IMG/VR virus record: IMGVR_UViG_3300009081_000009
Span: 1-64,000 of that record
Strand: one strand, 5' to 3'
DNA: 64,000 nt
DNA from: a virus
The notes below the pieces were generated by a model. The model saw only the letters and a program-made list of their open reading frames with translations, had not been told where the DNA came from and ran no database searches. Of this stretch, positions 1 through 64,000 are shown in pieces (within the stretch, counting starts at the first letter, position 1; the number at the start of each line of letters is the position of its first letter). The translations under genes were made by a program, and so were the position numbers.

Positions 1-1
1 A

Positions 2-454
2 AGTGATGCAACGACTGGTGTTATATTTGTTCATATAGAAAAACAATTTGCAGTTGAAGATTTATATAACGTTAATATAACAAATCCAATTCAAGGCGAC
101 TCATTAATTTATGAGAATAATCGTTGGTTAAATCGAAATTTTGGTTCTATTACAAAGGAATCAACCGGATTTGTGGTTCCAGAAAATGTTACAGTTACAT
201 ATAATAGCACTGCTAGAACCATTACATTAACTGGAAGTGATATCAGTGCATATTGGAGAAGTAATGCAACCCCATTAACAGGAACTACATGGACATCAGA
301 TCCGCATCCCGCTGGAGTTACAACTCCTCAATTTCTATATTATAACGGAACTGCATTTGTATGGTCTTCAATACCATGGAGTTTCAGCGATCTTCACATA
401 GCATATGTTGGATTTGCATCAACTGGAACTTATACAGGATCACTAAGAGAATGA
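2..454 (+). CDS. Tail/structural protein, 5'-truncated; N-terminal part of a frame that continues past TGA 452-454 into 464-2029
   Basis: Frame is open from position 2 (SDATTGVIFVHIEKQF...GSLRE*); same frame as ORF 464-2029, with only CAC GGA ACA between the TGA and the next ATG. Confidence 0.7.
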   Translation, partial: SDATTGVIFVHIEKQFAVEDLYNVNITNPIQGDSLIYENNRWLNRNFGSITKESTGFVVPENVTVTYNSTARTITLTGSDISAYWRSNATPLTGTTWTSDPHPAGVTTPQFLYYNGTAFVWSSIPWSFSDLHIAYVGFASTGTYTGSLRE

Positions 455-463
455 CACGGAACA

Positions 464-2029
464 ATGCAATGGCAAGTTCATAGAGAATTACATAATACAG
501 TAGGATGCTATCTTGGTGGTGGTGGTGATGTGACTAGTTATGTATTAAATTCAACCACAGCAATAGACAGAAGACCTGATATAATACAAACTATTTTATT
601 TGATGAAGATTTACAAACTACAAATTCTGCATTAACTACTAAATTATACAGCCAAATATATTTAAGTGGTGCTGGTTCTACACGAACTTATATTGACAAT
701 GCAAGCGATATAATTCCATTAAGTGGATCTCAACCATATTGGAATGAATATACAGGTGGTGCATGGACACAATCATTAATACCAAATAATGAATATGCAT
801 GTATTTTTATAGTGGCTGCACCAACAGCATCCGATACAGTATCACAACTTCATAGATACGTATTTGTTCAACCACAAACTCATTTTTCAACTTTAAGTGC
901 AGCTCAGAATTATGCATCAAATAGTATAGATTTTGGTGATGCAACAACATTAGCACCTGAATTCAATTTTATCGGAAAAATAATTATTAGGTATACGGGT
1001 GGTGATTGGTCGATAACCGAAGTTAGTAAGTTAACTGGAAGTAAAATAACTCAAACAGTATCATCTGGACAAATTGGAAATCAAGGTTATCAAGGTAATC
1101 AGGGTAATCAAGGTGCGTCTGTAACCGGATCACAGGGCAATCAAGGTAATCAAGGTAATCAAGGCAGACAAGGCAATCAAGGTGCTTCAGTTACTGGATC
1201 ACAAGGTAATCAGGGTAATCAAGGTAATCAAGGTAATCAAGGTAATCAAGGTGTGTCAGTTACTGGATCACAGGGAAACCAAGGTAATCAAGGTAATCAA
1301 GGTGTGTCAGTTACTGGATCACAAGGTAATCAGGGTAATCAAGGTAATCAAGGTAATCAAGGTGCGTCTGTAACCGGATCACAGGGCAACCAAGGTAATC
1401 AAGGTAATCAAGGTGTGTCAGTTACTGGATCACAAGGCAACCAAGGTAATCAGGGTAATCAAGGTGCTTCAGTTACTGGATCACAAGGTAATCAAGGCAA
1501 TCAGGGTAATCAGGGTGCATCCAATACGACTACGTTTTATCAACATAGCGCAATGATGGGAAGTGCAACTGGTACAATTGGATATTATTCCATACATCCA
1601 CAACTAGCAAATCCATTTGAAAATGCTATAACAACCGCAGGTGATTCATATAATAATGGTAAATTAAATCCGTTTATTATGCCATTTGCATGGAAATTAA
1701 CTGAATTACATGTATCTGTTGGTCATTGTGCAGTTGCTCAATCTACAGCAGCAGCTAACCCAACTATGAGAATCGAATTTTTCTCTCATACAGGAACCAG
1801 TAGAACCTCATTAGGCTCAATTGATGTTCCTCTCAATGGAGCAAACTGTGGCGTATTTAATAATTTAGGATCTGATAATTTTCAGACGGCATCTGTAACG
1901 AATATAACAACTATATCAGGCAGTTTACGAGATTTAATAGGATGGCAATTCACTAACAGAGGAGCCAGTAATGATCAAATAAATGCGATAGCGCAATCAA
2001 CTTTAAAAATAAAAATTGAGAAGGTATAA
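464..2029 (+). CDS. Tail fibre-like protein with collagen-like Gly-X-Gln repeats
   Basis: Long (GNQ)n tract interrupted by GASVT/GVSVT; Ser/Thr/Gly-rich flanks; sits among structural genes. Confidence 0.65.
   Translation: MQWQVHRELHNTVGCYLGGGGDVTSYVLNSTTAIDRRPDIIQTILFDEDLQTTNSALTTKLYSQIYLSGAGSTRTYIDNASDIIPLSGSQPYWNEYTGGAWTQSLIPNNEYACIFIVAAPTASDTVSQLHRYVFVQPQTHFSTLSAAQNYASNSIDFGDATTLAPEFNFIGKIIIRYTGGDWSITEVSKLTGSKITQTVSSGQIGNQGYQGNQGNQGASVTGSQGNQGNQGNQGRQGNQGASVTGSQGNQGNQGNQGNQGNQGVSVTGSQGNQGNQGNQGVSVTGSQGNQGNQGNQGNQGASVTGSQGNQGNQGNQGVSVTGSQGNQGNQGNQGASVTGSQGNQGNQGNQGASNTTTFYQHSAMMGSATGTIGYYSIHPQLANPFENAITTAGDSYNNGKLNPFIMPFAWKLTELHVSVGHCAVAQSTAAANPTMRIEFFSHTGTSRTSLGSIDVPLNGANCGVFNNLGSDNFQTASVTNITTISGSLRDLIGWQFTNRGASNDQINAIAQSTLKIKIEKV
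1067..1516 (+). repeat. Collagen-like tandem repeat (GGTAATCAA)n with G(A/V)SVT spacers
   Basis: Direct 9-nt tandem repeats encoding GNQ. Confidence 0.95.
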
Positions 2030-2037
2030 AAATACGT

Positions 2038-3453
2038 ATGAGTAAAATATTATTCAATCGAATTCAAAATATAAGCGAAAATTCTATTACAGTTGCTGGT
2101 GATACAGTTACAACGGGATCATTTTTATATGTTTGCAAAAATCCAAAATATTTTGCTAATTATATGAGTGATCTAACTAGCTTATATACACAGGGACTTA
2201 TAAGTATTTATGATAATGCTAATAGCACAATCACATCAAATAATGTATGGGATAGTATAGATTATAACGTTCAAATTTCCAATAATCCAACTGTGGATAC
2301 AACAAACAATCCAGTTGTTATATCGGTAGATACTACATTAAATGGATATGAAAACGGTATTATTTGCGTCCCAAATAAAACATTGGAAATAACATTACCT
2401 GCAATAAATACATTAACATCATATAAAGCAACCACAATAAAAAACGCTTCAAGTTATCCAGTTAATATAAATACATCAGGAAGCGACACATTTGACGGAA
2501 CTGCTACTATACTAACATTAAATCCATTTGATGCAACAACAATAATACCAAATGCTGCCTTATCAGCATGGATGAAAATTGTATCTACGGGATCACAAGG
2601 TAATCAAGGAGCTGGATCACAGGGTAATCAGGGCTATCAGGGTGATTGTTCTGTGATATATGATGCAGTTGCTACATCCGAAGCTGAATTCGTTTCTGCA
2701 TTAACATCCAGTACAGTAATTTCAATATATGTTAAATTACCATCAGGGGGCGAATGGACATTAGGCACAGCAGTGCCCTCAGTCACACTTGGATCATCAA
2801 AACGAATATATGGTGAAGCATTCTATATGAATGCTGTTACATTGAATTTAAATACATTTACAATTCGATTCCGAAATGACAAAATAGACGTTACGACAGG
2901 TGCTACGTCTATTACAGGAACTGGTCAACTATACATAAAGAAAATTAATATTCAAAGTGGTGGTACTATAACTGGACTGGCGGGTACTTCATATTATGAA
3001 AATACCACAACACCAGCCAACGTAACAAATTTCACCCAACAATTCTGGGATAATCCCATCAGAACAACTACATCAATAGCAGATGGGCAGGTATTAGCAT
3101 ATAGTGCATCCACCGGAGCATGGACTCCAACAAGTTCAGTTACTGGATCTCAAGGAAACCAAGGTAATCAAGGTAATCAAGGTGCATCAGTTACTGGATC
3201 TCAAGGAAACCAAGGTAATCAAGGCAGACAAGGTAATCAAGGTGCATCAGTTACTGGATCACAGGGTAATCAGGGTAATCAGGGTAATCAAGGAACTGGA
3301 TCTCAAGGTAATCAAGGTGCTCAAGGTGCTCAAGGAACTGGCCCCATTGGAAATGTATCAGGTACTAACGTAGTTACTAGTATTGAAGTTGTTAGTGTAA
3401 TACCAGATGTTGGTGCTAGAGTTTCGGGTAGATTATATTTCCTAATTGGATGA
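2038..3453 (+). CDS. Second tail fibre-like protein with collagen-like GNQ repeats
   Basis: ITLPA...TIKNAS module typical of phage fibre proteins; GNQ tracts at about 2590-2643 and 3145-3336. Confidence 0.6.
   Translation: MSKILFNRIQNISENSITVAGDTVTTGSFLYVCKNPKYFANYMSDLTSLYTQGLISIYDNANSTITSNNVWDSIDYNVQISNNPTVDTTNNPVVISVDTTLNGYENGIICVPNKTLEITLPAINTLTSYKATTIKNASSYPVNINTSGSDTFDGTATILTLNPFDATTIIPNAALSAWMKIVSTGSQGNQGAGSQGNQGYQGDCSVIYDAVATSEAEFVSALTSSTVISIYVKLPSGGEWTLGTAVPSVTLGSSKRIYGEAFYMNAVTLNLNTFTIRFRNDKIDVTTGATSITGTGQLYIKKINIQSGGTITGLAGTSYYENTTTPANVTNFTQQFWDNPIRTTTSIADGQVLAYSASTGAWTPTSSVTGSQGNQGNQGNQGASVTGSQGNQGNQGRQGNQGASVTGSQGNQGNQGNQGTGSQGNQGAQGAQGTGPIGNVSGTNVVTSIEVVSVIPDVGARVSGRLYFLIG
3145..3336 (+). 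repeat. Collagen-like GNQ/GASVT repeat, near-identical at DNA level to the repeat in the upstream gene
   Basis: Shares units such as TCAGTTACTGGATC and CAAGGTAATCAAGGCAGACAAGG with 1067-1516. Confidence 0.9.
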
Positions 3454-3457
3454 GTTT

Positions 3458-4042
3458 ATGGCTAATACAAGTAATATAGCAATCAATTCAATATCAGCCA
3501 TTTCTGATATTGGCATTAATACGGTAAATATGATAGAAGCATATCACTGGAATGGAACCGATTTGAATTTAGTATGGCAAAAAGGTGGATCATCGGATAC
3601 ATGGGTGACATATACAGATGGTTATGTGTTTTTAGCTGAATATACCCCATCAGTTAATATGGAAGTTAGTTCGTTTAAGATGATTCAAAATAAAAATACA
3701 CCCGTGTATAATTATTTCCATGGTATATATGTAAAATCAACATTAGCACCCGTATCTAATTCAGTTATTGTAGGGATGGAGGGTGTCAGCATAGTTGCCG
3801 ATGGTACGTATTTGGGGGAAAATAAATATATACACACATCTACATATTCTACGGGTTCATACCCATCATTAACCGCTGGTGTTACATATTATTTTGGATG
3901 TGCGGAACGTTATGCTGCATATAAAATATTAAGTGGATCTAATGTGGCTGTTAATGTAGCTGGGTGGTCGATTGGTAATAATCCTATACAAACCCCAGTA
4001 TCGGTAGCAACCCCAATTTATTTAGAGGTGACAGCCGTATGA
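3458..4042 (+). CDS. Hypothetical structural (fibre-associated) protein
   Basis: ATG 3458 follows the upstream stop; ATGA overlap with next gene. Confidence 0.55.
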   Translation: MANTSNIAINSISAISDIGINTVNMIEAYHWNGTDLNLVWQKGGSSDTWVTYTDGYVFLAEYTPSVNMEVSSFKMIQNKNTPVYNYFHGIYVKSTLAPVSNSVIVGMEGVSIVADGTYLGENKYIHTSTYSTGSYPSLTAGVTYYFGCAERYAAYKILSGSNVAVNVAGWSIGNNPIQTPVSVATPIYLEVTAV

Positions 4043-4647
4043 TTTATCTAGTAAGAAATTCAATGAATTACGTAATTGGCGTATTTGACACAATAGCTTT
4101 AGCTAAAACGTATTTATCCAGTATTGGAGTAACTACATATGAAGACTTTTCATATTTAATGAGGATCGAAGATATGACTTATGCAAGTAGAATATGTTAT
4201 GTAGATGGTATTTGTATATATAACAATAAAAATTTTTGGTTAAATACATCCAATACTATATATGATAATTATGAGTCTCATACGGTAACTGATTTCATGA
4301 ATAAAATTGTGTATAAAGATCAATTTAAACAAGAAATGAACCGAAATTCAATGAGATTAAATAATATTTATACTACATCGGATGAAGTTAATTATAACAT
4401 AGACATCGGATTTGAATTTATTACCTTATTTAGAGAAGAATGCGTTAACGCAGATTTGGGATCATTAAATGGATTATCTATTGCATCAAAAACTGCTAAT
4501 TTAATACCATTAATAATGACTGGTTCATTCAAGGAATCATTAACAGTATTATCTACATATACAACAGATGAATATTTCACAACAGAACGATTATCTAAAT
4601 ATAAAGCAATGATAGCATCGGCTGATGTAATAACATATCAGAGATAG
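4039..4647 (+). CDS. Hypothetical protein (possible fibre assembly factor)
   Basis: 202-aa ORF translationally coupled to upstream gene. Confidence 0.5.
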   Translation: MIYLVRNSMNYVIGVFDTIALAKTYLSSIGVTTYEDFSYLMRIEDMTYASRICYVDGICIYNNKNFWLNTSNTIYDNYESHTVTDFMNKIVYKDQFKQEMNRNSMRLNNIYTTSDEVNYNIDIGFEFITLFREECVNADLGSLNGLSIASKTANLIPLIMTGSFKESLTVLSTYTTDEYFTTERLSKYKAMIASADVITYQR

Positions 4648-4657
4648 AGGTAGTATT

Positions 4658-5125
4658 ATGAATGCACATATTGTATTAATAATGGGTAGCTTACAATATA
4701 AAGGCACTGGAATAATATCATCATTCAATGGACTTGAATTAGTTGAATTAACTAATGATATTAATTATTTAGTTAAATATAATAACAGTGATGAGATGTT
4801 TACTATAACAGTACCAAAAGGATTTATCACTGATTTTGGTACTGTTCCTAAATGGGCACAGTGTATGATAAATCCCAAAGGACAAGGTACATTAGCTTAT
4901 ATACTACATGACTGGCTATGTATTACCAATATATATAAAAGAAGTACGACAGATAAATTTCTATACCTCGCTCTTGATTATTGTGGAGTTTCATATAATA
5001 AACGAATAATAACTTATATAGCAGTTCGACTTTATTATATAATAACTAATAGAATTTTAGATATTAATATAAAAACTGCATTAGATTCATTAGATGCAAA
5101 ATTCAAAATAAAAAAGACCGATTAA
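4658..5125 (+). CDS. DUF1353-family protein
   Basis: Motifs VPKGFITDFGTVP and AYILHDWL typical of DUF1353; GAGG SD. Confidence 0.75.
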   Translation: MNAHIVLIMGSLQYKGTGIISSFNGLELVELTNDINYLVKYNNSDEMFTITVPKGFITDFGTVPKWAQCMINPKGQGTLAYILHDWLCITNIYKRSTTDKFLYLALDYCGVSYNKRIITYIAVRLYYIITNRILDINIKTALDSLDAKFKIKKTD

Positions 5126-5141
5126 CTCGGTCTTTTCTTTT
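5110..5141. terminator. Bidirectional intrinsic terminator
   Basis: AAAAGACCGA-ttaac-TCGGTCTTTT hairpin between convergent genes. Confidence 0.8.
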
Positions 5142-5610
5142 ATATTTTTATTTGTTTATCGTAGTCTTTTTGTGTTATTGGTTTAGATCCAATTGCAGTT
5201 GCTGTATTATTTAACGTCCATCCCTGTGTTTTAAATGCGTTTAATATTTTATCAACAGTCATTTCAGTCTTTTCATCAACTTCTTTAGCAACTTCTTCCT
5301 TTCCTTTATCATCAAATCGATCATTATAATCATATTCCATACGATTATAATTTCTATGTTCGGGACGACCCGGAGTTCCATACAAAGGATCTTCGGTTAC
5401 GAATTCATCCTGAATTTTAGCTAATTTTTTAAAATCATGATTATGGAATTGCTTATATGCTCTGTCGGTAAAGTCATCACTTTCCTCACCAACATCACCA
5501 ATACGTTTCAAATTTCTCTGAACGTCTGAAAAGAAATCTCTATATTCATGCTTAACATTAAAGTTAGCTTGTCCATTTAACATGGTCGAAGGAATGCTAC
5601 TACTGCTCAT
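5140..5610 (-). CDS. Hypothetical late protein
   Basis: 156-aa ORF preceded by TATAAACT (5632-5639, minus) and AGGT SD. Confidence 0.6.
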   Translation of the reverse strand: MSSSSIPSTMLNGQANFNVKHEYRDFFSDVQRNLKRIGDVGEESDDFTDRAYKQFHNHDFKKLAKIQDEFVTEDPLYGTPGRPEHRNYNRMEYDYNDRFDDKGKEEVAKEVDEKTEMTVDKILNAFKTQGWTLNNTATAIGSKPITQKDYDKQIKI

Positions 5611-5646
5611 ATACTAAACCTATTTATTATAAGTTTATATAAATCC

Positions 5647-6279
5647 CTATTTCATTTTTTCAAGTATAGCAATGTATGCATCCAATGCTTTAATAATAGG
5701 GGCTGCTATATTAGTAAGTTTAGGAGCATATTCCTTTTTTGACTCAGGAATCCACGCATTTACATTTCTCAATGATGTTAATGTATTTTTCATATTCATC
5801 ACAGTCGAATCTATGGGTGCTTTATTAGACGCTGGTTTAGTAGTGTTTAATGGTGCTGGTGCATTAGATGGTCTTCCTTGATTTGGTGCATCGCTGCATA
5901 CAACATCAGCTAAATTACCTAATTTAGACAATACATCATTAAATTCATTTCTTTTTGCTGGTGCTGCGTCAAAGTTTGGTGTTTTTGGTATATTTAATGC
6001 GCTCTGTACTGTTTGTCTAATTTTATTAGTTGCGTCAGCATCAGGCTTTGCCTTATACTTATCCAAATTATTCATATCAACAAATCCCTCAGTTAATGGT
6101 TTCATTGGAATTTGAGGACGCTCATATTGTTTTGAGTTTGGCATCATTGGTGTATATGGCATGTCACCAATATCATCATCAGGATTATATTCTTCGGCAT
6201 CTGGTGGCAACTCAACAAATCTCTGTTGTTGTTCTACTACTGAATCGGGTTGAATGTTATTTAAATCGTTAATATTCAT
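5647..6279 (-). CDS. Hypothetical late protein (Pro-rich)
   Basis: 210-aa ORF preceded by TATAAACT (6304-6311, minus). Confidence 0.6.
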   Translation of the reverse strand: MNINDLNNIQPDSVVEQQQRFVELPPDAEEYNPDDDIGDMPYTPMMPNSKQYERPQIPMKPLTEGFVDMNNLDKYKAKPDADATNKIRQTVQSALNIPKTPNFDAAPAKRNEFNDVLSKLGNLADVVCSDAPNQGRPSNAPAPLNTTKPASNKAPIDSTVMNMKNTLTSLRNVNAWIPESKKEYAPKLTNIAAPIIKALDAYIAILEKMK

Positions 6280-6329
6280 AATTAATACCTTGATAGTTAC
6301 TCTAGTTTATAATATAGATTTTTATAAAT

Positions 6330-6362
6330 AAAAAAGAACCTTGGTTTTACCCAAGGTTCTTC
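6330..6362 (-). terminator. Intrinsic terminator after major capsid gene
   Basis: AAGAACCTTGG-loop-CCAAGGTTCTT hairpin followed by a T-run on the minus strand. Confidence 0.8.
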
Positions 6363-6405
6363 GTGTAGTTTCTAGTGTTATCTAGATAGCTATACTTATG
6401 GTTGA

Positions 6406-7812
6406 TTAGACCTCAGTATCGCCTTCTTGATTGCCGTTAGCGTCAAGACCAACACCACCCAAACCAGCTTCGCCATCGTAAGATGCGCCAGAGGTTTCCC
6501 ATGGGTATGAGTCGCGGTTAGACGAATCAATACCAAGGATTGCGTAGTTGATGTTCTTGAAGTTAATCAAGCGGTAGAACTGACCAGCACCGAGCAAGTT
6601 AGCTACGATTGCGTAACGTGACTTGACGATCAAGCGTGGAGAACCATCTTCCTGACCAGCAGTTTTTGTGAAGATGTATGGAATGTATGGCATAAAGATA
6701 ATGCCCGATTCACCCTGACGTGGGCCTTTATAGCCAACAAGAGCATAGGACTCTTCTGCGTAGATATCACGGTAAACCTTGATACCACCACCAATCAAAG
6801 AACCAGCTTCTGCAACACCGCCAGATGGCTGCATGTTCATTTTTCCGTCCATATAAGCAGTTGGAGTATAGATACCGTTATTAAGGGTAGATATAGCAGC
6901 AACAACGTCTGGAGAAGCGATAACCCAGTTACCAGAACCCATACGGGAAGTAACAGCGATCTTCTGAGCAACAGCGATAATCGTGTTAACGATACCACCA
7001 GCGATTCTTTCAGCAGCCCAACGACCGTCCATAGCCTTGGAAGTAGTGCTTGCAAGGTCAACTTCAAGTGCAGTTTCGCCACCCAAGCCCTTTGTAGTTG
7101 CAGCGAACTTCAAGGATGCAAGAATTTCACGGTCGATTTCCTGTTGGATCTCAAACTGAAGAGCTTCGAGCAATAGAGCCTCAATGTCCTGACCATGAAC
7201 AGCAGCCAAATCCTGCTGCAATTCAAGAGTATAATGTGACTTGATGGCACGAGTACCAACGATCACAGAACCCTTAATAACCTTAATAGAAGCTCTCTTA
7301 ATTGTGTTTCCACCAACAGTTGTGCCATCGGTATCAAATGTGTTAAGAGTTGTTCCATTTTCCATATAATTGGAAAGGAATTCACCTTCGGAAGTTGACC
7401 ATGGAGTTCCATTTCCCGGTTGTTTACCAGTATGGTCGGTATCAAGGTCGAAACCGATTTCTTTCTTCTGACCCTTACGGAAATCAGTAGTTTTTGTGGT
7501 GCCTTCGTACAAATAACGAAGTGCGAAATAAATACCCTGTGGAGTCGTGGTAGGAATAACAGCGATGGTGTTCATAGCTAACAACTCTGGGAACTGACGA
7601 CGAATCAGTGGAAGAGCATATTGCTGATAAACTTCAACATCTGCGGTTACGTTAGCAGATTCTGCAAGGAAACCCTTATTGAGCTTAACTTGGTTTTCCA
7701 ACAAAGTAGCAAGGACGGATGCCTCATTCTGACTTCTGATTGGAGCACCGATGTTGCTCTCAAGGACTGGTGCCCATTTCTGGACTAGACTTTTCTTCTG
7801 TATAGTTTTCAT
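6406..7812 (-). CDS. gp23: Major capsid protein (T4 gp23 family)
   Basis: KWAPVLE, LLENQ, LIRRQFPELLA, ELQQDLAAVHG, EIDREI, GYKG, PYIP, SRYA motifs; strong codon bias. Confidence 0.97.
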   Translation of the reverse strand: MKTIQKKSLVQKWAPVLESNIGAPIRSQNEASVLATLLENQVKLNKGFLAESANVTADVEVYQQYALPLIRRQFPELLAMNTIAVIPTTTPQGIYFALRYLYEGTTKTTDFRKGQKKEIGFDLDTDHTGKQPGNGTPWSTSEGEFLSNYMENGTTLNTFDTDGTTVGGNTIKRASIKVIKGSVIVGTRAIKSHYTLELQQDLAAVHGQDIEALLLEALQFEIQQEIDREILASLKFAATTKGLGGETALEVDLASTTSKAMDGRWAAERIAGGIVNTIIAVAQKIAVTSRMGSGNWVIASPDVVAAISTLNNGIYTPTAYMDGKMNMQPSGGVAEAGSLIGGGIKVYRDIYAEESYALVGYKGPRQGESGIIFMPYIPYIFTKTAGQEDGSPRLIVKSRYAIVANLLGAGQFYRLINFKNINYAILGIDSSNRDSYPWETSGASYDGEAGLGGVGLDANGNQEGDTEV

Positions 7813-7959
7813 TTTAAGTTACCTCTTGTAACATTGGTTTGGCTAAAATTTCAGCCTTCGAATATTGTTTATACAAGAGGAAAAACTTTTTTTATTTTTT
7901 TCGGAAAAACTACATTGAACCGCAAAAAACAGGCTTATATTGCTATGTAATATGCAATA

Positions 7960-8814
7960 TTAGCCGAATTTATTGAATCCAAGCCCTTTATATGTATCAA
8001 TCATACGTAGGGTGTCGCGAGTATCATTTTCCATTAATTCATCAGTTCCCATCGAAGCAGCTTCAATTAATGTTTCTGTACTAACGTCAGGACTGTGATT
8101 TACTTTGTGCTGTTTTAGTCCCTTTCCCAAACTTTCTAACTTAGGTGCTTTAGGAGTTGCAGTACCTGATACCTCGGCATTGATTTCATCCAATGCATCT
8201 TTAACTTGATCCAAATTAATTTCACCACTGAATTGATTATCTTCCGTGCTATCAGTAAATAATTCTGAGTGATCACCATCTAAAAAGTTAGCGATGGCAT
8301 CTTTATCAATTTCTCTAATATCTTTGTTCTTGAAAAATTCTATTGCAGCATCTACGATTTCAGGACGCATTCCCTTTGTTTCGTTCATTATCATAACTAA
8401 TTTAAGATTATCATTATATAAATCTTTAATCGCTTTACGTTCATCATATGCTTTCTGTAAACGTGTATCTGCTTCTTTCAAATCTTGTTGTAATTTTTTT
8501 GTAGCTTCTGTTGTAGGTATACCAGCGTCTTCGAGTAAATTAACCATTTCCTTTATTATCCCATAAAATTTTTTATTAATCATATCAGATGCGTTACCTC
8601 TGACGTTTTCAACTAAGACGCTACTAACTTTATTTTCAAATTTATTTGTAAGGTTTTCTACCAACGAATCAAATTTCTTAGAATTTTCCTTTTCTAAGGT
8701 ATCGATTTTATTATCAATACTTTCATTTATGGATCGTTCTATCTTAGACAATACCGTTGCTGGCATTGCTGATAGTTCAGTGTCATTCAAAAAATCCTTT
8801 AATTGTATAGCCAT
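7960..8814 (-). CDS. gp22: Prohead core scaffold protein (gp22-like)
   Basis: Coiled-coil acidic protein between protease and capsid genes, as in T4 synteny. Confidence 0.7.
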   Translation of the reverse strand: MAIQLKDFLNDTELSAMPATVLSKIERSINESIDNKIDTLEKENSKKFDSLVENLTNKFENKVSSVLVENVRGNASDMINKKFYGIIKEMVNLLEDAGIPTTEATKKLQQDLKEADTRLQKAYDERKAIKDLYNDNLKLVMIMNETKGMRPEIVDAAIEFFKNKDIREIDKDAIANFLDGDHSELFTDSTEDNQFSGEINLDQVKDALDEINAEVSGTATPKAPKLESLGKGLKQHKVNHSPDVSTETLIEAASMGTDELMENDTRDTLRMIDTYKGLGFNKFG

Positions 8815-8823
8815 ATTGTTACC

Positions 8824-9561
8824 TTACACCAAAAATTTGTTTTTATAACCAAGCATTGCACTTTCTAACGCAACCCGATCAAATTTATTATATCCAACTT
8901 TTAATTGACGATTCATCATGAATTCTATGCGACCACGCTCAACGCTTTCAGTCAATACCTTTAATGAGCTAGGAGCTACATTTTCAAATTTATGACTAAT
9001 TAATGCTTTATTATCAAATGATGGATTTCCAACCACATCAATAGTAATAAATCTATAATCATCAGCAACTTCGTAGTATCCTCTACTACTTTCAACCACA
9101 GATCCAGCTCCGCGAAGTGAATATCCGGGAACATATCCAATTTTCAATAAACCAGCTAAATTATGACCAGCATCTGTTTCTTCTGCCACAATCATCTTAC
9201 AGAACAATTTATTTCCATTAAAATAAAGCTCTTCAACACGTGCGCAGGTTTTCATTAAATTCATTTCAAATACTGAATAATCCTTTCCTTCACCATCTGC
9301 GGTTAATCTAGGATGATTCAATTCAGCAGCTAATCTTCCATAAGGAATCATATCTTTATTTAATCTAGCTACTTCAGCTTCCAAAATTCTCTTTGGATAT
9401 GATCTGCCGTTAATACCCGGAATATCGCATACTATAGCAGTACCAAAAATTTTCAAAAATTTAGTCTTTTTTCCAGTTATATCAACACCATCTTCTAGGA
9501 TAACACGAGCATCCTCAAAACATGGAGAACTAATCATATCTTCTTCATACTTCTTATACAT
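8824..9561 (-). CDS. gp21: Prohead protease (T4 gp21 family)
   Basis: NGRSYP, ELNHP, GYSLRGAGS, TIDVVGNPS motifs. Confidence 0.93.
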   Translation of the reverse strand: MYKKYEEDMISSPCFEDARVILEDGVDITGKKTKFLKIFGTAIVCDIPGINGRSYPKRILEAEVARLNKDMIPYGRLAAELNHPRLTADGEGKDYSVFEMNLMKTCARVEELYFNGNKLFCKMIVAEETDAGHNLAGLLKIGYVPGYSLRGAGSVVESSRGYYEVADDYRFITIDVVGNPSFDNKALISHKFENVAPSSLKVLTESVERGRIEFMMNRQLKVGYNKFDRVALESAMLGYKNKFLV

Positions 9562-9724
9562 GCGTGTCTCCCCTGAAACTTTCAGTAATTATTTGCATTA
9601 TATCTCTTTCTTTTTCTGGTATAATACTTTCAGACAATTCTCTAACAATACGATCTACTCGCTGATTATCATCAGCAAGCAAACCACTGATTATAGCTTT
9701 AATTTGCTTTTTTGTATTATTCAT
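9554..9724 (-). CDS. Small prohead core protein (gp67-like position), 56 aa, not in the ORF track
   Basis: MNNTKKQIKAIISGLLADDNQRVDRIVRELSESIIPEKERDIMQIITESFRGDTHV; between portal and protease; overlaps the gp21 start; TATAAACT 6 nt upstream. Confidence 0.7.
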   Translation of the reverse strand: MNNTKKQIKAIISGLLADDNQRVDRIVRELSESIIPEKERDIMQIITESFRGDTHV

Positions 9725-9752
9725 AGTATAAGTTTATAATTTTCAATATTTA

Positions 9753-11390
9753 TTACTGATTAGCTTCCTCGGCTTCACTGTCTTCGGTTTTTATCTGCTC
9801 TTTAATTTCAACAATTTCAGAATCGGATAATTTAAGACCCTTGCGAAGAGCATATGCAATAGATATAACACCACCGGGATTGTCATCCGTCTTAACATGT
9901 TGCATATATCCATCAAATGCTTCTAAATTCATTTTGGTGACTTCGGCATCAATATAATTCTGGAATGCATTCGCTTTATTAAATTTAATTCCAAAATTTT
10001 CTTGTAATTTAATGTCATCTGATATATCATTTTTGGTATTTAATACCATTACAAACAATCGAGTTAATAATATTTCCAGTGACATCTGATATCGTTGCAC
10101 CATTCTAGCAAACGCAACTTCTGCTACAGTAACCTCACCTATTTTACCACTCGTATAGTTTTCGCCATCACCTGCAAGCGCAGTAACACGTCCCGGTGGA
10201 ACCTTCATAGCATTTACTAGGTTTCGTTTAAAGTATTTTAAATCTTCTATATTTCCGATATTATCACCACCCTTCAATCTATCAATTGAAGAACCAGCAC
10301 TCTGACTTGATGTAGATATAAAGAAATGCTCACTTAAACCGACTACACGACCATTATTAGTAATCTCACCTGTCGATGTATTATAATCAACTTTACGAGA
10401 GAACAGTTTAGCCTGATCTTTCATAAATTTTTCGGCTTTTGGTTTTGGCATCATACCAGTATCTATCTTAAATACTAATTTCTCACTACCCCATTGTATA
10501 CGATACATTGTAATAGAATCTTCGATTGTATTTAATTGATTGAATGGTTTGACAGCAGCTTCAAGTGGAGATCTAGGATCATTGATACCACCGGGGCCAT
10601 ACATACCTAAATCAGCATATAATATCTGATTAGGAGAGAAATCAATATAATTTTTACCAGCAGATTTAGAATTAACTGTATAAGTTCCTTCTAACATCTG
10701 TCTATATGATATCACAAGGTTATCTTGAACAACTAATATCATATTCTGCGCAGGAAGAAGATTTACACCGACGATTTCGTTTTTCTTCTCACTATACACT
10801 ACTTCTAGAAAAATTCTACCTTCGATTAACAAGGTACGCATCATCTGCCATCCCTCTTTATCGAAATTAAGTATGCGTTTTAAAACTTCTCGTCTAAAGG
10901 TTTTATGTAATTTTACCTGAACAGCATGACCAATTTCAGCATCAGCATCTACTTTAAGAGAACATATCTCACCCAAGTCATCTTTATAAATACCCTCATC
11001 ACATATTTGATCTAATGCTTCTGATACCTCAGATCTACCAGCAACACGATAATATTTAAGAATGCGTTCTTTATTCTTTTTCCAGTATAAATGTACTTGA
11101 TTTTCGGCAATTACATCTTGTGCTCGTACTGGATCTACGTTTGGTGAATATACACCAAGAGATGGTGAGAATGCACTAAAGCCATCCGGTGATAACCCAT
11201 TAGGATATGTTAATTGCTTTTTACCCTGTCCAACGACATTTCTGGATACATCCAGCTCTCGCTCAACTTCATCTCGGTTGAAAATACGATCAAATACTGG
11301 GCCTTTCTGGTTAGCTAATCCATAGTCTCTAGCACGAGACAGAATTCGGGTTGCAAGTGTATCTTGCTCTTTTCTTGGTTCTATTAACAT
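9753..11390 (-). CDS. gp20: Portal vertex protein (T4 gp20 family)
   Basis: YYRVAGRSEVSEALDQI, EGRIF, NQLNTIEDSITMYRI, FKIDTGMMPKPKAE, IEDLKYF, MKVP motifs. Confidence 0.95.
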   Translation of the reverse strand: MLIEPRKEQDTLATRILSRARDYGLANQKGPVFDRIFNRDEVERELDVSRNVVGQGKKQLTYPNGLSPDGFSAFSPSLGVYSPNVDPVRAQDVIAENQVHLYWKKNKERILKYYRVAGRSEVSEALDQICDEGIYKDDLGEICSLKVDADAEIGHAVQVKLHKTFRREVLKRILNFDKEGWQMMRTLLIEGRIFLEVVYSEKKNEIVGVNLLPAQNMILVVQDNLVISYRQMLEGTYTVNSKSAGKNYIDFSPNQILYADLGMYGPGGINDPRSPLEAAVKPFNQLNTIEDSITMYRIQWGSEKLVFKIDTGMMPKPKAEKFMKDQAKLFSRKVDYNTSTGEITNNGRVVGLSEHFFISTSSQSAGSSIDRLKGGDNIGNIEDLKYFKRNLVNAMKVPPGRVTALAGDGENYTSGKIGEVTVAEVAFARMVQRYQMSLEILLTRLFVMVLNTKNDISDDIKLQENFGIKFNKANAFQNYIDAEVTKMNLEAFDGYMQHVKTDDNPGGVISIAYALRKGLKLSDSEIVEIKEQIKTEDSEAEEANQ

Positions 11391-11470
11391 ATTAATTAGT
11401 CCTTAACTCAAATATAAAATAGGTTATTTATATATTGTATACGTCAAGTTTATAATTAATTATATTATTT

Positions 11471-11710
11471 TCAATCCTCGTTAGGTATTGATTTATTCTT
11501 GAATGATCTAAGGTCTATAATAACACCTTCATAACATATACCGAAATCATTAGTTCTTGATTTTTTATAGTATGCATGAAGTTCACTTCTAGTTATATTT
11601 TTACTGAATATTCTATGTCCATTCTGCAATGATTCATAAAACATATAAAAATCATTAAATCCCACATTAAATATAGGAATTCCATTATATGTAAAATCCC
11701 CATTCTTCAT
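11471..11710 (-). CDS. Hypothetical protein
   Basis: 79-aa ORF coupled (TAATG) to upstream gene. Confidence 0.55.
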   Translation of the reverse strand: MKNGDFTYNGIPIFNVGFNDFYMFYESLQNGHRIFSKNITRSELHAYYKKSRTNDFGICYEGVIIDLRSFKNKSIPNED

Positions 11711-12474
11711 TAATTACTAACTCCTGCTAATCGTTTCCAATTATGATTCTGACTTTCTATTCTATCTTTACTTGTACTGAGAATATTGCCATCCACCACA
11801 ATTTTAGCTAATTTAACTACAAGTTGAATGCCTTCTTTACTTATTCTATCATACTCGACTAACTTATTTTTATCACAAAAATCTTTTATTTCGTTATATG
11901 TTCCAATAGATCGTACATTAAATGTAGTCTCAACCGATGCTAATATATTACCATCAAATTCCACCTCATTCGGTAGTCTATCAAGTCGGATTGCATAAAT
12001 TAAATAAGTACCTACGGTCAATGCTTTAGATAGATGATCGCAATAATTCATCTCATCTCCATTGAGTTCTACATACGAATCATCGCCATGATATAAATTT
12101 TCAGGTAAATAGCTTTTATCATGAACCGTACTTATAATCTTATCAAATGAATCCTTTACTTTATGTAAATTAGTACCACTCTTCATATTTATAATGAATA
12201 ATGGATCTATAAATTTCGTATACTCAAAATTAGATAATAATATTTTTAATTCATTGGTTCCTATTCTACTCTTCACTAACATCATAAATTGATCAAGCAT
12301 AGTAAATGCCCATTTATCATTTTTATCTGGTTCTGCTATTTTATTTCCTAATGAATCAATTATATCTGCATTACATGCATCAGTTTCAGATACATCTTCA
12401 AACAAACGTTTCATTAAATATACGAACGCTTTATTATCATATTCACTTTTAGTTTTTTTATATTGTTCAGCCAT
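11710..12474 (-). CDS. Late hypothetical protein, resembles a conserved T4-like head-region protein
   Basis: N-terminal YLMKRL...ADIIDSLGNKI pattern; TATAAACT at 12491-12498. Confidence 0.5.
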   Translation of the reverse strand: MAEQYKKTKSEYDNKAFVYLMKRLFEDVSETDACNADIIDSLGNKIAEPDKNDKWAFTMLDQFMMLVKSRIGTNELKILLSNFEYTKFIDPLFIINMKSGTNLHKVKDSFDKIISTVHDKSYLPENLYHGDDSYVELNGDEMNYCDHLSKALTVGTYLIYAIRLDRLPNEVEFDGNILASVETTFNVRSIGTYNEIKDFCDKNKLVEYDRISKEGIQLVVKLAKIVVDGNILSTSKDRIESQNHNWKRLAGVSN

Positions 12475-12507
12475 TATATTACCTTACAGTAGTTTATACA
12501 ATCCGAT

Positions 12508-14739
12508 TTATGCTTGATCACTCTTACCAGACGCATTATTAACTGCATCATTATGATCTTTTAATATTGGATTTGTCCATGTACTCGATTTCTTTAAATT
12601 TGTATTCAACATAACAAAGGATACAGTAGGAGGTGCATTATTCTTGAATGATGCATTTGCAAATCCTGTAGGAGCCTTCTCATTTTGCCATACTTCAATG
12701 TGGTATGCTGGATCACTTCCCGGCCCTTTTGGACTTGGCCCTAAGAACGCCTTTAATATTCCATCAGCCTTTGCTTGAAGTAATACAGTTCTGAGACTTT
12801 CGCTCTTATTCGTAGGTGATAATCGTGATGGACTTATATCAACAGCTTGTATAATAGTAGGATCTGCTGAATGTTTAGATATAGATTGAGGAGGTGATTT
12901 TTTAATAGCCTCTATCATATCACCCTTTACTTTACTTATCTGTGATGGATCTGTAAATGGTTCATTACTTTTTAAACCATATGTTGATTTAGCTTCATCA
13001 TATATAGCAACAATAGCTTTACCAGCAGGTGCATATGATACTCGTTTATTACTTTGTAAATTATTAAACATAGTAGCAGCCTGTACATCAGCAGGACGAT
13101 ATAAGCTAGTAACAATTACCTCAGTAACACCAGCCGATCCACATAATGATTTAATTACATTTGCAGTTAATTCACTTAATTGTTCTGATTTTACCCCTGA
13201 TCCGAATTTTATTGTGACTGAACCCTCTTCTGGTGTTGCCAATGCTCCACTATCAGCAGTACCACCAGCAACACCTTCATTTGGATATCTTAATATTGTA
13301 GCACCCATGATTTTATCAAAATTTCTATTTTTTAATTCAGATTGACCATGAAATACATCTAACTTGGATATAGAAGCACCGTATTCAACTGAAGGTTTTC
13401 CTAATCCTTTATATATAAGATTTGCCTCGGATACTCTTCGTTTACGCATTCTTATATCAGTTTCCGTTGAATTTGTACTGTATGTTAGTCGTAGTAAAAT
13501 ATCAGCTATCCATGTAAAATACTGATTAGCAATTGTACTATTCTTAGGAAGTCCTTTTGATGCCACCATTGGGCCAGTCGTTGTTACAGTAACTGCCTTT
13601 CCTGTTGAATCTATTGTTTGATCAAACCCAGAAATACCATACATATTGACACTATATTGATAACCAGTTAAATAATAAATACCCATAGTAACACAATAAC
13701 TAATAAATCCAGCCTCAGAACTCTTACTAGGATCGATTGATAATCCATTAGTCCATAAAAAACTACACACAGCAGTTTTTACATATTCTGGACATGAATT
13801 ATGTGTTAATGCACCCCAATGAGAATGTGCCCAATTTTGTCTATTATTAATCACATCCCATAAAGTTGATTGCACGTACTTAAAAAATGAGGCTTGTATC
13901 TGAGCATCAGTAATAGTGAATCCGCTATATTTACTATCAGCAGCAATCTGATTTTCATTCATAGTGGCTGCTGCTTTTACAATAGCGAATTGTTCCGCTG
14001 TCAATCCACCCTTAACATCACCTAGAGGTGTTAAATTTTTATCTACTGTATTAACAGCAAATACATTTTTTATAAATAAGTCTCGTCGAGCACCACCTTG
14101 ATCTAATACTATATTAGCACCCAATCTAGTTTTACCATCTCCTGTAAAATAAAACTTGTTACTCTTTATATTCTCTTGTTGATATAAAAAATCCCAATTT
14201 GGTTGAAAAAATCCTGCTTTGAATGTATTTGCGATACTAACAGGCAATCCATCCAATCCGATTGCTATAGGTGGAATTAAATCAGCATTAAATGGACTAG
14301 ATCCCATAACTGATGTGGTCTGTGCTTCTGCCATTTGTCTTGATGCATTAATTCCTTGTAATGGCGCAAGTGGCCCTTGACCTATAGCAGACAATCCTGC
14401 TCCTACTGCATTTAATTGAGCTGCATTTGCACTTCCTCTTATATCTAATGTATCAACTATAGCTTGCATATCATTAGTAATAATGCCATTATCACCATCC
14501 GCTAAAAAATATGAAAACATATCAGCAATTGCAGTTGATAATTGACTCATACGTGTTTGATTTTCAACAGGAACTTGCTCCCGTTGCTCTTTAGTAAGAC
14601 CATTATTTTGGTCATTTACGTCATAAAAACCATAACTATTTAATATTGAATAAAATTTACCCTCACGACCCTTTGCTGAATCGTAAGTTCGAGTAATGGC
14701 TGTACCCATTCTACCGGAATAATGTGAATTTGTTGGCAT
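12508..14739 (-). CDS. Virion-associated peptidoglycan hydrolase (lysozyme-like region plus C-terminal M15-type peptidase)
   Basis: RKRRVSEANL resembles the GH24 C-terminal motif; TSLYR...SKH....AVDIS...YHIE matches the M15 Zn-ligand layout. Confidence 0.6.
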   Translation of the reverse strand: MPTNSHYSGRMGTAITRTYDSAKGREGKFYSILNSYGFYDVNDQNNGLTKEQREQVPVENQTRMSQLSTAIADMFSYFLADGDNGIITNDMQAIVDTLDIRGSANAAQLNAVGAGLSAIGQGPLAPLQGINASRQMAEAQTTSVMGSSPFNADLIPPIAIGLDGLPVSIANTFKAGFFQPNWDFLYQQENIKSNKFYFTGDGKTRLGANIVLDQGGARRDLFIKNVFAVNTVDKNLTPLGDVKGGLTAEQFAIVKAAATMNENQIAADSKYSGFTITDAQIQASFFKYVQSTLWDVINNRQNWAHSHWGALTHNSCPEYVKTAVCSFLWTNGLSIDPSKSSEAGFISYCVTMGIYYLTGYQYSVNMYGISGFDQTIDSTGKAVTVTTTGPMVASKGLPKNSTIANQYFTWIADILLRLTYSTNSTETDIRMRKRRVSEANLIYKGLGKPSVEYGASISKLDVFHGQSELKNRNFDKIMGATILRYPNEGVAGGTADSGALATPEEGSVTIKFGSGVKSEQLSELTANVIKSLCGSAGVTEVIVTSLYRPADVQAATMFNNLQSNKRVSYAPAGKAIVAIYDEAKSTYGLKSNEPFTDPSQISKVKGDMIEAIKKSPPQSISKHSADPTIIQAVDISPSRLSPTNKSESLRTVLLQAKADGILKAFLGPSPKGPGSDPAYHIEVWQNEKAPTGFANASFKNNAPPTVSFVMLNTNLKKSSTWTNPILKDHNDAVNNASGKSDQA

Positions 14740-14844
14740 AGAGCTAAAATACCTTATTTATAAACATTTAACATGCTATTATTAAATATGTTTATCATAT
14801 TACTGGTTATTTTTATATAAAAAATTAAAATAAAAATGGAATTT

Positions 14845-14852
14845 TATAAACT
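14845..14852 (+). promoter_or_regulatory. Putative late promoter TATAAACT (representative copy)
   Basis: Same octamer upstream of many structural genes on both strands; analogous to T4 TATAAATA. Confidence 0.75.
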
Positions 14853-14891
14853 ATTTGAAAACACTGTAACAGGTTTAACGAGGAACTTCAA

Positions 14892-16271
14892 ATGAAGACC
14901 AATAAAAAAGAAAATACAACTATGTCTGCTCTTCAATTCATGAGAGAATTCGAGAACACCCAAAAAATCATGGAATCTATTGCGGATAATACCGTAGTTC
15001 AGCAGAAAGCTCTTATGGAAGCTGCATTTGCTGGCGAAGATTATACCGATGATGAAGGTGTGTTTGATATGAATTCTATGCTTGATGTTGATGTAAGCGA
15101 TAAACCAGAAAATCAACCACGCTATTATAATTCACCAGTAGATCCTCTATCAGACTCTGATAAAGCTCTTATTGTAGATGAATTTGCTAAGAAATTAGCT
15201 ACAATGCAAAATGATATCATTGACTTCTCCGAAGTTGGCCCAATTGCCACTGTTATTCAGAATCAATTCGGATTCAAACAGGATGTCGAAAAATTCCTAC
15301 AAGATACAATTCAGAAAACTTCCGATTGGATGCGCAACCAGAACAATACTCAAGCTAACACCAATGGTGTTGCTGAGCAGACTGATGGTGGCCCTGCCGA
15401 TTTGAAGCCAGAAACCACTAGTGGCCCAGAAGGTACTGAAGGTGGAATCGATGGAATGGGAGAAATGGGAGTCGAAGGAATTCCTGCAATGACCGAAGTT
15501 CCTGCAATAACTGATACAGTCGCTGATGCGTCTGCTATCGTTCCACCAGAACCAGCTATGGGTGACATGGTTCCTCCAATGGGTGATGATCAAGGAATTG
15601 AAGGTGCTGAGATGCCTCCTATGGGTGGTGAAGATATGCCTCCAATGGGTGATGATCAAGGAATTGAAGGTGTTGAAGGCGGTGAAGGTGAAGAGATTCC
15701 TCCTATGGGTGATGAAGCTCCAGCTATTCCAGATGAAACCGATGAAGCAACCGAAACACCAGCAGAAGAAACCGCTGAACATGCTACTGGAGAAGAAGCA
15801 CCAGACGAAGCTCCAGAAACCGAGAAACCAGAAGCAAAGGAAGAACCAGAAACTGATGATGATGATGATGATGAAGATGATAAACTTCTAGAATCTATCA
15901 GAAGTGATTATAAGAATGCATCTGTAAAAACTCAACTAGAATCAGTTAAACAAACTTTAATTGACAACACACCTAGTATTGATGCAGTTAAAGCTCAATT
16001 AGAATCTATTTCTTCTAATTTCCATGCAACTGAAAATGCAAAATTGGAAGCCGTAAAACAGGAACGTTATGTTACTGCTCGTTTAGAATCAATTGCATCG
16101 AATTTCAAAAATGCAGAGAAAGCAAAATTAGAAGCAATCGAACATGCAAAAACTGTTGACGCTAGATTACAACAACTACTTGAATCACATCAAGCAAAGT
16201 CAGTTGATGGAAAATCTAATTTAACTGCTAGATTAGAAGCTAAAGATAAAATTGAAAAGTTATCTAAGTAA
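14892..16271 (+). CDS. Acidic late protein, probable prohead core/internal protein
   Basis: Asp/Glu-rich, PPMGDDQGIEG repeats, repeated (L/M)E(S/A) sites; late promoter and AGGA SD. Confidence 0.55.
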   Translation: MKTNKKENTTMSALQFMREFENTQKIMESIADNTVVQQKALMEAAFAGEDYTDDEGVFDMNSMLDVDVSDKPENQPRYYNSPVDPLSDSDKALIVDEFAKKLATMQNDIIDFSEVGPIATVIQNQFGFKQDVEKFLQDTIQKTSDWMRNQNNTQANTNGVAEQTDGGPADLKPETTSGPEGTEGGIDGMGEMGVEGIPAMTEVPAITDTVADASAIVPPEPAMGDMVPPMGDDQGIEGAEMPPMGGEDMPPMGDDQGIEGVEGGEGEEIPPMGDEAPAIPDETDEATETPAEETAEHATGEEAPDEAPETEKPEAKEEPETDDDDDDEDDKLLESIRSDYKNASVKTQLESVKQTLIDNTPSIDAVKAQLESISSNFHATENAKLEAVKQERYVTARLESIASNFKNAEKAKLEAIEHAKTVDARLQQLLESHQAKSVDGKSNLTARLEAKDKIEKLSK

Positions 16272-16290
16272 TTAATTCAATGATATATAC

Positions 16291-16320
16291 AAAGGCGAGA
16301 GAAATCTCGCCTTTTTATTT
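16291..16320. terminator. Bidirectional intrinsic terminator
   Basis: AAAGGCGAGA-gaaa-TCTCGCCTTT followed by a T-run. Confidence 0.85.
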
Positions 16321-16977
16321 TATACGCATCGATTCAGTTTTTATTAAATGCTGAATTCCACTACTAGCGTTTAAGTTAACATAAGATGGATCTGTGACAT
16401 TCAATGATATCCATCTATCAGCCATAGCATAAAAACTATCACGTGTACCAATTATATCAGTTAATGCATCATGTAAGTTTCCACTTGGTTTTATATCAAG
16501 TGCTTCCATTATAGTACCTAATTTAACATTTGGTACATTTAATTTACCTGATTTTTTTAAAGGACGTGTCATATCCATCAAATCATATGATATCTTGGTA
16601 CTAAAATAATATTCCAAATCCACTTCGTTAGCGTTTTTATGTTTTTGCCAAAATGATGATAAAAATCTCTTATCAAATGGAACATTCTGTCCAGCAAATA
16701 TAAATCTAGGTTGACCCTTTACAACATGCGAATCTAATATATTTTTTAATCCAATGAATGCTTCTCTGGGAGGTGGAAATGTTTTCAATTCCTCTACGGT
16801 CTTTCCAGTCACTTTTAACGCATCTTTACTAATGGCCCAAAAATTAACAGGAGAACATATAAAATTAAAAGACTCTAATATTTCGCGATTTTCAGTGACT
16901 AATCCAGCAATCTGAATTATATCCTGACGCTTATCGTCGAATCCTGTTGTTTCGGTATCAATAAATATTACTTTCAT
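16315..16977 (-). CDS. DEDDh 3'-5' exonuclease (DnaQ/epsilon-like)
   Basis: FIDTETTG, GQNVPFD, HDALTD motifs. Confidence 0.9.
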   Translation of the reverse strand: MKVIFIDTETTGFDDKRQDIIQIAGLVTENREILESFNFICSPVNFWAISKDALKVTGKTVEELKTFPPPREAFIGLKNILDSHVVKGQPRFIFAGQNVPFDKRFLSSFWQKHKNANEVDLEYYFSTKISYDLMDMTRPLKKSGKLNVPNVKLGTIMEALDIKPSGNLHDALTDIIGTRDSFYAMADRWISLNVTDPSYVNLNASSGIQHLIKTESMRIK

Positions 16978-17073
16978 AAAATAAATATAGCATTATTTAA
17001 ACCATTGGACTAAAAAATTATGTAATAATCTATATTAATTACATCAAAGGATGTTGAGTAACATCCGTTTATT

Positions 17074-17427
17074 ATGAAGGTATATATGTATTTAGATTAC
17101 GAAAAGAAAGAAATTATAACCAGAATATTCACAAGTCCTGATATAGCTATAATTAAAATAAATAATAAATCAAAACCAAAAACTTGGGGACAAGCTAAAT
17201 ACTGGTTTGACAAAGCATCAAATAATTTAAATCTAGATCCTGATTACTATAAAACAATCGGTTGGGATGAATGGAATGATTTCATGGAAGGTGATAGACC
17301 AGATGATGAAATCTGGCTATTTAAGTTAGAACCAAATAACAACTTCGTTCCATATTCAGAAGGATTCTTCCGTGTCAGAAATGATGAACCAGTTAATTAT
17401 CTGAATCTAAGTGAAATTGATAATTGA
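17074..17427 (+). CDS. Hypothetical protein
   Basis: 117-aa ORF whose stop overlaps the 3' end of the convergent tRNA-Gln. Confidence 0.55.
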   Translation: MKVYMYLDYEKKEIITRIFTSPDIAIIKINNKSKPKTWGQAKYWFDKASNNLNLDPDYYKTIGWDEWNDFMEGDRPDDEIWLFKLEPNNNFVPYSEGFFRVRNDEPVNYLNLSEIDN

Positions 17428-17494
17428 CCTAGCTGGGATCGAACCAGCGTACTTCGGGTCAGAGCCGAATGCACTACCTCTATGCTATAGGTCA
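17424..17494 (-). tRNA. tRNA-Gln(CTG)
   Basis: Cloverleaf TGACCTA...TTCGG-CTCTGAC-CCGAA...GCTGG-TTCGATC-CCAGC-TAGGTCA; U1-A72; CCA not encoded. Confidence 0.92.
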
Positions 17495-17502
17495 TCATTA
17501 TA

Positions 17503-17585
17503 TTGTCCATGTAGGAGTCGAACCTACAGTATCCTTTCGGATGCCAGATTCAAAATCTGGTGAGCTACCATTACTCTAATGGACA
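17503..17585 (-). tRNA. tRNA-Gln(TTG) with atypical long variable arm
   Basis: CCAGA-TTTTGAA-TCTGG anticodon arm; variable arm ATCC-GAAA-GGAT; U1-A72. Confidence 0.88.
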
Positions 17586-17590
17586 TCATA

Positions 17591-17663
17591 TTGTCCGTGC
17601 TGGACTCGAACCAGCATCCTTGTGCTTCAAAGGCACCTGCTCCACCAATTGAGCTAACGGACA
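17591..17663 (-). tRNA. tRNA-Gln(TTG)
   Basis: TGTCCGT acceptor, GTGC-CTTTGAA-GCAC anticodon arm, GCTGG-TTCGAGT-CCAGC T arm. Confidence 0.92.
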
Positions 17664-17669
17664 TCAAAT

Positions 17670-17759
17670 TTATTTATCACATTTAGAACACTTAATTTCA
17701 TTATTATAAGTGAAATATAATAATGAACCACATCTATCACACATCTTTACATAATACAT
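17670..17759 (-). CDS. 29-aa C4 zinc-ribbon microprotein MYYVKMCDRCGSLLYFTYNNEIKCSKCDK
   Basis: Strong SD GAGGTG; CxxC-x13-CxxC; fills the gap between terminator T3 and the first tRNA-Gln. Confidence 0.7.
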   Translation of the reverse strand: MYYVKMCDRCGSLLYFTYNNEIKCSKCDK

Positions 17760-17776
17760 ATACACCTCTATATACG

Positions 17777-17804
17777 AAAAGAACTCTTGCTTCTGCAAGA
17801 GTCC
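17777..17804 (-). terminator. Attenuator terminator T3 upstream of the tRNA-Gln block
   Basis: GGACTCTTGC-AGAA-GCAAGAGTTC-TTTT. Confidence 0.8.
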
Positions 17805-17827
17805 CTAATTTATTTGACATAGCAACA

Positions 17828-17890
17828 TCAATCAGGTGGTCTAGCAGAGCTATCCATTACTTGTTGTTGCTGTTGTTGATTTGTCTTCAT
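17828..17890 (-). CDS. Leader peptide L3 MKTNQQQQQQVMDSSARPPD (Gln sensor)
   Basis: Six consecutive Gln codons (CAA CAA CAG CAA CAA CAA); ATG at the predicted +1 of a consensus promoter; followed by T3 and three tRNA-Gln. Confidence 0.85.
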   Translation of the reverse strand: MKTNQQQQQQVMDSSARPPD

Positions 17891-17896
17891 ATTACT

Positions 17897-17925
17897 AATA
17901 TAGTTCTTTTTTAGTGTTTTGTCAA
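17897..17925 (-). promoter_or_regulatory. Sigma70-type promoter driving leaderless L3
   Basis: TTGACA-N17-TATATT, with ATG 6 nt after the -10 box. Confidence 0.85.
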
Positions 17926-17945
17926 TACTTTTTTATATTTTTTAG

Positions 17946-18017
17946 TGATCCCACAGGAAATCGAATCCTGCTCCACGGATTAAAAGTCCGTTGCTTAACC
18001 TTCCAAGCTCTGAGATC
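17946..18017 (-). tRNA. tRNA-Lys(TTT), divergent (G8, 4-nt variable loop)
   Basis: ACGGA-CTTTTAA-TCCGT anticodon arm; CAGGA-TTCGATT-TCCTG T arm. Confidence 0.85.
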
Positions 18018-18023
18018 ATATAG

Positions 18024-18095
18024 TGGTTCCACAGGGATTCGAACCCTGTTCCATCGGTTAAGAGCCGATTGCATCTCCTATTATGCTTTGGAACC
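18024..18095 (-). tRNA. tRNA-Lys(CTT) (A8, 4-nt variable loop)
   Basis: ATCGG-CTCTTAA-CCGAT; GGTTCCA/TGGAACC acceptor. Confidence 0.88.
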
Positions 18096-18099
18096 TTAG

Positions 18100-18174
18100 T
18101 GGAACTGGTGGGACTTGAACCCACGACCCATCGCTTAAAAGGCGATTGCTCTAAACCAACTGAGCTACAATTCC
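18100..18174 (-). tRNA. tRNA-Lys(TTT)
   Basis: ATCGC-CTTTTAA-GCGAT; canonical D and T arms. Confidence 0.95.
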
Positions 18175-18177
18175 ATA

Positions 18178-18249
18178 TGGGTGTGGAGAGATTTGAACTC
18201 TCGACTCGCTGATTAAAAGTCAGCTACTCTACCACTGAGTTACACACCC
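18178..18249 (-). tRNA. tRNA-Lys(TTT)
   Basis: GCTGA-CTTTTAA-TCAGC; GGGTGTG/CACACCC acceptor. Confidence 0.95.
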
Positions 18250-18250
18250 T

Positions 18251-18287
18251 AAAAAATAAAAAACCTCACAACAACTGTTGCGAGGTT
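18251..18287 (-). terminator. Attenuator terminator T2 upstream of the tRNA-Lys block
   Basis: AACCTCGCAAC-AGTT-GTTGTGAGGTT-TTTTATTTTTT; 5' arm also complementary to GCGAGGTT in leader L2. Confidence 0.9.
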
Positions 18288-18311
18288 CAGTGAAAATCAT
18301 ATAATATGATG

Positions 18312-18371
18312 TTACACAACAACCTCGCTTGGTTGCTTTTTCTGTTTATTTTGTTTACTAATCATCTGCAT
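18312..18371 (-). CDS. Leader peptide L2 MQMISKQNKQKKQPSEVVV (Lys/Gln sensor)
   Basis: AGGA SD; 4 Lys and 3 Gln codons within KQNKQKKQ; 3' end carries the antiterminator strand GCGAGGTT. Confidence 0.85.
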   Translation of the reverse strand: MQMISKQNKQKKQPSEVVV

Positions 18372-18401
18372 AATCTTATCCTATTAAAAACATTCATTTA
18401 G

Positions 18402-18473
18402 TGGTTGCACGGGTATCGAACCCGATCTCCAGATTTTCAGTCTAGCGCATCTACCATATATGCTATCACAACC
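18402..18473 (-). tRNA. tRNA-Phe(GAA), atypical acceptor/T-stem junction
   Basis: CTAGA-CTGAAAA-TCTGG anticodon arm; 8 nt before the UA linker and a 4-bp T stem. Confidence 0.75.
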
Positions 18474-18477
18474 ATAG

Positions 18478-18550
18478 TGGTCAGGATCGGAGTTGAACCG
18501 ATGACGCAAGCATTTTCAGTGCTTCGCTCTACCTACTGAGCTACCTGACC
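18478..18550 (-). tRNA. tRNA-Phe(GAA)
   Basis: AAGCA-CTGAAAA-TGCTT; GGTCAGG/CCTGACC acceptor. Confidence 0.95.
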
Positions 18551-18671
18551 ATATAAAAAAGTCACTTTCATCAGTATTTTCACTAAATCGAGATAATCCC
18601 ATTTTTCTATCCTCAAGTAAACTAAGCTACCACTATGCATCTAACTTATAGGTCTAGATACTTGACCTTTA

Positions 18672-18753
18672 TGGATCAGGCAGGATTCGAACCTGCAATG
18701 CCCGAAGGCGGGTGGGTTACAGCCACCTGAACAACCAATTGTTCAACTGATCC
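18672..18753 (-). tRNA. tRNA-Tyr(GTA)
   Basis: GGTGG-CTGTAAC-CCACC; long variable arm GCC-TTCG-GGC. Confidence 0.93.
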
Positions 18754-18759
18754 TTATAG

Positions 18760-18832
18760 TGGATGTGGTAGGATTTGAACCTACTTCCCCTGCATTATGA
18801 GAGCAGTGCTCGACCAATTGAGCTTCACATCC
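18760..18832 (-). tRNA. tRNA with CAT anticodon (Ile2/lysidine type favoured, elongator Met possible)
   Basis: CTGCT-CTCATAA-TGCAG; G1-C72, so not an initiator; leader L1 has two ATA codons. Confidence 0.85.
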
Positions 18833-18836
18833 ATAG

Positions 18837-18917
18837 TGGGTTAGGTAGGGGTCGAACCTACAGTGCCCGAAGGCGGGGGATTTACAGTCCCCGGAGCAAC
18901 CATTGCTCAACTAACCC
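18837..18917 (-). tRNA. tRNA-Tyr(GTA)
   Basis: GGGGA-CTGTAAA-TCCCC; long variable arm. Confidence 0.95.
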
Positions 18918-18925
18918 AAATTACA

Positions 18926-18959
18926 TAACAAAAACCCACTTCTTTTGGAAGTGGGCTTT
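18926..18959 (-). terminator. Attenuator terminator T1 upstream of the Tyr/CAT/Phe block
   Basis: GCCCACTTC-CAAAA-GAAGTGGGT-TTTTGTT; CACTTCC also complementary to GGAAGTG in leader L1. Confidence 0.9.
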
Positions 18960-18993
18960 ATAACTTTTGCCATACGCATTTTACGTATATAAG

Positions 18994-19065
18994 TTATCGC
19001 ATCACACTTCCTTTCGGAGTTGTTTTTATAAATCGATAATACTTATATATGCGTTTCATGTTCAT
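18994..19065 (-). CDS. Leader peptide L1 MNMKRIYKYYRFIKTTPKGSVMR (Tyr/Ile-AUA/Phe/Lys sensor)
   Basis: Codon run AAA CGC ATA TAT AAG TAT TAT CGA TTT ATA AAA; antiterminator strand GGAAGTG near the 3' end. Confidence 0.85.
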   Translation of the reverse strand: MNMKRIYKYYRFIKTTPKGSVMR

Positions 19066-19072
19066 ACCTTAT

Positions 19073-19102
19073 AATATAGTTCTTTTTAAGACACTTTGAT
19101 AA
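19073..19102 (-). promoter_or_regulatory. Possible second promoter directly ahead of L1
   Basis: AAAAAGAAC-TATATT-A context identical to the L3 promoter; weak -35 TTATCA at 18-nt spacing. Confidence 0.5.
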
Positions 19103-19143
19103 ACTTTTTTAGAGAAATACTACTTTTCTTTCTCTATGTATAC

Positions 19144-19172
19144 AATATAGGAAAAAATTCAATGAATGTCAA
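19144..19172 (-). promoter_or_regulatory. Sigma70-type promoter of the tRNA cluster
   Basis: TTGACA-N17-TATATT. Confidence 0.85.
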
Positions 19173-19186
19173 TGAAAAAGTACAAT

Positions 19187-20809
19187 TTATTCACTTTCCG
19201 GTGGATTGTACTTAATATACTCAGCATATTCATCCATAATTCGCTTATTTTCCGCTTTTTGCCACTTATCGGCCTCATCCAACTGTTTTTTAGTTCCTAT
19301 TGGTTTTGGGGGTTTACGATTCATATCCTTTTCTGAGTCTCTTATATCACTTGCATTCATTTTCAACCTCATTAAATAGTCATCTGGATATTCTTCTAAT
19401 TGCCATTTACTAACACCAGTTACTTTTTTAAGAAATTCTTTTTTATTATTGTCATTCATTGCCTTAAACATAGAAATGATTGAGAATATTGTTTTATCTC
19501 TATAACTCATATCATCTGAATTCAACTTTGATTTTGTGGTAGGTGGATACCATCCCTGTCCTTCTATGATTCCAGCACCCTCTTCCATTTTTCGTAACCT
19601 ATCATAATAATCAGGAATTTCAGCTTCATGATCCTTTGCGATTTCATACGCTATCTCTGGATTATTAGTATGTTCAGACTCTACATCTACGCCCATATCC
19701 AATTGATCCTCTATATCCTCTACAGGAAGTCCATGTTTCTTTGCTATGTCTTCTGGTGTCATTCCATCAGCTCTGCCACCAATAAGATGCTCAGCAGCTT
19801 CGAATCGACCTTTGGGTTTACTATAATGTTCATTCATGACTGTCTTTGTCAATCCTGCATCACGTAACATTAATTCACCGCGACATTTACCATATGATCC
19901 AAGTCTGGTTAAGTCACCACCCATCAATTCCATACTACCCATTAAATCAAATACACCAGAAATAAATTCATTCTCCCATAATTGTTCCATTTGCTCTGAT
20001 GTTAAATAACGAGGACTTCTACTATTACCTCTGACATCAGCTTCATGTGTTAATATAGCTTGACAATACAATTTGAATGGAATCCCAAGCAATCGTTCAA
20101 ATTCTTTTTGTGTAATTCCATCTACTCTATCGCTAATTAACCACAAATCTTCGGGATCACTATCATATACTTTAGCAGCAACACCAGACTGTTGAACATA
20201 TCCATCAGCCTCAGTTCCATTCTGAGCAATTCCTTTAGCATTTTTTGCCAATTTTAATACTTTATCATTACCTAAATCAAATGTTGTACGAGAACTTCCT
20301 GTACCCAATTGAGATAATTTTGATTTAGCATATTTAACTCTTGCAGCAAAACTAGGTAATTGTTTAAATGTTTTTACATCAAATGGCATATCTTGAATAG
20401 ATGTATCTAATCCTTCCAATATGCAAGTTATTAATGAATCATCAGCATTACCTCTAAATGATTCAATGAAAATACGTAATGCGTTATATGATTCTGTCAT
20501 TGGTCTTACCATTGAGTTTGATATAGTGAAATCTTTATGTCGGCCTTTATTTGGTTTAAATCCTAACCCTTTATAAAATTTTAGTAGTTTACCTTTTTTG
20601 CCACCAAAATCAGTTGATGGTGATAGTGATACTTGTTTCTTTACACTATTTGCGTATTGAATTATATCATTCATAATATTAGTCCCTATTCCTGAATTTC
20701 GTAATTCAGGATTGACTACTATTTTAGATACTTCTACACTATTACGTCCATCCCAGACAAATAAGTCAGCGACATCTTTATATTTATCTTTGATTTGATC
20801 TAATGTCAT
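19187..20809 (-). CDS. Multidomain protein: GNAT acetyltransferase + kinase-like + DUF5661-like
   Basis: IVVNPELRNSGIGTNIM (GNAT motif A); LGTGSSR..F...VLKLAKN..GIAQN..E, DL..LGSYG, LRDAG (kinase-like); GVDVESEHT...EIAKDH..E.PDYYDRL (DUF5661-like). Start placed at the ATG right after the upstream stop. Confidence 0.7.
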   Translation of the reverse strand: MTLDQIKDKYKDVADLFVWDGRNSVEVSKIVVNPELRNSGIGTNIMNDIIQYANSVKKQVSLSPSTDFGGKKGKLLKFYKGLGFKPNKGRHKDFTISNSMVRPMTESYNALRIFIESFRGNADDSLITCILEGLDTSIQDMPFDVKTFKQLPSFAARVKYAKSKLSQLGTGSSRTTFDLGNDKVLKLAKNAKGIAQNGTEADGYVQQSGVAAKVYDSDPEDLWLISDRVDGITQKEFERLLGIPFKLYCQAILTHEADVRGNSRSPRYLTSEQMEQLWENEFISGVFDLMGSMELMGGDLTRLGSYGKCRGELMLRDAGLTKTVMNEHYSKPKGRFEAAEHLIGGRADGMTPEDIAKKHGLPVEDIEDQLDMGVDVESEHTNNPEIAYEIAKDHEAEIPDYYDRLRKMEEGAGIIEGQGWYPPTTKSKLNSDDMSYRDKTIFSIISMFKAMNDNNKKEFLKKVTGVSKWQLEEYPDDYLMRLKMNASDIRDSEKDMNRKPPKPIGTKKQLDEADKWQKAENKRIMDEYAEYIKYNPPESE

Positions 20810-20810
20810 A

Positions 20811-22139
20811 TTAGCTCTCATCATATTCAATTATAATATTTGGTGTCGCTTGTCCAACTGTTGAGCTTCCTGTAACTTTAAGTTGTAAATACACATAATC
20901 AGTTTCACCAGCAGACATAGGATTATTTATACCAGCCCCAACAGTTTTTATATTATAGTTTCCTACCAATCCAGTTCTTGTATTTGTAACTTGGTTTCCA
21001 TAACAAGTATTTCTCACTGATTGATATCCTAAAATTTTATAACCAGCTTCCTTTACTGCTATTGGATCAATAGTAACAATTTCATTAACAGTCCCACCAT
21101 TTTCCACTGTAATTCCGTAAATTACCATGTGATATTCATTGTTTGCGATCACATCATCTTTATTATCTAGGAATCGTATAGGATCTGTATCGCCATTAAT
21201 ATTAATAAATCTATATATTCGATTTTCTAAAAAATTAAGGACAGGACTTTTTGTTCCATTCAGATAGAATGCTTTGGTTCCTGCTTGTGTTTCTCTGACT
21301 TCCACTGTATATTCTTCGGTAGTCGCTGGAGTCGTAGATAGATCTATCCATGTTATAGTATATCCGATTTCTGTTTTTATTACATCACCATACTTAAATC
21401 CATTAGGATATGCAGTCAATAAAGCACTAGATGCCGTTAATGTAACTACTCGTTCACCGGATACCGTAGTAACGACAATATCAGAACTTGATATAGGCAA
21501 ATTAGTAGCAGGATCTAAAATAGTAAATACAATAGCACCATTAGTTTTATCTATAAATTGATACGTACTACCTTGAACAATTGGAACATCTATCTGTCTG
21601 TCTTCATTTAGATAAATTAGATTTCCCGTTCCGATATCATGCATACTTATGTTATAATTAATTACAGCTAACCGTTCATCAACATATTGACCGTAATTAT
21701 TATTTACAGTTAATAAAAATGGACTTTCTTTAGTATAATTCCAAATACTATTAGTAGCTATCATAGATACAGTATTTGTTGGTTTTGTATAAGATACTGA
21801 ATTTCCTATATATAAAGTTGGAATGTTTAAATCAGCAGGAGCTTCGGTTTCTGGATATATTCTAATATGACTCAACTGATTAGATGGTGGAGTTTTTAGA
21901 ACTAACTTAAATACAGATTCAAATGAATAGGCTATAGCATCTGGATCATCCGGTCTATACACGCAATATGTATTGGCATCAGATTTATCATCGCTTGGTA
22001 CAACAACACCGGGATTCGGCATTTGTTGATATACAGCAGGAACAGCAGCATCGATTCTTTTTATACCAATGCTGGTTACAGGAGTTCCGAATGTTCCGTC
22101 TTTACCTGTATACTTATAAATGTTAAAAGTTGCACTCAT
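20811..22139 (-). CDS. Virion structural protein, unknown function
   Basis: 442 aa, Thr/Val/Asn-rich beta composition; directly downstream of the neck gene. Confidence 0.5.
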   Translation of the reverse strand: MSATFNIYKYTGKDGTFGTPVTSIGIKRIDAAVPAVYQQMPNPGVVVPSDDKSDANTYCVYRPDDPDAIAYSFESVFKLVLKTPPSNQLSHIRIYPETEAPADLNIPTLYIGNSVSYTKPTNTVSMIATNSIWNYTKESPFLLTVNNNYGQYVDERLAVINYNISMHDIGTGNLIYLNEDRQIDVPIVQGSTYQFIDKTNGAIVFTILDPATNLPISSSDIVVTTVSGERVVTLTASSALLTAYPNGFKYGDVIKTEIGYTITWIDLSTTPATTEEYTVEVRETQAGTKAFYLNGTKSPVLNFLENRIYRFININGDTDPIRFLDNKDDVIANNEYHMVIYGITVENGGTVNEIVTIDPIAVKEAGYKILGYQSVRNTCYGNQVTNTRTGLVGNYNIKTVGAGINNPMSAGETDYVYLQLKVTGSSTVGQATPNIIIEYDES

Positions 22140-22156
22140 TGATAATACTCCAAATT

Positions 22157-22903
22157 TTACATATCCAAATCAGTCATTATGAATGGTGTAGCGGATTCCA
22201 GTCTGATTTCTTTCTTTAATTCTTTAAAAGTTGTTGTGGCATCATCTAATAATTTTTGCCCATTAACTTTACCACCACCCGGAAATGTATAATCATCTCT
22301 ACTTAAAATCTTACCCCATAACATTTCCGTTTTAGCAACAACCATTTCACGAAATAATGGATTTGCGAATACTTCCGAAATTGCTGATTTTCTATAAATT
22401 CTACACATAGCAACTCTATCAGCTCTAGGAGTTGGAATTATTCTTAATTTATGTGCCTGTGGGTGAAATCTAACCTGATATTGAACACCAACCAATTTTT
22501 GGACATCTGCTAGGTATCTCATTGCACCTGCGTATGTCACAAGGTCGAATTGCGACCATCCAGTGGTTGCTACAAGTGATTCTCCAGCACCAACATCAAA
22601 TGCAGTCCATGGTGTGAATCCGTTACCAAATGATGGAGCTACGTCAATCACATCTGTAACTTCGGCAGGTACATCATATTCAATGATACCAGCTTTTAAT
22701 CTAAGAACCATCCAATCATGAAAACTTGCTTCATCTTGGTTTTCTCTATAAAACCAATCAAGACAGTCATTAATAGCCAAATGAATATGACCAAGACCAT
22801 TTTTTTCTTCTAATTCTAATTCGATTTCAAGTACAGGAGAGCCTAACGCAGCTTTGACATATTCAACCATGTCATCTCGTGTAATGTAACTATACATTGC
22901 CAT
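22157..22903 (-). CDS. gp13: Neck protein (T4 gp13-like)
   Basis: YVKAALGSPVLEIEL at the N-terminus and WGKILS..DYTFPGGGKVNGQ at the C-terminus. Confidence 0.88.
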   Translation of the reverse strand: MAMYSYITRDDMVEYVKAALGSPVLEIELELEEKNGLGHIHLAINDCLDWFYRENQDEASFHDWMVLRLKAGIIEYDVPAEVTDVIDVAPSFGNGFTPWTAFDVGAGESLVATTGWSQFDLVTYAGAMRYLADVQKLVGVQYQVRFHPQAHKLRIIPTPRADRVAMCRIYRKSAISEVFANPLFREMVVAKTEMLWGKILSRDDYTFPGGGKVNGQKLLDDATTTFKELKKEIRLESATPFIMTDLDM

Positions 22904-22927
22904 ATTATTATCCTATTTTATTATAGT

Positions 22928-25900
22928 TTATAATATGTCCCTAACGCTAGGCATTCTGGATTTCTTTAATTGAGCAATAACCTTTTCTACATTCAAACCA
23001 TTTTTTAATGGTTCAATTATAGGTTTTTCGCGAGTTAATTTTGCTCGTCTAGCACCAACCAATTGAGAATTTGATACCAATTTTTCATAAACAGATTCAC
23101 CACTACCATCAGTATACATATCTTCAATGTTTGCACCAGCACCACGAACAGTACCATCAGGATCTGTCTTTTTATTATTTATATTTATACGAGCGTACAT
23201 ATCACGCAATTGATCAAATGTTAATAGATCCTGTGTATTTATGACACCAAATTCATTTTCAAGATAATCTATAAATTCATAATTAGGTGAATTATAGAAT
23301 GTGTCATACATGAACTTTATTTTTAGATTATTAAATAACTCTACTATCTCAGTATATTCTTTATATAACTGATCACTAATCAATGAATGCAGCACAAGTG
23401 CGTCTTTATTTATTGGAGTTCCGTCATCAGCATACCCATCTATAACCGATGTTTCTGATTTTATATTTACTATGGCAGCATCACCTTCAGGTATAAAAAT
23501 ACCATCTTGATATTGACCAAACTGAACATGGTTAAAATCTAATTGTTTTTGACCGAAGGTATTACCATTTCCCTCTCTATGCATAGAACGCGCTTCTAAT
23601 ATAGGAGTTGTTAATTTTCCATCATATAATGTTATATATGATCCATCAGGTAATTCATCAATCTTTATTTGTATATTATAATAATAGTCACCTAGATATA
23701 ATTGCACAAATTTAATAGGATCAGTTTTGTAGTATTTCGTTACTATATTACTAAATCTCTCAATATAATCACCAGCAAGTAATCCTCTAGTTGCTGAGTA
23801 GTTACCTATTAATGAATAAAATATAACCAATTGATTGAATGATTTAGGATTTCCCGATTTCCACTCAGATACCAATTGTCTACCCATTAATGAGGTTCCA
23901 TTTGATTTCATTTTTCCATCAATTAATAATAAAAATTCCTTCACATCCTTCAATACTAAATCACTTGGAATAGCATAATTGGTTATTTTCTTAGGATCTA
24001 CCCACAAATCACCATTTATCGTGATTCCAGTATTAGCTGCTTTACTACCTATTTTTACATAAGGTGCCGTTATATCATTTCCATCAGTTACTAAATAACC
24101 AGCCTCGGTGACATTAACATATGCATTAGTTATTACAGGATCTTGTTGCGTAAATGCAGCATCTCTGAATTTTAACGCATCTTTATGATTTACACCAATT
24201 GGTAAAAATTCCCATACAAATAAATCAGGCCCAGTTACTAACTGACCACACCATATTACATTTAATGGTTCGCCATAATAACCGTTCTTCACACCATCAA
24301 TATATGCTTCTGCTATATTAAGCAAACGCATCATATCAGGAGTGCCATCTTCTATAGCCGTTATATTATCATCTTTAGTAATTCTTATTTTTACTGATAA
24401 TCCATAATTATGCCATGATAAAAATGTACTTACATCACCACCCAATTGTAATTTATCCTGATCTTCAGTCGATCTCATAGTTTCTATTAAATGAACTCTA
24501 GATTTACCAAATTCAGCCTCTAAAATCTTTAGTAAAAATTCAACCTTATTATATATATCTATACCACTACGTAATGTATTTATTGACTTACTGGATTCAT
24601 GAAATATTTCCCATCCCGGTATATCTGCATTTAATACAATATTACCAGCCATATCATATGTATAGTCACCATTTCTATTTTTATTTGCAGTAGATGATTG
24701 ATCAAATGACCCAAAATCACTAAATACTTGCTTACGTAATTCTGAATCATATGGCAAGTGAGGCATTGCATAATTGACTTTAATATTTTTTGGATCATCT
24801 GATGGCTTAGTTGTATCAAACGGCATTAATACTTTATTAAGCACACCACCGGATGTATTTCCGCTAAATGTCACATTAGTTGGTGCTGTATATGTTATAT
24901 GAGTAGAATCTATAATTTTAGCATCAAATGTTCCATTGAATGTTTCATTAGAACAACCAGAAATTGTTACAATTACAGTTTCAGGCATAGGATCTTTATT
25001 CATTATAGAAGTCGGCAATGTACTTGATAATGTAGCAGATGCATAAGTTCCATTTCCATTTAATGCTGATATTGAGATATTCATATCATTTGGAATTCCT
25101 AATGGCTCATCATTCTTTCTATATTTTGTATATGTATTGGTATCTACAAAATTGACCTCTACCCAACGAACACCAAGATCAACTTTTCTATATGTTGTGT
25201 ATTTTCTACCAAATAATCCTTTTTTTCGTATTTTTTTACGCTTTGTGCCCATGTATACAGGAACCAATAATCTACATAACTGCTTATCATATATAAAATT
25301 TTCATCCTCAACTGGAGGTATGGTAGAATCATCAGTATCAAAATTCTTTATGAATTGTCTATCAGGAAATACAGATTCATTGGTATAGTGCTGATACCAT
25401 CGTATATTTCTAATAATAACATTCAATTCACGCAAACTATCTTTAGCATCCGAAATACTTTCATACGCCAAGGCAACAGCAACCGCACCAAATCCAGCAC
25501 TAACAAATGCAGCACCGATAACAGCAGAGGCTGCTCGATTAACTTGTTTTTTTAGTTTTGGTAATATGTCAATTATCTCATTTATATTAGTCTCTGTAGG
25601 TAATACATATTCATATTCAAATTTTTTATTGTTATTTTTATCTAATACGAATTTGACTCCACCCGGAACCTCGGAATCTTCCGTAGTTACATATTTAGCA
25701 AATGGAACCGCAGCAGTTGTATCAGTCACAACCAACTCAGATTTTAGAGTAATTGGGTTATATGCTAATGTTTCAGCCAATGAAGGATCAACTACAAACT
25801 GTTTTGTTAGATTGATATCTTCCTCATCTACGAATGAATTAACTATTGCACTTGAATTTATTGCCTTTATCAAGGCAGTTAATTCTTCTATGAAACTATC

Positions 25901-26767
25901 ATATAATTCATCTGAACTAATGAAGTATGCCTTAAATACATCCTTTACTGACATATTAAATGGAGTTATATCATCAGCAGTAATCGACTCCATACCACCA
26001 TCAGCTAGTTTTTTTTCTATAAATTGTGGTGCCTTTACACGAGCACCGAAGAAATTATAAAATAAATTAACTCCGCTTGAGTTTTTGTCAATTCCATCTT
26101 CACCAATGTCAGCCATATATTCATTGGTTACTATTTCAACTCCATTATTCTCTACGGCTTCTCGCAATTGATTTATGCGTTTATAAAACAATTTTTTTGT
26201 TATATGTCCCTTATATCTGAAATCAGGTTTCCCTAGATCTAGATTCACCGGAATCCCATATGGAGTTGCACTATCAGGAAGTGATTCTATATTGTATTTA
26301 TTATTAGATACCAAACCAAGAGCTGCGAATACACCCTTTTCAACTATTGGATATGTATTATTAGCAAATCGGGTATATTTAGGTATTATATTAGCACCAA
26401 CCCCATTTAAATTGATATAATTAGGATTAGTTACAGTAAAATCAATTAAATCAGTTTCGGTAACAGCCTCACCAATTAATCTATATGCGGTTACTGGATT
26501 TCCTTCTCCATCTAAAACGGGATCTCCATTCTCATCCAATGGCATATATGAAAATCGTTGATTAATAGCGGATGGACAATATGTATACACAAAATTGATA
26601 TTATTATCAACTACTTCAGCTAGATTAACCTCAGATATTTCATTATTTTCGTCTTTTTCTAATGTTGTGGCATCGCCTTTTACATCAAGACCGCTTAAAT
26701 CAATCTTGATATCGTATTTTAGTTGTTTCTGTTTTAGAAAATTATAATAATTAAAGTCAATGTTCAC
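22928..26767 (-). CDS. Large virion protein with degenerate M15-like peptidase domain
   Basis: ETMRSTEDQDKL...SWHNYGLSVK resembles CwlK/M15 SxHxxGxAxD; GTG start; late promoter at 26792-26799. Confidence 0.55.
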   Translation of the reverse strand: MNIDFNYYNFLKQKQLKYDIKIDLSGLDVKGDATTLEKDENNEISEVNLAEVVDNNINFVYTYCPSAINQRFSYMPLDENGDPVLDGEGNPVTAYRLIGEAVTETDLIDFTVTNPNYINLNGVGANIIPKYTRFANNTYPIVEKGVFAALGLVSNNKYNIESLPDSATPYGIPVNLDLGKPDFRYKGHITKKLFYKRINQLREAVENNGVEIVTNEYMADIGEDGIDKNSSGVNLFYNFFGARVKAPQFIEKKLADGGMESITADDITPFNMSVKDVFKAYFISSDELYDSFIEELTALIKAINSSAIVNSFVDEEDINLTKQFVVDPSLAETLAYNPITLKSELVVTDTTAAVPFAKYVTTEDSEVPGGVKFVLDKNNNKKFEYEYVLPTETNINEIIDILPKLKKQVNRAASAVIGAAFVSAGFGAVAVALAYESISDAKDSLRELNVIIRNIRWYQHYTNESVFPDRQFIKNFDTDDSTIPPVEDENFIYDKQLCRLLVPVYMGTKRKKIRKKGLFGRKYTTYRKVDLGVRWVEVNFVDTNTYTKYRKNDEPLGIPNDMNISISALNGNGTYASATLSSTLPTSIMNKDPMPETVIVTISGCSNETFNGTFDAKIIDSTHITYTAPTNVTFSGNTSGGVLNKVLMPFDTTKPSDDPKNIKVNYAMPHLPYDSELRKQVFSDFGSFDQSSTANKNRNGDYTYDMAGNIVLNADIPGWEIFHESSKSINTLRSGIDIYNKVEFLLKILEAEFGKSRVHLIETMRSTEDQDKLQLGGDVSTFLSWHNYGLSVKIRITKDDNITAIEDGTPDMMRLLNIAEAYIDGVKNGYYGEPLNVIWCGQLVTGPDLFVWEFLPIGVNHKDALKFRDAAFTQQDPVITNAYVNVTEAGYLVTDGNDITAPYVKIGSKAANTGITINGDLWVDPKKITNYAIPSDLVLKDVKEFLLLIDGKMKSNGTSLMGRQLVSEWKSGNPKSFNQLVIFYSLIGNYSATRGLLAGDYIERFSNIVTKYYKTDPIKFVQLYLGDYYYNIQIKIDELPDGSYITLYDGKLTTPILEARSMHREGNGNTFGQKQLDFNHVQFGQYQDGIFIPEGDAAIVNIKSETSVIDGYADDGTPINKDALVLHSLISDQLYKEYTEIVELFNNLKIKFMYDTFYNSPNYEFIDYLENEFGVINTQDLLTFDQLRDMYARININNKKTDPDGTVRGAGANIEDMYTDGSGESVYEKLVSNSQLVGARRAKLTREKPIIEPLKNGLNVEKVIAQLKKSRMPSVRDIL

Positions 26768-26801
26768 AACGATAAATCCGTAGTTTACAGTAGTTTATAT
26801 T

Positions 26802-27314
26802 TCAGTCGTCAGTTGAAGTTGACCATTTTGCCTGTTTTATTGTTTCATTAAATTCAGCCGAGTTGTCGTATTCTTGAAGGATATCTTCATTCAGTGGTAG
26901 TGTGCTTTTGCTATAGGCTTCACATTTGCGCCAGCTTTGGATAAATGCATTTGTTGCTATTCGTCCGATATAATAGTAGGGATCTTTATTTTGAGAATCT
27001 TGAGATGATTTAACAGCATCATAATTATGTACATATCTCAATACGTGCTCGATGGCTTTTCCTCTCATTTCCTCTTTCCAATCTTCTGTATATCCTCTCC
27101 ATCGGAAACTACCTAATGTTTTATCTATTACTATTAATGACACTTCAGCTAACTCTCTAGGCATCGGATAAGTCGGGTCTACGCTTCTTTTAAATTTATA
27201 TGCCATAATCAAGTCAGATAAATAATCTTTATCAATTCGCCCACTTTTCATAGCACTTATTCGCTGAGCATATGTCATATCGATTGCACTTTCTTGTTTT
27301 TTTCTTCTAGCCAT
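26802..27314 (-). CDS. gp55: Late-transcription sigma factor (T4 gp55 family)
   Basis: RGYTEDWKEEM, YVHNYD, DPYYYI..IATNAFIQ match the gp55 pattern. Confidence 0.85.
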   Translation of the reverse strand: MARRKKQESAIDMTYAQRISAMKSGRIDKDYLSDLIMAYKFKRSVDPTYPMPRELAEVSLIVIDKTLGSFRWRGYTEDWKEEMRGKAIEHVLRYVHNYDAVKSSQDSQNKDPYYYIGRIATNAFIQSWRKCEAYSKSTLPLNEDILQEYDNSAEFNETIKQAKWSTSTDD

Positions 27315-27984
27315 TTTGTATTCCCATTTCGACTAATTCGACCGTAAACTTCTCAAGATACTCTTTTAGTGTTATCCCCGAAAAATCACTCATATATAAT
27401 ATGCAGTATTGACGATCTGATCCAAAACAATCTTCTAGTCTTCTATAACTATTAAAAATATATTTCAATTCTTGATCCAAATCCATATTATTTTTATTAT
27501 TTGTATAAAACTCTTTATATTTATTTAGAATCCATAATTTACCCGCCAAATGAAAAATTGATGTCCCTGACCCAAAGGTTCTATATATCATACTATCCTT
27601 AACATCAGGGGTATCGTTGATTATAACTCTATCAATAATTTCACCATATTCAGCATAAAATGTATCATATGCACAATCAGTGAATATCATTTGATGAATT
27701 AAATCAATCCATGCTATATTTATTGTATGTAAAACACTTAAAAATGAAATAGGTAGTTCATGTATGGTTACATCAAACTTTTTATATTCGGCTTCAATTA
27801 CATCAGAAAATAATGATGAGTTATTTCTGTGCATCTTAAATGCATCTATATAATCTAAAATTATTGGGTTATCTGTATTTATTGGATCGAATTCAACTGC
27901 ACGTTTATGTATCGCTAAATATTTATATCCAATATCATCATCATAGGAATATATGAAATCATTCACTTTCAACCTCCCATTCAA
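27307..27984 (-). CDS. Hypothetical protein
   Basis: 225-aa ORF overlapping neighbours in the operon. Confidence 0.5.
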   Translation of the reverse strand: MNGRLKVNDFIYSYDDDIGYKYLAIHKRAVEFDPINTDNPIILDYIDAFKMHRNNSSLFSDVIEAEYKKFDVTIHELPISFLSVLHTINIAWIDLIHQMIFTDCAYDTFYAEYGEIIDRVIINDTPDVKDSMIYRTFGSGTSIFHLAGKLWILNKYKEFYTNNKNNMDLDQELKYIFNSYRRLEDCFGSDRQYCILYMSDFSGITLKEYLEKFTVELVEMGIQNG

Positions 27985-28888
27985 ATACCGAAGGACTATA
28001 TAATGAATGTTTCATATCAAAAATAGATTCATACTGTGTTTGATATTTACAGTTTGATGCGGTTAGACAAGTAACCGAAAATGAATTAAAATCACATTTC
28101 AATAAATTGCATCGTATCATCAAACAATCCACTACGGTGGATCTTTTAAAATCAGATTCGGTAAAATTAATATTGGTAAATGAGCATTCAATTAAATCTG
28201 AATCTTTCCAATCACATCGATTAGCTAAACAATCACATAACGCAGTATATAGTATTTTTGATTGTATTATCGTGGAATCTGTCATAGTAGAAGCAATAAA
28301 TATACAGTCGGATATGGTAACATAATCATATGTACCTTTATCTAATATACATTCATAGAATTTACTGCGAGTTATAGTTGATGCAGTTAAATCACTTTTT
28401 ATAAATAAACAGTTATTAAATATACACGAACTTATTACTGAATATTCTATATTAGAATTATTGAAAATGCAGTTATAAAATGTACATCCACATAGATAGC
28501 TATGACTTAAATCAGATCCCGTAAAATCAGCACCAACTACGATTTTTCCGGTCAATGCAATGGATTCTGATATTTTTTCGCCATCACTCACTCTAATTCT
28601 AAACTTATCTAATGATGTGGGTTCGTATAGTAAAGAATAGTCACCTTGATTGAATAATTTACGGGCATCTTTATCAATTTCATCTTGTTCATGTGACAAT
28701 TTCTGAATAGATTGTTTTGATATATTTAGCTTAATCCGATCTCCCACGGATCTTAATTCACCTGAGTGAGTTAGTTGCTTTAGTTCGTCAGTGGTTATAC
28801 CAAATTTAGAAGCAACTGACTCATTCCACACATCAGCCTTTAAATTTACAAGATCATTAAAATAATTAGTTGGCATATCTTTATTCAA
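27959..28888 (-). CDS. Pentapeptide-repeat protein
   Basis: Five-residue periodicity ADFTG SDLSH SYLCG CTFYN CIFNN SNIEY... Confidence 0.85.
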   Translation of the reverse strand: MNKDMPTNYFNDLVNLKADVWNESVASKFGITTDELKQLTHSGELRSVGDRIKLNISKQSIQKLSHEQDEIDKDARKLFNQGDYSLLYEPTSLDKFRIRVSDGEKISESIALTGKIVVGADFTGSDLSHSYLCGCTFYNCIFNNSNIEYSVISSCIFNNCLFIKSDLTASTITRSKFYECILDKGTYDYVTISDCIFIASTMTDSTIIQSKILYTALCDCLANRCDWKDSDLIECSFTNINFTESDFKRSTVVDCLMIRCNLLKCDFNSFSVTCLTASNCKYQTQYESIFDMKHSLYSPSVFEWEVESE

Positions 28889-28929
28889 TCTATTTATAAA
28901 TAAAGATAGTTTTTATACCAACCAAAAAT

Positions 28930-31167
28930 TTAATATTTTGTTTTACTAGAAATCAAATCCTGTGCTTTTATTGATGAATATCTACCATCATGCTCAACCT
29001 CAAGCCTATGGTCGAAACATTCAGTTAAATCAGTTCCTCTATGAGTAATCAGATAGATTCCACCTATTTCAATAACTTTGTTTTTTAACAACATTATCAT
29101 ATCTCTAAGAGCTTCTCCGTCAGTTGATACATCAAGAACCTCATCTAGGAATAGAACATTAATCCTGAAATCACCAATGCTAGTAACGAAATCACGGAAT
29201 GCCATAGCAATTGCAAAATTTATCTTTCGTTTCTGACCTTCTGATAATCCGTTATATACTTCCGACAATCCATATCGACTAGAGAATTTATAATTCATAG
29301 AATCATCAAACTCTATTATGAATGGAAGATCGAACGCCTTTAGATTATCCATAATGGCTCGATTCAAATTAGGAACAAATATACCCAAAACAATTTTTTT
29401 CATCCCATTGTCAGAACATAGTTTATCGATATATTTAGTTATTTCTATTTCATCGGAATATTTAATTACACGAGTTTTTGCTGTATTAAGATCACTTATA
29501 ACACCATCTCGTTTTTTTACAGTAGATGTTAACGCATCATCCAAATCTATGTTTTGTTTCTCATCTATCTTAGCTTGCTTCCGTTCAATTTGAGAATTGA
29601 TTGAATTAATAGAAGTTTCAATACCATTCTTTCTTTCTACTTGAGTAGATGCCTCCGAGCGAAGATCAGACATCTTCTTTTCAATTGATGCTTTTAATAC
29701 CTTTTTATTCTGCAAATCAGATATAATTACATTCAATTTAGTTATATCGCTTTCACCAACAGATTCTATCTGAGATTGTTTTGTCTTTATATTCTTTTCG
29801 ACATTATTTAAAAAGTTTTTTGCTGAATTATATTCAGAGTTTTCATACTTATTACAATCTCTAAGATATCCTTCATATTCAGATGCCTTAGTTGATAATT
29901 GGGATTGCTCAGCCTCTAATTCATTAATTACTTTTTGTAATGATTCAATCTCTTTATTTAATTTATTAGTTTCAGCTAATTTTTCTCTGAATTCCTTTCT
30001 ATATGATGCCTTTATATTTTCCACATCATCATCAGTTGAAGGTTTACCACATGCATGACATGCAATACCCGATACTACTGATTTGGCTTTCGTTGTTATA
30101 TCAGCCATTGCCTTATCTAATATTTTTACCTCTGTTTGGAATCCAGATAACTTCCGACCATTCTGTAAAAGTTCTGATGTTATAGACTGTAATCTAGATT
30201 TAATGGTAATTCCATCAATCGATGCAACTAATGCCTTTAATTCATTGAATTTAGTTTCTGCTAATTCAAATGTTTTTTTGCATTTAATCAGTTCTAATTT
30301 ATCCGATTCAAGGGATGGTATTAAAGCAACTACTGTTGTATATTTTGATAACTCAGCATCTACATCACCAATCTCAACTAATTTATTTTTTTCGGTTTTT
30401 CCCAATGATACTATACGGTTATACTCAGTAACCACTATATTTAGTTCACTCTTTTTAGATGTCACATCGTTAATAAGTTGAGCAACTTCAGCTTTTAGGT
30501 CTTCGATGTCATTATTTTTTTCTTGTTGCATTTTTTCTATAATAGAATCGAATTCAACCAAATCTCTATTATATTTAATACAGTCACTACTCGCAGATTC
30601 GAATTTAGTGGTTGCTTCCTTGAATGCGGTTTTATTTAAGTCTTTCCATTTATCAATGCATAAAGTCAATACAGATTCAAGCAATGATCTCTTATCTTTT
30701 GGTTCCATATCTATAAATGGAACTGTCTGAATTGTATTTAATGATATAACATTTTCCCATAATGTTTTATTAAATCCAAGAATTTCTTCTTCTAATTTTT
30801 TCTGTGATGTTCCTGCGCCTTTTTTCTCAGCTACATTATTTTTTGTAATACTGGTAGTTGTAGATCCAGATTTTTCCATATGTCTAGATATAACATATGA
30901 ATCAGTTGTTAGGCTATCAATTCGATCAAATTCTACCTCAACAAACATTTTAGATTTGTTTGCTGTGTTTTTTAATTGTGGTTTTGTAATATCTCTATAA
31001 GGAGAATTAAAAAATACAAACGTCAATGCTTCCATTATCGTGCTTTTACCAGCACCATTAGGCCCACTAATCCATGTCAAACCATCAGTAAATGTCACTT
31101 CATTTACATTATTTCCATATGATAATATATTAGAAAATCTTAATCGCTTTACTACAATTCTATGCAT
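28930..31167 (-). CDS. gp46: Recombination endonuclease ATPase subunit (gp46/Rad50/SbcC)
   Basis: GPNGAGKST Walker A, CHACG zinc hook, LSEGQK signature, LFLDE, ITH. Confidence 0.95.
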   Translation of the reverse strand: MHRIVVKRLRFSNILSYGNNVNEVTFTDGLTWISGPNGAGKSTIMEALTFVFFNSPYRDITKPQLKNTANKSKMFVEVEFDRIDSLTTDSYVISRHMEKSGSTTTSITKNNVAEKKGAGTSQKKLEEEILGFNKTLWENVISLNTIQTVPFIDMEPKDKRSLLESVLTLCIDKWKDLNKTAFKEATTKFESASSDCIKYNRDLVEFDSIIEKMQQEKNNDIEDLKAEVAQLINDVTSKKSELNIVVTEYNRIVSLGKTEKNKLVEIGDVDAELSKYTTVVALIPSLESDKLELIKCKKTFELAETKFNELKALVASIDGITIKSRLQSITSELLQNGRKLSGFQTEVKILDKAMADITTKAKSVVSGIACHACGKPSTDDDVENIKASYRKEFREKLAETNKLNKEIESLQKVINELEAEQSQLSTKASEYEGYLRDCNKYENSEYNSAKNFLNNVEKNIKTKQSQIESVGESDITKLNVIISDLQNKKVLKASIEKKMSDLRSEASTQVERKNGIETSINSINSQIERKQAKIDEKQNIDLDDALTSTVKKRDGVISDLNTAKTRVIKYSDEIEITKYIDKLCSDNGMKKIVLGIFVPNLNRAIMDNLKAFDLPFIIEFDDSMNYKFSSRYGLSEVYNGLSEGQKRKINFAIAMAFRDFVTSIGDFRINVLFLDEVLDVSTDGEALRDMIMLLKNKVIEIGGIYLITHRGTDLTECFDHRLEVEHDGRYSSIKAQDLISSKTKY

Positions 31168-32516
31168 TAGAATACCTCATCTTCTGAATTATCATCTATT
31201 GGTGGAGCCGTTACAGAAAGAGGATCATCAAATACATTACCTAAATCAGCAAAGGTTCTTTTTGGAGTAATAGCAGCCTTATATTCAGCTTCATCATCAA
31301 GCATCACATTTTTTGGATTGAATATATCTGGATTATCTGATACATACTCACTATCAAGCAATGAATAAAAACCCAGATTCTTCATCTGCATTGCTTTCTC
31401 GATTAATTTATCAGTAACACCAATCCTATACAATTCATCAGATCCACATAGTTCGGTGGTAGCTGCATCAATTGCTTCACATGATGTTCTCTGAATATGA
31501 GTTGGGATATACTTCATACTAATCAATAATTGATTTCGTCTATATTGATTATCCCAACCTTCAGCCTTTGCTTTCGAGTAAACATCTGTACTAGATTCAA
31601 ATAATGTTCTAGCTGTATCTTTACCTAATTTATTTTTCTTATTAGGTAAAGCTATGCCATTAATATTATCGCTACTATCACCTTGTAAAATTTTTAATTC
31701 TAGATATTCATCAGGACTGATACATTCACATAAATTATCTTCTTCATGATTGTATATCTTTAAATTTGGTTGACTTAGTAACTGATTAAAGTCGGTATCT
31801 CGTGTGACCACAATTATAGAATCATATTTATCTTTAAGATATTGAGTTGCTACATAAATAACATCATCACCTTCAGCACCTTCAACTCGAACACATTTAG
31901 CTCTATATAAAGCACTTATATCTTTAGCGAATGCCTCTTTCATCTCTTTCCATTCAGACTTATTAGTCATGAATTTCCAATCACCTGCTCTAGTTCCTTT
32001 ATACTTAGGAAGTAAAGGAGTAGTTCCATTTGGGAGATATAAATCCCAAAATATAGATTTAATTCTATCAGGAAATTCTTTAAGTTTCTTATGTTTATTC
32101 TGCATTACAGAAGCATTCTTAATAAAATCGAGCTTCTGAATTTTATATTCATCATTTTCTTTATATACACGGAATAATACATTATCATATCTGAGATAAT
32201 ATGAAGTAGAATCATAATATACCTCAGTATATTCTTCATAATACTCTTTAACTACATCAAATCGCCATACATTCTTCCCTTCCAAAGCACATATAATATC
32301 CTTTGGATTGAAAAGTTTTATATATTTTAACATTTTATTCACCATATGATTCTTCCATACACGCATTTCATCTTCTGGTGTTTCAATAGTAAGAACCGTA
32401 CTTCGTTTTGCCGAAGTCATGGCAAACATCTGATGATACGATAAACTCGCCCAATCGATTATTAATAATCGATTCTGGGAGTATGGATATGATTTTAATG
32501 GATTATATGTACGCAT
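31167..32516 (-). CDS. rnh: RNase H / 5'-3' exonuclease (T4 rnh family)
   Basis: LLIID, KYKGTR, EGDD, TRDTDFNQL, GDSSDNI motifs. Confidence 0.9.
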   Translation of the reverse strand: MRTYNPLKSYPYSQNRLLIIDWASLSYHQMFAMTSAKRSTVLTIETPEDEMRVWKNHMVNKMLKYIKLFNPKDIICALEGKNVWRFDVVKEYYEEYTEVYYDSTSYYLRYDNVLFRVYKENDEYKIQKLDFIKNASVMQNKHKKLKEFPDRIKSIFWDLYLPNGTTPLLPKYKGTRAGDWKFMTNKSEWKEMKEAFAKDISALYRAKCVRVEGAEGDDVIYVATQYLKDKYDSIIVVTRDTDFNQLLSQPNLKIYNHEEDNLCECISPDEYLELKILQGDSSDNINGIALPNKKNKLGKDTARTLFESSTDVYSKAKAEGWDNQYRRNQLLISMKYIPTHIQRTSCEAIDAATTELCGSDELYRIGVTDKLIEKAMQMKNLGFYSLLDSEYVSDNPDIFNPKNVMLDDEAEYKAAITPKRTFADLGNVFDDPLSVTAPPIDDNSEDEVF

Positions 32517-32560
32517 GCTACAAATATAGCAAAATTATTATAGATATAACAACTATTTCA

Positions 32561-32839
32561 TTAAGGTGTTAGCTTTTGAATATATTGTCGTTTTTCAATT
32601 AACTCAGCCACCGAATAATTTAATTCTGTCATATAAACAATTAATAATTCTAATGTCTCTGCTTCAATATCTGTTAATTCAGGGATATCAGAAGCATCGA
32701 TTCCATCCCATACCGATAGAAGTGCATCACGTTGAATTAAACTATCAGTATAATCAACTGAGTTCAATATTGATTCATCTAAATCAATTATACTTAATAG
32801 TAATTCCGTTAAATAATCTAATGTGTCAATTCTAGTCAT
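32561..32839 (-). CDS. Hypothetical acidic protein
   Basis: 92 aa, ATGA-coupled to the RuvC-like gene. Confidence 0.5.
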   Translation of the reverse strand: MTRIDTLDYLTELLLSIIDLDESILNSVDYTDSLIQRDALLSVWDGIDASDIPELTDIEAETLELLIVYMTELNYSVAELIEKRQYIQKLTP

Positions 32840-33507
32840 GATTTTTTTATTACTTTAGTTTCAACTATTGATTGCATTTTCTTACTTGATTTGTATTCTA
32901 ATAAAGCAGCAGTCCCTTCTTCTAATCCACTACTCCCAATGACTTCATATATAATATGGTTTCGTAGCGTTTCAGCAATCCAGAATGCATCACATAAATC
33001 AGAATGAGGACTATCATTTTGTGGTAATAGATTAAATTCTTCTGGATATAAATTTGGATATTCTTCTAACAACACAGCAGACATCATAGTTTTATCAGCG
33101 GTTCCATTACCAGTAGCAAAACGTTTAACAACCGTTGGAGGATATATCATTATACCCAATCCAATATCATAAAACATCTTTTTCATTCCACCGATAAATT
33201 CACCTAGCTGAAAAATAGAACTAGTTTTGGTTGCACCAAATGCATAACCTTCAAATGCAATATGTTTAACGTCATCCATGTCATTCATTAGAATTTTATA
33301 TGCCTTATCTTGTCTATCGAACATATTCAATTTAGCATAATTTGTTCCAACGTGAGAAATATGTACATTGTTTTTTTCAATGCATCTAGACTTAACTGTA
33401 CTATAACCATAAAATTCAATATTTAAAATCGAAAATGTATTTGGATCTAAATCCATAATACATTTTCCAGTAGAATTCATGGATGGATCAATACCACAAA
33501 TCTTCAT
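32836..33507 (-). CDS. RuvC-like Holliday junction resolvase
   Basis: GIDPSMNSTG, FEGYAF, VKRFATGNGTADK, DLCDAF. Confidence 0.85.
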   Translation of the reverse strand: MKICGIDPSMNSTGKCIMDLDPNTFSILNIEFYGYSTVKSRCIEKNNVHISHVGTNYAKLNMFDRQDKAYKILMNDMDDVKHIAFEGYAFGATKTSSIFQLGEFIGGMKKMFYDIGLGIMIYPPTVVKRFATGNGTADKTMMSAVLLEEYPNLYPEEFNLLPQNDSPHSDLCDAFWIAETLRNHIIYEVIGSSGLEEGTAALLEYKSSKKMQSIVETKVIKKS

Positions 33508-33671
33508 TATTCAGCTCGTTTTGCGATGGTAACTATCTTATATTCTTTACCAGCATATTTTCGCATACTATCAGCTACTTTCTTTAAATATTCATCAGCT
33601 TTCGGATTCGGCATACGTCCAACATCAATTTCAATGACATTTATGCACTCTTTATGTAAATATGATACCAT
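33507..33671 (-). CDS. 54-aa microprotein resembling a conserved portal (gp20) segment; not in the ORF track
   Basis: MVSYLHKECINVIEIDVGRMPNPKADEYLKKVADSMRKYAGKEYKIVTIAKRAE; AGAGG SD; TAATG coupling to the RuvC-like gene. Confidence 0.75.
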   Translation of the reverse strand: MVSYLHKECINVIEIDVGRMPNPKADEYLKKVADSMRKYAGKEYKIVTIAKRAE

Positions 33672-33747
33672 ATTATAACCTCTTGTTGGTATATATCAAA
33701 TATAATTTATTAAATTATTATAAACTATATAAAAAATGAGGTTAATT

Positions 33748-33900
33748 ATGGAAGTTAATAAAAACATAATACCACCAGCGATAAATCCAGTAGCTCAAAT
33801 TAAAGTCCACACTAATAAAATATTAATGGATAGAACTATTATCGCTAATAGACCAATGACAGAAGAACAAAAATTAAACGTAAAACCATTATTCAGTTAA
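33748..33900 (+). CDS. 50-aa late microprotein; not in the ORF track
   Basis: MEVNKNIIPPAINPVAQ...KPLFS; GAGG SD; TATAAACT at 33719-33726. Confidence 0.6.
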   Translation: MEVNKNIIPPAINPVAQIKVHTNKILMDRTIIANRPMTEEQKLNVKPLFS

Positions 33901-35669
33901 ATAAATTGTGATTTTGCTTTTGTTGTTGTAGGTGTTGGTACTTTAGGTTTCTTCTTAGTGGCTGCTTTCTTAGCAGCCTCTTTTTTAGATTTTACGGCAT
34001 CAGGATATACCGTAGCTTCAAAAATACCCTCAAGATTATACTCAATAACCGGAATATCATCCATATTATAATATGATTTGCGTGTCTTGTAATGTTGCAT
34101 TGAGTAATTTTCTTTCAATCTAGGTGTACCACCTTCATATCTAGGTTTTGTATAATAACTACAATCATCACACACATCAAATACACGAGCCAGTTTTTTA
34201 TCTTTATGTTTACGAACAATACGACCAATAGACTGAACTACCTCATACATTGATTTAGAGAACTCAGCAAATACCAAGTTATGTAATAATTTAATATTCA
34301 CACCCTGTTTCATGGTTCCGTAGGTAGCTATAATCATATTACCAGTACTGAATTCCATTTCCTTTCGTATGCGTTCTCTCTCGTCTGTGTCAATCTCACC
34401 TTTAATTATATAATATTTGAATTGTGGATATGTTTCTTTTAAATATGCATACATATCATCTAATGTAGCCTTAGACTTATATAATAAAACTGTATTTTCG
34501 GCAGTGGTTATCTTTCCAGACGTTATCAATAAATCCATTACACGTTTTCGACTACCATTATTGGTAATAAGTGAATACTCTTCTTGATAATTTTTTCTAT
34601 TTACTAATGCTCGTATTGAATCTAAGTAGGGAACTATTAATGTATGAACTTCAACTGGAGTTAATATTCCTTTCAATACTAATTCTTTAAGTCTTACTAT
34701 ATTCTCTTTTCTACCAAGAGCACCTTCTATCCACGCAGCATCTAAACCTTCGTCAGGTAATGTACCTGATAATCCTATCTTGAAATCGCTTGCGTTTGGA
34801 CATTTATCTAATATATCTCTAAGAATAGCACCACGAGTACCATGAGCCTCATCGACAATAACCGCAGTAAACACTTTAAAAAATGAGTCTGGTTTGTTTT
34901 GTAAACTCTGCCATGTGGATATTGTTATAGGACGAAGCATAACCTCTTCGCCTAAATTCAATGATTTTAAATTATCTTTCTGTTTGTTAGTTAATTTATC
35001 ACGCGAATCACCATGTATTAACGTACAATTATATTCGGCTCCATCCCATCCGTAATCTTCATAGAAATCACTATATAACTGTTCCACTAGGTTAGTTGAT
35101 GGAACCACAATCAATATTTTTTTCTTCTCAACTTCCATTAAATATCTAGATATTATGCACATGGATAACGACTTACCAGAAGATGTACATGCCAATAATG
35201 ATGACCGTCTTCCATTCAATGCTCGATCTACTAATTTAATTTGATGTTCATATGGTACTATGATAGTTCCATCACGTCTATTATGTAAATTAAGACCTTC
35301 TGCATATGCACTGATGGTCTCACGCGATATTACTCCGTTTGGTGATGTATATATACGCTTAACTTTGTCAGTTACTTTAATTCGTAATGATGGCTTTCTA
35401 TCCTTTAAATAATTAGTTGCTCTAGGTATTAAACCAATTGGTATTGTTTGTGTGTTTTTATTGTAAATATATACAACACCATCAGTAAATCCCTCTTCAT
35501 ATTCCCACGTATACATGGTTTTTGTATTAAAATATGAAAGACCAGCATACAATAAACTATTGATACTTATAATATCTTCTTTAGTAGGTGCTGATATGTT
35601 AATTATAGCATGAGTAGCATTTAATATATCAAACTCAACACAGTATTCGGAACCGATTGTATTATGCAT
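33897..35669 (-). CDS. uvsW: UvsW-type SF2 DNA helicase
   Basis: PYEHQ, TSSGKS, DEAH, GLSGT, GVNIKLLHN, VQSIGR. Confidence 0.93.
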   Translation of the reverse strand: MHNTIGSEYCVEFDILNATHAIINISAPTKEDIISINSLLYAGLSYFNTKTMYTWEYEEGFTDGVVYIYNKNTQTIPIGLIPRATNYLKDRKPSLRIKVTDKVKRIYTSPNGVISRETISAYAEGLNLHNRRDGTIIVPYEHQIKLVDRALNGRRSSLLACTSSGKSLSMCIISRYLMEVEKKKILIVVPSTNLVEQLYSDFYEDYGWDGAEYNCTLIHGDSRDKLTNKQKDNLKSLNLGEEVMLRPITISTWQSLQNKPDSFFKVFTAVIVDEAHGTRGAILRDILDKCPNASDFKIGLSGTLPDEGLDAAWIEGALGRKENIVRLKELVLKGILTPVEVHTLIVPYLDSIRALVNRKNYQEEYSLITNNGSRKRVMDLLITSGKITTAENTVLLYKSKATLDDMYAYLKETYPQFKYYIIKGEIDTDERERIRKEMEFSTGNMIIATYGTMKQGVNIKLLHNLVFAEFSKSMYEVVQSIGRIVRKHKDKKLARVFDVCDDCSYYTKPRYEGGTPRLKENYSMQHYKTRKSYYNMDDIPVIEYNLEGIFEATVYPDAVKSKKEAAKKAATKKKPKVPTPTTTKAKSQFI

Positions 35670-35703
35670 TAAATTATGAAACTGACTTTAGTATAAAATT
35701 ATA

Positions 35704-36759
35704 TTATTTTTTCCCCGAATTCATTACTTGATCCACTGAAACAGGTTTAATATTTTTATTTATTTCATCTTCATCAGGTGCTGATAGTATTTTACTCGCA
35801 TTAGATTCAGTAGGTTTAGATTCTTCTGTGTTTGTATTTACTATATCATTTACATCCACAGCTTCCGGTTCTACTGGTTCTTCTTCGATTGTGTCATCTT
35901 GAATTATGTTATTAACTGGCTCAGTTTTTAATTCAGGTTCTTTATTAATATTTTTAGATTCAACTGCATCATTTGCATCATTTAAAATATCAGATGCTCC
36001 ACTTTCAATATCTTTATTAAGTTGTTCACCAGCAGCATATAATGAATCTAATATAGGCTTACTCTCAGAAGGTGGTATTTCACGAGGTTTGCCACTTTCT
36101 GGCTGGGTTGGTTCTTTTATTTGTTCAATAGGAGTCTCACCTGAATCAACCTTTTCGGTTTTTTCAGTATCGACTTTATTCTTATTATCAAATTTTCGCA
36201 CTGCACTTACTATCTGGAATGCATTAGCAGGAAACACCTTAAATATTGCATGTAAATGTTTACACATGGTATTACTACCAGATGGATCTCGTATCACAGG
36301 AGCACTTGGTGCAGTTTGTGCGTTTTTTACTAGAGTTGGGTTTCCTTGTGCAAGTGATCCTTTATATTTACCATTTGGGCCACCATTATGCATCATACCA
36401 GCCCAATAAAAATCAGGACAATTACAATGAACTCTAACATCGGATTGAGTTAATATACTTTTGAATTTTTTTGGTTCCCATTTACTAACTAATGAAAATA
36501 ATCCACCTTCGGATGGGACTACGATTTCTACGACAGCATTGTATTTTAAGTTAGCGTCAGATGCACTCTGAACTTGCCAATGAGTTGCAGTATGTCCATC
36601 TGGGGTCTCATCTACATACTTATAAAATGCACCAAGTCCAGTTGCACGTGATTTTCTAGCTGGATCAACATGACTATCCAATTCAACAAATGAATGTTCC
36701 ATCAAAGGTTTTGGATATGTTGTCTGTAGATTTTCCAATAATTTTTTTACATTTATCAT
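35704..36759 (-). CDS. SWIM zinc-finger-containing protein
   Basis: VHCNCPDFYW...MCKHL motif; acidic low-complexity tail. Confidence 0.65.
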   Translation of the reverse strand: MINVKKLLENLQTTYPKPLMEHSFVELDSHVDPARKSRATGLGAFYKYVDETPDGHTATHWQVQSASDANLKYNAVVEIVVPSEGGLFSLVSKWEPKKFKSILTQSDVRVHCNCPDFYWAGMMHNGGPNGKYKGSLAQGNPTLVKNAQTAPSAPVIRDPSGSNTMCKHLHAIFKVFPANAFQIVSAVRKFDNKNKVDTEKTEKVDSGETPIEQIKEPTQPESGKPREIPPSESKPILDSLYAAGEQLNKDIESGASDILNDANDAVESKNINKEPELKTEPVNNIIQDDTIEEEPVEPEAVDVNDIVNTNTEESKPTESNASKILSAPDEDEINKNIKPVSVDQVMNSGKK

Positions 36760-37661
36760 TATTCCACCGGATGAAATAAAAGATTATACTCAGTTTTATT
36801 CAGAATCATAATTAATTCAGAATCATTTATTTTAACAAATATTATATATTTGTCTGATTCATCTTTTAAACTAATATATTCGATTAATTCCTCACTTCCC
36901 GATTTTTTTGATCCCAATATCGCATATTTCTCACCAGTATCTGGTCTAGTTATTGAATTCTCGCGTTTTGTGTAATATGTATCAATATAACTAACAGGAA
37001 CTTCTCCCTTTGTGAGGACTGAATTAGTTCCCTTATTTGAATTAAAACATAAATATTTATCACCTTTACCAATATCAGATTCTTTACAAAATAGTAAATT
37101 CCTATATAATTCTTTCTTTGCATCTGATGTTACATTTAATATCTGCTTTATATCAGATTTAGTTAACAACCCATCAAGCATAGACTCATCTGCATTTTTT
37201 AAGTCTTCACTTAATTTAATTTCAGGATATCCATGAGATTTATCAATTAATGTCTTTGTCTTCGTTTCTTTAGGTTGTTTCGATTCAGGATCTTTAGGAG
37301 TATCTTTACTCACCAGTGCATCCTTTGGTTCTTTTTTGACTGTTTCTTTTGGTATTTCTACCGTTGCCTTTTTATTAACTGGTGTATCTTTTTCTATGTA
37401 AGGTTCTACTTTACTGACAGGCTCTTTCTTTTTGGATATATCATATATTTTCTTACCACCATCAGATTTACTATCCAATTCCATCAAATCAGGTCTTGTG
37501 CTTCTACTAGGTGGTGCTTGTTTTGGTGATTCACTACGTCTAGGTATTAATCCATTAGCTTCCAATAACGGTAATATTGAATCATTATTAGCAGAATCAA
37601 CCTTTTTTAGATAGTTTCCTTTCAGTGCTTCGCATAAAATTAAAAGATCCTGTTTTTTCAT
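36759..37661 (-). CDS. Hypothetical late protein
   Basis: 300 aa; TATAAACT at 37683-37690 and GAGG SD. Confidence 0.55.
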   Translation of the reverse strand: MKKQDLLILCEALKGNYLKKVDSANNDSILPLLEANGLIPRRSESPKQAPPSRSTRPDLMELDSKSDGGKKIYDISKKKEPVSKVEPYIEKDTPVNKKATVEIPKETVKKEPKDALVSKDTPKDPESKQPKETKTKTLIDKSHGYPEIKLSEDLKNADESMLDGLLTKSDIKQILNVTSDAKKELYRNLLFCKESDIGKGDKYLCFNSNKGTNSVLTKGEVPVSYIDTYYTKRENSITRPDTGEKYAILGSKKSGSEELIEYISLKDESDKYIIFVKINDSELIMILNKTEYNLLFHPVE

Positions 37662-37693
37662 ATAAATTCCTCGATTATAAGAAGTTTATAAAA

Positions 37694-37843
37694 AAGGGAA
37701 AACATAAATGGTATTTCTATTGTTATTGTAATTCTTATCTTTTTCCTTATTAATTTTAATAATTTTATTATTTTTTGATTTATTTAGTGATTTTCATTTT
37801 TTTATTTCAATTTCAGATATTAAGGGAAAACATAAATGGTATT
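37694..37843. repeat. Two 22-bp direct repeats AAGGGAAAACATAAATGGTATT flanking a T-rich tract (origin-like)
   Basis: Exact copies at 37694-37715 and 37822-37843. Confidence 0.85.
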
Positions 37844-37941
37844 CCTTTATTATTTATTCTAATTCTTATTTCTTCTTATAAACTTGACATATATTTGAAT
37901 CAGAATCTTAATTTTTTTACTTTTTACGTATATTTATCATA

Positions 37942-39369
37942 ATGGATACAAATCCGATCATTATTCAAGTGCCGATTCAGTTAAAAACTGATCTTTTAGG
38001 GTTATTGTTGCGCAATAAGCCTAAATTTGCATTTAATATTGATTATTTTTTATATGTCGTAGGGAAGATCATTCAAATTCCTCAATATAATTCAAAACTA
38101 AAAAATCTAAATAAAATTCCTTTATATTCTAAAATTCTTAGATATGAGTTAGGAAAGAATTATAGAAAGTATTTAGATTACATGATAGATAACAAATTAA
38201 TAGAAACTGACAATCATTATATTGTGTCGAGTCCATTAATTAATGGTAAATGTAAATGTTATGGATTATCACCAAAATATAGAAATGCGCCATTAGTCGA
38301 TCATGAGATAACCAGAAAAACACTATTAAAACAAATCATTAAATGGAAACTGAAAACCTTTGGAAATGTAAGTAATGATGAATTGCTTATTAAATTATAT
38401 GGTATGTTAGATGGATTTTCAATAGATATGGATGGAGCAACAAAATATCTATCTGATTCATTACATGCGAATGAAATAAGTCAGAAACAATATGATATAG
38501 AATTGCATAAGTGTGAGAAAATAAATAATAAATCTAATCCTAATCTGGGTTTATTCATATCAAAAGACTCATATAATCGAGTTCATACTAATTTCACTAA
38601 TATATCAAAAAATATACGAGAGAAATTTTTATTTCATAAAGGACATAAAGTAAAGGGTATTGATATAGTGTCATCTCAGGCATCTTTGCTATGCTCATTG
38701 TTCAGAGATTATGCCGATAAAATGACTAATAGTATAAAAAATCCATTAGAATTGCAGAGAGATGACTTTAGATATGATTTACGTGATAAATATGTGAATA
38801 AAAACAATAATTATAACGGTGATCCTATTCATAACGATATTAATAGTGAATTTTCATTATTTGGTCTTTCTCACATTGATAATACTGAATCAATGTTACA
38901 TAAGGAAATTAAAAAATTCACTAGCATTATGTCTATAGGTGGAATTTATGAATTTTTTCAGGAAAAATATGATGATTTATTTTCTGTAACGAAAACTAGA
39001 TCTGAGGTAAAAAAACGATGGATTGCTTATGTATTCGGTGCATATCAAGATGGAATCAACATAAAAAATGAAGAAAAATACATGATTCATAGCATATGGA
39101 AGCATGAATTTCCTACACTAACTAAGTTATTGAATCATTTTAAGTTATATGATTATAAAACATTGGCTCATAAACTACAGCGAATCGAAGCTGATTTAAT
39201 ATTTAATAAAGTATGTCCTGAAATAGATTCTAGGTTGGGTATCGAATATTGTACTGTGCATGACTCACTCATTGTTGAAGAACAATATTGCGAAGATGTC
39301 GCATTGATTTTTAATGAAATACTGGAAAAAAATCATATAATGACCTATGTAAAATTCGATGATGAGTAG
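37942..39369 (+). CDS. Family-A-like polymerase-palm protein (TV-Pol-like, replication-associated)
   Basis: RVHTNFTN, GIDIVSSQ (motif A Asp), LQRIEA, TVHDSL (motif C); wHTH-like N-terminus. Confidence 0.6.
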   Translation: MDTNPIIIQVPIQLKTDLLGLLLRNKPKFAFNIDYFLYVVGKIIQIPQYNSKLKNLNKIPLYSKILRYELGKNYRKYLDYMIDNKLIETDNHYIVSSPLINGKCKCYGLSPKYRNAPLVDHEITRKTLLKQIIKWKLKTFGNVSNDELLIKLYGMLDGFSIDMDGATKYLSDSLHANEISQKQYDIELHKCEKINNKSNPNLGLFISKDSYNRVHTNFTNISKNIREKFLFHKGHKVKGIDIVSSQASLLCSLFRDYADKMTNSIKNPLELQRDDFRYDLRDKYVNKNNNYNGDPIHNDINSEFSLFGLSHIDNTESMLHKEIKKFTSIMSIGGIYEFFQEKYDDLFSVTKTRSEVKKRWIAYVFGAYQDGINIKNEEKYMIHSIWKHEFPTLTKLLNHFKLYDYKTLAHKLQRIEADLIFNKVCPEIDSRLGIEYCTVHDSLIVEEQYCEDVALIFNEILEKNHIMTYVKFDDE

Positions 39370-39414
39370 TTGAATAACATATATTTCATATTAAGATCAT
39401 ATGGAATATTAATT

Positions 39415-39657
39415 ATGAAACGTGTAGGAATTATAGAGATTGGTAAAATTAGTATAGATGTTATTGGATTCGGTGAGTGGATATGCGAAGAGACTGTATT
39501 CGATGATGATATTGGTATTGAATTATCAATGCCTAAAGTAAAATTAGACTCAGGTGAAGAAATATTAGTTCGAGATGCTATGATAGCGGAAGAATATATA
39601 ATATTAAAAGAAATCGATTCATATAAAAGTAAAGGATTTATAATTAATCGTAAGTGA
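39415..39657 (+). CDS. Hypothetical protein
   Basis: MKRVGIIEIG...; ATG 39415 chosen over the track's TTG start. Confidence 0.45.
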   Translation: MKRVGIIEIGKISIDVIGFGEWICEETVFDDDIGIELSMPKVKLDSGEEILVRDAMIAEEYIILKEIDSYKSKGFIINRK

Positions 39658-39704
39658 GTTATAAACATATATGTAAACAATAATCATACACCGGGATTGA
39701 TAAA

Positions 39705-39983
39705 ATGGACATCAATTGGTATAATGTTAAGATAGATGGTACTTCAAAAAGTAATGAATTACTTGAAATGCCAAATAAAATGGGTAAATACGGTAAAAGA
39801 CGTGAATTAGAACCATTAGTTCGTAGGTTATATAAAGAACGTAGAGAAACTGATAAACTATTATCTCATATTAAATATACAATGGAAACATTTAGATCCC
39901 AATTTTCTAAGGATGATAATGAAGGTATGGTTAATAATTGCAATGCTATTATTCACAAAATAAATACAAATATTAATGAGTGA
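39705..39983 (+). CDS. Hypothetical protein
   Basis: 92-aa ORF. Confidence 0.45.
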   Translation: MDINWYNVKIDGTSKSNELLEMPNKMGKYGKRRELEPLVRRLYKERRETDKLLSHIKYTMETFRSQFSKDDNEGMVNNCNAIIHKINTNINE

Positions 39984-39984
39984 T

Positions 39985-40428
39985 TTACAACAGTAAGTCA
40001 TTAATTAAATTTGTTCGTTTTTCCATAATTAACTTACCTAATATATTAGAACCTACTGGTGGTGTTGATTTTAGACATACACCCCAATAGGTATCATTCC
40101 ACCAATTACCTTCCTGTATATATTCAGATCCAGTTTCTATTAATTTACTTCTATATGGTTCTTGATCATATTTTTGATCAATGCATAATTTCATAATAAC
40201 TAATTTTTTTACATCCCAATCAGATGGCAATGTTAATTCACGACCTTGTTTTTTGATTATCGCTGGATTCAATTCAGTTCTGCAAAATTCCTTCCATTCT
40301 ATTGAATCAGATTTAGCTGATACATATGCGTGTTCAACTGATGAATATTCAATTCCATCGAGTACTATTATACATGGTTTAAAATTTGATAACCATTCAT
40401 ATTTTTCTGATTTAAAATGTTCTATCAT
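39985..40428 (-). CDS. NADAR (YbiA-like) family protein
   Basis: WLSNF, SVEHAY.SAK, EGNWWNDTYWG, N.LGKLIMEKR. Confidence 0.9.
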   Translation of the reverse strand: MIEHFKSEKYEWLSNFKPCIIVLDGIEYSSVEHAYVSAKSDSIEWKEFCRTELNPAIIKKQGRELTLPSDWDVKKLVIMKLCIDQKYDQEPYRSKLIETGSEYIQEGNWWNDTYWGVCLKSTPPVGSNILGKLIMEKRTNLINDLLL

Positions 40429-40472
40429 ACGATAAATATAGAAAAATATTCTATTTTTAAGTAGAGGTATCC

Positions 40473-41495
40473 ATGTTTACAGTAATAATACCATTTATGA
40501 ATCTCAATCAACAATTTAGATTACGTAATCTAATTTATGTTATCGAGAATTATAAAAGAATAGCACCTGATTTTGATATTATAGTGATAGAACAGAATGG
40601 TGATGGGTTGGTTGAGTCGTTATTAGCTGAGTATGATAACGTCAAACATATTAATTTATCTATAAATAACAAGTTATTTCATAAAACCAGATTATTAAAT
40701 TATGCTATTGATTCATGTAATAGTGAATATATAATAATGTCGGATGCTGATTGTGTGATTTCGATTAATGGTATCGATATAATACGAAGTCATTACGCTG
40801 ATGGTAGTATAATATATCCATTTAATGTGGTTGATTATTATAATGAAGGATATACTAGAAAATACATCAAGGGTGAGGCATTTACTAAATATAGTATAGA
40901 CTCTAGAAATCTTCCAATTAAACGATTTACTGGATTGATTAACTGTTTTAGTAGATCAACGTATAATAAAGTTGGTAAATTCGATGAAGAATTCATTGGA
41001 TGGGGGTCAGAGGATGATGCCTTTGTTATTAAGTGTGAACGAGTGTGTGGTGCTGTGTATCGAAGTGATTTAGATTCAATGTTGATTCATTTATTCCACC
41101 CAAAATGCGATACCGATTCATATAAAAACAGTTCTGAATTTATTGATAATAAGAAACGAGCTGCTGTTATTAAACGAATGAGTGATGATGACCTATTTGA
41201 ATACGTAAATAAAAAGACCACATTAAAGGAGTTAATATCTAAGTATGAATCTATGAATATGATGGATCTAACTCTAAAATGGAAATTAAATAATGCTGTC
41301 GTGACGTTGGATAGTACTATATATGATATAGGTTCATTTGATAATATGTCAATCACTAGAATATTAAAATCTATTTATGATATAGATGGAAAGGATTTTA
41401 TGTTATCTATAGTTGAATTGATTTATAGTAAAGTGACTGATTTGTCTATATCACAACGAGACGAAATCGATTCCTGTATCAAAATGTGTGTTTAA
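40473..41495 (+). CDS. Glycosyltransferase (GT-A, GT2/GT7-like)
   Basis: VIIPF, IIVIEQ, DAD, FDEEFIGWGSEDD, HLFH. Confidence 0.85.
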   Translation: MFTVIIPFMNLNQQFRLRNLIYVIENYKRIAPDFDIIVIEQNGDGLVESLLAEYDNVKHINLSINNKLFHKTRLLNYAIDSCNSEYIIMSDADCVISINGIDIIRSHYADGSIIYPFNVVDYYNEGYTRKYIKGEAFTKYSIDSRNLPIKRFTGLINCFSRSTYNKVGKFDEEFIGWGSEDDAFVIKCERVCGAVYRSDLDSMLIHLFHPKCDTDSYKNSSEFIDNKKRAAVIKRMSDDDLFEYVNKKTTLKELISKYESMNMMDLTLKWKLNNAVVTLDSTIYDIGSFDNMSITRILKSIYDIDGKDFMLSIVELIYSKVTDLSISQRDEIDSCIKMCV

Positions 41496-41577
41496 TCACT
41501 AAGTGATCCTTATCACCTACAAATAAAGGAAAAAAGTTCTATATTGTATATATAAGAAACTCAACAAGGATATATTT

Positions 41578-42480
41578 ATGGAACTCATTGCACTAGGAAC
41601 CGGAAACTCCAGAACTAAGAAAAACTGGCAATCAAACTTTCTATTTAGACAGAATCAAAAAACCATGGCTCTTGACTTTGGTACATATGCGCCTCTTGCT
41701 CTCGAAGAGAATCATATGACTACATTGGATTTAGATGCTATCTATATTAGTCACCTACATGCAGATCATACAGGTGGTCTTGAAGAATTGCTATTTGATA
41801 CATACTTTAATCCAAAAGCAAAACGACCTACATTATATTGCCAAGGTGAATATATTCGTGACTCCGAATCAAATACAATTATAAAAAGTGGATTAGTATC
41901 TGATTTATGGGATCATACTCTATCAGGTGGTGCAATTGGGTTAGAAGGAAAGATAGCAACGTTAGATACATATTTTGATGTGCGTGCTGTAAAGGATAAC
42001 TCATCTTTCATATGGGAAGGTGTTAAATTCGATATTGTCCAAACTATACATATTTGTGCGAAATATAGAATTGAAAATAGTTTTGGTCTTATGTGGAATG
42101 ATCCAGATACAAAGGAACGCATATACATAACAACCGATACACAATTCTGTCCAGTTAATGCAGCAATGGCGTATTTAAGAGAAGCTGATATTATTTATCA
42201 CGACTGCGAAACTACGCCATTTAAGAGTGGCGTTCATGCCCATTATAGCGAATTGGTAACATTACCAGCAGAAATAAAAGCTAAGATGTGGTTATATCAT
42301 TTTGATGATAGTATTATCATGAACTGGGATGTAATGAATGAAAAGGCTAAAAATGATGGATTCCTTGGATTCGTTCCAACGGGTGCTGTATTTGATCTTC
42401 ATTACAATAAATACAGTGTTGGTATGATTGGTAAGCAATCACATCATAATGAATACATGAAGACTCGAAATGCAGCATAA
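41578..42480 (+). CDS. MBL-fold metallo-hydrolase, Apyc1 (anti-Pycsar)-like
   Basis: LGTG, ISHLHADHTGGLEE, LWDHTLSGG, TLDTYFDV, TDTQF, HDCE, VHAHYSEL..LP, LYHF. Confidence 0.75.
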   Translation: MELIALGTGNSRTKKNWQSNFLFRQNQKTMALDFGTYAPLALEENHMTTLDLDAIYISHLHADHTGGLEELLFDTYFNPKAKRPTLYCQGEYIRDSESNTIIKSGLVSDLWDHTLSGGAIGLEGKIATLDTYFDVRAVKDNSSFIWEGVKFDIVQTIHICAKYRIENSFGLMWNDPDTKERIYITTDTQFCPVNAAMAYLREADIIYHDCETTPFKSGVHAHYSELVTLPAEIKAKMWLYHFDDSIIMNWDVMNEKAKNDGFLGFVPTGAVFDLHYNKYSVGMIGKQSHHNEYMKTRNAA

Positions 42481-42955
42481 GATATATGCAGGAATAGGAT
42501 CTAGGGAAACCCCTAGATCCATTTTAGATATAATGACATCATGTGCATCTAGATTGGAAGCATTAAATTATACATTACGCAGTGGGCATGCTATTGGAGC
42601 AGACACTGCATTTGAATGTAATGTTCATAAAAAAGAAATTTTTATAGCAGATGATGCAACTTCGGATTCGATTGAATTAGCTTCTCATTTTCATGGATAT
42701 TGGGATAAATGTTCGTCATATGCTAAAAAGTTACATGGGCGAAATTCAATGATTCTATTAGGTAAGAATCTGGATACTCCAGTTAGGTTCGTTATATGTT
42801 GGACTAAAGATGGCAAAGATACTGGTGGTACTGGATTAGGAATACGAATAGCAGAAGCCTATAAAATTCCTGTATTCAATCTATATAATTATGATACAAA
42901 GATACGATTATTAGAATTTATTGGTATGAAATCATCTGATATCGATGTATTATGA
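42470..42955 (+). CDS. SLOG/DprA-like phage protein
   Basis: YAGIGSRETP, LRSGHAIGAD, ICWT..G..GGTG. Confidence 0.8.
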   Translation: MQHKIYAGIGSRETPRSILDIMTSCASRLEALNYTLRSGHAIGADTAFECNVHKKEIFIADDATSDSIELASHFHGYWDKCSSYAKKLHGRNSMILLGKNLDTPVRFVICWTKDGKDTGGTGLGIRIAEAYKIPVFNLYNYDTKIRLLEFIGMKSSDIDVL

Positions 42956-42969
42956 ACTATATTTAAAAC

Positions 42970-43956
42970 ATGTCCGTAAATTACTACCAAATCCTTGAAA
43001 TTTCTCAAAATGCATCTGAAAGTGATATAAAAATATCATTTAAGAAATTAGCAGTTAAATACCATCCAGATAAACATAGCGGATTTGAGGATAAATTTAA
43101 AGAAATTAATGAGGCATACTCAACATTATCAGATCCTATTAAACGAAAGGAATATGATACTAAATTATCATTTTCATCTCAATTTAAGCGATGGGGTGCT
43201 GCGTTTGGAAAGCCAACTACAGCAACTAATTTTTCTCAGACGGCAAAGAAAGAAGCCCCTAAAGGTACTGATATACATGTATTTGCTGATGTTACATTAG
43301 ATGATTGTATACATGGTGCAAAAAAGATTATTACGGTAGAGTATGGATCGAGATGTCCATTATGTGATGGAACTGGTGCAAAAACACGAAAAAAATGTAC
43401 TGTATGTAAAGGCATCGGAATGGTAAAGAAAATTATTGATGGAGAAATTAAACCAGCACCTTGTACTAGCTGTAATAATTCAGGATTAATAATCGATGAT
43501 GTGTGTTTACATTGTAAAGGAACTGGATTAACTAAATCGAGTCGAGATATTGAGATAACAATTTCGAAAGGAATGAAAGATGGGGATGAAATCACTATAA
43601 AAGGAAGCGGTAATGCTGGATTTAATGGTGGTGCTTATGGTGATGTTAAGATATTTATTAATGAACTGCCTCATAAAGAATATACTCGTCATGGCAATGA
43701 TTTAAACATGAAATACGAAGTTTCTCCTATTGATCTTATACTGGGTAAAGAAATAATTGTAAATACTCCATATGGAATTGTAAATACAACTATCCCAATG
43801 GGAACACAGGTAAATTCTAGAATTAGAATTAAAGGTAAAGGAATATTGGATGGTGATTTATATGTTGGGTTTAACACTATAATACCAACTAATATTTCGG
43901 ATGATGAGATTGAATTATATAAAGAACTGAGAAAAATGGAATTTTCAAACCTATAA
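42970..43956 (+). CDS. dnaJ: DnaJ molecular chaperone
   Basis: J domain with HPD, four CxxCxGxG-type repeats, C-terminal domain. Confidence 0.95.
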   Translation: MSVNYYQILEISQNASESDIKISFKKLAVKYHPDKHSGFEDKFKEINEAYSTLSDPIKRKEYDTKLSFSSQFKRWGAAFGKPTTATNFSQTAKKEAPKGTDIHVFADVTLDDCIHGAKKIITVEYGSRCPLCDGTGAKTRKKCTVCKGIGMVKKIIDGEIKPAPCTSCNNSGLIIDDVCLHCKGTGLTKSSRDIEITISKGMKDGDEITIKGSGNAGFNGGAYGDVKIFINELPHKEYTRHGNDLNMKYEVSPIDLILGKEIIVNTPYGIVNTTIPMGTQVNSRIRIKGKGILDGDLYVGFNTIIPTNISDDEIELYKELRKMEFSNL

Positions 43957-43995
43957 TAAATTATATTTAGATTATAAATTAAGGAATTAATAATT

Positions 43996-44334
43996 ATGAA
44001 CGAAGTTACTAAATCGCTCACGCTTGAAGATCGTTACAGACTTAGCATGTATAGCCGTAAGTTGCCATGTACTCTTAGATTACGATTGGTTATAAATGAT
44101 TTTTTGAGTCAGATTGAGATTACGTCTGATGAGATGAAAAAATTTGAAGTATCAATTGATCCGACTACTATGGCATTCAACTGCAATGATTCGGAATATA
44201 CAGTAGATTATACTGGATTTCCTCAAGATATTATCATTGCTATGACTAGATATGTATCATTATTGGATACGGAAAAAAATGCTGATAATGTACTGTTACA
44301 GAAAACATTGTTAACATTCAAGAAAATAATATAA
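43996..44334 (+). CDS. Hypothetical protein
   Basis: 112-aa ORF with AAGGA SD. Confidence 0.55.
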   Translation: MNEVTKSLTLEDRYRLSMYSRKLPCTLRLRLVINDFLSQIEITSDEMKKFEVSIDPTTMAFNCNDSEYTVDYTGFPQDIIIAMTRYVSLLDTEKNADNVLLQKTLLTFKKII

Positions 44335-44335
44335 T

Positions 44336-45352
44336 ATGAAGCATAATAATTCAGTAGTGAGAATTTATAATTTTGATTTGGATGAATGCATTAGTGAATT
44401 CAAAAATTCATTTAATGATATAACCAAATCAAAGAATTCACAAGGAATTCATACATTCCTATTTTCATCATATAATGATCAGAAAGTCACTACTGAATTA
44501 GTATATTGTTCTATATATGAAAAAACCGTCATATTTTATGTTAGTCAAGCAGCTATCCAATTAAATATTGGATATAGAAAGGCTGAACCTACTGATGGAG
44601 ATGAATCAGAAGATAATATGGAAGAACCTGAATTTGAAATATTAGGTGGTGAAGTTCTTCCTATTGGTGGCAATACATTTGATTTAATGGCAAATGAAGC
44701 TAAATCGGATGTTTATTATATAGGACGATATAATAAAAATACCAATATTATGGAATTAAGTCGGAATTTAATATCATCAAACATGTATGAATTAAATTCT
44801 CTTAGACTTAGTGACGAATTACGTCTATCAATTCTGAATCATACTCATCCAGATGTATCACATATAGGAACCCATGTGATAGATGGGAATTATTATGATA
44901 TATACACTATTCCGGTTAATAGTTCACTAAAAATAAATCAAATAGACGGTATTGGTGATGATGATAATAATAGAGATGTCGAATTAATGATTGTCAATAG
45001 TCATCCTGATATTTTATATCTAGGTGATTGTTGTAATATGAACGGCTTTTTTTATAGTATGTATACACTAAATAAGTCAGAAGAATTGAATAATGCAATG
45101 AATTTGATAGAAAATGAGCTAATTGATACTAATAATTTGATTATTGATGATAGTGAATTAGTTGATACATCGATTGACTTTTTTAATGATAGAATAAATC
45201 AGTATAAGAGTGATATTAATATAGCAATTGAAAAAGAAGAACCACCTATGAATATAGATGAAAATCCATTCGCTAATGGCTTTTTTGATAATATGAATGG
45301 GGATAAGAGACAAACTAAACCACTAAATGCACCTCGTAGACTAGGTGAATAA
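44336..45352 (+). CDS. Hypothetical acidic protein
   Basis: 338-aa ORF. Confidence 0.55.
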   Translation: MKHNNSVVRIYNFDLDECISEFKNSFNDITKSKNSQGIHTFLFSSYNDQKVTTELVYCSIYEKTVIFYVSQAAIQLNIGYRKAEPTDGDESEDNMEEPEFEILGGEVLPIGGNTFDLMANEAKSDVYYIGRYNKNTNIMELSRNLISSNMYELNSLRLSDELRLSILNHTHPDVSHIGTHVIDGNYYDIYTIPVNSSLKINQIDGIGDDDNNRDVELMIVNSHPDILYLGDCCNMNGFFYSMYTLNKSEELNNAMNLIENELIDTNNLIIDDSELVDTSIDFFNDRINQYKSDINIAIEKEEPPMNIDENPFANGFFDNMNGDKRQTKPLNAPRRLGE

Positions 45353-45377
45353 CCGAAAATCTAGATAAAAAAGAAAG

Positions 45378-45415
45378 AAACCCATTAAATAATAAAAATT
45401 TTAATGGGTTTTTTA
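45378..45415 (+). terminator. Intrinsic terminator
   Basis: AAACCCATTAAA...TTTAATGGGTTT followed by a T-run. Confidence 0.7.
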
Positions 45416-45448
45416 TTATAAACTATTGAAAACTCACTGAATTTACAT

Positions 45449-48400
45449 ATGGCATTACAATTAAGATTACATGAAGGCAGTCACCAGACGCATGATACAG
45501 AAATCGATCTATATAGGATCTGGTTTGGATTGTATCGTGTTGATTCTGGTACATATTACTTACCCGATTATAGAATTCGTGGATTTTTTAACTGTCATTA
45601 TGGATTATCCGCAATTTCAAGTAATACTGGGTATATCGTAAATAATATACAGCAAACCCAAGGTGTAAATATATCAGTTGTTCCGGGTTATGATGACTGG
45701 TGTAGTGATATTAGACCACCTCGAATAGATAGTAATAAATTTAATACTGAAGTTCAATTTTATTTCCCAAATGGGACTTTAAATGGAACATCTCCAACCG
45801 CTAATCAAGGTGGATTTGATTTAATGGGAGCCATAGGTGGTGGTATTCGATTGGGTAGATATCATGATGTTCAAGAATCATACTCATATCTAAATGCATC
45901 AACTAATGACATAACAAATCCAATGAATTGGATTATGGAACATAGAGATAATACAAAAACTAAATCAATATTATCTATTTCGTCTGTGGGAACATTAGTT
46001 ACTGTAACTACAACCACGTCTCATGGGTATTCAGATGGAGATGCCATTAGAGTAACTGGATTTGGTAATGGATCTCAACGATTATTTGGTAATGCAGGAG
46101 AACGCTATAGTGGTACATTTAAAATAACGGTAACAGGATCTAATACATTCACATATAGAACAAAACATGTAGTAATAGCAGGTACATATAATAATACAGG
46201 AACCTGTGAATTCTGGAACGTTCATGTTTGTGAAGCTCGAATAAGTTCTATACAGGGTAATGGTACTGGCACCATCTCAGTGACAACAACTGACAATCAT
46301 AATTTACAAGCAGATGATATAATTTCTATATCAGGAACCACTAACTATAACGGAACCCAATTAAAAGTATTAACTAGTACATCTACTAGCTATACCTGTA
46401 GTATGCCATCAAATACCAGTAATACATTAGAAACTACTGGATTAACATCATTCTCAACTCGTCCTCCATCGGCAGCAATTCCAGTCAATTATGTTAGTGG
46501 ATACGAACCAAAACAAATGACGGATCACACTACAATAACAGAATTAATATATGCAAATAAAGATACCTATATTGCGGTAGGTGATACTAATGGTCATGGT
46601 GGTTCAACTTCTCTGAATGTTATACAAAACGGTTCTCAGATATCAAAGGCATTATTTAATTTCCCCGTTGATAATGTCGCATTGGCTGATTTATTATTTG
46701 CTGAAATATGTACATATTATAATGGTGGTAGTGATGGAACTGCTCAAATGTCATTATATCAGATGACAACTGATACATGGAATGATTACGATGCATATAA
46801 TACATTAAATCCATTAATTGCGTCTCCATTGGATCAAGTTGGATTTTATCAATTTACTAATGTAGGATCTGGTGAGAATAATACTTATACTAAATTTACA
46901 GTTTCTACTGAGAAAGTATATAATTGGTTAACAGCCGTTCAGTATCCATCAGTTGCATTAGTAAAAACAGCGGTAAATTCAGGTATAACCAACGAATATC
47001 TTAGTTCGGAAGTGGTTGAATACAAACCATATATGGTTATTAGTTCTGGTGTTATATCAGATACAACTAAGCCTACATTAACATTAACCGATACTTTCAT
47101 GTATCTTCCTTGTAATAATATTCAAGGTAATGGAACCGGAAAAGTAACCATCACCACTATAGATGCACATCTATTACAAGCAGGTGATGTAATTCATTTA
47201 TATAACACAACTAATTATGATGCCATTTCTGCAACAGTATTAGGTGGAACTGACGCACCTTCGACATATCAATTTAAAATAAATATAGCAGGAAATACAA
47301 GTACTGCAATAGATATTGCTGGTATTGTTCAACGCACAGGAACGATAAAGATTTCGGCTATTGGGTATGATGATACTGAAATATCTAGTGATTCGGCTGA
47401 TATACAAATAAGAAAGGGATCTTCATTAACAGATATTTCCGAGTATAACGTGATTAAATCATCAGATGGTAGATCTGTAACATTTGATTTCAATTTACTG
47501 GGTATTGATGATGGTTTTTTTGATGTATCTGTTAAAGATAAAGTTGGTAATAAAAGTATAGTTCCATTCCAACCACCTATCATAATGAATTATACAAACT
47601 CATTAAATTCATCCTATGAAGTAGTTAAATCAGGTCATGATATAACAGTGAGTGGATTTAATGTGGATTATTATACTAGTGGATTTAATGCAATCATTGG
47701 TGATTCTGCATTATCTGGTGGTATAGTTTCTGGTGGTACTAATATCACTGTCAATAATTTTAATACAGTAGACAATACATTTACTATTCAGATACCTAGC
47801 AATCTACAAGCTGAATATGCAATTGGTTCTATTGATACGATAGCTGATACTATTACCGTATTAAATGCAGCTCTAAAAATTGGTGATGTGATGTCATTCA
47901 ATTCACTTGGTAATTTTATACAACCACCTCTCAAGGTTGGATTATTATATTTTGTAAAAACTGTAACTCAGGTTGGAACTGATTCTGTAATAACATTATC
48001 AAATAATGTTTTATTGACGGATACCATAAATTTAACAACTGCTGCTTATACTGTTAATATGGTAGCATATAATACAGTTACTCCATTATATGTCATACGT
48101 GATGGATTTAATTCGTATAGTTATTTCAATAGATTATATGTTAGATTGGATGAATATGCACCAAAGATATATATTGAACCTATAATTGGCGTTAATGATG
48201 TAATAAATGTAACAATAAGTGATGCATTTCCTGTTGATCAGAGTACTGTTAATTTTATCAATGGAACGATAAATGGTTCTATTGTTGATGTTAATGGAGA
48301 TGGTCGTGTATTAATATATCCAATAAAAATAACGGCTGCTGGTACTTTTACCGTTCAGGCTGATGATATTATAGGTAATAGTGCATATGCTGATGCATAC

Positions 48401-49921
48401 GTACAGTCACTAATCACACCATTTATAGAAATAACAGGTCATACAATAAATTCAGCAACTTCGGCTGTTATTCATGTTAAAGTAACCGATGGTGATATAT
48501 CACCTATAGTAGCTCCAGATAATGCATCTCGTGGTGTATTCGTAGAAGGTAGTGTTGCTAACAGTACCTATGGAACCATTACCAATTTAGTATCAACCTC
48601 TACTGGTATCACCTTTGATGTTAATGTAAATGGGTTGGGTGATGGTATAATGAAGATATATGCACATGATAATGTTGATGATGTTGATAGCATAATACCT
48701 CCAGTACTTACATCGGTCTCCCCTAATTGTATTAAGGCTGGTGTATATTCTGAAATAACAGGTATTAATTTAAGTCCAGTTGGATATATTCGAACATTTC
48801 TTAATAATAAAATAAGCATATATGAAGCAACCGCAAGTAATATATATCTAAGTGCTATAATTTTAAGTGGTATTTCTGATGGAAATTTACCATTCATTTT
48901 ATCATTAACTAATTCTTCTACATTATTAAGTAATTCCATAGTAAAAACATCAGATAATACATCACCTACTATAAATATAATAGGACTTCCCGTAACAGAA
49001 ACCATTCAGGGTGAGGTATATACCGATCTCGGTGCAACAGCATCAGATACAGTATCTGGTGACGTTACTGATAGCATAATAACCACTGGTGTAGTTGATA
49101 CTACGACATTGGGTAGTTATACTATTACATATACAGCAACTGATGATTGTGGTAATTCAGCAAGTTCAAGTCGAACCGTGAATGTAGTAACTGGATGTCC
49201 TATATACATCTCAGTGTCTCCAAATGTTGGATATGCTGGTGATTTAGTAACTATCACAGCAACGGTAGGACTATTCAATCCAACTGCATTGAGTAACGTG
49301 GTTATGTTTAATGATAAGATTGCTCAAGTGATATCAGGAGATAGAGAACAACTATTAGTTATGATTCCAGAAGGTGCGACAACCGGATATGTTCAAGTGG
49401 AAACTGGGTCTACTAATACAGGATATGAAAGATGTTCATTGAGTAATATTGTTAATTTTACTGTATTATATGACGATCAGACATTTACAACAACTAAATC
49501 CATACTTTCTATATTCAATAGAGGATCTAGTGCCAATGCTATTTATAATAGAGATTTGTCATATTCTGGATTTAGTGAAGTTACTGATGAAAATAGTATG
49601 ATCCAGAATTTATATACAATATTATTGACCAGATTAGGAGAAAGATTTTTTAATAGTAGATTTGGGTCTACTATAGAGGGAAGACTATTTAGTCCTATAA
49701 ATGACTATGATACATTTGAGGCCGATGTAATGAAGGAAATTGATACGTTAATAAAACGTTATGAACCACGTATTATTCTAATAAAGGATCAGTCATTTGT
49801 TGTATTTGATTCTGATTATAATAGTGCTCAAGTTGTCTTATTAATTAGAGTTCCTAGTGGTAATATAAAAACTGTATCATTAACATTTAAAAGTACTCGA
49901 AATGGGGAATCTAACATATGA
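45449..49921 (+). CDS. Large baseplate protein: beta-rich/Ig-like modules with C-terminal gp25-like domain
   Basis: Repeated VTTTxxHxL..GD.I.I.G modules; DUF5011-like YTDLGATASD..GD.T...YTITYTATD; IPT/TIG-like; C-terminal IQNLYTILLTRLGERFF..FGS....LF...YEPRI (gp25/GPW). Confidence 0.75.
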   Translation: MALQLRLHEGSHQTHDTEIDLYRIWFGLYRVDSGTYYLPDYRIRGFFNCHYGLSAISSNTGYIVNNIQQTQGVNISVVPGYDDWCSDIRPPRIDSNKFNTEVQFYFPNGTLNGTSPTANQGGFDLMGAIGGGIRLGRYHDVQESYSYLNASTNDITNPMNWIMEHRDNTKTKSILSISSVGTLVTVTTTTSHGYSDGDAIRVTGFGNGSQRLFGNAGERYSGTFKITVTGSNTFTYRTKHVVIAGTYNNTGTCEFWNVHVCEARISSIQGNGTGTISVTTTDNHNLQADDIISISGTTNYNGTQLKVLTSTSTSYTCSMPSNTSNTLETTGLTSFSTRPPSAAIPVNYVSGYEPKQMTDHTTITELIYANKDTYIAVGDTNGHGGSTSLNVIQNGSQISKALFNFPVDNVALADLLFAEICTYYNGGSDGTAQMSLYQMTTDTWNDYDAYNTLNPLIASPLDQVGFYQFTNVGSGENNTYTKFTVSTEKVYNWLTAVQYPSVALVKTAVNSGITNEYLSSEVVEYKPYMVISSGVISDTTKPTLTLTDTFMYLPCNNIQGNGTGKVTITTIDAHLLQAGDVIHLYNTTNYDAISATVLGGTDAPSTYQFKINIAGNTSTAIDIAGIVQRTGTIKISAIGYDDTEISSDSADIQIRKGSSLTDISEYNVIKSSDGRSVTFDFNLLGIDDGFFDVSVKDKVGNKSIVPFQPPIIMNYTNSLNSSYEVVKSGHDITVSGFNVDYYTSGFNAIIGDSALSGGIVSGGTNITVNNFNTVDNTFTIQIPSNLQAEYAIGSIDTIADTITVLNAALKIGDVMSFNSLGNFIQPPLKVGLLYFVKTVTQVGTDSVITLSNNVLLTDTINLTTAAYTVNMVAYNTVTPLYVIRDGFNSYSYFNRLYVRLDEYAPKIYIEPIIGVNDVINVTISDAFPVDQSTVNFINGTINGSIVDVNGDGRVLIYPIKITAAGTFTVQADDIIGNSAYADAYVQSLITPFIEITGHTINSATSAVIHVKVTDGDISPIVAPDNASRGVFVEGSVANSTYGTITNLVSTSTGITFDVNVNGLGDGIMKIYAHDNVDDVDSIIPPVLTSVSPNCIKAGVYSEITGINLSPVGYIRTFLNNKISIYEATASNIYLSAIILSGISDGNLPFILSLTNSSTLLSNSIVKTSDNTSPTINIIGLPVTETIQGEVYTDLGATASDTVSGDVTDSIITTGVVDTTTLGSYTITYTATDDCGNSASSSRTVNVVTGCPIYISVSPNVGYAGDLVTITATVGLFNPTALSNVVMFNDKIAQVISGDREQLLVMIPEGATTGYVQVETGSTNTGYERCSLSNIVNFTVLYDDQTFTTTKSILSIFNRGSSANAIYNRDLSYSGFSEVTDENSMIQNLYTILLTRLGERFFNSRFGSTIEGRLFSPINDYDTFEADVMKEIDTLIKRYEPRIILIKDQSFVVFDSDYNSAQVVLLIRVPSGNIKTVSLTFKSTRNGESNI

Positions 49922-50832
49922 TAGTTCAACGAATTGATAGTAATACTCAGATCATATATACAAATGATCGAATATCAGATGCAAAAAGTATAGCATCTGA
50001 GCTTGGATATGTAAAAAAAGATGGTGAATACTATAAGACACTAGAATATATGCAAAATACATCCTATTATCCAAAAGGATCATCTCATTCAATTGATTCA
50101 AGTAAATTTGTATATAAGGGTGTATCTACTTATATCATTAATAAGACATATTCCTTTATGATTAATAAAGAAAATCCTCAGTTATTAGTTGATAATTTAA
50201 ATAAATTTGGATCAACCTTTATTATGAAAACTGGTAGTAACCAATTTGAAGGTGATGTTTCATTAGATGCTAGTCGAAATATAAAATTTAGTGATGGTTC
50301 CACCATATCATTAGATGCATCAACTAAATCAGATACAACTAATTTAGATAATTTTATTCATCGTATGTCCATGGATAATGGTAGAATGTTATATCCTGTA
50401 TTAAAAAGATTTATTAATACAGTATTTATGTTTAATGGACATAAATCAATGTTAACTGGATATATCAAATTACGTGATTATTTATATATGATAAAAACTC
50501 CATCAACAGGATTATTTAATGCTGTAAAAGGCACAAATGCAAAATATTCATTAAATATAAATTCCAGTTCTGCTCGTATGTCAGTGGTTGATGTAAATAA
50601 TGGAATTCCTATAATTGAATTATTGATTGATGGAACAATTACTCTAAATACGCAAACTGGTAAATTTGATCCATTCATTTTATTTACAACAAAACCAATT
50701 TCAATGAAAAATCAACAGATGCCTTTTAAGACAGTTCAATATAAGGGAGTAACTATTTTTATAACTCCATTATTATTTAGTAATATAGAAACATTAAGTA
50801 CTCTTAGAGGTGGAATTAATTTATTATCTTAA
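49918..50832 (+). CDS. Hypothetical protein
   Basis: 304 aa, ATGA-coupled to the baseplate gene. Confidence 0.5.
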   Translation: MIVQRIDSNTQIIYTNDRISDAKSIASELGYVKKDGEYYKTLEYMQNTSYYPKGSSHSIDSSKFVYKGVSTYIINKTYSFMINKENPQLLVDNLNKFGSTFIMKTGSNQFEGDVSLDASRNIKFSDGSTISLDASTKSDTTNLDNFIHRMSMDNGRMLYPVLKRFINTVFMFNGHKSMLTGYIKLRDYLYMIKTPSTGLFNAVKGTNAKYSLNINSSSARMSVVDVNNGIPIIELLIDGTITLNTQTGKFDPFILFTTKPISMKNQQMPFKTVQYKGVTIFITPLLFSNIETLSTLRGGINLLS

Positions 50833-50899
50833 TAAATATAAGGTAATCGATATTCAAATAAATTATTTTATAGCTATATAAATAAAAGGAATGTATTAT

Positions 50900-52141
50900 A
50901 TGGCTGCTAAAAAAACATCGAAACCTGCTGTATTACCATCATTCGAATTTTTCCAGACTGTAAAGACTGGTGATAGATTCGCTGACAGTGGTAAGAAACG
51001 CGAAATTAAAACATGGATTGATACGGGATCATACACGCTAAATGCATTGATTTCTGGTGATATGACCAAGGGATTTCCGGGTAATAGAGCTGTTATGTTA
51101 GCTGGTGAACAAGCAGTGGGTAAAACCTTCTTCGCTGTATATGGATTTGCTCGTCCATTGGTTGAAATGGGATACTTTATTTTCTACATTGATACCGAAA
51201 ATGCTCTTACTGATGATACTTTGATTTCTTATGGATTACCAGAAGGCACATTTAAAATAATTTCACAGGATGTTGTCGAAGAGTTGAAGGTTAACTTTGA
51301 TACAATTTTAACTCAGCTAGAAGAAGCCCGTGGTAAGTCACTTGAGAATAAGAATAAGTGCGCATTCGTACTTGACTCTCAGGGTATGTTGGATACATTG
51401 AAGAGTCGTGCTGACATCCAGAAAGAAAATTATGTTAATGATATGACAGCACAAAAGGAATTGAAGAGATTATATCGATCAATTTTGGTAAGAATGGGTG
51501 AATTGGAAATTCCTCTGTTGATTACTAACCACGTTTACGCCAATATTGGTGGTTATGGTGATCCAACTAAGGTAGCTGGTGGTAGTGGTGGCTTATATGC
51601 ATCAACTGTTATTCTTCACATGAGAAAGAAACAGTATAAAGAAGGTGAGATTCGAAAGGGAACTATCATTACTGCGAAAAATATAAAGAGTCGTATATGC
51701 CGTGATGGACTTGAATCATCTGTATATTTAAATTTTGAAAAGGGTTTAAATAAATGGTATGGATTGCATTTATTTGCTGTTGACGCTGACCTTATCGAAA
51801 AATGGAGTGCTAAAGAATTTGATAAAAAAGGTGTTATTGGCCCAGAAAAAGCGGGTAATTCAACATTCTATGTTATCAAAGATCCAAAACTAACTCCTGA
51901 TAAGTGGATTGTTTGCAAAGAAACCGAATTACATAAACAAAGCACGATTGGAACCATATTCAATGAAATAAATGAATATGTGAAAGAAACGTTCAAGCTA
52001 TGTAATCCAGCAGACTTTGATTATGGTGATGATAATCCAGATGAAGAAGAATTGGATATCTTAGAAGATAATCTTAAAGATGCTGATACCGTTGTTACCA
52101 AGGCAAAAAAAGCTGGTAAGTCAATTACATCAGATGAATAA
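50900..52141 (+). CDS. uvsX: UvsX/RecA-like recombinase
   Basis: DTGSYTLNALISG, GEQAVGKT, IDTE, LDS, TNHVY, GGSGGLYAS. Confidence 0.93.
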   Translation: MAAKKTSKPAVLPSFEFFQTVKTGDRFADSGKKREIKTWIDTGSYTLNALISGDMTKGFPGNRAVMLAGEQAVGKTFFAVYGFARPLVEMGYFIFYIDTENALTDDTLISYGLPEGTFKIISQDVVEELKVNFDTILTQLEEARGKSLENKNKCAFVLDSQGMLDTLKSRADIQKENYVNDMTAQKELKRLYRSILVRMGELEIPLLITNHVYANIGGYGDPTKVAGGSGGLYASTVILHMRKKQYKEGEIRKGTIITAKNIKSRICRDGLESSVYLNFEKGLNKWYGLHLFAVDADLIEKWSAKEFDKKGVIGPEKAGNSTFYVIKDPKLTPDKWIVCKETELHKQSTIGTIFNEINEYVKETFKLCNPADFDYGDDNPDEEELDILEDNLKDADTVVTKAKKAGKSITSDE

Positions 52142-52172
52142 TTAAATATTCTATATAAAATTATTTTTTACT

Positions 52173-52203
52173 AAAGTCACGATTCGTATCGTGGCTTTTT
52201 TAT
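52173..52203 (+). terminator. Intrinsic terminator
   Basis: AAAGTCACGA-ttcgta-TCGTGGCTTT followed by a T-run. Confidence 0.75.
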
Positions 52204-52233
52204 TTTTTATGTATATTTAGCATAGGAGTTTTT

Positions 52234-53778
52234 ATGGCAGAAGTTCAAGATCTAACACGCGAAGACTTAGTGTTACGTAAATTTTTTGATGATTCTATAA
52301 TACAGAATAGAATCGTTAGTCATTTGTCATGTGATTTATTTGACGATCCCGATAATAAGAGAATATGTGATTTCATCATTAGGTTTAATAAAAAATTTAA
52401 AAAGTATCCAAGTCCACAAGAATTAATAACTTCTCTACCCCCATGTAGAGAACGCACTAAAATAATATTTATAAATAATGTTAATATTCCTCATATGGAG
52501 AGGGATTTTACTATTGCCATGATTGAAAGTTTCTTCAAAGAGAAGAAAACTGAAATGATTTTAAGTAGTGCAGCCGAATTCATGCATGACGGGCATATAG
52601 ATAATATCAGTGATCTAGTAAAAGATTTACATAATGCTGTTAATTTTTCTCTCAATCTAGATATTGGCTTAAATATGGTTGAAGATGCAAAGGTAGCACT
52701 TGATAGATTGAATAAATCATTGGTTGCAGTTCCTTCAGCATTATCATTCATTCGTCAGGCAACTGCTCCTCCGAATGGCTTTGGTGGGCATTATAGAAAG
52801 GCTCTAGCCGTTTATTATGGTATGCCTAACGTAGGTAAGTCTATCTTATTATGTAACGATGCAGCCTATGCATATCAGGCTGGTTATAATGTTCTATATA
52901 TAACAATGGAAATGGCAGAAGAGCTTATATGGGAAAGAATAGCATCTAATATAAGTAATATAGAACTTGGTGCAATTAGAGGTAGAACCGCAGAAGAGAT
53001 TCAGGCATTATTGATAGGAAATAAATTAGAGGGTGCTGAAAGTGCTGGTACATTATATGTGAAAGCATTACCAACTACAGCAACTGTAAATGATTTTGAA
53101 AATGAAATTATTGAAATCAAGAGAACCAAAGGCATTGATGTTGACTTGTTAGTCGTTGATTATATTGGTATTATGAAACCAGCTAAGAGAGAAGGTTCAT
53201 TTAAAGATCATACTCTATACACTATGATTAAGGAAAGTGCTGAACAGTTGCGTGATTTAGCTAAAGCTAGATGTATTGCGGTTGTTACTGCTTCTCAGTT
53301 GAAACGTGAAGGTTATGAGAATAAAGAAGCTAGTATGAAGGATGTAGCTGGTTCGGTTGGTTTGAATGATACGGCTGATTTTGTTATTACTATTACTCAA
53401 GATCCATTGCTAAAACAATGTGGGTTGTATGCTCATATGATATTAAAAAATAGATTTGGGCAGAATAGTATTCCGGGAATGTCTAGAGTAGATTATACCC
53501 ACATGAGAGTAACCACTGCTACTAATGACGATACTGACAAATATACAGATTTGCAAATGAATCAAACACAATCGATTCCAGAATTTAATGCAAATCGTAT
53601 GGAAGTTGGTGGCTCATCAAAAACACAGATGAAGGATAAAGGTGGATATAGTCCTAGAGTAAATCCAAAGGCTAAGAAATCAACAAAAGAACCAGAACCA
53701 AAGCAAAAAGAAACTCCTGAATTTGATGTCGATAATCAGCCCGATGGATATGTAGACTCATCTGATGTTGTATTTTGA
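52234..53778 (+). CDS. gp41: Replicative helicase (T4 gp41/DnaB family)
   Basis: GMPNVGKS, YITMEM, VVDYIGI, EQLR.LA, TASQLKR, LKNRFG. Confidence 0.93.
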   Translation: MAEVQDLTREDLVLRKFFDDSIIQNRIVSHLSCDLFDDPDNKRICDFIIRFNKKFKKYPSPQELITSLPPCRERTKIIFINNVNIPHMERDFTIAMIESFFKEKKTEMILSSAAEFMHDGHIDNISDLVKDLHNAVNFSLNLDIGLNMVEDAKVALDRLNKSLVAVPSALSFIRQATAPPNGFGGHYRKALAVYYGMPNVGKSILLCNDAAYAYQAGYNVLYITMEMAEELIWERIASNISNIELGAIRGRTAEEIQALLIGNKLEGAESAGTLYVKALPTTATVNDFENEIIEIKRTKGIDVDLLVVDYIGIMKPAKREGSFKDHTLYTMIKESAEQLRDLAKARCIAVVTASQLKREGYENKEASMKDVAGSVGLNDTADFVITITQDPLLKQCGLYAHMILKNRFGQNSIPGMSRVDYTHMRVTTATNDDTDKYTDLQMNQTQSIPEFNANRMEVGGSSKTQMKDKGGYSPRVNPKAKKSTKEPEPKQKETPEFDVDNQPDGYVDSSDVVF

Positions 53779-53838
53779 TGTATTATAATAAAAAATAACC
53801 TATATTATGATATATGTATAATATAGGTTGTTTACTAA

Positions 53839-54156
53839 ATGATTAATTTAGCAAAAGAAATTGAAACCCTCCTTATGACAAAACGATCAGAAGATGATGT
53901 TGTCGCAACATTATCAATGCCTGAACATAAGTTTAAAAAGATTTCTGATAAATTTAATGATGTAATTTTAGAAGTATATAACAATCATAAAAACGATGGT
54001 ATACGAATGCGTGATATTTTGTTATCACTACATACACACTTTGAGATTGAATATATGGTGGAAACATTGTTAAACATAAGAATCAAAGATATAGTAAAAA
54101 CAGAATACTCAACAAATATAGTGAATGCACATGACACGAAAAATAATTCTAAGTAA
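53839..54156 (+). CDS. Possible late-transcription coactivator (gp33-like)
   Basis: 105 aa near gp32; C-terminal LLNIRIKDIVKTEY loosely resembles gp33; weak call. Confidence 0.35.
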   Translation: MINLAKEIETLLMTKRSEDDVVATLSMPEHKFKKISDKFNDVILEVYNNHKNDGIRMRDILLSLHTHFEIEYMVETLLNIRIKDIVKTEYSTNIVNAHDTKNNSK

Positions 54157-54736
54157 GAAAGACACCTACGCTAAATATCAAGAAGTTATGAAAGAACACC
54201 TAAATGAGCCAATGGAATTATCTCATAATGCTCTTGTTGAACGTGCTGGTGGTTCTATAAGTAATTTACCTGTAAAAACTAAAGAATTTGCTGATTGGTT
54301 ACAAGATCAGCGAGAAAGAAATCCATTGATCGGTCGTGATTATATAGAAGCTGCTCCTGAATATAATTCGGAACAAATTAAAATGAACGATGAAAAAGAA
54401 ATATATGGATCTGATGCAAATGAATTAGTAGATAAAGAAGAATCCAAAGCCTTTGATGTTGAAGCTAGTCAATCAATGCTTTCGGATAGATTGGGTGCTG
54501 CTTTAATCGGTGATGATTCGCATGACACTAAATTTATCGATATGGCGATCATATCAAATGCTACAAAGCAGTTACTTACATCGGATGTAGATTCAATTAC
54601 GAGTCATGCTACAGATGAATTAAAGAAGTACCATGGTGATGCTAATTACCAAACTGATATAAATGTAACTGATGTAATAGAGCAAGAACAAATATTATTA
54701 ATAGAAGAACAAAATAATTATAAATTGCTAAAATAA
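54125..54736 (+). CDS. Hypothetical protein
   Basis: 203-aa ORF. Confidence 0.5.
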   Translation: MHMTRKIILSKKDTYAKYQEVMKEHLNEPMELSHNALVERAGGSISNLPVKTKEFADWLQDQRERNPLIGRDYIEAAPEYNSEQIKMNDEKEIYGSDANELVDKEESKAFDVEASQSMLSDRLGAALIGDDSHDTKFIDMAIISNATKQLLTSDVDSITSHATDELKKYHGDANYQTDINVTDVIEQEQILLIEEQNNYKLLK

Positions 54737-54848
54737 TATCTGACAAATCGAGCCAAATAATATATATTTATTATTGTTCACACGTAGAATATTGATTCTA
54801 AATACGGAACATTAATAAATAAAATAAACATGGAACAAGGAGTTCAAT

Positions 54849-55877
54849 ATGTCAGATTTTCTAACGATCACCAACGAAACAGCCCCAGACCTTACCCCAG
54901 CAGGTAAAGGTGGAAACGGTGGAGGCAAGAAGCCAGTAGATCCTCGCTTCTGGAAACCAACAATCAAAAATGAAAAGAAAGAATATCAATCGTATATACG
55001 ATTGTTACCACGTGGCATTAATGGATTGAAAAATCGATTGAATCCAAGTGTTAAGGTTCTTACTCATTATCTTAAATCCGATTCAGCAAAGGTATTTAGA
55101 ACTATTAAATGCCGTAAAACTGCTGGAAGTGAAGAAGTATGCCCAATTTGTGAAGCAGCATGGGCAATCTTTAATGAAGGAAAGAAGCAAAACAATGAAG
55201 ACCTAAAGGACATGGGAAAATCCATGCTTCCAAAGGAAACTCATGTTATTAATATTCTTGTACGTAACGATATACAGAATAAAGATAATAATGGGCAGGT
55301 CAAACTCTGGGAACATACTCAGAAGTTGAATGAAACTTTGTTTGCACCTACAAAGGAAGAAAAGGCAGATCCTAATAAGGTTTCCCTTAAAAAGAAAGAA
55401 ATTTTCTATCCTTATAGTCCAAAGCATGGTCGTGATTTCTTGGTTGTTATGACTGAGAATCCAAAGAATAAATATCCTACATATGATAGCTCAGAATGGG
55501 ATAAGGAATATAGTGATTTGGCTGCTACTGAGGGTGAAATCATGGCTATTCTTGATAAGTGTCATGACTTGACTGAATTTGTAAGTAACATTCCTACGAT
55601 TGAAGAAGCAGCTCAGAAGTACTCCGAATTCAGAGCAGCAGTAGAAACCAAAGAAGCAGCTCAGTTGCTTAATGGTGGTACTGCTAGTGCATCTGTCGCT
55701 TTGAGTGGATCTAGTGCAACTGCATTTAAGAATGTTTCTTCTGGAAATGCTCAAGAGTACTTCCAAGGAGGCTCTGTTCAGAATACAGCAGCACCTAAAT
55801 CGAATCCACTAGAACCAATGGAACCAGTCGCACCATCAATGGAAGATTCTATTGCTGATGATGAACTTCCATTCTAA
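54849..55877 (+). CDS. gp32: Single-stranded DNA-binding protein (T4 gp32 family)
   Basis: DPRFWKP, IRLLP, CPICE, NILV..D, YDSSEW, acidic DDELPF tail. Confidence 0.92.
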   Translation: MSDFLTITNETAPDLTPAGKGGNGGGKKPVDPRFWKPTIKNEKKEYQSYIRLLPRGINGLKNRLNPSVKVLTHYLKSDSAKVFRTIKCRKTAGSEEVCPICEAAWAIFNEGKKQNNEDLKDMGKSMLPKETHVINILVRNDIQNKDNNGQVKLWEHTQKLNETLFAPTKEEKADPNKVSLKKKEIFYPYSPKHGRDFLVVMTENPKNKYPTYDSSEWDKEYSDLAATEGEIMAILDKCHDLTEFVSNIPTIEEAAQKYSEFRAAVETKEAAQLLNGGTASASVALSGSSATAFKNVSSGNAQEYFQGGSVQNTAAPKSNPLEPMEPVAPSMEDSIADDELPF

Positions 55878-55898
55878 TGGATGATTAAAGTATATATT

Positions 55899-55930
55899 TA
55901 AGAGAGATGGAGACATCTCTCTTTTTTATT
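55899..55930 (+). terminator. Intrinsic terminator
   Basis: AAGAGAGATG-gaga-CATCTCTCTT followed by a T-run. Confidence 0.75.
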
Positions 55931-55933
55931 TAT

Positions 55934-56149
55934 ATGAAAAAATACAATGAAATAATAACAAATGCAATAGATACCGAATATACAAGATATAACGGATTAT
56001 CTAATATATTAATTGATCTTGAGTTTACATCATCTATGAGAAGATATGGGAAAACGAAAAATATCACTCGTTTTCGAAATTCTTTACTATATTTAGGGAT
56101 GATAGAAGAAACTTTACAAGCATTAAAAGATGGTACACACAAAATTTGA
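55934..56149 (+). CDS. Small hypothetical protein
   Basis: MKKYNEII...; overlaps the primase start. Confidence 0.4.
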   Translation: MKKYNEIITNAIDTEYTRYNGLSNILIDLEFTSSMRRYGKTKNITRFRNSLLYLGMIEETLQALKDGTHKI

Positions 56150-57356
56150 CGAAGGTAGAATACCAGATTCCGTATTTCATGATGCGGTTCAAGAAGTATT
56201 AGGTAACTGTTCATTATCCTGTAATTCTACAGGAACTGAATATACCTTTCATTGTCCTATGTGTGGAGGTCATACAAAGAATCGTAACATCAAATGTGGC
56301 TATGTGTATAGTGATACATGGAAATACAAATGTTATAATGAATGTGGATCTATGTCATTCCTATATTTCTTAAAAAAAGAACATCATGATGTATGGAAAA
56401 AAGTGATATTTCATGCATTTGATAATTCTAAACGAGACAAGAAAAAAGTAGTTGTAAAAACAAGAGTACAAAAAACATACAATGCTAATAACCTATATAA
56501 GTTTAAAGATGGTGAATTAATCGATATAACCGATTCTGATAATCCAGTTGCTGTTGAAGCATTAAAATATTGTATAAGTCGAAAAATACGAAAAGACGTA
56601 TATAAAAAATGGTTTGTCTGTATACGAGATGATAAATTTTTCGACAGAGATGCTAAAGGTGAACTTGTTTATAATGATAAAGGATATCCTAAAGGCAATG
56701 AATATGGCAATCGGATAATAATACCATATTATAAGTATGGTGGTAAATGGGTACAATTCGATGCTAGATCACTAGACCCAAATCCATTTCTACGATATAA
56801 GAATCTAGCTGATGCTGATCGCGAGATGTATAACATTGATTTTATAAATGTAAACGAACCGTTCTTTCTTCTTGAGGGAGCCATAGATTCTACATTTATA
56901 CGAAACTCAATTGCATTTGGTGGAACTCAGCATCTTATGAAGTTTCTGGAGCAATACCCAGAATTAAAGAAGAATGCACATAATGGTACTGTTATTTGGG
57001 ACAACGATGAAGCTGGACGAGATGAGATGCCTAAAACCGTTAAACTTGGATTTAACTGGTTTGAATGGACTGATATAATACCAACGGATGAGTATAAGTA
57101 TAATTCTGATGGAACACTTAGAATAATTAAAGATGTGAATAATGCCGTTATGTATAGTGATGCATTTAGATTGGATAAAAATGGTTTTATTGTTTTTGAT
57201 GATATAAAAAAGTATATTAGAAAGGCAGAAGGTGCATCTGTTAAACTCACATTACTGTATGGTAACAGAGTTAAAATGAAATTTGAAAAAAATAGAAATT
57301 TATCAAATGCACTAAAAACTAAAAACGTAAAAAAAGTTATAGTACCATATTTCTAA
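56130..57356 (+). CDS. gp61: DNA primase (T4 gp61 family)
   Basis: CPMCG...YKCYNECG zinc domain, RIIIP, EGAIDS, WDNDEAG (Toprim), KDVN. Confidence 0.92.
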   Translation: MVHTKFDEGRIPDSVFHDAVQEVLGNCSLSCNSTGTEYTFHCPMCGGHTKNRNIKCGYVYSDTWKYKCYNECGSMSFLYFLKKEHHDVWKKVIFHAFDNSKRDKKKVVVKTRVQKTYNANNLYKFKDGELIDITDSDNPVAVEALKYCISRKIRKDVYKKWFVCIRDDKFFDRDAKGELVYNDKGYPKGNEYGNRIIIPYYKYGGKWVQFDARSLDPNPFLRYKNLADADREMYNIDFINVNEPFFLLEGAIDSTFIRNSIAFGGTQHLMKFLEQYPELKKNAHNGTVIWDNDEAGRDEMPKTVKLGFNWFEWTDIIPTDEYKYNSDGTLRIIKDVNNAVMYSDAFRLDKNGFIVFDDIKKYIRKAEGASVKLTLLYGNRVKMKFEKNRNLSNALKTKNVKKVIVPYF

Positions 57357-57365
57357 GGAATCCAC

Positions 57366-58400
57366 ATGAGTAAGAAAGACAAAAAAATAGTTAAAGCCGA
57401 TGATGTATCAGAAACTCTTTTTGAAGGAGATGGTACTATTGCTTCTGATGAATTAACGATTGATGAAGCATTTGGTGATATATCGATTAATGATGCGATG
57501 GATACTGTTATAAATGAATTAGAGAATCAAAATATTGCAAAAAGTGAAGCATTGAAAGTAAAAGCTAGTAAAAAACGCCAAGAAGTTGGGAAAATAAAGA
57601 CTGAATTGGGTATTAGACCTCCAAAACAGAGTAAATTCCCTACTCAAAGTGATGATTTTTTAAGTAAGCCAGCGAGTGATCGAGCTATTCATGTAATCTT
57701 GAATCAACATATGTCAAAGATTTACTTGGATGGTGTTGATTTCGCACCTCGTATAATGATGGGAATCCCTGCATTTAATAAGCAATGTAAAAAGAATGCA
57801 TTTGAACATTTAATCCGAGTCCAAGAGAAGATTAAAGAATTTAGAGGTAATGATCCAACTAAAGCTCCTAAATGGATTGTTATTAGTAATGATTCATCCA
57901 TGATACAAGATCGAAATATATTAAGTCGGTTAGAAGAGTGTAAAGAAAATACACATGTAGTCGCTCCATATGGATATTCACAGATTCGATCATCTGGTAG
58001 ATGGTTTAGTTTGGATACTAATGATGTGCATTATGGATGCTACATACAAGGAAAAATGGATAATAATTCATGGAAATTTGTTAGTGGCATGGATTATGTA
58101 GGCCCACGTAATCGAGTATTGATAGCACATGGCCCATTTATTGCAGTTCGTGGCGAGACATTCATGAAGTTAGATTTTAAAGAGATGTCCGAACATATGG
58201 AATTGGGGTATTATCACTATATGGCTGATATTTCATTGGAATGTCATAAGCGAGGATTACTAACTGCTACCATACGATCTATTGCAACTCAATACGATGA
58301 AATATCCAATGTGTTTTCTGGTAGTGAAGTACAAGTAGATCATGCATACTTTACATCAAAATGGCAATCTAAACTACCAATAAGTATAGTAAAACGATAA
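57366..58400 (+). CDS. Hypothetical protein with degenerate GT-A-like C-terminal region
   Basis: GPFIAVRG...YHYMADISLE resembles Glyco_tranf_2_5-type motifs; DxD not evident. Confidence 0.4.
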   Translation: MSKKDKKIVKADDVSETLFEGDGTIASDELTIDEAFGDISINDAMDTVINELENQNIAKSEALKVKASKKRQEVGKIKTELGIRPPKQSKFPTQSDDFLSKPASDRAIHVILNQHMSKIYLDGVDFAPRIMMGIPAFNKQCKKNAFEHLIRVQEKIKEFRGNDPTKAPKWIVISNDSSMIQDRNILSRLEECKENTHVVAPYGYSQIRSSGRWFSLDTNDVHYGCYIQGKMDNNSWKFVSGMDYVGPRNRVLIAHGPFIAVRGETFMKLDFKEMSEHMELGYYHYMADISLECHKRGLLTATIRSIATQYDEISNVFSGSEVQVDHAYFTSKWQSKLPISIVKR

Positions 58401-58407
58401 AATTAAT

Positions 58408-58435
58408 TATCCCCTTCACCGGGGATTTTTTATTT
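58408..58435 (+). terminator. Intrinsic terminator
   Basis: ATCCCC-ttcacc-GGGGAT followed by TTTTT. Confidence 0.7.
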
Positions 58436-58470
58436 ATATAAACTATTATCATAAAACAATAAGGTTATGT

Positions 58471-59124
58471 ATGAGTTCCAATTTCGATAAATTATTAGAT
58501 CTCACCAAAGGATTCGAACCATCCTCTGGTGCTCAGTGTGATTCGTTCGGTAATAATGTATTTTCTCCAATTTCTGCTGGTTTGAATGATTTTAATAAAG
58601 GTGTCGGATTTATGACTAAATTCGGTGATTATTCTATTCCAATCAATGAAGCAGTTGAGTATGTATATGACACAAAATTATTGTATGATAATTTACAGCC
58701 AGTTGAACAATATTTTAAGACTAAATTAAAGGAAATGAATACCAACGAAATCGCAAGAAATAAGAACTATAAAGGTGAAAAGGATTTAGGTTCTTCTATT
58801 GGATTCATGCAAGGAATTGATGGAGAACCTACGGCAGATGAACAGGAAGCCATAAAATTGATGAAATATAACGAAAATGAATCAAAATTCCCACCTCCAT
58901 TAAGCACAGATATACCAATCAAGTCATCACAAGAATTCGTTAAATTACTATCTGAAATATATAAAGATTTGGATTCAGATACGTTAAATAAGATATTACA
59001 AAGTGCATCTGGATTTATTAATGCATTTGATGTAAATTCTTTCAGACGTTATATTGAAACAGTAAAGGAAGAAATTCAAAATAGAAATTTTTCTAATACA
59101 GAAAGAGAACCACGCCAATTCTAA
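58471..59124 (+). CDS. Hypothetical late protein
   Basis: TATAAACT at 58437-58444; AAGG SD. Confidence 0.55.
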   Translation: MSSNFDKLLDLTKGFEPSSGAQCDSFGNNVFSPISAGLNDFNKGVGFMTKFGDYSIPINEAVEYVYDTKLLYDNLQPVEQYFKTKLKEMNTNEIARNKNYKGEKDLGSSIGFMQGIDGEPTADEQEAIKLMKYNENESKFPPPLSTDIPIKSSQEFVKLLSEIYKDLDSDTLNKILQSASGFINAFDVNSFRRYIETVKEEIQNRNFSNTEREPRQF

Positions 59125-59203
59125 TTCATAAATATATAATTACAATAAAAAAGAGTCAGAGATGGCTCTTTTTTGCTATATTATAGTAATCTATGGAGAA
59201 AAT

Positions 59204-60046
59204 ATGTCCTATCCTATAATTATAAGTCAAGTATATTTAGATGTTTTGAAAAATCTATTAAAAGTAGCCAATAAGCGAGAGGTGCTATTTTTTAAAGAGA
59301 ATGATGATTATATGATCTCATTGATGGATATGGGAACATTAGTTCATATATCAACTACAGAATCCAATATATCATATCAAGATAGCGAGGTGGGTATATC
59401 CAACATGAGTGAATTCATGGATTATGTTAAAGCTGTAGGATATCCAAAAACAGGTGATATAAAGTTTTCACAAGAAAAATCAACTAAAGGTAGAGTTTTA
59501 GATTGTCTAGTTTTCAGTGATGATTATTCCACATATAGAACTGTAGTGGCTGACCCAACTAAATTTACAGCCAAATACGATAAAAAAGTTCCTGTAGATA
59601 GAAGTATCGATCCAATGAGTCTAGTTGCTCAATTTACATTAGATGAAGAAGATTTAGCTCGAATAACTAACGATATCAAGCTAATGAAAAAGTGTGAAAT
59701 ATTTGGCGTGACCGTGGCTGATGATATATCATTGTATATGAGAGGTATTGAACGTCAGCAGGTTACACGTACTATAGATTCTACTAAAGCTAGGATTTTG
59801 AATTCTACTGTCTTGAAGAGTGATAGTATTGATAAGTATAGATTGTTTCCTAGTAGACTTTTCTCCTTTATGTCAACATTTGATTGTGAATTTGATGTCG
59901 AACTAAGATATCTAGAATCTCGTAATATAGTAGCATTCAAGGCATTTGGTAAAATTGAGAATCCGAATGGCGATCCTATTAATGTATATGTAGCATCTTC
60001 CGAAAGTACATCTCAAATAATGAGTAACTTTGATATAATAGAATGA
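59204..60046 (+). CDS. gp45: Sliding clamp (T4 gp45-like)
   Basis: LDVLKNL, EVGISNMSEFM (cf. gp45 FGIYDLNEFL), FTLDEEDL; GGAG SD before ATG 59204. Confidence 0.6.
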   Translation: MSYPIIISQVYLDVLKNLLKVANKREVLFFKENDDYMISLMDMGTLVHISTTESNISYQDSEVGISNMSEFMDYVKAVGYPKTGDIKFSQEKSTKGRVLDCLVFSDDYSTYRTVVADPTKFTAKYDKKVPVDRSIDPMSLVAQFTLDEEDLARITNDIKLMKKCEIFGVTVADDISLYMRGIERQQVTRTIDSTKARILNSTVLKSDSIDKYRLFPSRLFSFMSTFDCEFDVELRYLESRNIVAFKAFGKIENPNGDPINVYVASSESTSQIMSNFDIIE

Positions 60047-60106
60047 TTTATGTTTATATTGTCATAAATATAAACTATTGATAATCATTATATTTAGGTA
60101 TACAAA

Positions 60107-61705
60107 ATGGAATTCAAACGATCTGATGTATTAAATGCATTAAAAAAGGTTAATATTGATAACGGCCCAGATAACACCAAGTTTAAAAAACAGGATGTTA
60201 TCGCCAACTTAGGTAAAACTATACCTAAACCAACTGAAAAAACACCCGATAAAATTAATCAGATGGCGGTTATTAAGAAGATGAATGGTGATTTATCTAA
60301 TCCAGCTAAAGGGATTAAGTTTGAATCTACGTGGAGACCACAACCAACCACAGTTAAAGCCATTACCCAGCGTATATTAACCGAAGCGACTGTAACACCT
60401 AATGCATCTCCTAATGCATTTAGATTAGATCTAAAAAGCATCGTACTAGATAAATGTCATAGTAAATTCAACATTAAGAGAAAGAATGCTGACGCTGTAG
60501 TTGAATTGATATACCCGAATGCTAATAGTAAGATAACCGTAAAGATACATGTAGATGGAATGGATGATTCAGTATATGAAGTTGGATTAGAAGATCAACA
60601 ATATACTACGAACTTTGGTGCATCTATTATTAAATCGATTGATCAATTAGTATCAAAACAGAAAGAACAATCTCCTTCATTTAGCACACCGTCTCAGTTC
60701 TCAAATCCTGCTATCAGTGTGTCAGGATTCTCGCCAAACTGGGTACAGAATGGATATGCTATGGAATCTGATGCTAGACATATGATGGATTTAATCACAT
60801 TAATAGAGCAAGGCGAAAAGCCAGTTGATGAAGAACCAACAGATGAATCTACAGATCCTGCTGATGCAACAGATCCTGCTGTTGATGGAACAGAAGGTGC
60901 TGATGCTGTACCCGAAGGTGATGCAGGTGATGTCAATGCAGATGCCTTTGGTGCGGAAGACTTCTCATTAGGTGGTGGCGGTGGTTCAGCTCCTTCTATG
61001 GGTGGTGATATTGGTGGTGGAGGTGCTCCTGATGCAGCCCCTGATGCTGTGAATACTGATGCTGGTGGTGTAGGACTTGAAGATAATGATGAATATGCAT
61101 CGTTTAAAGAATTTGCTGTAGATAATTTCTCCACTACAAAAAATGGTGTAGTTGATGTATTAGCTAATATAGTTGGCGATGCATTAGGTAAGCAAATGAA
61201 TAATTCAACTCAAGGTGTTAAATTAACTTCATATCAAATATCTAATGGTATGCAAGGGTTAAATACAAGACCTGCTATCGAAATTATTGATGCATTCTTA
61301 AAATTATATCCAGCTCTCGATGGTGAATTTAAAGTTAGTGATTTAGAAACTCTAGCTGAAAAACTGGAAGAAAGACCATCACCTACAGAATTTAATCAAT
61401 TCTTAGAAGGTCATTTAAAAGAAATGCAAAATGAATCTTCTACCGATACGGATGTATTACAATTACCTGATTCTGAAATGCAACCTATGGGTGGTGCTGC
61501 TCCAACTGATCAATACCAACCAAGTGAATTTGGTGATTTTATGGATAATGCTTCTCAAATGGGTGGTAATGAAGGAGTTCCTGCTCCAGAAGAAGTAACG
61601 CCAGAAGCAAATGCAGAAGACGAAGATGTACAGAACACATTAAAGAAAGCTGCTGAAATGGAAACTGGTGTAGGCCCAGCCAAAAACGAATTTCCTAACG
61701 TTTAA
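60107..61705 (+). CDS. Acidic late protein, probable head-internal protein
   Basis: TATAAACT at 60069-60076; Gly/Asp/Glu low-complexity tracts; IKFES, ILTEA, YAMES sites. Confidence 0.5.
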   Translation: MEFKRSDVLNALKKVNIDNGPDNTKFKKQDVIANLGKTIPKPTEKTPDKINQMAVIKKMNGDLSNPAKGIKFESTWRPQPTTVKAITQRILTEATVTPNASPNAFRLDLKSIVLDKCHSKFNIKRKNADAVVELIYPNANSKITVKIHVDGMDDSVYEVGLEDQQYTTNFGASIIKSIDQLVSKQKEQSPSFSTPSQFSNPAISVSGFSPNWVQNGYAMESDARHMMDLITLIEQGEKPVDEEPTDESTDPADATDPAVDGTEGADAVPEGDAGDVNADAFGAEDFSLGGGGGSAPSMGGDIGGGGAPDAAPDAVNTDAGGVGLEDNDEYASFKEFAVDNFSTTKNGVVDVLANIVGDALGKQMNNSTQGVKLTSYQISNGMQGLNTRPAIEIIDAFLKLYPALDGEFKVSDLETLAEKLEERPSPTEFNQFLEGHLKEMQNESSTDTDVLQLPDSEMQPMGGAAPTDQYQPSEFGDFMDNASQMGGNEGVPAPEEVTPEANAEDEDVQNTLKKAAEMETGVGPAKNEFPNV

Positions 61706-61723
61706 TAACTAAATTATTTAATT

Positions 61724-61755
61724 TAAGGCAGAACTCAATAGTTCTGTCTTTTTTA
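61724..61755 (+). terminator. Intrinsic terminator
   Basis: AAGGCAGAAC-tcaata-GTTCTGTCTT followed by a T-run. Confidence 0.75.
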
Positions 61756-61788
61756 ATTATATTTAGATGATAATAAGGAAATTAAATT

Positions 61789-62979
61789 ATGTCTAATATA
61801 GAACCAACAGTAATGGTAATCAGTCCATATAGCAGCGGTATAACCAATAAATTAACATTCATGGCTAAAGGATTGCAATCAGAACATGATGCGGATACAG
61901 AACCTCTATATATCGAATGTTATAAGAAAGATACCGGAGAGTCTACAATCAGAATAAGTACCGGAACGGGAATATGGTGTGAATTTCAACCATACGATAA
62001 AGAAGCTGGTGAATTGTTGCCTACATCGGTTGCTGTAAATCTATACGATTTATTCAATACTGTTGATCAATGTGCTGATGAAATGATTTCATTCTGGATC
62101 GATGATGAATCTAATGAATTAGTATTAAATAGTATGTATAATCCTACAAAGGATATTGATGAGTTGGAAGTTCGATTCCGTATTATAGAAAAGGGATTCG
62201 CTAGAAGATTGATTGATGTAGAACCAACTGATACCCTAATAACAACAATTGAATTAAATCAGATGTCATTGATGAGCATTCTATCTGAATTGAATGTAGA
62301 AAATTCAGTAGATGGCGTAAATATGATAATTCAAAACGGTAAATTGAAATTTCAATCAGTATATGCTGGTTTGAAGAGTAATTTGATTATAAAAGAATAT
62401 GCGAATGAAGTATATCCTACCGATGTATCTGTATTTATACCATTTAATATATTTAATTTGATGATGTCAACTGGTGAATATAAAGATATCAAATTTAGCG
62501 TATATGAGAATAACATTGTTACCGTCAATACCGATGAATATAAATTTGTATATCGTGGTAACGAGGTGAGAGCCGTATTTTCATCTGATGCATCTAAGTA
62601 TGAAGATTATTTCGTGATTGATGCTAAATTAATCGATAGTACAATGAAATTGATTAATAAATTAACTCAGCAGGTTCCTGTAACAAATATTACATTTGAA
62701 AAGGTGAGTGCTGGTGAAGCTGATATATCAACAGAATTCACAGATCGTTTTTCTATTTCAATCAGAACCGATTTAGCTATGTTATCAGATAAAAAAATGA
62801 CAGTTGATGCTCAATTATTCGCTGAAATGATGAAACGCACAGGACTTGATGCAATTAAAGTGAAAGTCAATTCGGATGATGGTGTATATATTGGATTTGA
62901 AAACAAAATGATCATAAAACAAATGGAATATGATCATTCAGATTTCAGTAAATTCCGAACTTATTCAGAGCATAAATAA
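61789..62979 (+). CDS. Possible DnaN/beta-clamp-fold protein
   Basis: 396 aa with three similar beta-alpha-beta repeats (VAVNLYDLFNTV, VFIPFNIFNLM, MTVDAQLFAEMM); pattern-based only. Confidence 0.4.
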   Translation: MSNIEPTVMVISPYSSGITNKLTFMAKGLQSEHDADTEPLYIECYKKDTGESTIRISTGTGIWCEFQPYDKEAGELLPTSVAVNLYDLFNTVDQCADEMISFWIDDESNELVLNSMYNPTKDIDELEVRFRIIEKGFARRLIDVEPTDTLITTIELNQMSLMSILSELNVENSVDGVNMIIQNGKLKFQSVYAGLKSNLIIKEYANEVYPTDVSVFIPFNIFNLMMSTGEYKDIKFSVYENNIVTVNTDEYKFVYRGNEVRAVFSSDASKYEDYFVIDAKLIDSTMKLINKLTQQVPVTNITFEKVSAGEADISTEFTDRFSISIRTDLAMLSDKKMTVDAQLFAEMMKRTGLDAIKVKVNSDDGVYIGFENKMIIKQMEYDHSDFSKFRTYSEHK

Positions 62980-63525
62980 TTATAATTCTAGTTCATCCAT
63001 CATTGCGGAAAATTCTTCCTCACTTGGTATTTGACTAGATTCATCAGCAGATTCTGGAGTTTCTTCGGTTGGTTCGGTTGGGGTTGGTTGACCCTCTTCT
63101 GTGCCCTCTGGAGGAACTTCTTCTGTAGGTATAGCAGAAGGTTCTTCCATTCCTGTATCTCCTTCAATTGGTGCTTCTGTGCCTTCTGGTGATATATCAG
63201 CGGATGGATTTTCAAGATCTTGTTCAATCTCATTACCGAATTGTTGTTCAGCTTCACCAACCTCTTGATCTTGAAGTTCTTCTTTAGCTTCTTTATTTGG
63301 ATTTGTTAAATAGTCTTCTAATCGTCTTCCGATTTCTGTGTATAAATCAGTTTTTCCAAAATTTATATATTTAGTTGGATTATACATTACGTCATATTGT
63401 ACTTCTCTATTATACTTATCCCATAATGATTTCAATTCACGGTATGTTTTTCCTGATGTGTTGCTTAAATTAACAATATATGATGATGTATTGCTATCGT
63501 TTTGAAATGGTATATTTATAGGCAT
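62980..63525 (-). CDS. Acidic hypothetical late protein
   Basis: GGAG SD; TATAAACT at 63546-63553 (minus); Glu/Pro-rich C-terminus. Confidence 0.55.
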   Translation of the reverse strand: MPINIPFQNDSNTSSYIVNLSNTSGKTYRELKSLWDKYNREVQYDVMYNPTKYINFGKTDLYTEIGRRLEDYLTNPNKEAKEELQDQEVGEAEQQFGNEIEQDLENPSADISPEGTEAPIEGDTGMEEPSAIPTEEVPPEGTEEGQPTPTEPTEETPESADESSQIPSEEEFSAMMDELEL

Positions 63526-63608
63526 TTGTAATCTCCAATATGTAAAGTTTATATAATTTTCTCTTTTTTATAAACTAATATAAACAAAGAATATAAGCGG
63601 AGCCTTTT

Positions 63609-64000
63609 ATGGACATGCTAAGTTTAAATGCGCTAATGGAACAGACTAAGATGATTGAAGATATTTCAGCATCTGTAACTGATGATCAGGATTATAACGT
63701 TATGACTCAACGGTCTAATGTTGTTATGGAATCTGTAGATGATGTCAATGGAATACTATCAAGAGGAAATGATATCAACAATGTGATTGATTTTTCTGAC
63801 TTAGAAAATGCTGTTAGCGGATTGACGGAATGCAATAACACCAACTTAGGAACGCAAGTATCTAATAAAATGAAGGAAAATATGAAAGATCCAAAAGCAA
63901 ACCCAATAGTAAAACCAAGTGCTCCAAAGGCACCAATACAGGAAGCAAGCGCAAGCAACCCATCTGCTGGTGTAACTAGCGCGAATGCTTTTATGAATGC
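63609..64000 (+). CDS. Late protein, 3'-truncated by the window edge
   Basis: MDMLSLNALMEQTKMIEDIS...; GGAG SD; TATAAACT at 63569-63576; frame open to the end. Confidence 0.65.
   Translation, partial: MDMLSLNALMEQTKMIEDISASVTDDQDYNVMTQRSNVVMESVDDVNGILSRGNDINNVIDFSDLENAVSGLTECNNTNLGTQVSNKMKENMKDPKANPIVKPSAPKAPIQEASASNPSAGVTSANAFMN

Follow-up and report, generated by a model that had tools for sequence, protein, structure and literature searches.

A phage tRNA transcription unit with two putative leader-peptide attenuators in series and nested codon content

We propose, from an analysis of sequence, that a tRNA transcription unit of an uncultured giant phage probably carries two ribosome-mediated leader-peptide attenuators in series, an outer leader (L1) that would act as a broad sensor and an inner leader (L2) that would act as a narrow one. 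The unit lies in the window, by which we mean the whole 64-kb stretch of DNA that was analysed (positions 1 to 64,000), at the start of the 164.7-kb IMG/VR virus record IMGVR_UViG_3300009081_000009 (33% GC). The record as a whole holds at least 58 tRNA genes, and its capsid protein is about 30% identical to those of cultured T4-like phages; among GenBank phages, matches were found at the tRNA level only, and a cultured comparator is absent. The parts of the array, their order, the absence of a recognisable promoter for L2, and the codon statistics given below can be read directly from the DNA. On the minus strand, the order is promoters P0/P1, leader L1, terminator T1, tRNAs Tyr-CAT-Tyr, a spacer, tRNAs Phe-Phe, leader L2, terminator T2, four tRNA-Lys genes, promoter, leader and terminator P3-L3-T3, a small zinc-ribbon ORF, and three tRNA-Gln genes, with the features placed as follows.

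19172-19144, minus strand: P0, consensus sigma-70-type promoter (TTGACA-17-TATATT), directly after the upstream 547-aa gene; ninth in the genome by matrix score (28.9)
19102-19073, minus strand: P1, promoter with a degenerate -35; matrix score 6.3, with the -10 standing 7 nt before the L1 ATG
19065-18994, minus strand: L1 leader ORF, 23 codons, core I-Y-K-Y-Y-R-F-I-K
19011-19005, minus strand: L1 antiterminator 5' segment, GGAAGTG
18959-18931, minus strand: T1, intrinsic terminator; 12-bp stem followed by a U-run, about -16 kcal/mol
18917-18672, minus strand: tRNA-Tyr(GTA), tRNA(CAT), tRNA-Tyr(GTA)
18671-18551, minus strand: spacer of 121 nt without a promoter match
18550-18401, minus strand: two tRNA-Phe(GAA) genes, the last ending at 18401 or 18403
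18382-18379, minus strand: Shine-Dalgarno site of L2, AGGA, 7 nt before the ATG
18371-18312, minus strand: L2 leader ORF, 19 codons, core K-Q-N-K-Q-K-K-Q
18328-18321, minus strand: L2 antiterminator segment, GCGAGGTT
18288-18261, minus strand: T2, intrinsic terminator; 12-bp stem and a long U-run, about -17 kcal/mol
18249-17946, minus strand: four tRNA-Lys genes (TTT, TTT, CTT, TTT)
17925-17897, minus strand: P3, consensus promoter; matrix score 26.4, among the best promoter matches in the genome
17890-17828, minus strand: L3, poly-Gln leader
17806-17779, minus strand: T3, terminator
17663-17424, minus strand: three tRNA-Gln genes (TTG, TTG, CTG)

The fourth tRNA-Lys gene (18017-17946) was missed by ARAGORN but detected by Rfam at 52.8 bits. 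The 121-nt spacer is not notably structured (fold z-score -0.25), and a decayed tRNA or a repeat was rejected as its origin, as it has no tRNA likeness and no copy elsewhere.

How does transcription reach L2? A preliminary description of this DNA had placed the start of L2 about 30 nt after tRNA-Phe with no evident promoter, and had reasoned that tRNA-Lys would need read-through of both T1 and T2. The measured distance is 29-31 nt. For the promoter search, a matrix was built from 19 near-consensus promoters of the same genome and both strands were scanned; genuine promoters of this phage score 17-34 with their own matrix, including one inside another tRNA array at 103713, and on the minus strand between 18372 and 18700 no sigma-70-type site scores above -4. 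Additionally, the motif TATAAACTA occurs in 25 exact copies in the genome and is probably a late promoter, since 23 of the 34 copies of its 8-base core TATAAACT lie within 80 nt upstream of a long ORF; no copy of TATAAACTA with at most one mismatch occurs anywhere in 17400-19250. A search for MotA in the record was uninformative, the record being about 39% complete. The interval from T1 to L2 is thus free of sigma-70-type and late-type matches, and because no modelled promoter stands between T1 and L2, tRNA-Lys would depend on passing both T1 and T2, as far as the two modelled promoter classes (sigma-70-type and TATAAACTA-type) are concerned. The manner of translation initiation also sets L2 apart: the ATG of L1 and that of L3 lie 6-7 nt past a -10 hexamer, a leaderless arrangement, whereas L2 instead has a Shine-Dalgarno site. 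L1 may be translated leaderless from P1; AAGG stands before its second ATG. Further along, no terminator is predicted from the last tRNA-Lys (17946) to L3, as had been stated in the preliminary description, which was silent on the consensus promoter P3 held by this gap.

Both L1 and L2 show the classical four-region attenuator design, combining a start signal, matching codons, an intrinsic terminator, and a predicted antiterminator that is maskable and mutually exclusive with the terminator. In L1, codons 5-9 pair with a downstream segment to form the 1:2 hairpin, while the antiterminator forms between GGAAGTG, where the ORF ends, and CACTTCC, part of the 5' arm of T1, and closes an inner hairpin set; the computed energies are about -21 kcal/mol for 1:2, -20.7 for the antiterminator and -16.1 for T1. 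In L2, GCGAGGTT pairs with AACCTCGC, with energies of -8.3 (1:2), -19.9 (antiterminator) and -16.8 kcal/mol (T2). In a model of the nascent transcript, with RNA up to the terminator loop and a 28-nt ribosome mask, the L1 antiterminator holds the T1 arm as long as the A site is at codons 2-15 and is lost from codon 16 on; Lys codons K4, K8 and K14 fall inside this modelled sensing window and K18 falls outside it, so the first three would be competent sensors and the fourth would not. The modelled window of L2 covers codons 2-11, and codons 12-13 partly. Equilibrium folding with ribosome masks favoured the terminators in every state and did not discriminate between states, so the attenuator reading is a kinetic one, in which we infer leader translation, ribosome stalling and switching from the arrangement of the parts. 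Only tRNA reached the gathering score when T-boxes, riboswitches and other Rfam families were sought in 16500-20000; for example, Thr_leader reached 22.2 bits (threshold 55) and L10_leader 28.5 (threshold 44).

The mechanism that we favour would work as follows. Transcription would enter at P0/P1 or from the upstream operon, and polymerase would pass L1/T1, the Tyr-CAT-Tyr-Phe-Phe block and then, with no new promoter, L2/T2, reaching the four tRNA-Lys genes last. At each gate, a ribosome that has arrived at the leader stop codon would mask the segment complementary to the 5' arm of the terminator, so that the terminator forms; a ribosome stalled earlier would leave that segment free, the antiterminator would form, and RNA polymerase would read on. 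L1 would be the broad sensor, its core spelling the codons of all tRNAs that transcription from its promoter can reach (Tyr, ATA/ATG, Phe, Lys), and L2 the narrow one, for Lys plus Gln. In other words, a shortage of Tyr or Phe would open gate 1 alone, and a shortage of Lys would open gates 1 and 2.

Such leaders are not confined to this unit. There are seven leader-terminator pairs in the genome, and all seven leaders have a start signal, codons that match the downstream tRNAs, and a stop-codon segment that pairs with the 5' arm of the terminator. In the leader of a Leu/Ser/Trp/Cys/His array, 15/15 consecutive codons are for those five amino acids only, and in the leader of an Ala/Gly/Met/Thr/Ile/Arg/Val/Asp array, 24/24 consecutive codons are for those eight only. 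The match extends to the level of codons: ATA occurs twice in L1, ahead of a tRNA with the CAT anticodon, and the leader of the Ala array has ATT/ATC only, ahead of a GAT tRNA. The genome's only other internal leader without a promoter is the Glu leader (124298-124348), which lies 26 nt past tRNA-Arg(TCT) and consists of a Shine-Dalgarno site and the core E-R-E-E-E-R, with a terminator and the Glu tRNAs behind it. In that same unit the leader next to the promoter, the Asn/Arg leader, has the core N-N-N-N-E-R(AGA)-E and joins the Glu codons of the inner block to those of its own (three Asn tRNAs and Arg-TCT). Because the Asn/Arg leader unites these two sets, both nested pairs obey the codon rule of the preliminary description, in which an upstream leader also carries the codons of the next block; strict nested pairs number only two, both in this genome.

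For L1, that rule had been drawn from four Lys codons in a leader whose own block has no tRNA-Lys, and for L2 from Gln codons although the Gln tRNAs lie one block further on. Both counts stand: the block of L1 is Tyr, CAT, Tyr, Phe, Phe, its Lys codons are at 19056-54, 19044-42, 19026-24 and 19014-12 (minus strand), and L2 has Gln codons at 18368-66, 18353-51, 18344-42 and 18335-33 (minus strand) in addition to four Lys codons. With the composition of the phage proteome as the expectation, binomial tests return a marginal p of 0.079 for the Lys codons of L1, 0.0017 for the Gln codons of L2 and 0.048 for the Glu codons of the Asn leader; on the sum of these nested K/Q/E counts, a Monte Carlo test against the same composition gives p = 1.9e-4. 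As an off-path control we took the leaders of the same genome that have no respective tRNA downstream: K makes up 4/22 in L1 versus 2/107 off the path (Fisher p 0.008), Q makes up 4/18 in L2 versus 1/88 (p 0.003), and E makes up 4/23 in the Asn leader versus 2/109 (p 0.009), for a combined Fisher p of about 2.5e-5, all these enrichment tests being partly post hoc. There are also off-path enrichments: Thr accounts for 5/23 of the Asn leader, and CGN Arg codons are enriched in both L1 and the Glu leader. The direction is one-way; the inner leaders spell none of the codons of the blocks ahead of them, Tyr, Phe and ATA codons being absent from L2, and Asn and AGA codons from the Glu leader. The extra codon content of the nested leaders is more than chance.

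Protein-anchored scans found only one, L001, in IMG/VR and none in metagenomes, scans with exact or degenerate L2 patterns in IMG/VR and a metagenome collection returned no close relative, and the record G001 showed no further tRNA array. In L001 the neighbouring protein is 70% identical, yet the L1-T1 DNA is 98% identical and the L1 peptide is identical; of the three L1-T1 substitutions, one is synonymous, another falls in the T1 loop, and the third affects a G-U pair in a small hairpin that directly precedes T1. There, the position of P1 has a full promoter consensus, and the L1 unit consists of two odd tRNA-like genes, a homing-endonuclease ORF and then tRNAs CAT, Lys and Phe, with no L2 and no terminator before P3; L3 with its promoter is conserved. 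The Lys codons of L1 thus match a tRNA-Lys within L1's own transcription unit in both layouts, which supports a functional link and also permits the view that the match was inherited. A diverged relative, from contigs of public runs, has an L2 whose core changes only at third positions (AAT to AAG, AAA to AAG, AAG to AAA), with the core Gln codons unchanged, both antiterminator pairing partners kept, and a compensatory change from A-U to U-A in the inner hairpin. Finally, L022, another piece from the same metagenome, has retained the Glu leader; the Glu codons differ by synonymous changes and the terminator arms covary. In L022 this leader comes after a promoter of its own and an ORF, and the contig ends before reaching the Asn leader. 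No internal leaders were found in the arrays of L022, L023 and L024.

Where did L2 come from? Local alignment of L2/T2 with the Glu leader and its terminator gives a score of 58 and a z-score of 10.6, against z-scores of at most 3.1 for other leader pairs, and by this comparison the two are clearly paralogs; descent from L3 was considered and rejected (alignment z-score 1.5). The alignment is in frame, with GAA, GAA and GAG of the Glu leader facing AAA, AAA and AAG of L2, CGT facing CAG, and GAA facing CAA. Because the two leaders align in frame, L2 reads as an inner gate that was copied and then had its sensor recoded by single-base changes, from Glu codons to Lys and Gln codons. The four Gln codons of L2 stand at positions where the Glu-leader paralog has other residues, which argues that they are not a passive leftover.

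It is conceivable, though unlikely, that the nested match is historical carry-over: the Lys codons of L1 would date from an L001-like layout with tRNA-Lys in the L1 block, L2 and extra Lys genes would have been inserted later by way of a Glu-leader cassette, the match would be inherited, and the Gln codons of L2 would have no link to the Gln genes. The near-identity of L1-T1 in the window record and L001 (98%), the tRNA-Lys of L001 lying within an L1 unit without L2, the paralogy of L2 with the Glu leader, and the lack of Gln codons in L1 are all consistent with such a course. However, the codons would still operate in the present layout whether inherited or not, the independent Asn-to-Glu pair repeats the pattern, and L2 gained Gln codons at four separate positions relative to its paralog, three of which are kept in the diverged relative. 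A different objection is that L2 and the Lys block might have an entry of their own through an unrecognised promoter, phage-specific or activator-dependent, in the spacer or in tRNA-Phe, so that T1 would not control tRNA-Lys and the Lys codons of L1 would be irrelevant to it. We consider this quite improbable as a whole, although the 121-nt spacer or tRNA-Phe may hold a middle-type promoter, one of another class, or an entry that depends on processing: our promoter models covered sigma-70-type and TATAAACTA-type motifs only, the spacer is unexplained, and the Glu leader of L022 has a promoter and ORF of its own ahead of it. Against it, the promoters that this phage places inside tRNA arrays are near-consensus (103713, 17925), L2 has a Shine-Dalgarno site, unlike the leaderless, promoter-led L1 and L3, and merely 29 nt separate tRNA-Phe from L2.

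The two remaining explanations would do away with nesting or with attenuation altogether. If the extra codons were chance composition, they would be noise around real single-block attenuators, AAA/AAG and CAA being common at 33% GC; the marginal p for K in L1 against the proteome (0.079) and the unrelated enrichments of Thr in the Asn leader and of CGN Arg codons would fit. We regard this as very unlikely, given that the other leaders are nearly devoid of K, Q and E (2/107, 1/88, 2/109), that both the combined p (2.5e-5) and the Monte Carlo p against the proteome (1.9e-4) are low, and that the extra codons are interleaved within the leader cores. It seems less probable still that the short ORFs are untranslated and that T1 and T2 simply terminate in part, or mark sites of processing, between tRNA sub-operons. 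Equilibrium folds that favour the terminators in all states would agree with that explanation, but 7/7 leaders combine a start signal, tRNA-matching codons and a stop-codon segment that pairs with the terminator arm, and the third-position pattern of substitution in L2 of the diverged relative also speaks against it. Two translated gates in series remain the reading that we prefer.

Within that reading, the steps toward Lys and toward Gln do not stand equally firm. The preliminary description had seen in the whole array a serial cascade in which loss of a given tRNA opens the gates leading to its replacement. For Lys, the idea is well supported by inference, through the codons of L1, the Asn-Glu pair, and L001. 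For Gln, it is weak. L3 and the Gln tRNAs do not need L2, because they have their own consensus promoter P3; and L1 is without Gln codons, so a lack of Gln by itself cannot open T1, and the Gln codons of L2 could then act on basal read-through only. An outer leader carries the codons of the inner gate for Lys (L1-L2) and for Glu (the Asn leader and the Glu leader), but not for Gln. What, then, might the Gln codons of L2 do? Lys, Gln and Glu tRNAs share a modified wobble uridine that is targeted by anticodon nucleases. Our preferred reading is that L2 may be a joint Lys/Gln sensor, useful when both fail together: the Gln codons would probably make gate 2 open on a joint failure of Lys and Gln decoding, as in an attack on tRNAs that share the modified wobble U, and with gate 2 open, polymerases already past T1 would run on toward L3/T3. 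For the supply of Gln tRNAs, this route through L2 would be secondary to P3.

More generally, and tentatively, phage tRNA arrays might be organised as a codon-addressed decision tree, in which the proximal leader holds the union of the codon sets of all reachable blocks, inner leaders hold subsets, new inner gates arise by cassette copying and single-base recoding, and anticodon nucleases are the selective pressure behind the single-amino-acid gates for Lys, Gln and Glu. If this is true, loss of a specific tRNA would open exactly the path to its replacement. For decades it has been disputed why phages have tRNA genes, and the arrays described here seem to be turned on by the same failure of decoding that they make good; a two-gate layout would let the phage tell which set of tRNAs is missing and pay for that set only. 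If confirmed, the array would show hierarchical logic occurring in nature with leader peptides and terminators as its only components, would offer a compact design for in-cell reporters of the status of individual tRNAs, and would turn leader codons into a sequence signature from which the host tRNAs attacked in uncultured phage-host pairs could be predicted.

A text search of the literature found no paper on attenuation of phage tRNA genes, nor on such layered two-gate control. Several known systems share parts of the design. Leader attenuators of enterobacteria can be multivalent; the thr leader answers to Thr and Ile and the ilvGMEDA leader to Leu, Val and Ile, and trpL and hisL belong to the same group. 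Like these, the phage attenuators have a short leader that is rich in regulatory codons and predicted to be translated, an intrinsic terminator, a ribosome-masked antiterminator, a 1:2 hairpin, and several amino acids per leader. Unlike them, the phage array would control tRNA genes rather than biosynthetic enzymes, the match is at the level of codon and anticodon (ATA with a CAT tRNA; ATT/ATC with a GAT tRNA), and two leaders stand in series, the outer including the codons of the inner. In the pheST attenuator of E. coli, the leader peptide pheM reports decoding by one tRNA species. It too is a leader-peptide attenuator that controls a component of the translation apparatus; however, pheST encodes a synthetase and not a tRNA, and this chromosomal system has just one gate. 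Logic gates are also formed by tandem riboswitches and tandem T-boxes, and T-boxes read the status of tRNA. The likeness here is in serial, cis-acting RNA gates, each of which is to be passed, which gives AND-like control; the difference is that sensing in the phage would be by translating ribosomes, and that genes lie between the gates, so that each gate would release its own set of products.

The pyr operon of Bacillus subtilis has three attenuation sites in series, all of which answer PyrR and one signal (PMC7430163). Serial terminator/antiterminator switches within one transcription unit, including internal ones between genes, are common to that operon and the phage array, but the pyr sensor is an RNA-binding protein and not a ribosome, and the signal sets are not nested. 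As for function, phage Lys and Tyr tRNAs replace host tRNAs that have been destroyed by anticodon nucleases or retron effectors, and these counter-defence tRNAs have been described with strong promoters and nuclease-resistant variants, and not with demand sensing (PMC10264068; PMC11555353). The amino acids served by the phage array overlap the known targets of such attack; unlike the counter-defence tRNAs in those accounts, the array carries a predicted control that would sense demand.

The Glu cassette of G000, the whole viral record (124272-124415, plus strand), and the Lys/Gln cassette of the window (18250-18400, minus strand), both of them internal leader-terminator cassettes, are paralogs; between the two, first-base changes turn Glu codons into Lys codons. 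Three leaders are dedicated gates, mostly for a single amino acid:

window 18371, leader for Lys with Gln
window 17890, leader for Gln
G000 124298, leader for Glu

Each of these amino acids has its own gate, and the three have the top tRNA gene copy numbers (4, 3 and 5 for Lys, Gln and Glu, respectively). As a separate observation, the amino acids with such gates coincide with those of the UUN-anticodon tRNAs (Lys, Gln and Glu), in which the wobble uridine is modified.

Three further segments were noted:

window 17946-18017, minus strand, fourth tRNA-Lys(TTT), which ARAGORN did not call but Rfam detected at 52.8 bits
window 18551-18671, minus strand, 121-nt spacer between tRNA-Tyr and tRNA-Phe
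L001 (a relative with the same L1 leader peptide) 7765-7960, plus strand, segment of ∼190 nt that is closed by a long stem and has a U-run, upstream of L1 and flanked by two consensus promoters

The first of these makes the Lys block one of four genes. The spacer, which is also found in contigs from other runs, contains a Shine–Dalgarno-led ORF whose two Phe codons extend into tRNA-Phe; it has no terminator, promoter match or notable fold, no tRNA likeness and no repeat copy elsewhere. No terminator is predicted from the stop of the upstream 547-aa gene as far as L1 (window 19187-18960, minus strand), and transcripts of that gene's operon would enter L1 and its terminator, T1; T1 may thus also serve as the end of this operon. 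The L001 segment, whose counterpart is missing from the window, may be a small RNA.

What distinguishes the tRNA arrays of the relatives, and which unusual tRNA calls do they and G000 contain?

L001 8262-8490, plus strand, two tRNA-like sequences immediately 3′ of T1
L001 8608-9468, L001 9770-10720 and L022 (a piece from the same metagenome) 960-2145, homing-endonuclease-like ORFs inserted within tRNA arrays
G000 103227-103309, minus strand, ARAGORN-called tRNA with a four-base anticodon (tata), within the Leu/Ser array

Most layout differences among relatives are accounted for by the homing-endonuclease-like insertions, and the motif TATAAACTA precedes each such ORF in the L001 and L022 arrays. 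The tRNA-like pair is called by neither ARAGORN nor Rfam; in its second member the anticodon loop carries GTA and the variable region is ∼35 nt long.

Across G000, TATAAACTA occurs in 25 exact copies (e.g. window 22932, minus strand; 33719 and 45417, plus strand), and of the 34 copies of its 8-base core, TATAAACT, in the genome, 23 are followed by a long ORF within 80 nt. Given this placement, TATAAACTA is probably the late promoter of the phage. The late motif of T4 is TATAAATA, of which TATAAACTA is probably a variant.

Follow-up and report, generated by a model that had tools for sequence, protein, structure and literature searches.

A putative leader-peptide transcription attenuator in front of tyrosine, isoleucine, phenylalanine and lysine tRNA genes of an uncultured giant phage

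Results and Discussion

Organization of the Locus

The DNA analyzed here belongs to a 164.7-kb IMG/VR virus record whose completeness is estimated at 39%, its source therefore being an uncultured giant phage. The window, i.e., the whole stretch of 64,000 nt that was analyzed, has a GC content of ~32%. Everything relevant to the element described below lies on the minus strand, where a promoter is followed by the leader open reading frame L1, a hairpin, the terminator T1 and, 13 nt past the U tract of the latter, the first tRNA gene (Table 1). For comparison, syntenic loci from nine other contigs (five lineages) were collected with the neighboring genes as anchors; these loci are referred to by an L followed by three digits.

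Two promoter-like sites precede L1. The distal one is of the sigma-70 type, and the same promoter type is found in front of the other leaders of the genome. The proximal site is degenerate; in L002 and L006 its position is taken by a consensus TTGACA promoter, as seen in an alignment with L002 and in the sequences themselves. L1 contains a second in-frame ATG at 19059, from which 21 codons would be read and which is preceded by an AAGG motif 7 nt upstream. Its core is formed by a patch of codons for Lys (AAA), Arg (CGC), Ile (ATA), Tyr (TAT), Lys (AAG), Tyr (TAT), Tyr (TAT), Arg (CGA), Phe (TTT), Ile (ATA), and Lys (AAA), which agrees codon by codon with the core listed in the first-pass annotation of this DNA.

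The promoter scan revealed no promoter-like site between T1 and the tRNA genes or inside the first two tRNA blocks. This arrangement suggests that the tRNAs of both blocks, the second of which comprises the leader L2, the terminator T2 and four Lys tRNAs, can be made only via read-through of T1. The spacer between tRNA-Tyr and tRNA-Phe in the first block (18551-18671, minus strand) is strongly conserved, at the nucleotide level even in L012, L016, and L028, where the structural protein is ~58% identical. It contains two small hairpins, a Shine-Dalgarno site and an ORF that starts with M-G-x-x-R-F-S, ends with D-F-F and extends into the Phe tRNA; an evident terminator is absent from this spacer. 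At the other end of the locus, the slot of the GNAT-like/DUF5661 gene is variable, with two ART-PolyVal/DUF5661 genes in L012 and shorter DUF5661 genes in L026-L028, and it adjoins a conserved structural module (T4 gp13-like neck protein).

The CAT tRNA of the first block is probably, because of its position, a tRNA-Ile2 and thus a reader of AUA. In L026-L028 the same slot is held by a tRNA-Ile(UAU), an unambiguous AUA reader, and the CAT tRNA of L016, compared along its entire length, shares 82.7% identity with an E. coli tRNA-Ile gene that has a CAT anticodon. A clear match to Ile(CAT) was limited to this L016 tRNA, which occupies the corresponding position. The best E. coli BLAST match of the window's own CAT tRNA is a tRNA-Met (E = 0.2), and BLAST searches against phages and E. 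coli yielded mixed Ile, Met, Lys, and Val matches.

Table 1. Positions of the leaders, terminators, tRNA blocks and neighboring features. Coordinates refer to the window unless marked as genome G000 C1.
Feature	Position	Strand	Evidence or remark
Gene upstream of L1, 547 aa, GNAT-like + DUF5661	19187-20830	minus	ends at 19187
Distal sigma-70-type promoter, TTGACA-N17-TATATT	19144-19172	minus	promoter scan, 11/12 matches
Proximal degenerate promoter-like site, TTATCA-N18-TATATT	19073-19102	minus	9/12 matches
Leader ORF L1, 23 codons	18994-19065	minus	stop TAA 18996-18994
Putative sensor patch, 11 codons	19024-19056	minus	codon-set enrichment; set kept, permuted, in relatives
Antiterminator 5' element GGAAGUG ("region 2")	19005-19011	minus	9-15 nt upstream of L1 stop
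Inner hairpin	18960-18997	minus	5' half holds the stop codon
Intrinsic terminator T1	18926-18959 (stem 18959-18931; U5 18934-18930)	minus	independent terminator scan
tRNA block proposed to be regulated: Tyr(GTA), CAT, Tyr(GTA), 121-nt conserved spacer, Phe(GAA) x2	18401-18917	minus	
Next stage: L2, T2 and four Lys tRNAs	17946-18371	minus	presumably reached only by T1 read-through
Leader L2, alternating Lys/Gln codons	18312-18371	minus	directly before the four Lys tRNAs
Terminator T2	18261-18288	minus	
Third unit: TTGACA-N17-TATATT promoter and leader L3	17828-17925	minus	
Terminator T3	~17777-17805	minus	followed by three Gln tRNAs
Leader ORF, Leu/Ser/Trp/Cys/His block	genome G000 C1 104100-104174	minus	
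Leader ORF, Pro block	genome G000 C1 120772-120858	plus	
Leader ORF, Asn/Arg block	genome G000 C1 123794-123868	plus	
Leader ORF, Glu block	genome G000 C1 124298-124348	plus	
Leader ORF, Ala/Gly/Met/Thr/Ile/Arg/Val/Asp block	genome G000 C1 131277-131363	plus	

Terminator, Antiterminator and Predicted Folding

T1, with the core CCCACUUC/GAAGUGGG and the loop CAAAA, consists of 12 pairs (5 G-C) and folds at -16.2 to -16.5 kcal/mol. Close to the end of L1, the element GGAAGUG (19011-19005) is a perfect complement of CACUUCC (18953-18947), i.e., of the loop-proximal part of the T1 5' arm together with two loop bases. A perfect pairing of these two elements at the 5' arm and loop edge had been claimed in the first-pass annotation, and the exact 7-nt complement was indeed found to be more than an expected coincidence: a Watson-Crick run of at least 7 nt between the T1 5' arm and a 32-nt stop-proximal segment that includes the stop codon occurred in 0.1-0.15% of dinucleotide-preserving shuffles (p 0.001-0.0015). 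The long inner hairpin said to be closed by this pair was recovered as well with both of its arms, AUAACUU (18997-91) pairing with AAGUUAU (18966-60) and UAUACGUA (18989-82) with UGCGUAUG (18978-71), the latter over 8 bp including 2 G-U. This inner hairpin can exist in either state and places region 2 next to region 3.

The whole leader folds at -39.2 kcal/mol (z = -6.0) and the antiterminator span at -19.2 kcal/mol (z = -4.1). An antiterminator able to compete with T1 had originally been assumed. The predicted antiterminator state (-20.9 kcal/mol) falls ~5 kcal/mol short of the terminator state over the same 86 nt (-26.0 kcal/mol). Since the terminator state is the more stable one at equilibrium by this amount, the predicted switch must be kinetic; the antiterminator would form before the terminator and tie up that half of the 5' arm which closes the loop. 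A less stable antiterminator that forms first is also the accepted kinetic picture for the trp attenuator.

In the naked RNA, the sensor codons (~19054-19031) are predicted to pair with the region following the stop codon (~19003-18975). This "1:2" pairing uses the 5' half of the inner hairpin and leaves the T1 arm free, for which reason untranslated RNA is expected to terminate. The 1:2 pairing is present in the naked-RNA minimum free energy structure of five out of seven homologues, and two compensatory pairs occur within the window's lineage. For two homologues, L006 and L016, the antiterminator is favored even in the naked pre-terminator RNA, making the untranslated default uncertain there.

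The effect of a ribosome was modeled by folding the transcript up to the terminator loop while masking a footprint of 15 nt on the 5' side and 11 nt on the 3' side of the A-site codon, for every codon. Of 10 homologues folded in this way 9 were scored, L026 being left out because the script had picked a false terminator/U run. In all nine, the antiterminator formed with the A site anywhere up to the last Lys codon of the patch (one codon earlier in L028), with 7-12 bases of the terminator 5' arm paired to the stop-proximal element, and it was lost one to two codons beyond that limit and at the stop codon. According to these limits, the 3' boundary of the patch coincides in the model with the last stall position that still allows the antiterminator. 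For a terminating ribosome, the assumed footprint reaches GGAAGUG only with its 5' edge (-15 to -9). The masked folds of the nine scored homologues thereby bear out the earlier prediction that a ribosome reaching the stop codon would permit termination and that a stall within the patch would leave the antiterminator free to form. They also support the idea of an OR gate over several tRNA species, which appears structurally sound because in the model a stall at any single patch codon suffices.

Codon Content of L1

Within the patch, Tyr, Phe, ATA, and Lys codons fill 9 of the 11 consecutive positions, in accordance with the previous description of L1 as a multi-codon sensor for Tyr, Ile(AUA), Phe, and Lys. 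For the density of these codons L1 ranks second among 1058 small ATG ORFs in the six frames of the 165-kb genome, with one other small ORF scoring above it on the same codon set. A/T-rich codons are to be expected at 32% GC. The A/T-only codons of L1 are all drawn from AAA, ATA, TAT, and TTT (9/9, compared to a background share of 0.57), and AAT, ATT, and TTA, whose tRNAs sit in other blocks, are absent. This codon-level signal is stronger than that at the amino-acid level. Amino-acid composition, taken by itself, shows only a weak enrichment of L1 for its own block (p ~0.1 for Y/F/I).

No cognate tRNA for the two Arg codons of the patch is found in the block. As these codons are not conserved (CGC is replaced by ACA and CGA by AGC), they probably do not serve as inputs. 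The presence of Lys codons in L1 is explained by L002 and L006, in which the Lys tRNAs are part of the first block and neither L2 nor T2, and hence no second terminator, is present.

Conservation and Covariation Among Relatives

About 10 homologues in five lineages were compared; the paired elements vary only between lineages and not within them. Each relative contains a promoter, a Shine-Dalgarno site with ATG, an ORF of 19-23 codons and a terminator, followed by Tyr, Ile, Phe, and Lys tRNAs. The frame of L1 is the only one open in all seven homologues tested, and a T1-type terminator between leader and tRNAs is conserved in all homologues.

Always located 4-15 nt upstream of the stop codon, the antiterminator element differs between lineages together with the 5' arm of the terminator. 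The window, L002, L004, and L006 combine GGAAGUG with CACUUCC, L012 and L015 GAGUGGG with CCCACUC, L016 GGAGUGG with CCACUCC, L026 and L028 A(C/U)GGGGG with CCCCUGU, and L027 GUGGGGG with CCCCCAC. These are five stems, each with an antiterminator of its own, which points to a covariation of three elements, the antiterminator and both arms of the terminator; it was read from the individual sequences and not from a formal pair count, as the cross-lineage MAFFT alignment misaligns regions 2 and 3.

The L1 cores of the different lineages read Y-K-Y-Y-x-F-I-K, K-I-K-F-Y-Y-F-K, F-K-Q-Q-Y-Y-F-I-Q-K, and Y-F-Y-F-I. Ile in the patch is always encoded by ATA, Lys codons alternate between AAA and AAG, and the positions of the window's two Arg codons are occupied by Thr/Asn and Ser codons. 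The codon set is thus kept, and the peptide tails are unrelated among the relatives; L004 even reads the conserved GGAAGUG in a different frame. In L026-L028, L1 has gained Gln codons and the later tRNAs include both Gln and Lys tRNAs (interleaved in L026 and L028). Judging from the sequences of these loci, the content of the leader appears to follow the content of the tRNA block across the relatives.

The sequencing runs were used as assembled contigs and report on sequence variants only. Contig variants from two wastewater runs carried exclusively synonymous changes in the patch, and non-synonymous changes and indels in the tail and the hairpin. One metatranscriptome run matched only tRNA-like pieces at <95% identity. 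No cultured relative was found in the GenBank phage collection, neither by DNA search nor with the neighboring 442-aa structural protein as query. A search of IMG/VR with a peptide-level DNA pattern of the L1 core returned just the one already known contig, and a metagenome scan added nothing new.

Other Leaders in the Genome

The 165-kb record contains 57-58 tRNA genes, grouped into blocks according to amino acid, and a short ORF precedes each block, mostly with a near-identical promoter and a terminator. Eight leaders stand in front of blocks, and the units together partition all 20 amino acids. When each leader was compared with each block by binomial enrichment, the pairing of the leaders with their own blocks was the best of 40,320 permutations, single-leader p-values reaching 1e-6 (S/L/H/C/W and T/A/I/D/G/V/M/R) and 1e-5 (run of six Gln). 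The leader of the Leu/Ser/Trp/Cys/His block consists almost wholly of these five residues, and the one before the Ala/Gly/Met/Thr/Ile/Arg/Val/Asp block is composed of its respective eight; the remaining leaders contain runs of Asn, of Glu, or of Gln. The weakest match was obtained for the Pro leader, which lacks a clear terminator. For the Pro and the Asn/Arg block, terminators were missed by the automatic terminator finder (the U tract of the latter is interrupted). Of the six leaders with a terminator found by the script, five carry a significant complement to the terminator 5' arm near their stop codon. Because of these matching leader/block pairs and stop-proximal complements throughout the genome, L1 can be regarded, at the level of sequence, as one unit of a repeated design.

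Two further units lie directly downstream of the first block. Immediately ahead of its stop codon, L2 carries GCGAGGTT, which is exactly complementary to AACCTCGC in the T2 arm (shuffle p = 0.0005). L2 is present in L004, L012, L015, and L016 and absent in L002 and L006. The fourth Lys(UUU) tRNA behind it (17946-18017, minus strand) is an Rfam match that was missed by ARAGORN. In the third unit 6 nt separate the end of the -10 element from the ATG, for which reason the L3 mRNA is probably leaderless. L3 contains six consecutive Gln codons, which are kept in L002, L004, L006, and L012; a simple stop-proximal complement to T3 was not found for this leader. Between T3 and the Gln tRNAs lies a 29-codon ORF (17670-17759, minus strand) with two C-x-x-C pairs, zinc-ribbon-like and likewise kept in L002, L004, L006, and L012.

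Proposed Mechanism and Alternative Explanations

The anatomy of the locus, its conservation and its covariation were seen in the sequences, and the energetics of its folds under ribosome masks were calculated. The reading that accommodates them best, and which we consider quite likely, is that L1 and T1 constitute a ribosome-mediated (leader-peptide) transcription attenuator gating the phage tRNAs for Tyr, Ile(AUA), Phe and, further downstream, Lys. In such a scenario host RNA polymerase would start at the sigma-70-type promoter, with a ribosome translating L1 behind it. As long as decoding of the Tyr, Phe, Lys, and AUA-Ile codons proceeds rapidly, the ribosome would arrive at the UAA codon and cover GGAAGUG as well as the inner hairpin's 5' half, T1 would fold, and transcription would stop 13 nt before the first tRNA. 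If any one of the respective aminoacyl-tRNAs is scarce, the ribosome would stall within 19056-19024, leaving GGAAGUG free to pair with CACUUCC once the latter has been transcribed, so that the terminator would not nucleate and the tRNA genes would be read. The fresh tRNAs would in turn relieve the stall, closing a negative feedback loop. Without any translation the sensor codons would pair with the post-stop region and T1 would form, i.e., the default would be off. We thus infer translation of L1, stalling, read-through and feedback from the architecture of the element, and the phage would probably produce these tRNAs only upon a shortage at the ribosome.

It might be argued that the input of such a switch is the overall ribosome or translation status, with L1 acting as a general translation-coupling sensor whose codon composition is incidental. 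The masked folds would allow for this, given that a stall at any codon before region 2, start region included, yields the antiterminator, and A/T-rich codons are common in this genome. This explanation nevertheless appears improbable, as it does not account for the recurrence of the same four codon classes in rearranged order in five lineages with other A/T-only codons excluded, for the Gln codons in L1 where Gln tRNAs follow in the next block, or for the seven other leaders matching their own blocks.

Chance, or an arrangement without regulatory role, is a quite improbable explanation. T1 would then be a constitutive terminator that leaks, or would mark where an early transcript ends, and L1 would be an untranslated, A/T-rich spacer that is open by coincidence. 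The weak enrichment of L1 for its own block by amino-acid composition and the one small ORF with a higher score on the codon set would be compatible with it. It conflicts with the fact that only the L1 frame, with start codon and Shine-Dalgarno site, is open in all homologues tested, with an antiterminator that covaries with five different terminator stems and with the complementarity to T1 (shuffle p = 0.001). Moreover, an unregulated strong terminator 13 nt before promoter-less tRNA genes would make little sense.

Phage-encoded antiterminators are common, and the structured 5' leader could serve as a binding site, so that one could think of a phage or host protein, or of an uncharged tRNA acting in a T-box-like manner, that switches T1 irrespective of the ORF. 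Such factor-mediated antitermination seems very unlikely. The T-box covariance model gave no match at the gathering threshold, no T-box or other riboswitch match appeared at E-values up to 10, and a conserved RNA resembling a specifier loop was not seen. In addition, both the codon composition and the position of the stop codon relative to region 2 are conserved, and these are features that only a translating ribosome could read. The least probable explanation of all is a functional micropeptide as the product of L1, with RNA structures that serve only to end its transcript. It is suggested by the conserved presence and length of the ORF (19-23 codons) and contradicted by the permuted residue order, the unrelated C-terminal tails and the different frame of L004 over GGAAGUG.

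Comparison to Known Systems and Possible Significance

Rfam searches over the locus retrieved only tRNAs at gathering thresholds. The best match below threshold was RF00506 (Thr_leader), which was covered over the full model length with 22.2 bits against a gathering threshold of 55 (E = 0.047). This match is best read as a resemblance in shape and not as membership, and sequence homology between the thr leader and the L1/T1 element is not apparent.

The proposed attenuator has much in common with the ilvGMEDA and thr leaders, which sense Ile/Val/Leu and Thr/Ile, respectively. Shared features are a short leader with several regulatory codon classes, mutually exclusive hairpins, termination favored by a ribosome that has reached the stop codon, and an OR gate. 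The 1:2 pairing known from these leaders to cover the regulatory codons is predicted here for some of the homologues. In contrast to these leaders, the genes following L1 are tRNA genes and not biosynthetic enzymes, the output would replenish the very molecule that is sensed, and the element is phage-borne and one of eight units. The four-region architecture and the less stable antiterminator that forms first are also known from trpL, hisL, pheL, and leuL; unlike these leaders with their codon runs of one class, L1 mixes four classes, and its sister L3 has a his-like run of six Gln codons. In pheST, with its leader pheM, decoding of cognate codons likewise regulates a component of the translation apparatus, the target there being a synthetase in a cellular operon with a single amino-acid input. 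T-box riboswitches resemble the proposed element in that tRNA status is sensed and a terminator/antiterminator pair is switched, and they differ from it in binding uncharged tRNA directly without the need for an ORF.

The known classical leader-peptide attenuators all regulate genes for amino-acid biosynthesis or for synthetases, whereas the genes downstream of L1 are tRNAs only. From its sequence features, the element would extend classical leader-peptide attenuation to tRNA genes as a target, and in the full-text literature that was searched, leader-peptide attenuation directed at tRNA genes was not described.

It has long been asked for what reason tRNA genes are carried by phages. Explanations commonly given are compensation of codon usage, the replacement of host tRNAs that have been degraded, and evasion of anticodon nucleases. 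Should the attenuator reading be correct, the phage would measure decoding capacity and supply tRNAs on demand, one amino-acid class at a time, a prediction that is testable by a reporter for each tRNA class. The leaders would furthermore represent compact natural multi-input sensors of tRNA availability. Host anticodon nucleases have been reported to cut tRNA-Lys or tRNA-Tyr, and such cutting, or tRNA decay during infection, would cause stalls on exactly these codons. It is conceivable, though rather doubtful, that the leaders act as alarm sensors for an attack on the tRNA pool, with stalls switching on replacement tRNAs class by class. If so, the eight leaders would form a modular, demand-driven tRNA supply, and the question of why phages carry tRNAs would become directly testable.

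Further Observations on the tRNA Arrays

The 83-nt "Gln(UUG)" tRNA of the window (17503-17585, minus strand) has a long variable arm. In the Gln block of L012, ARAGORN predicts a long-arm tRNA of 85 nt with the anticodon UUA (14473-14557); by its anticodon this suppressor-like call would read UAA. A UUA call of 89 nt is located just upstream of tRNA-Tyr in L016 (15617-15705), and a tRNA with the four-base anticodon UAUA was predicted by ARAGORN in the Leu/Ser block (G000 C1 103227-103309, minus strand). Additionally, homing-endonuclease-like genes and tRNA remnants are interspersed between the tRNA genes of relatives, and not of the window. These inserts lie at 8560-9470 and 9770-10720 in L002, 11050-12020 in L006, 11030-11450 in L004 and ~15900-16830 in L016, and they probably drive the reshuffling of tRNAs behind the leaders.
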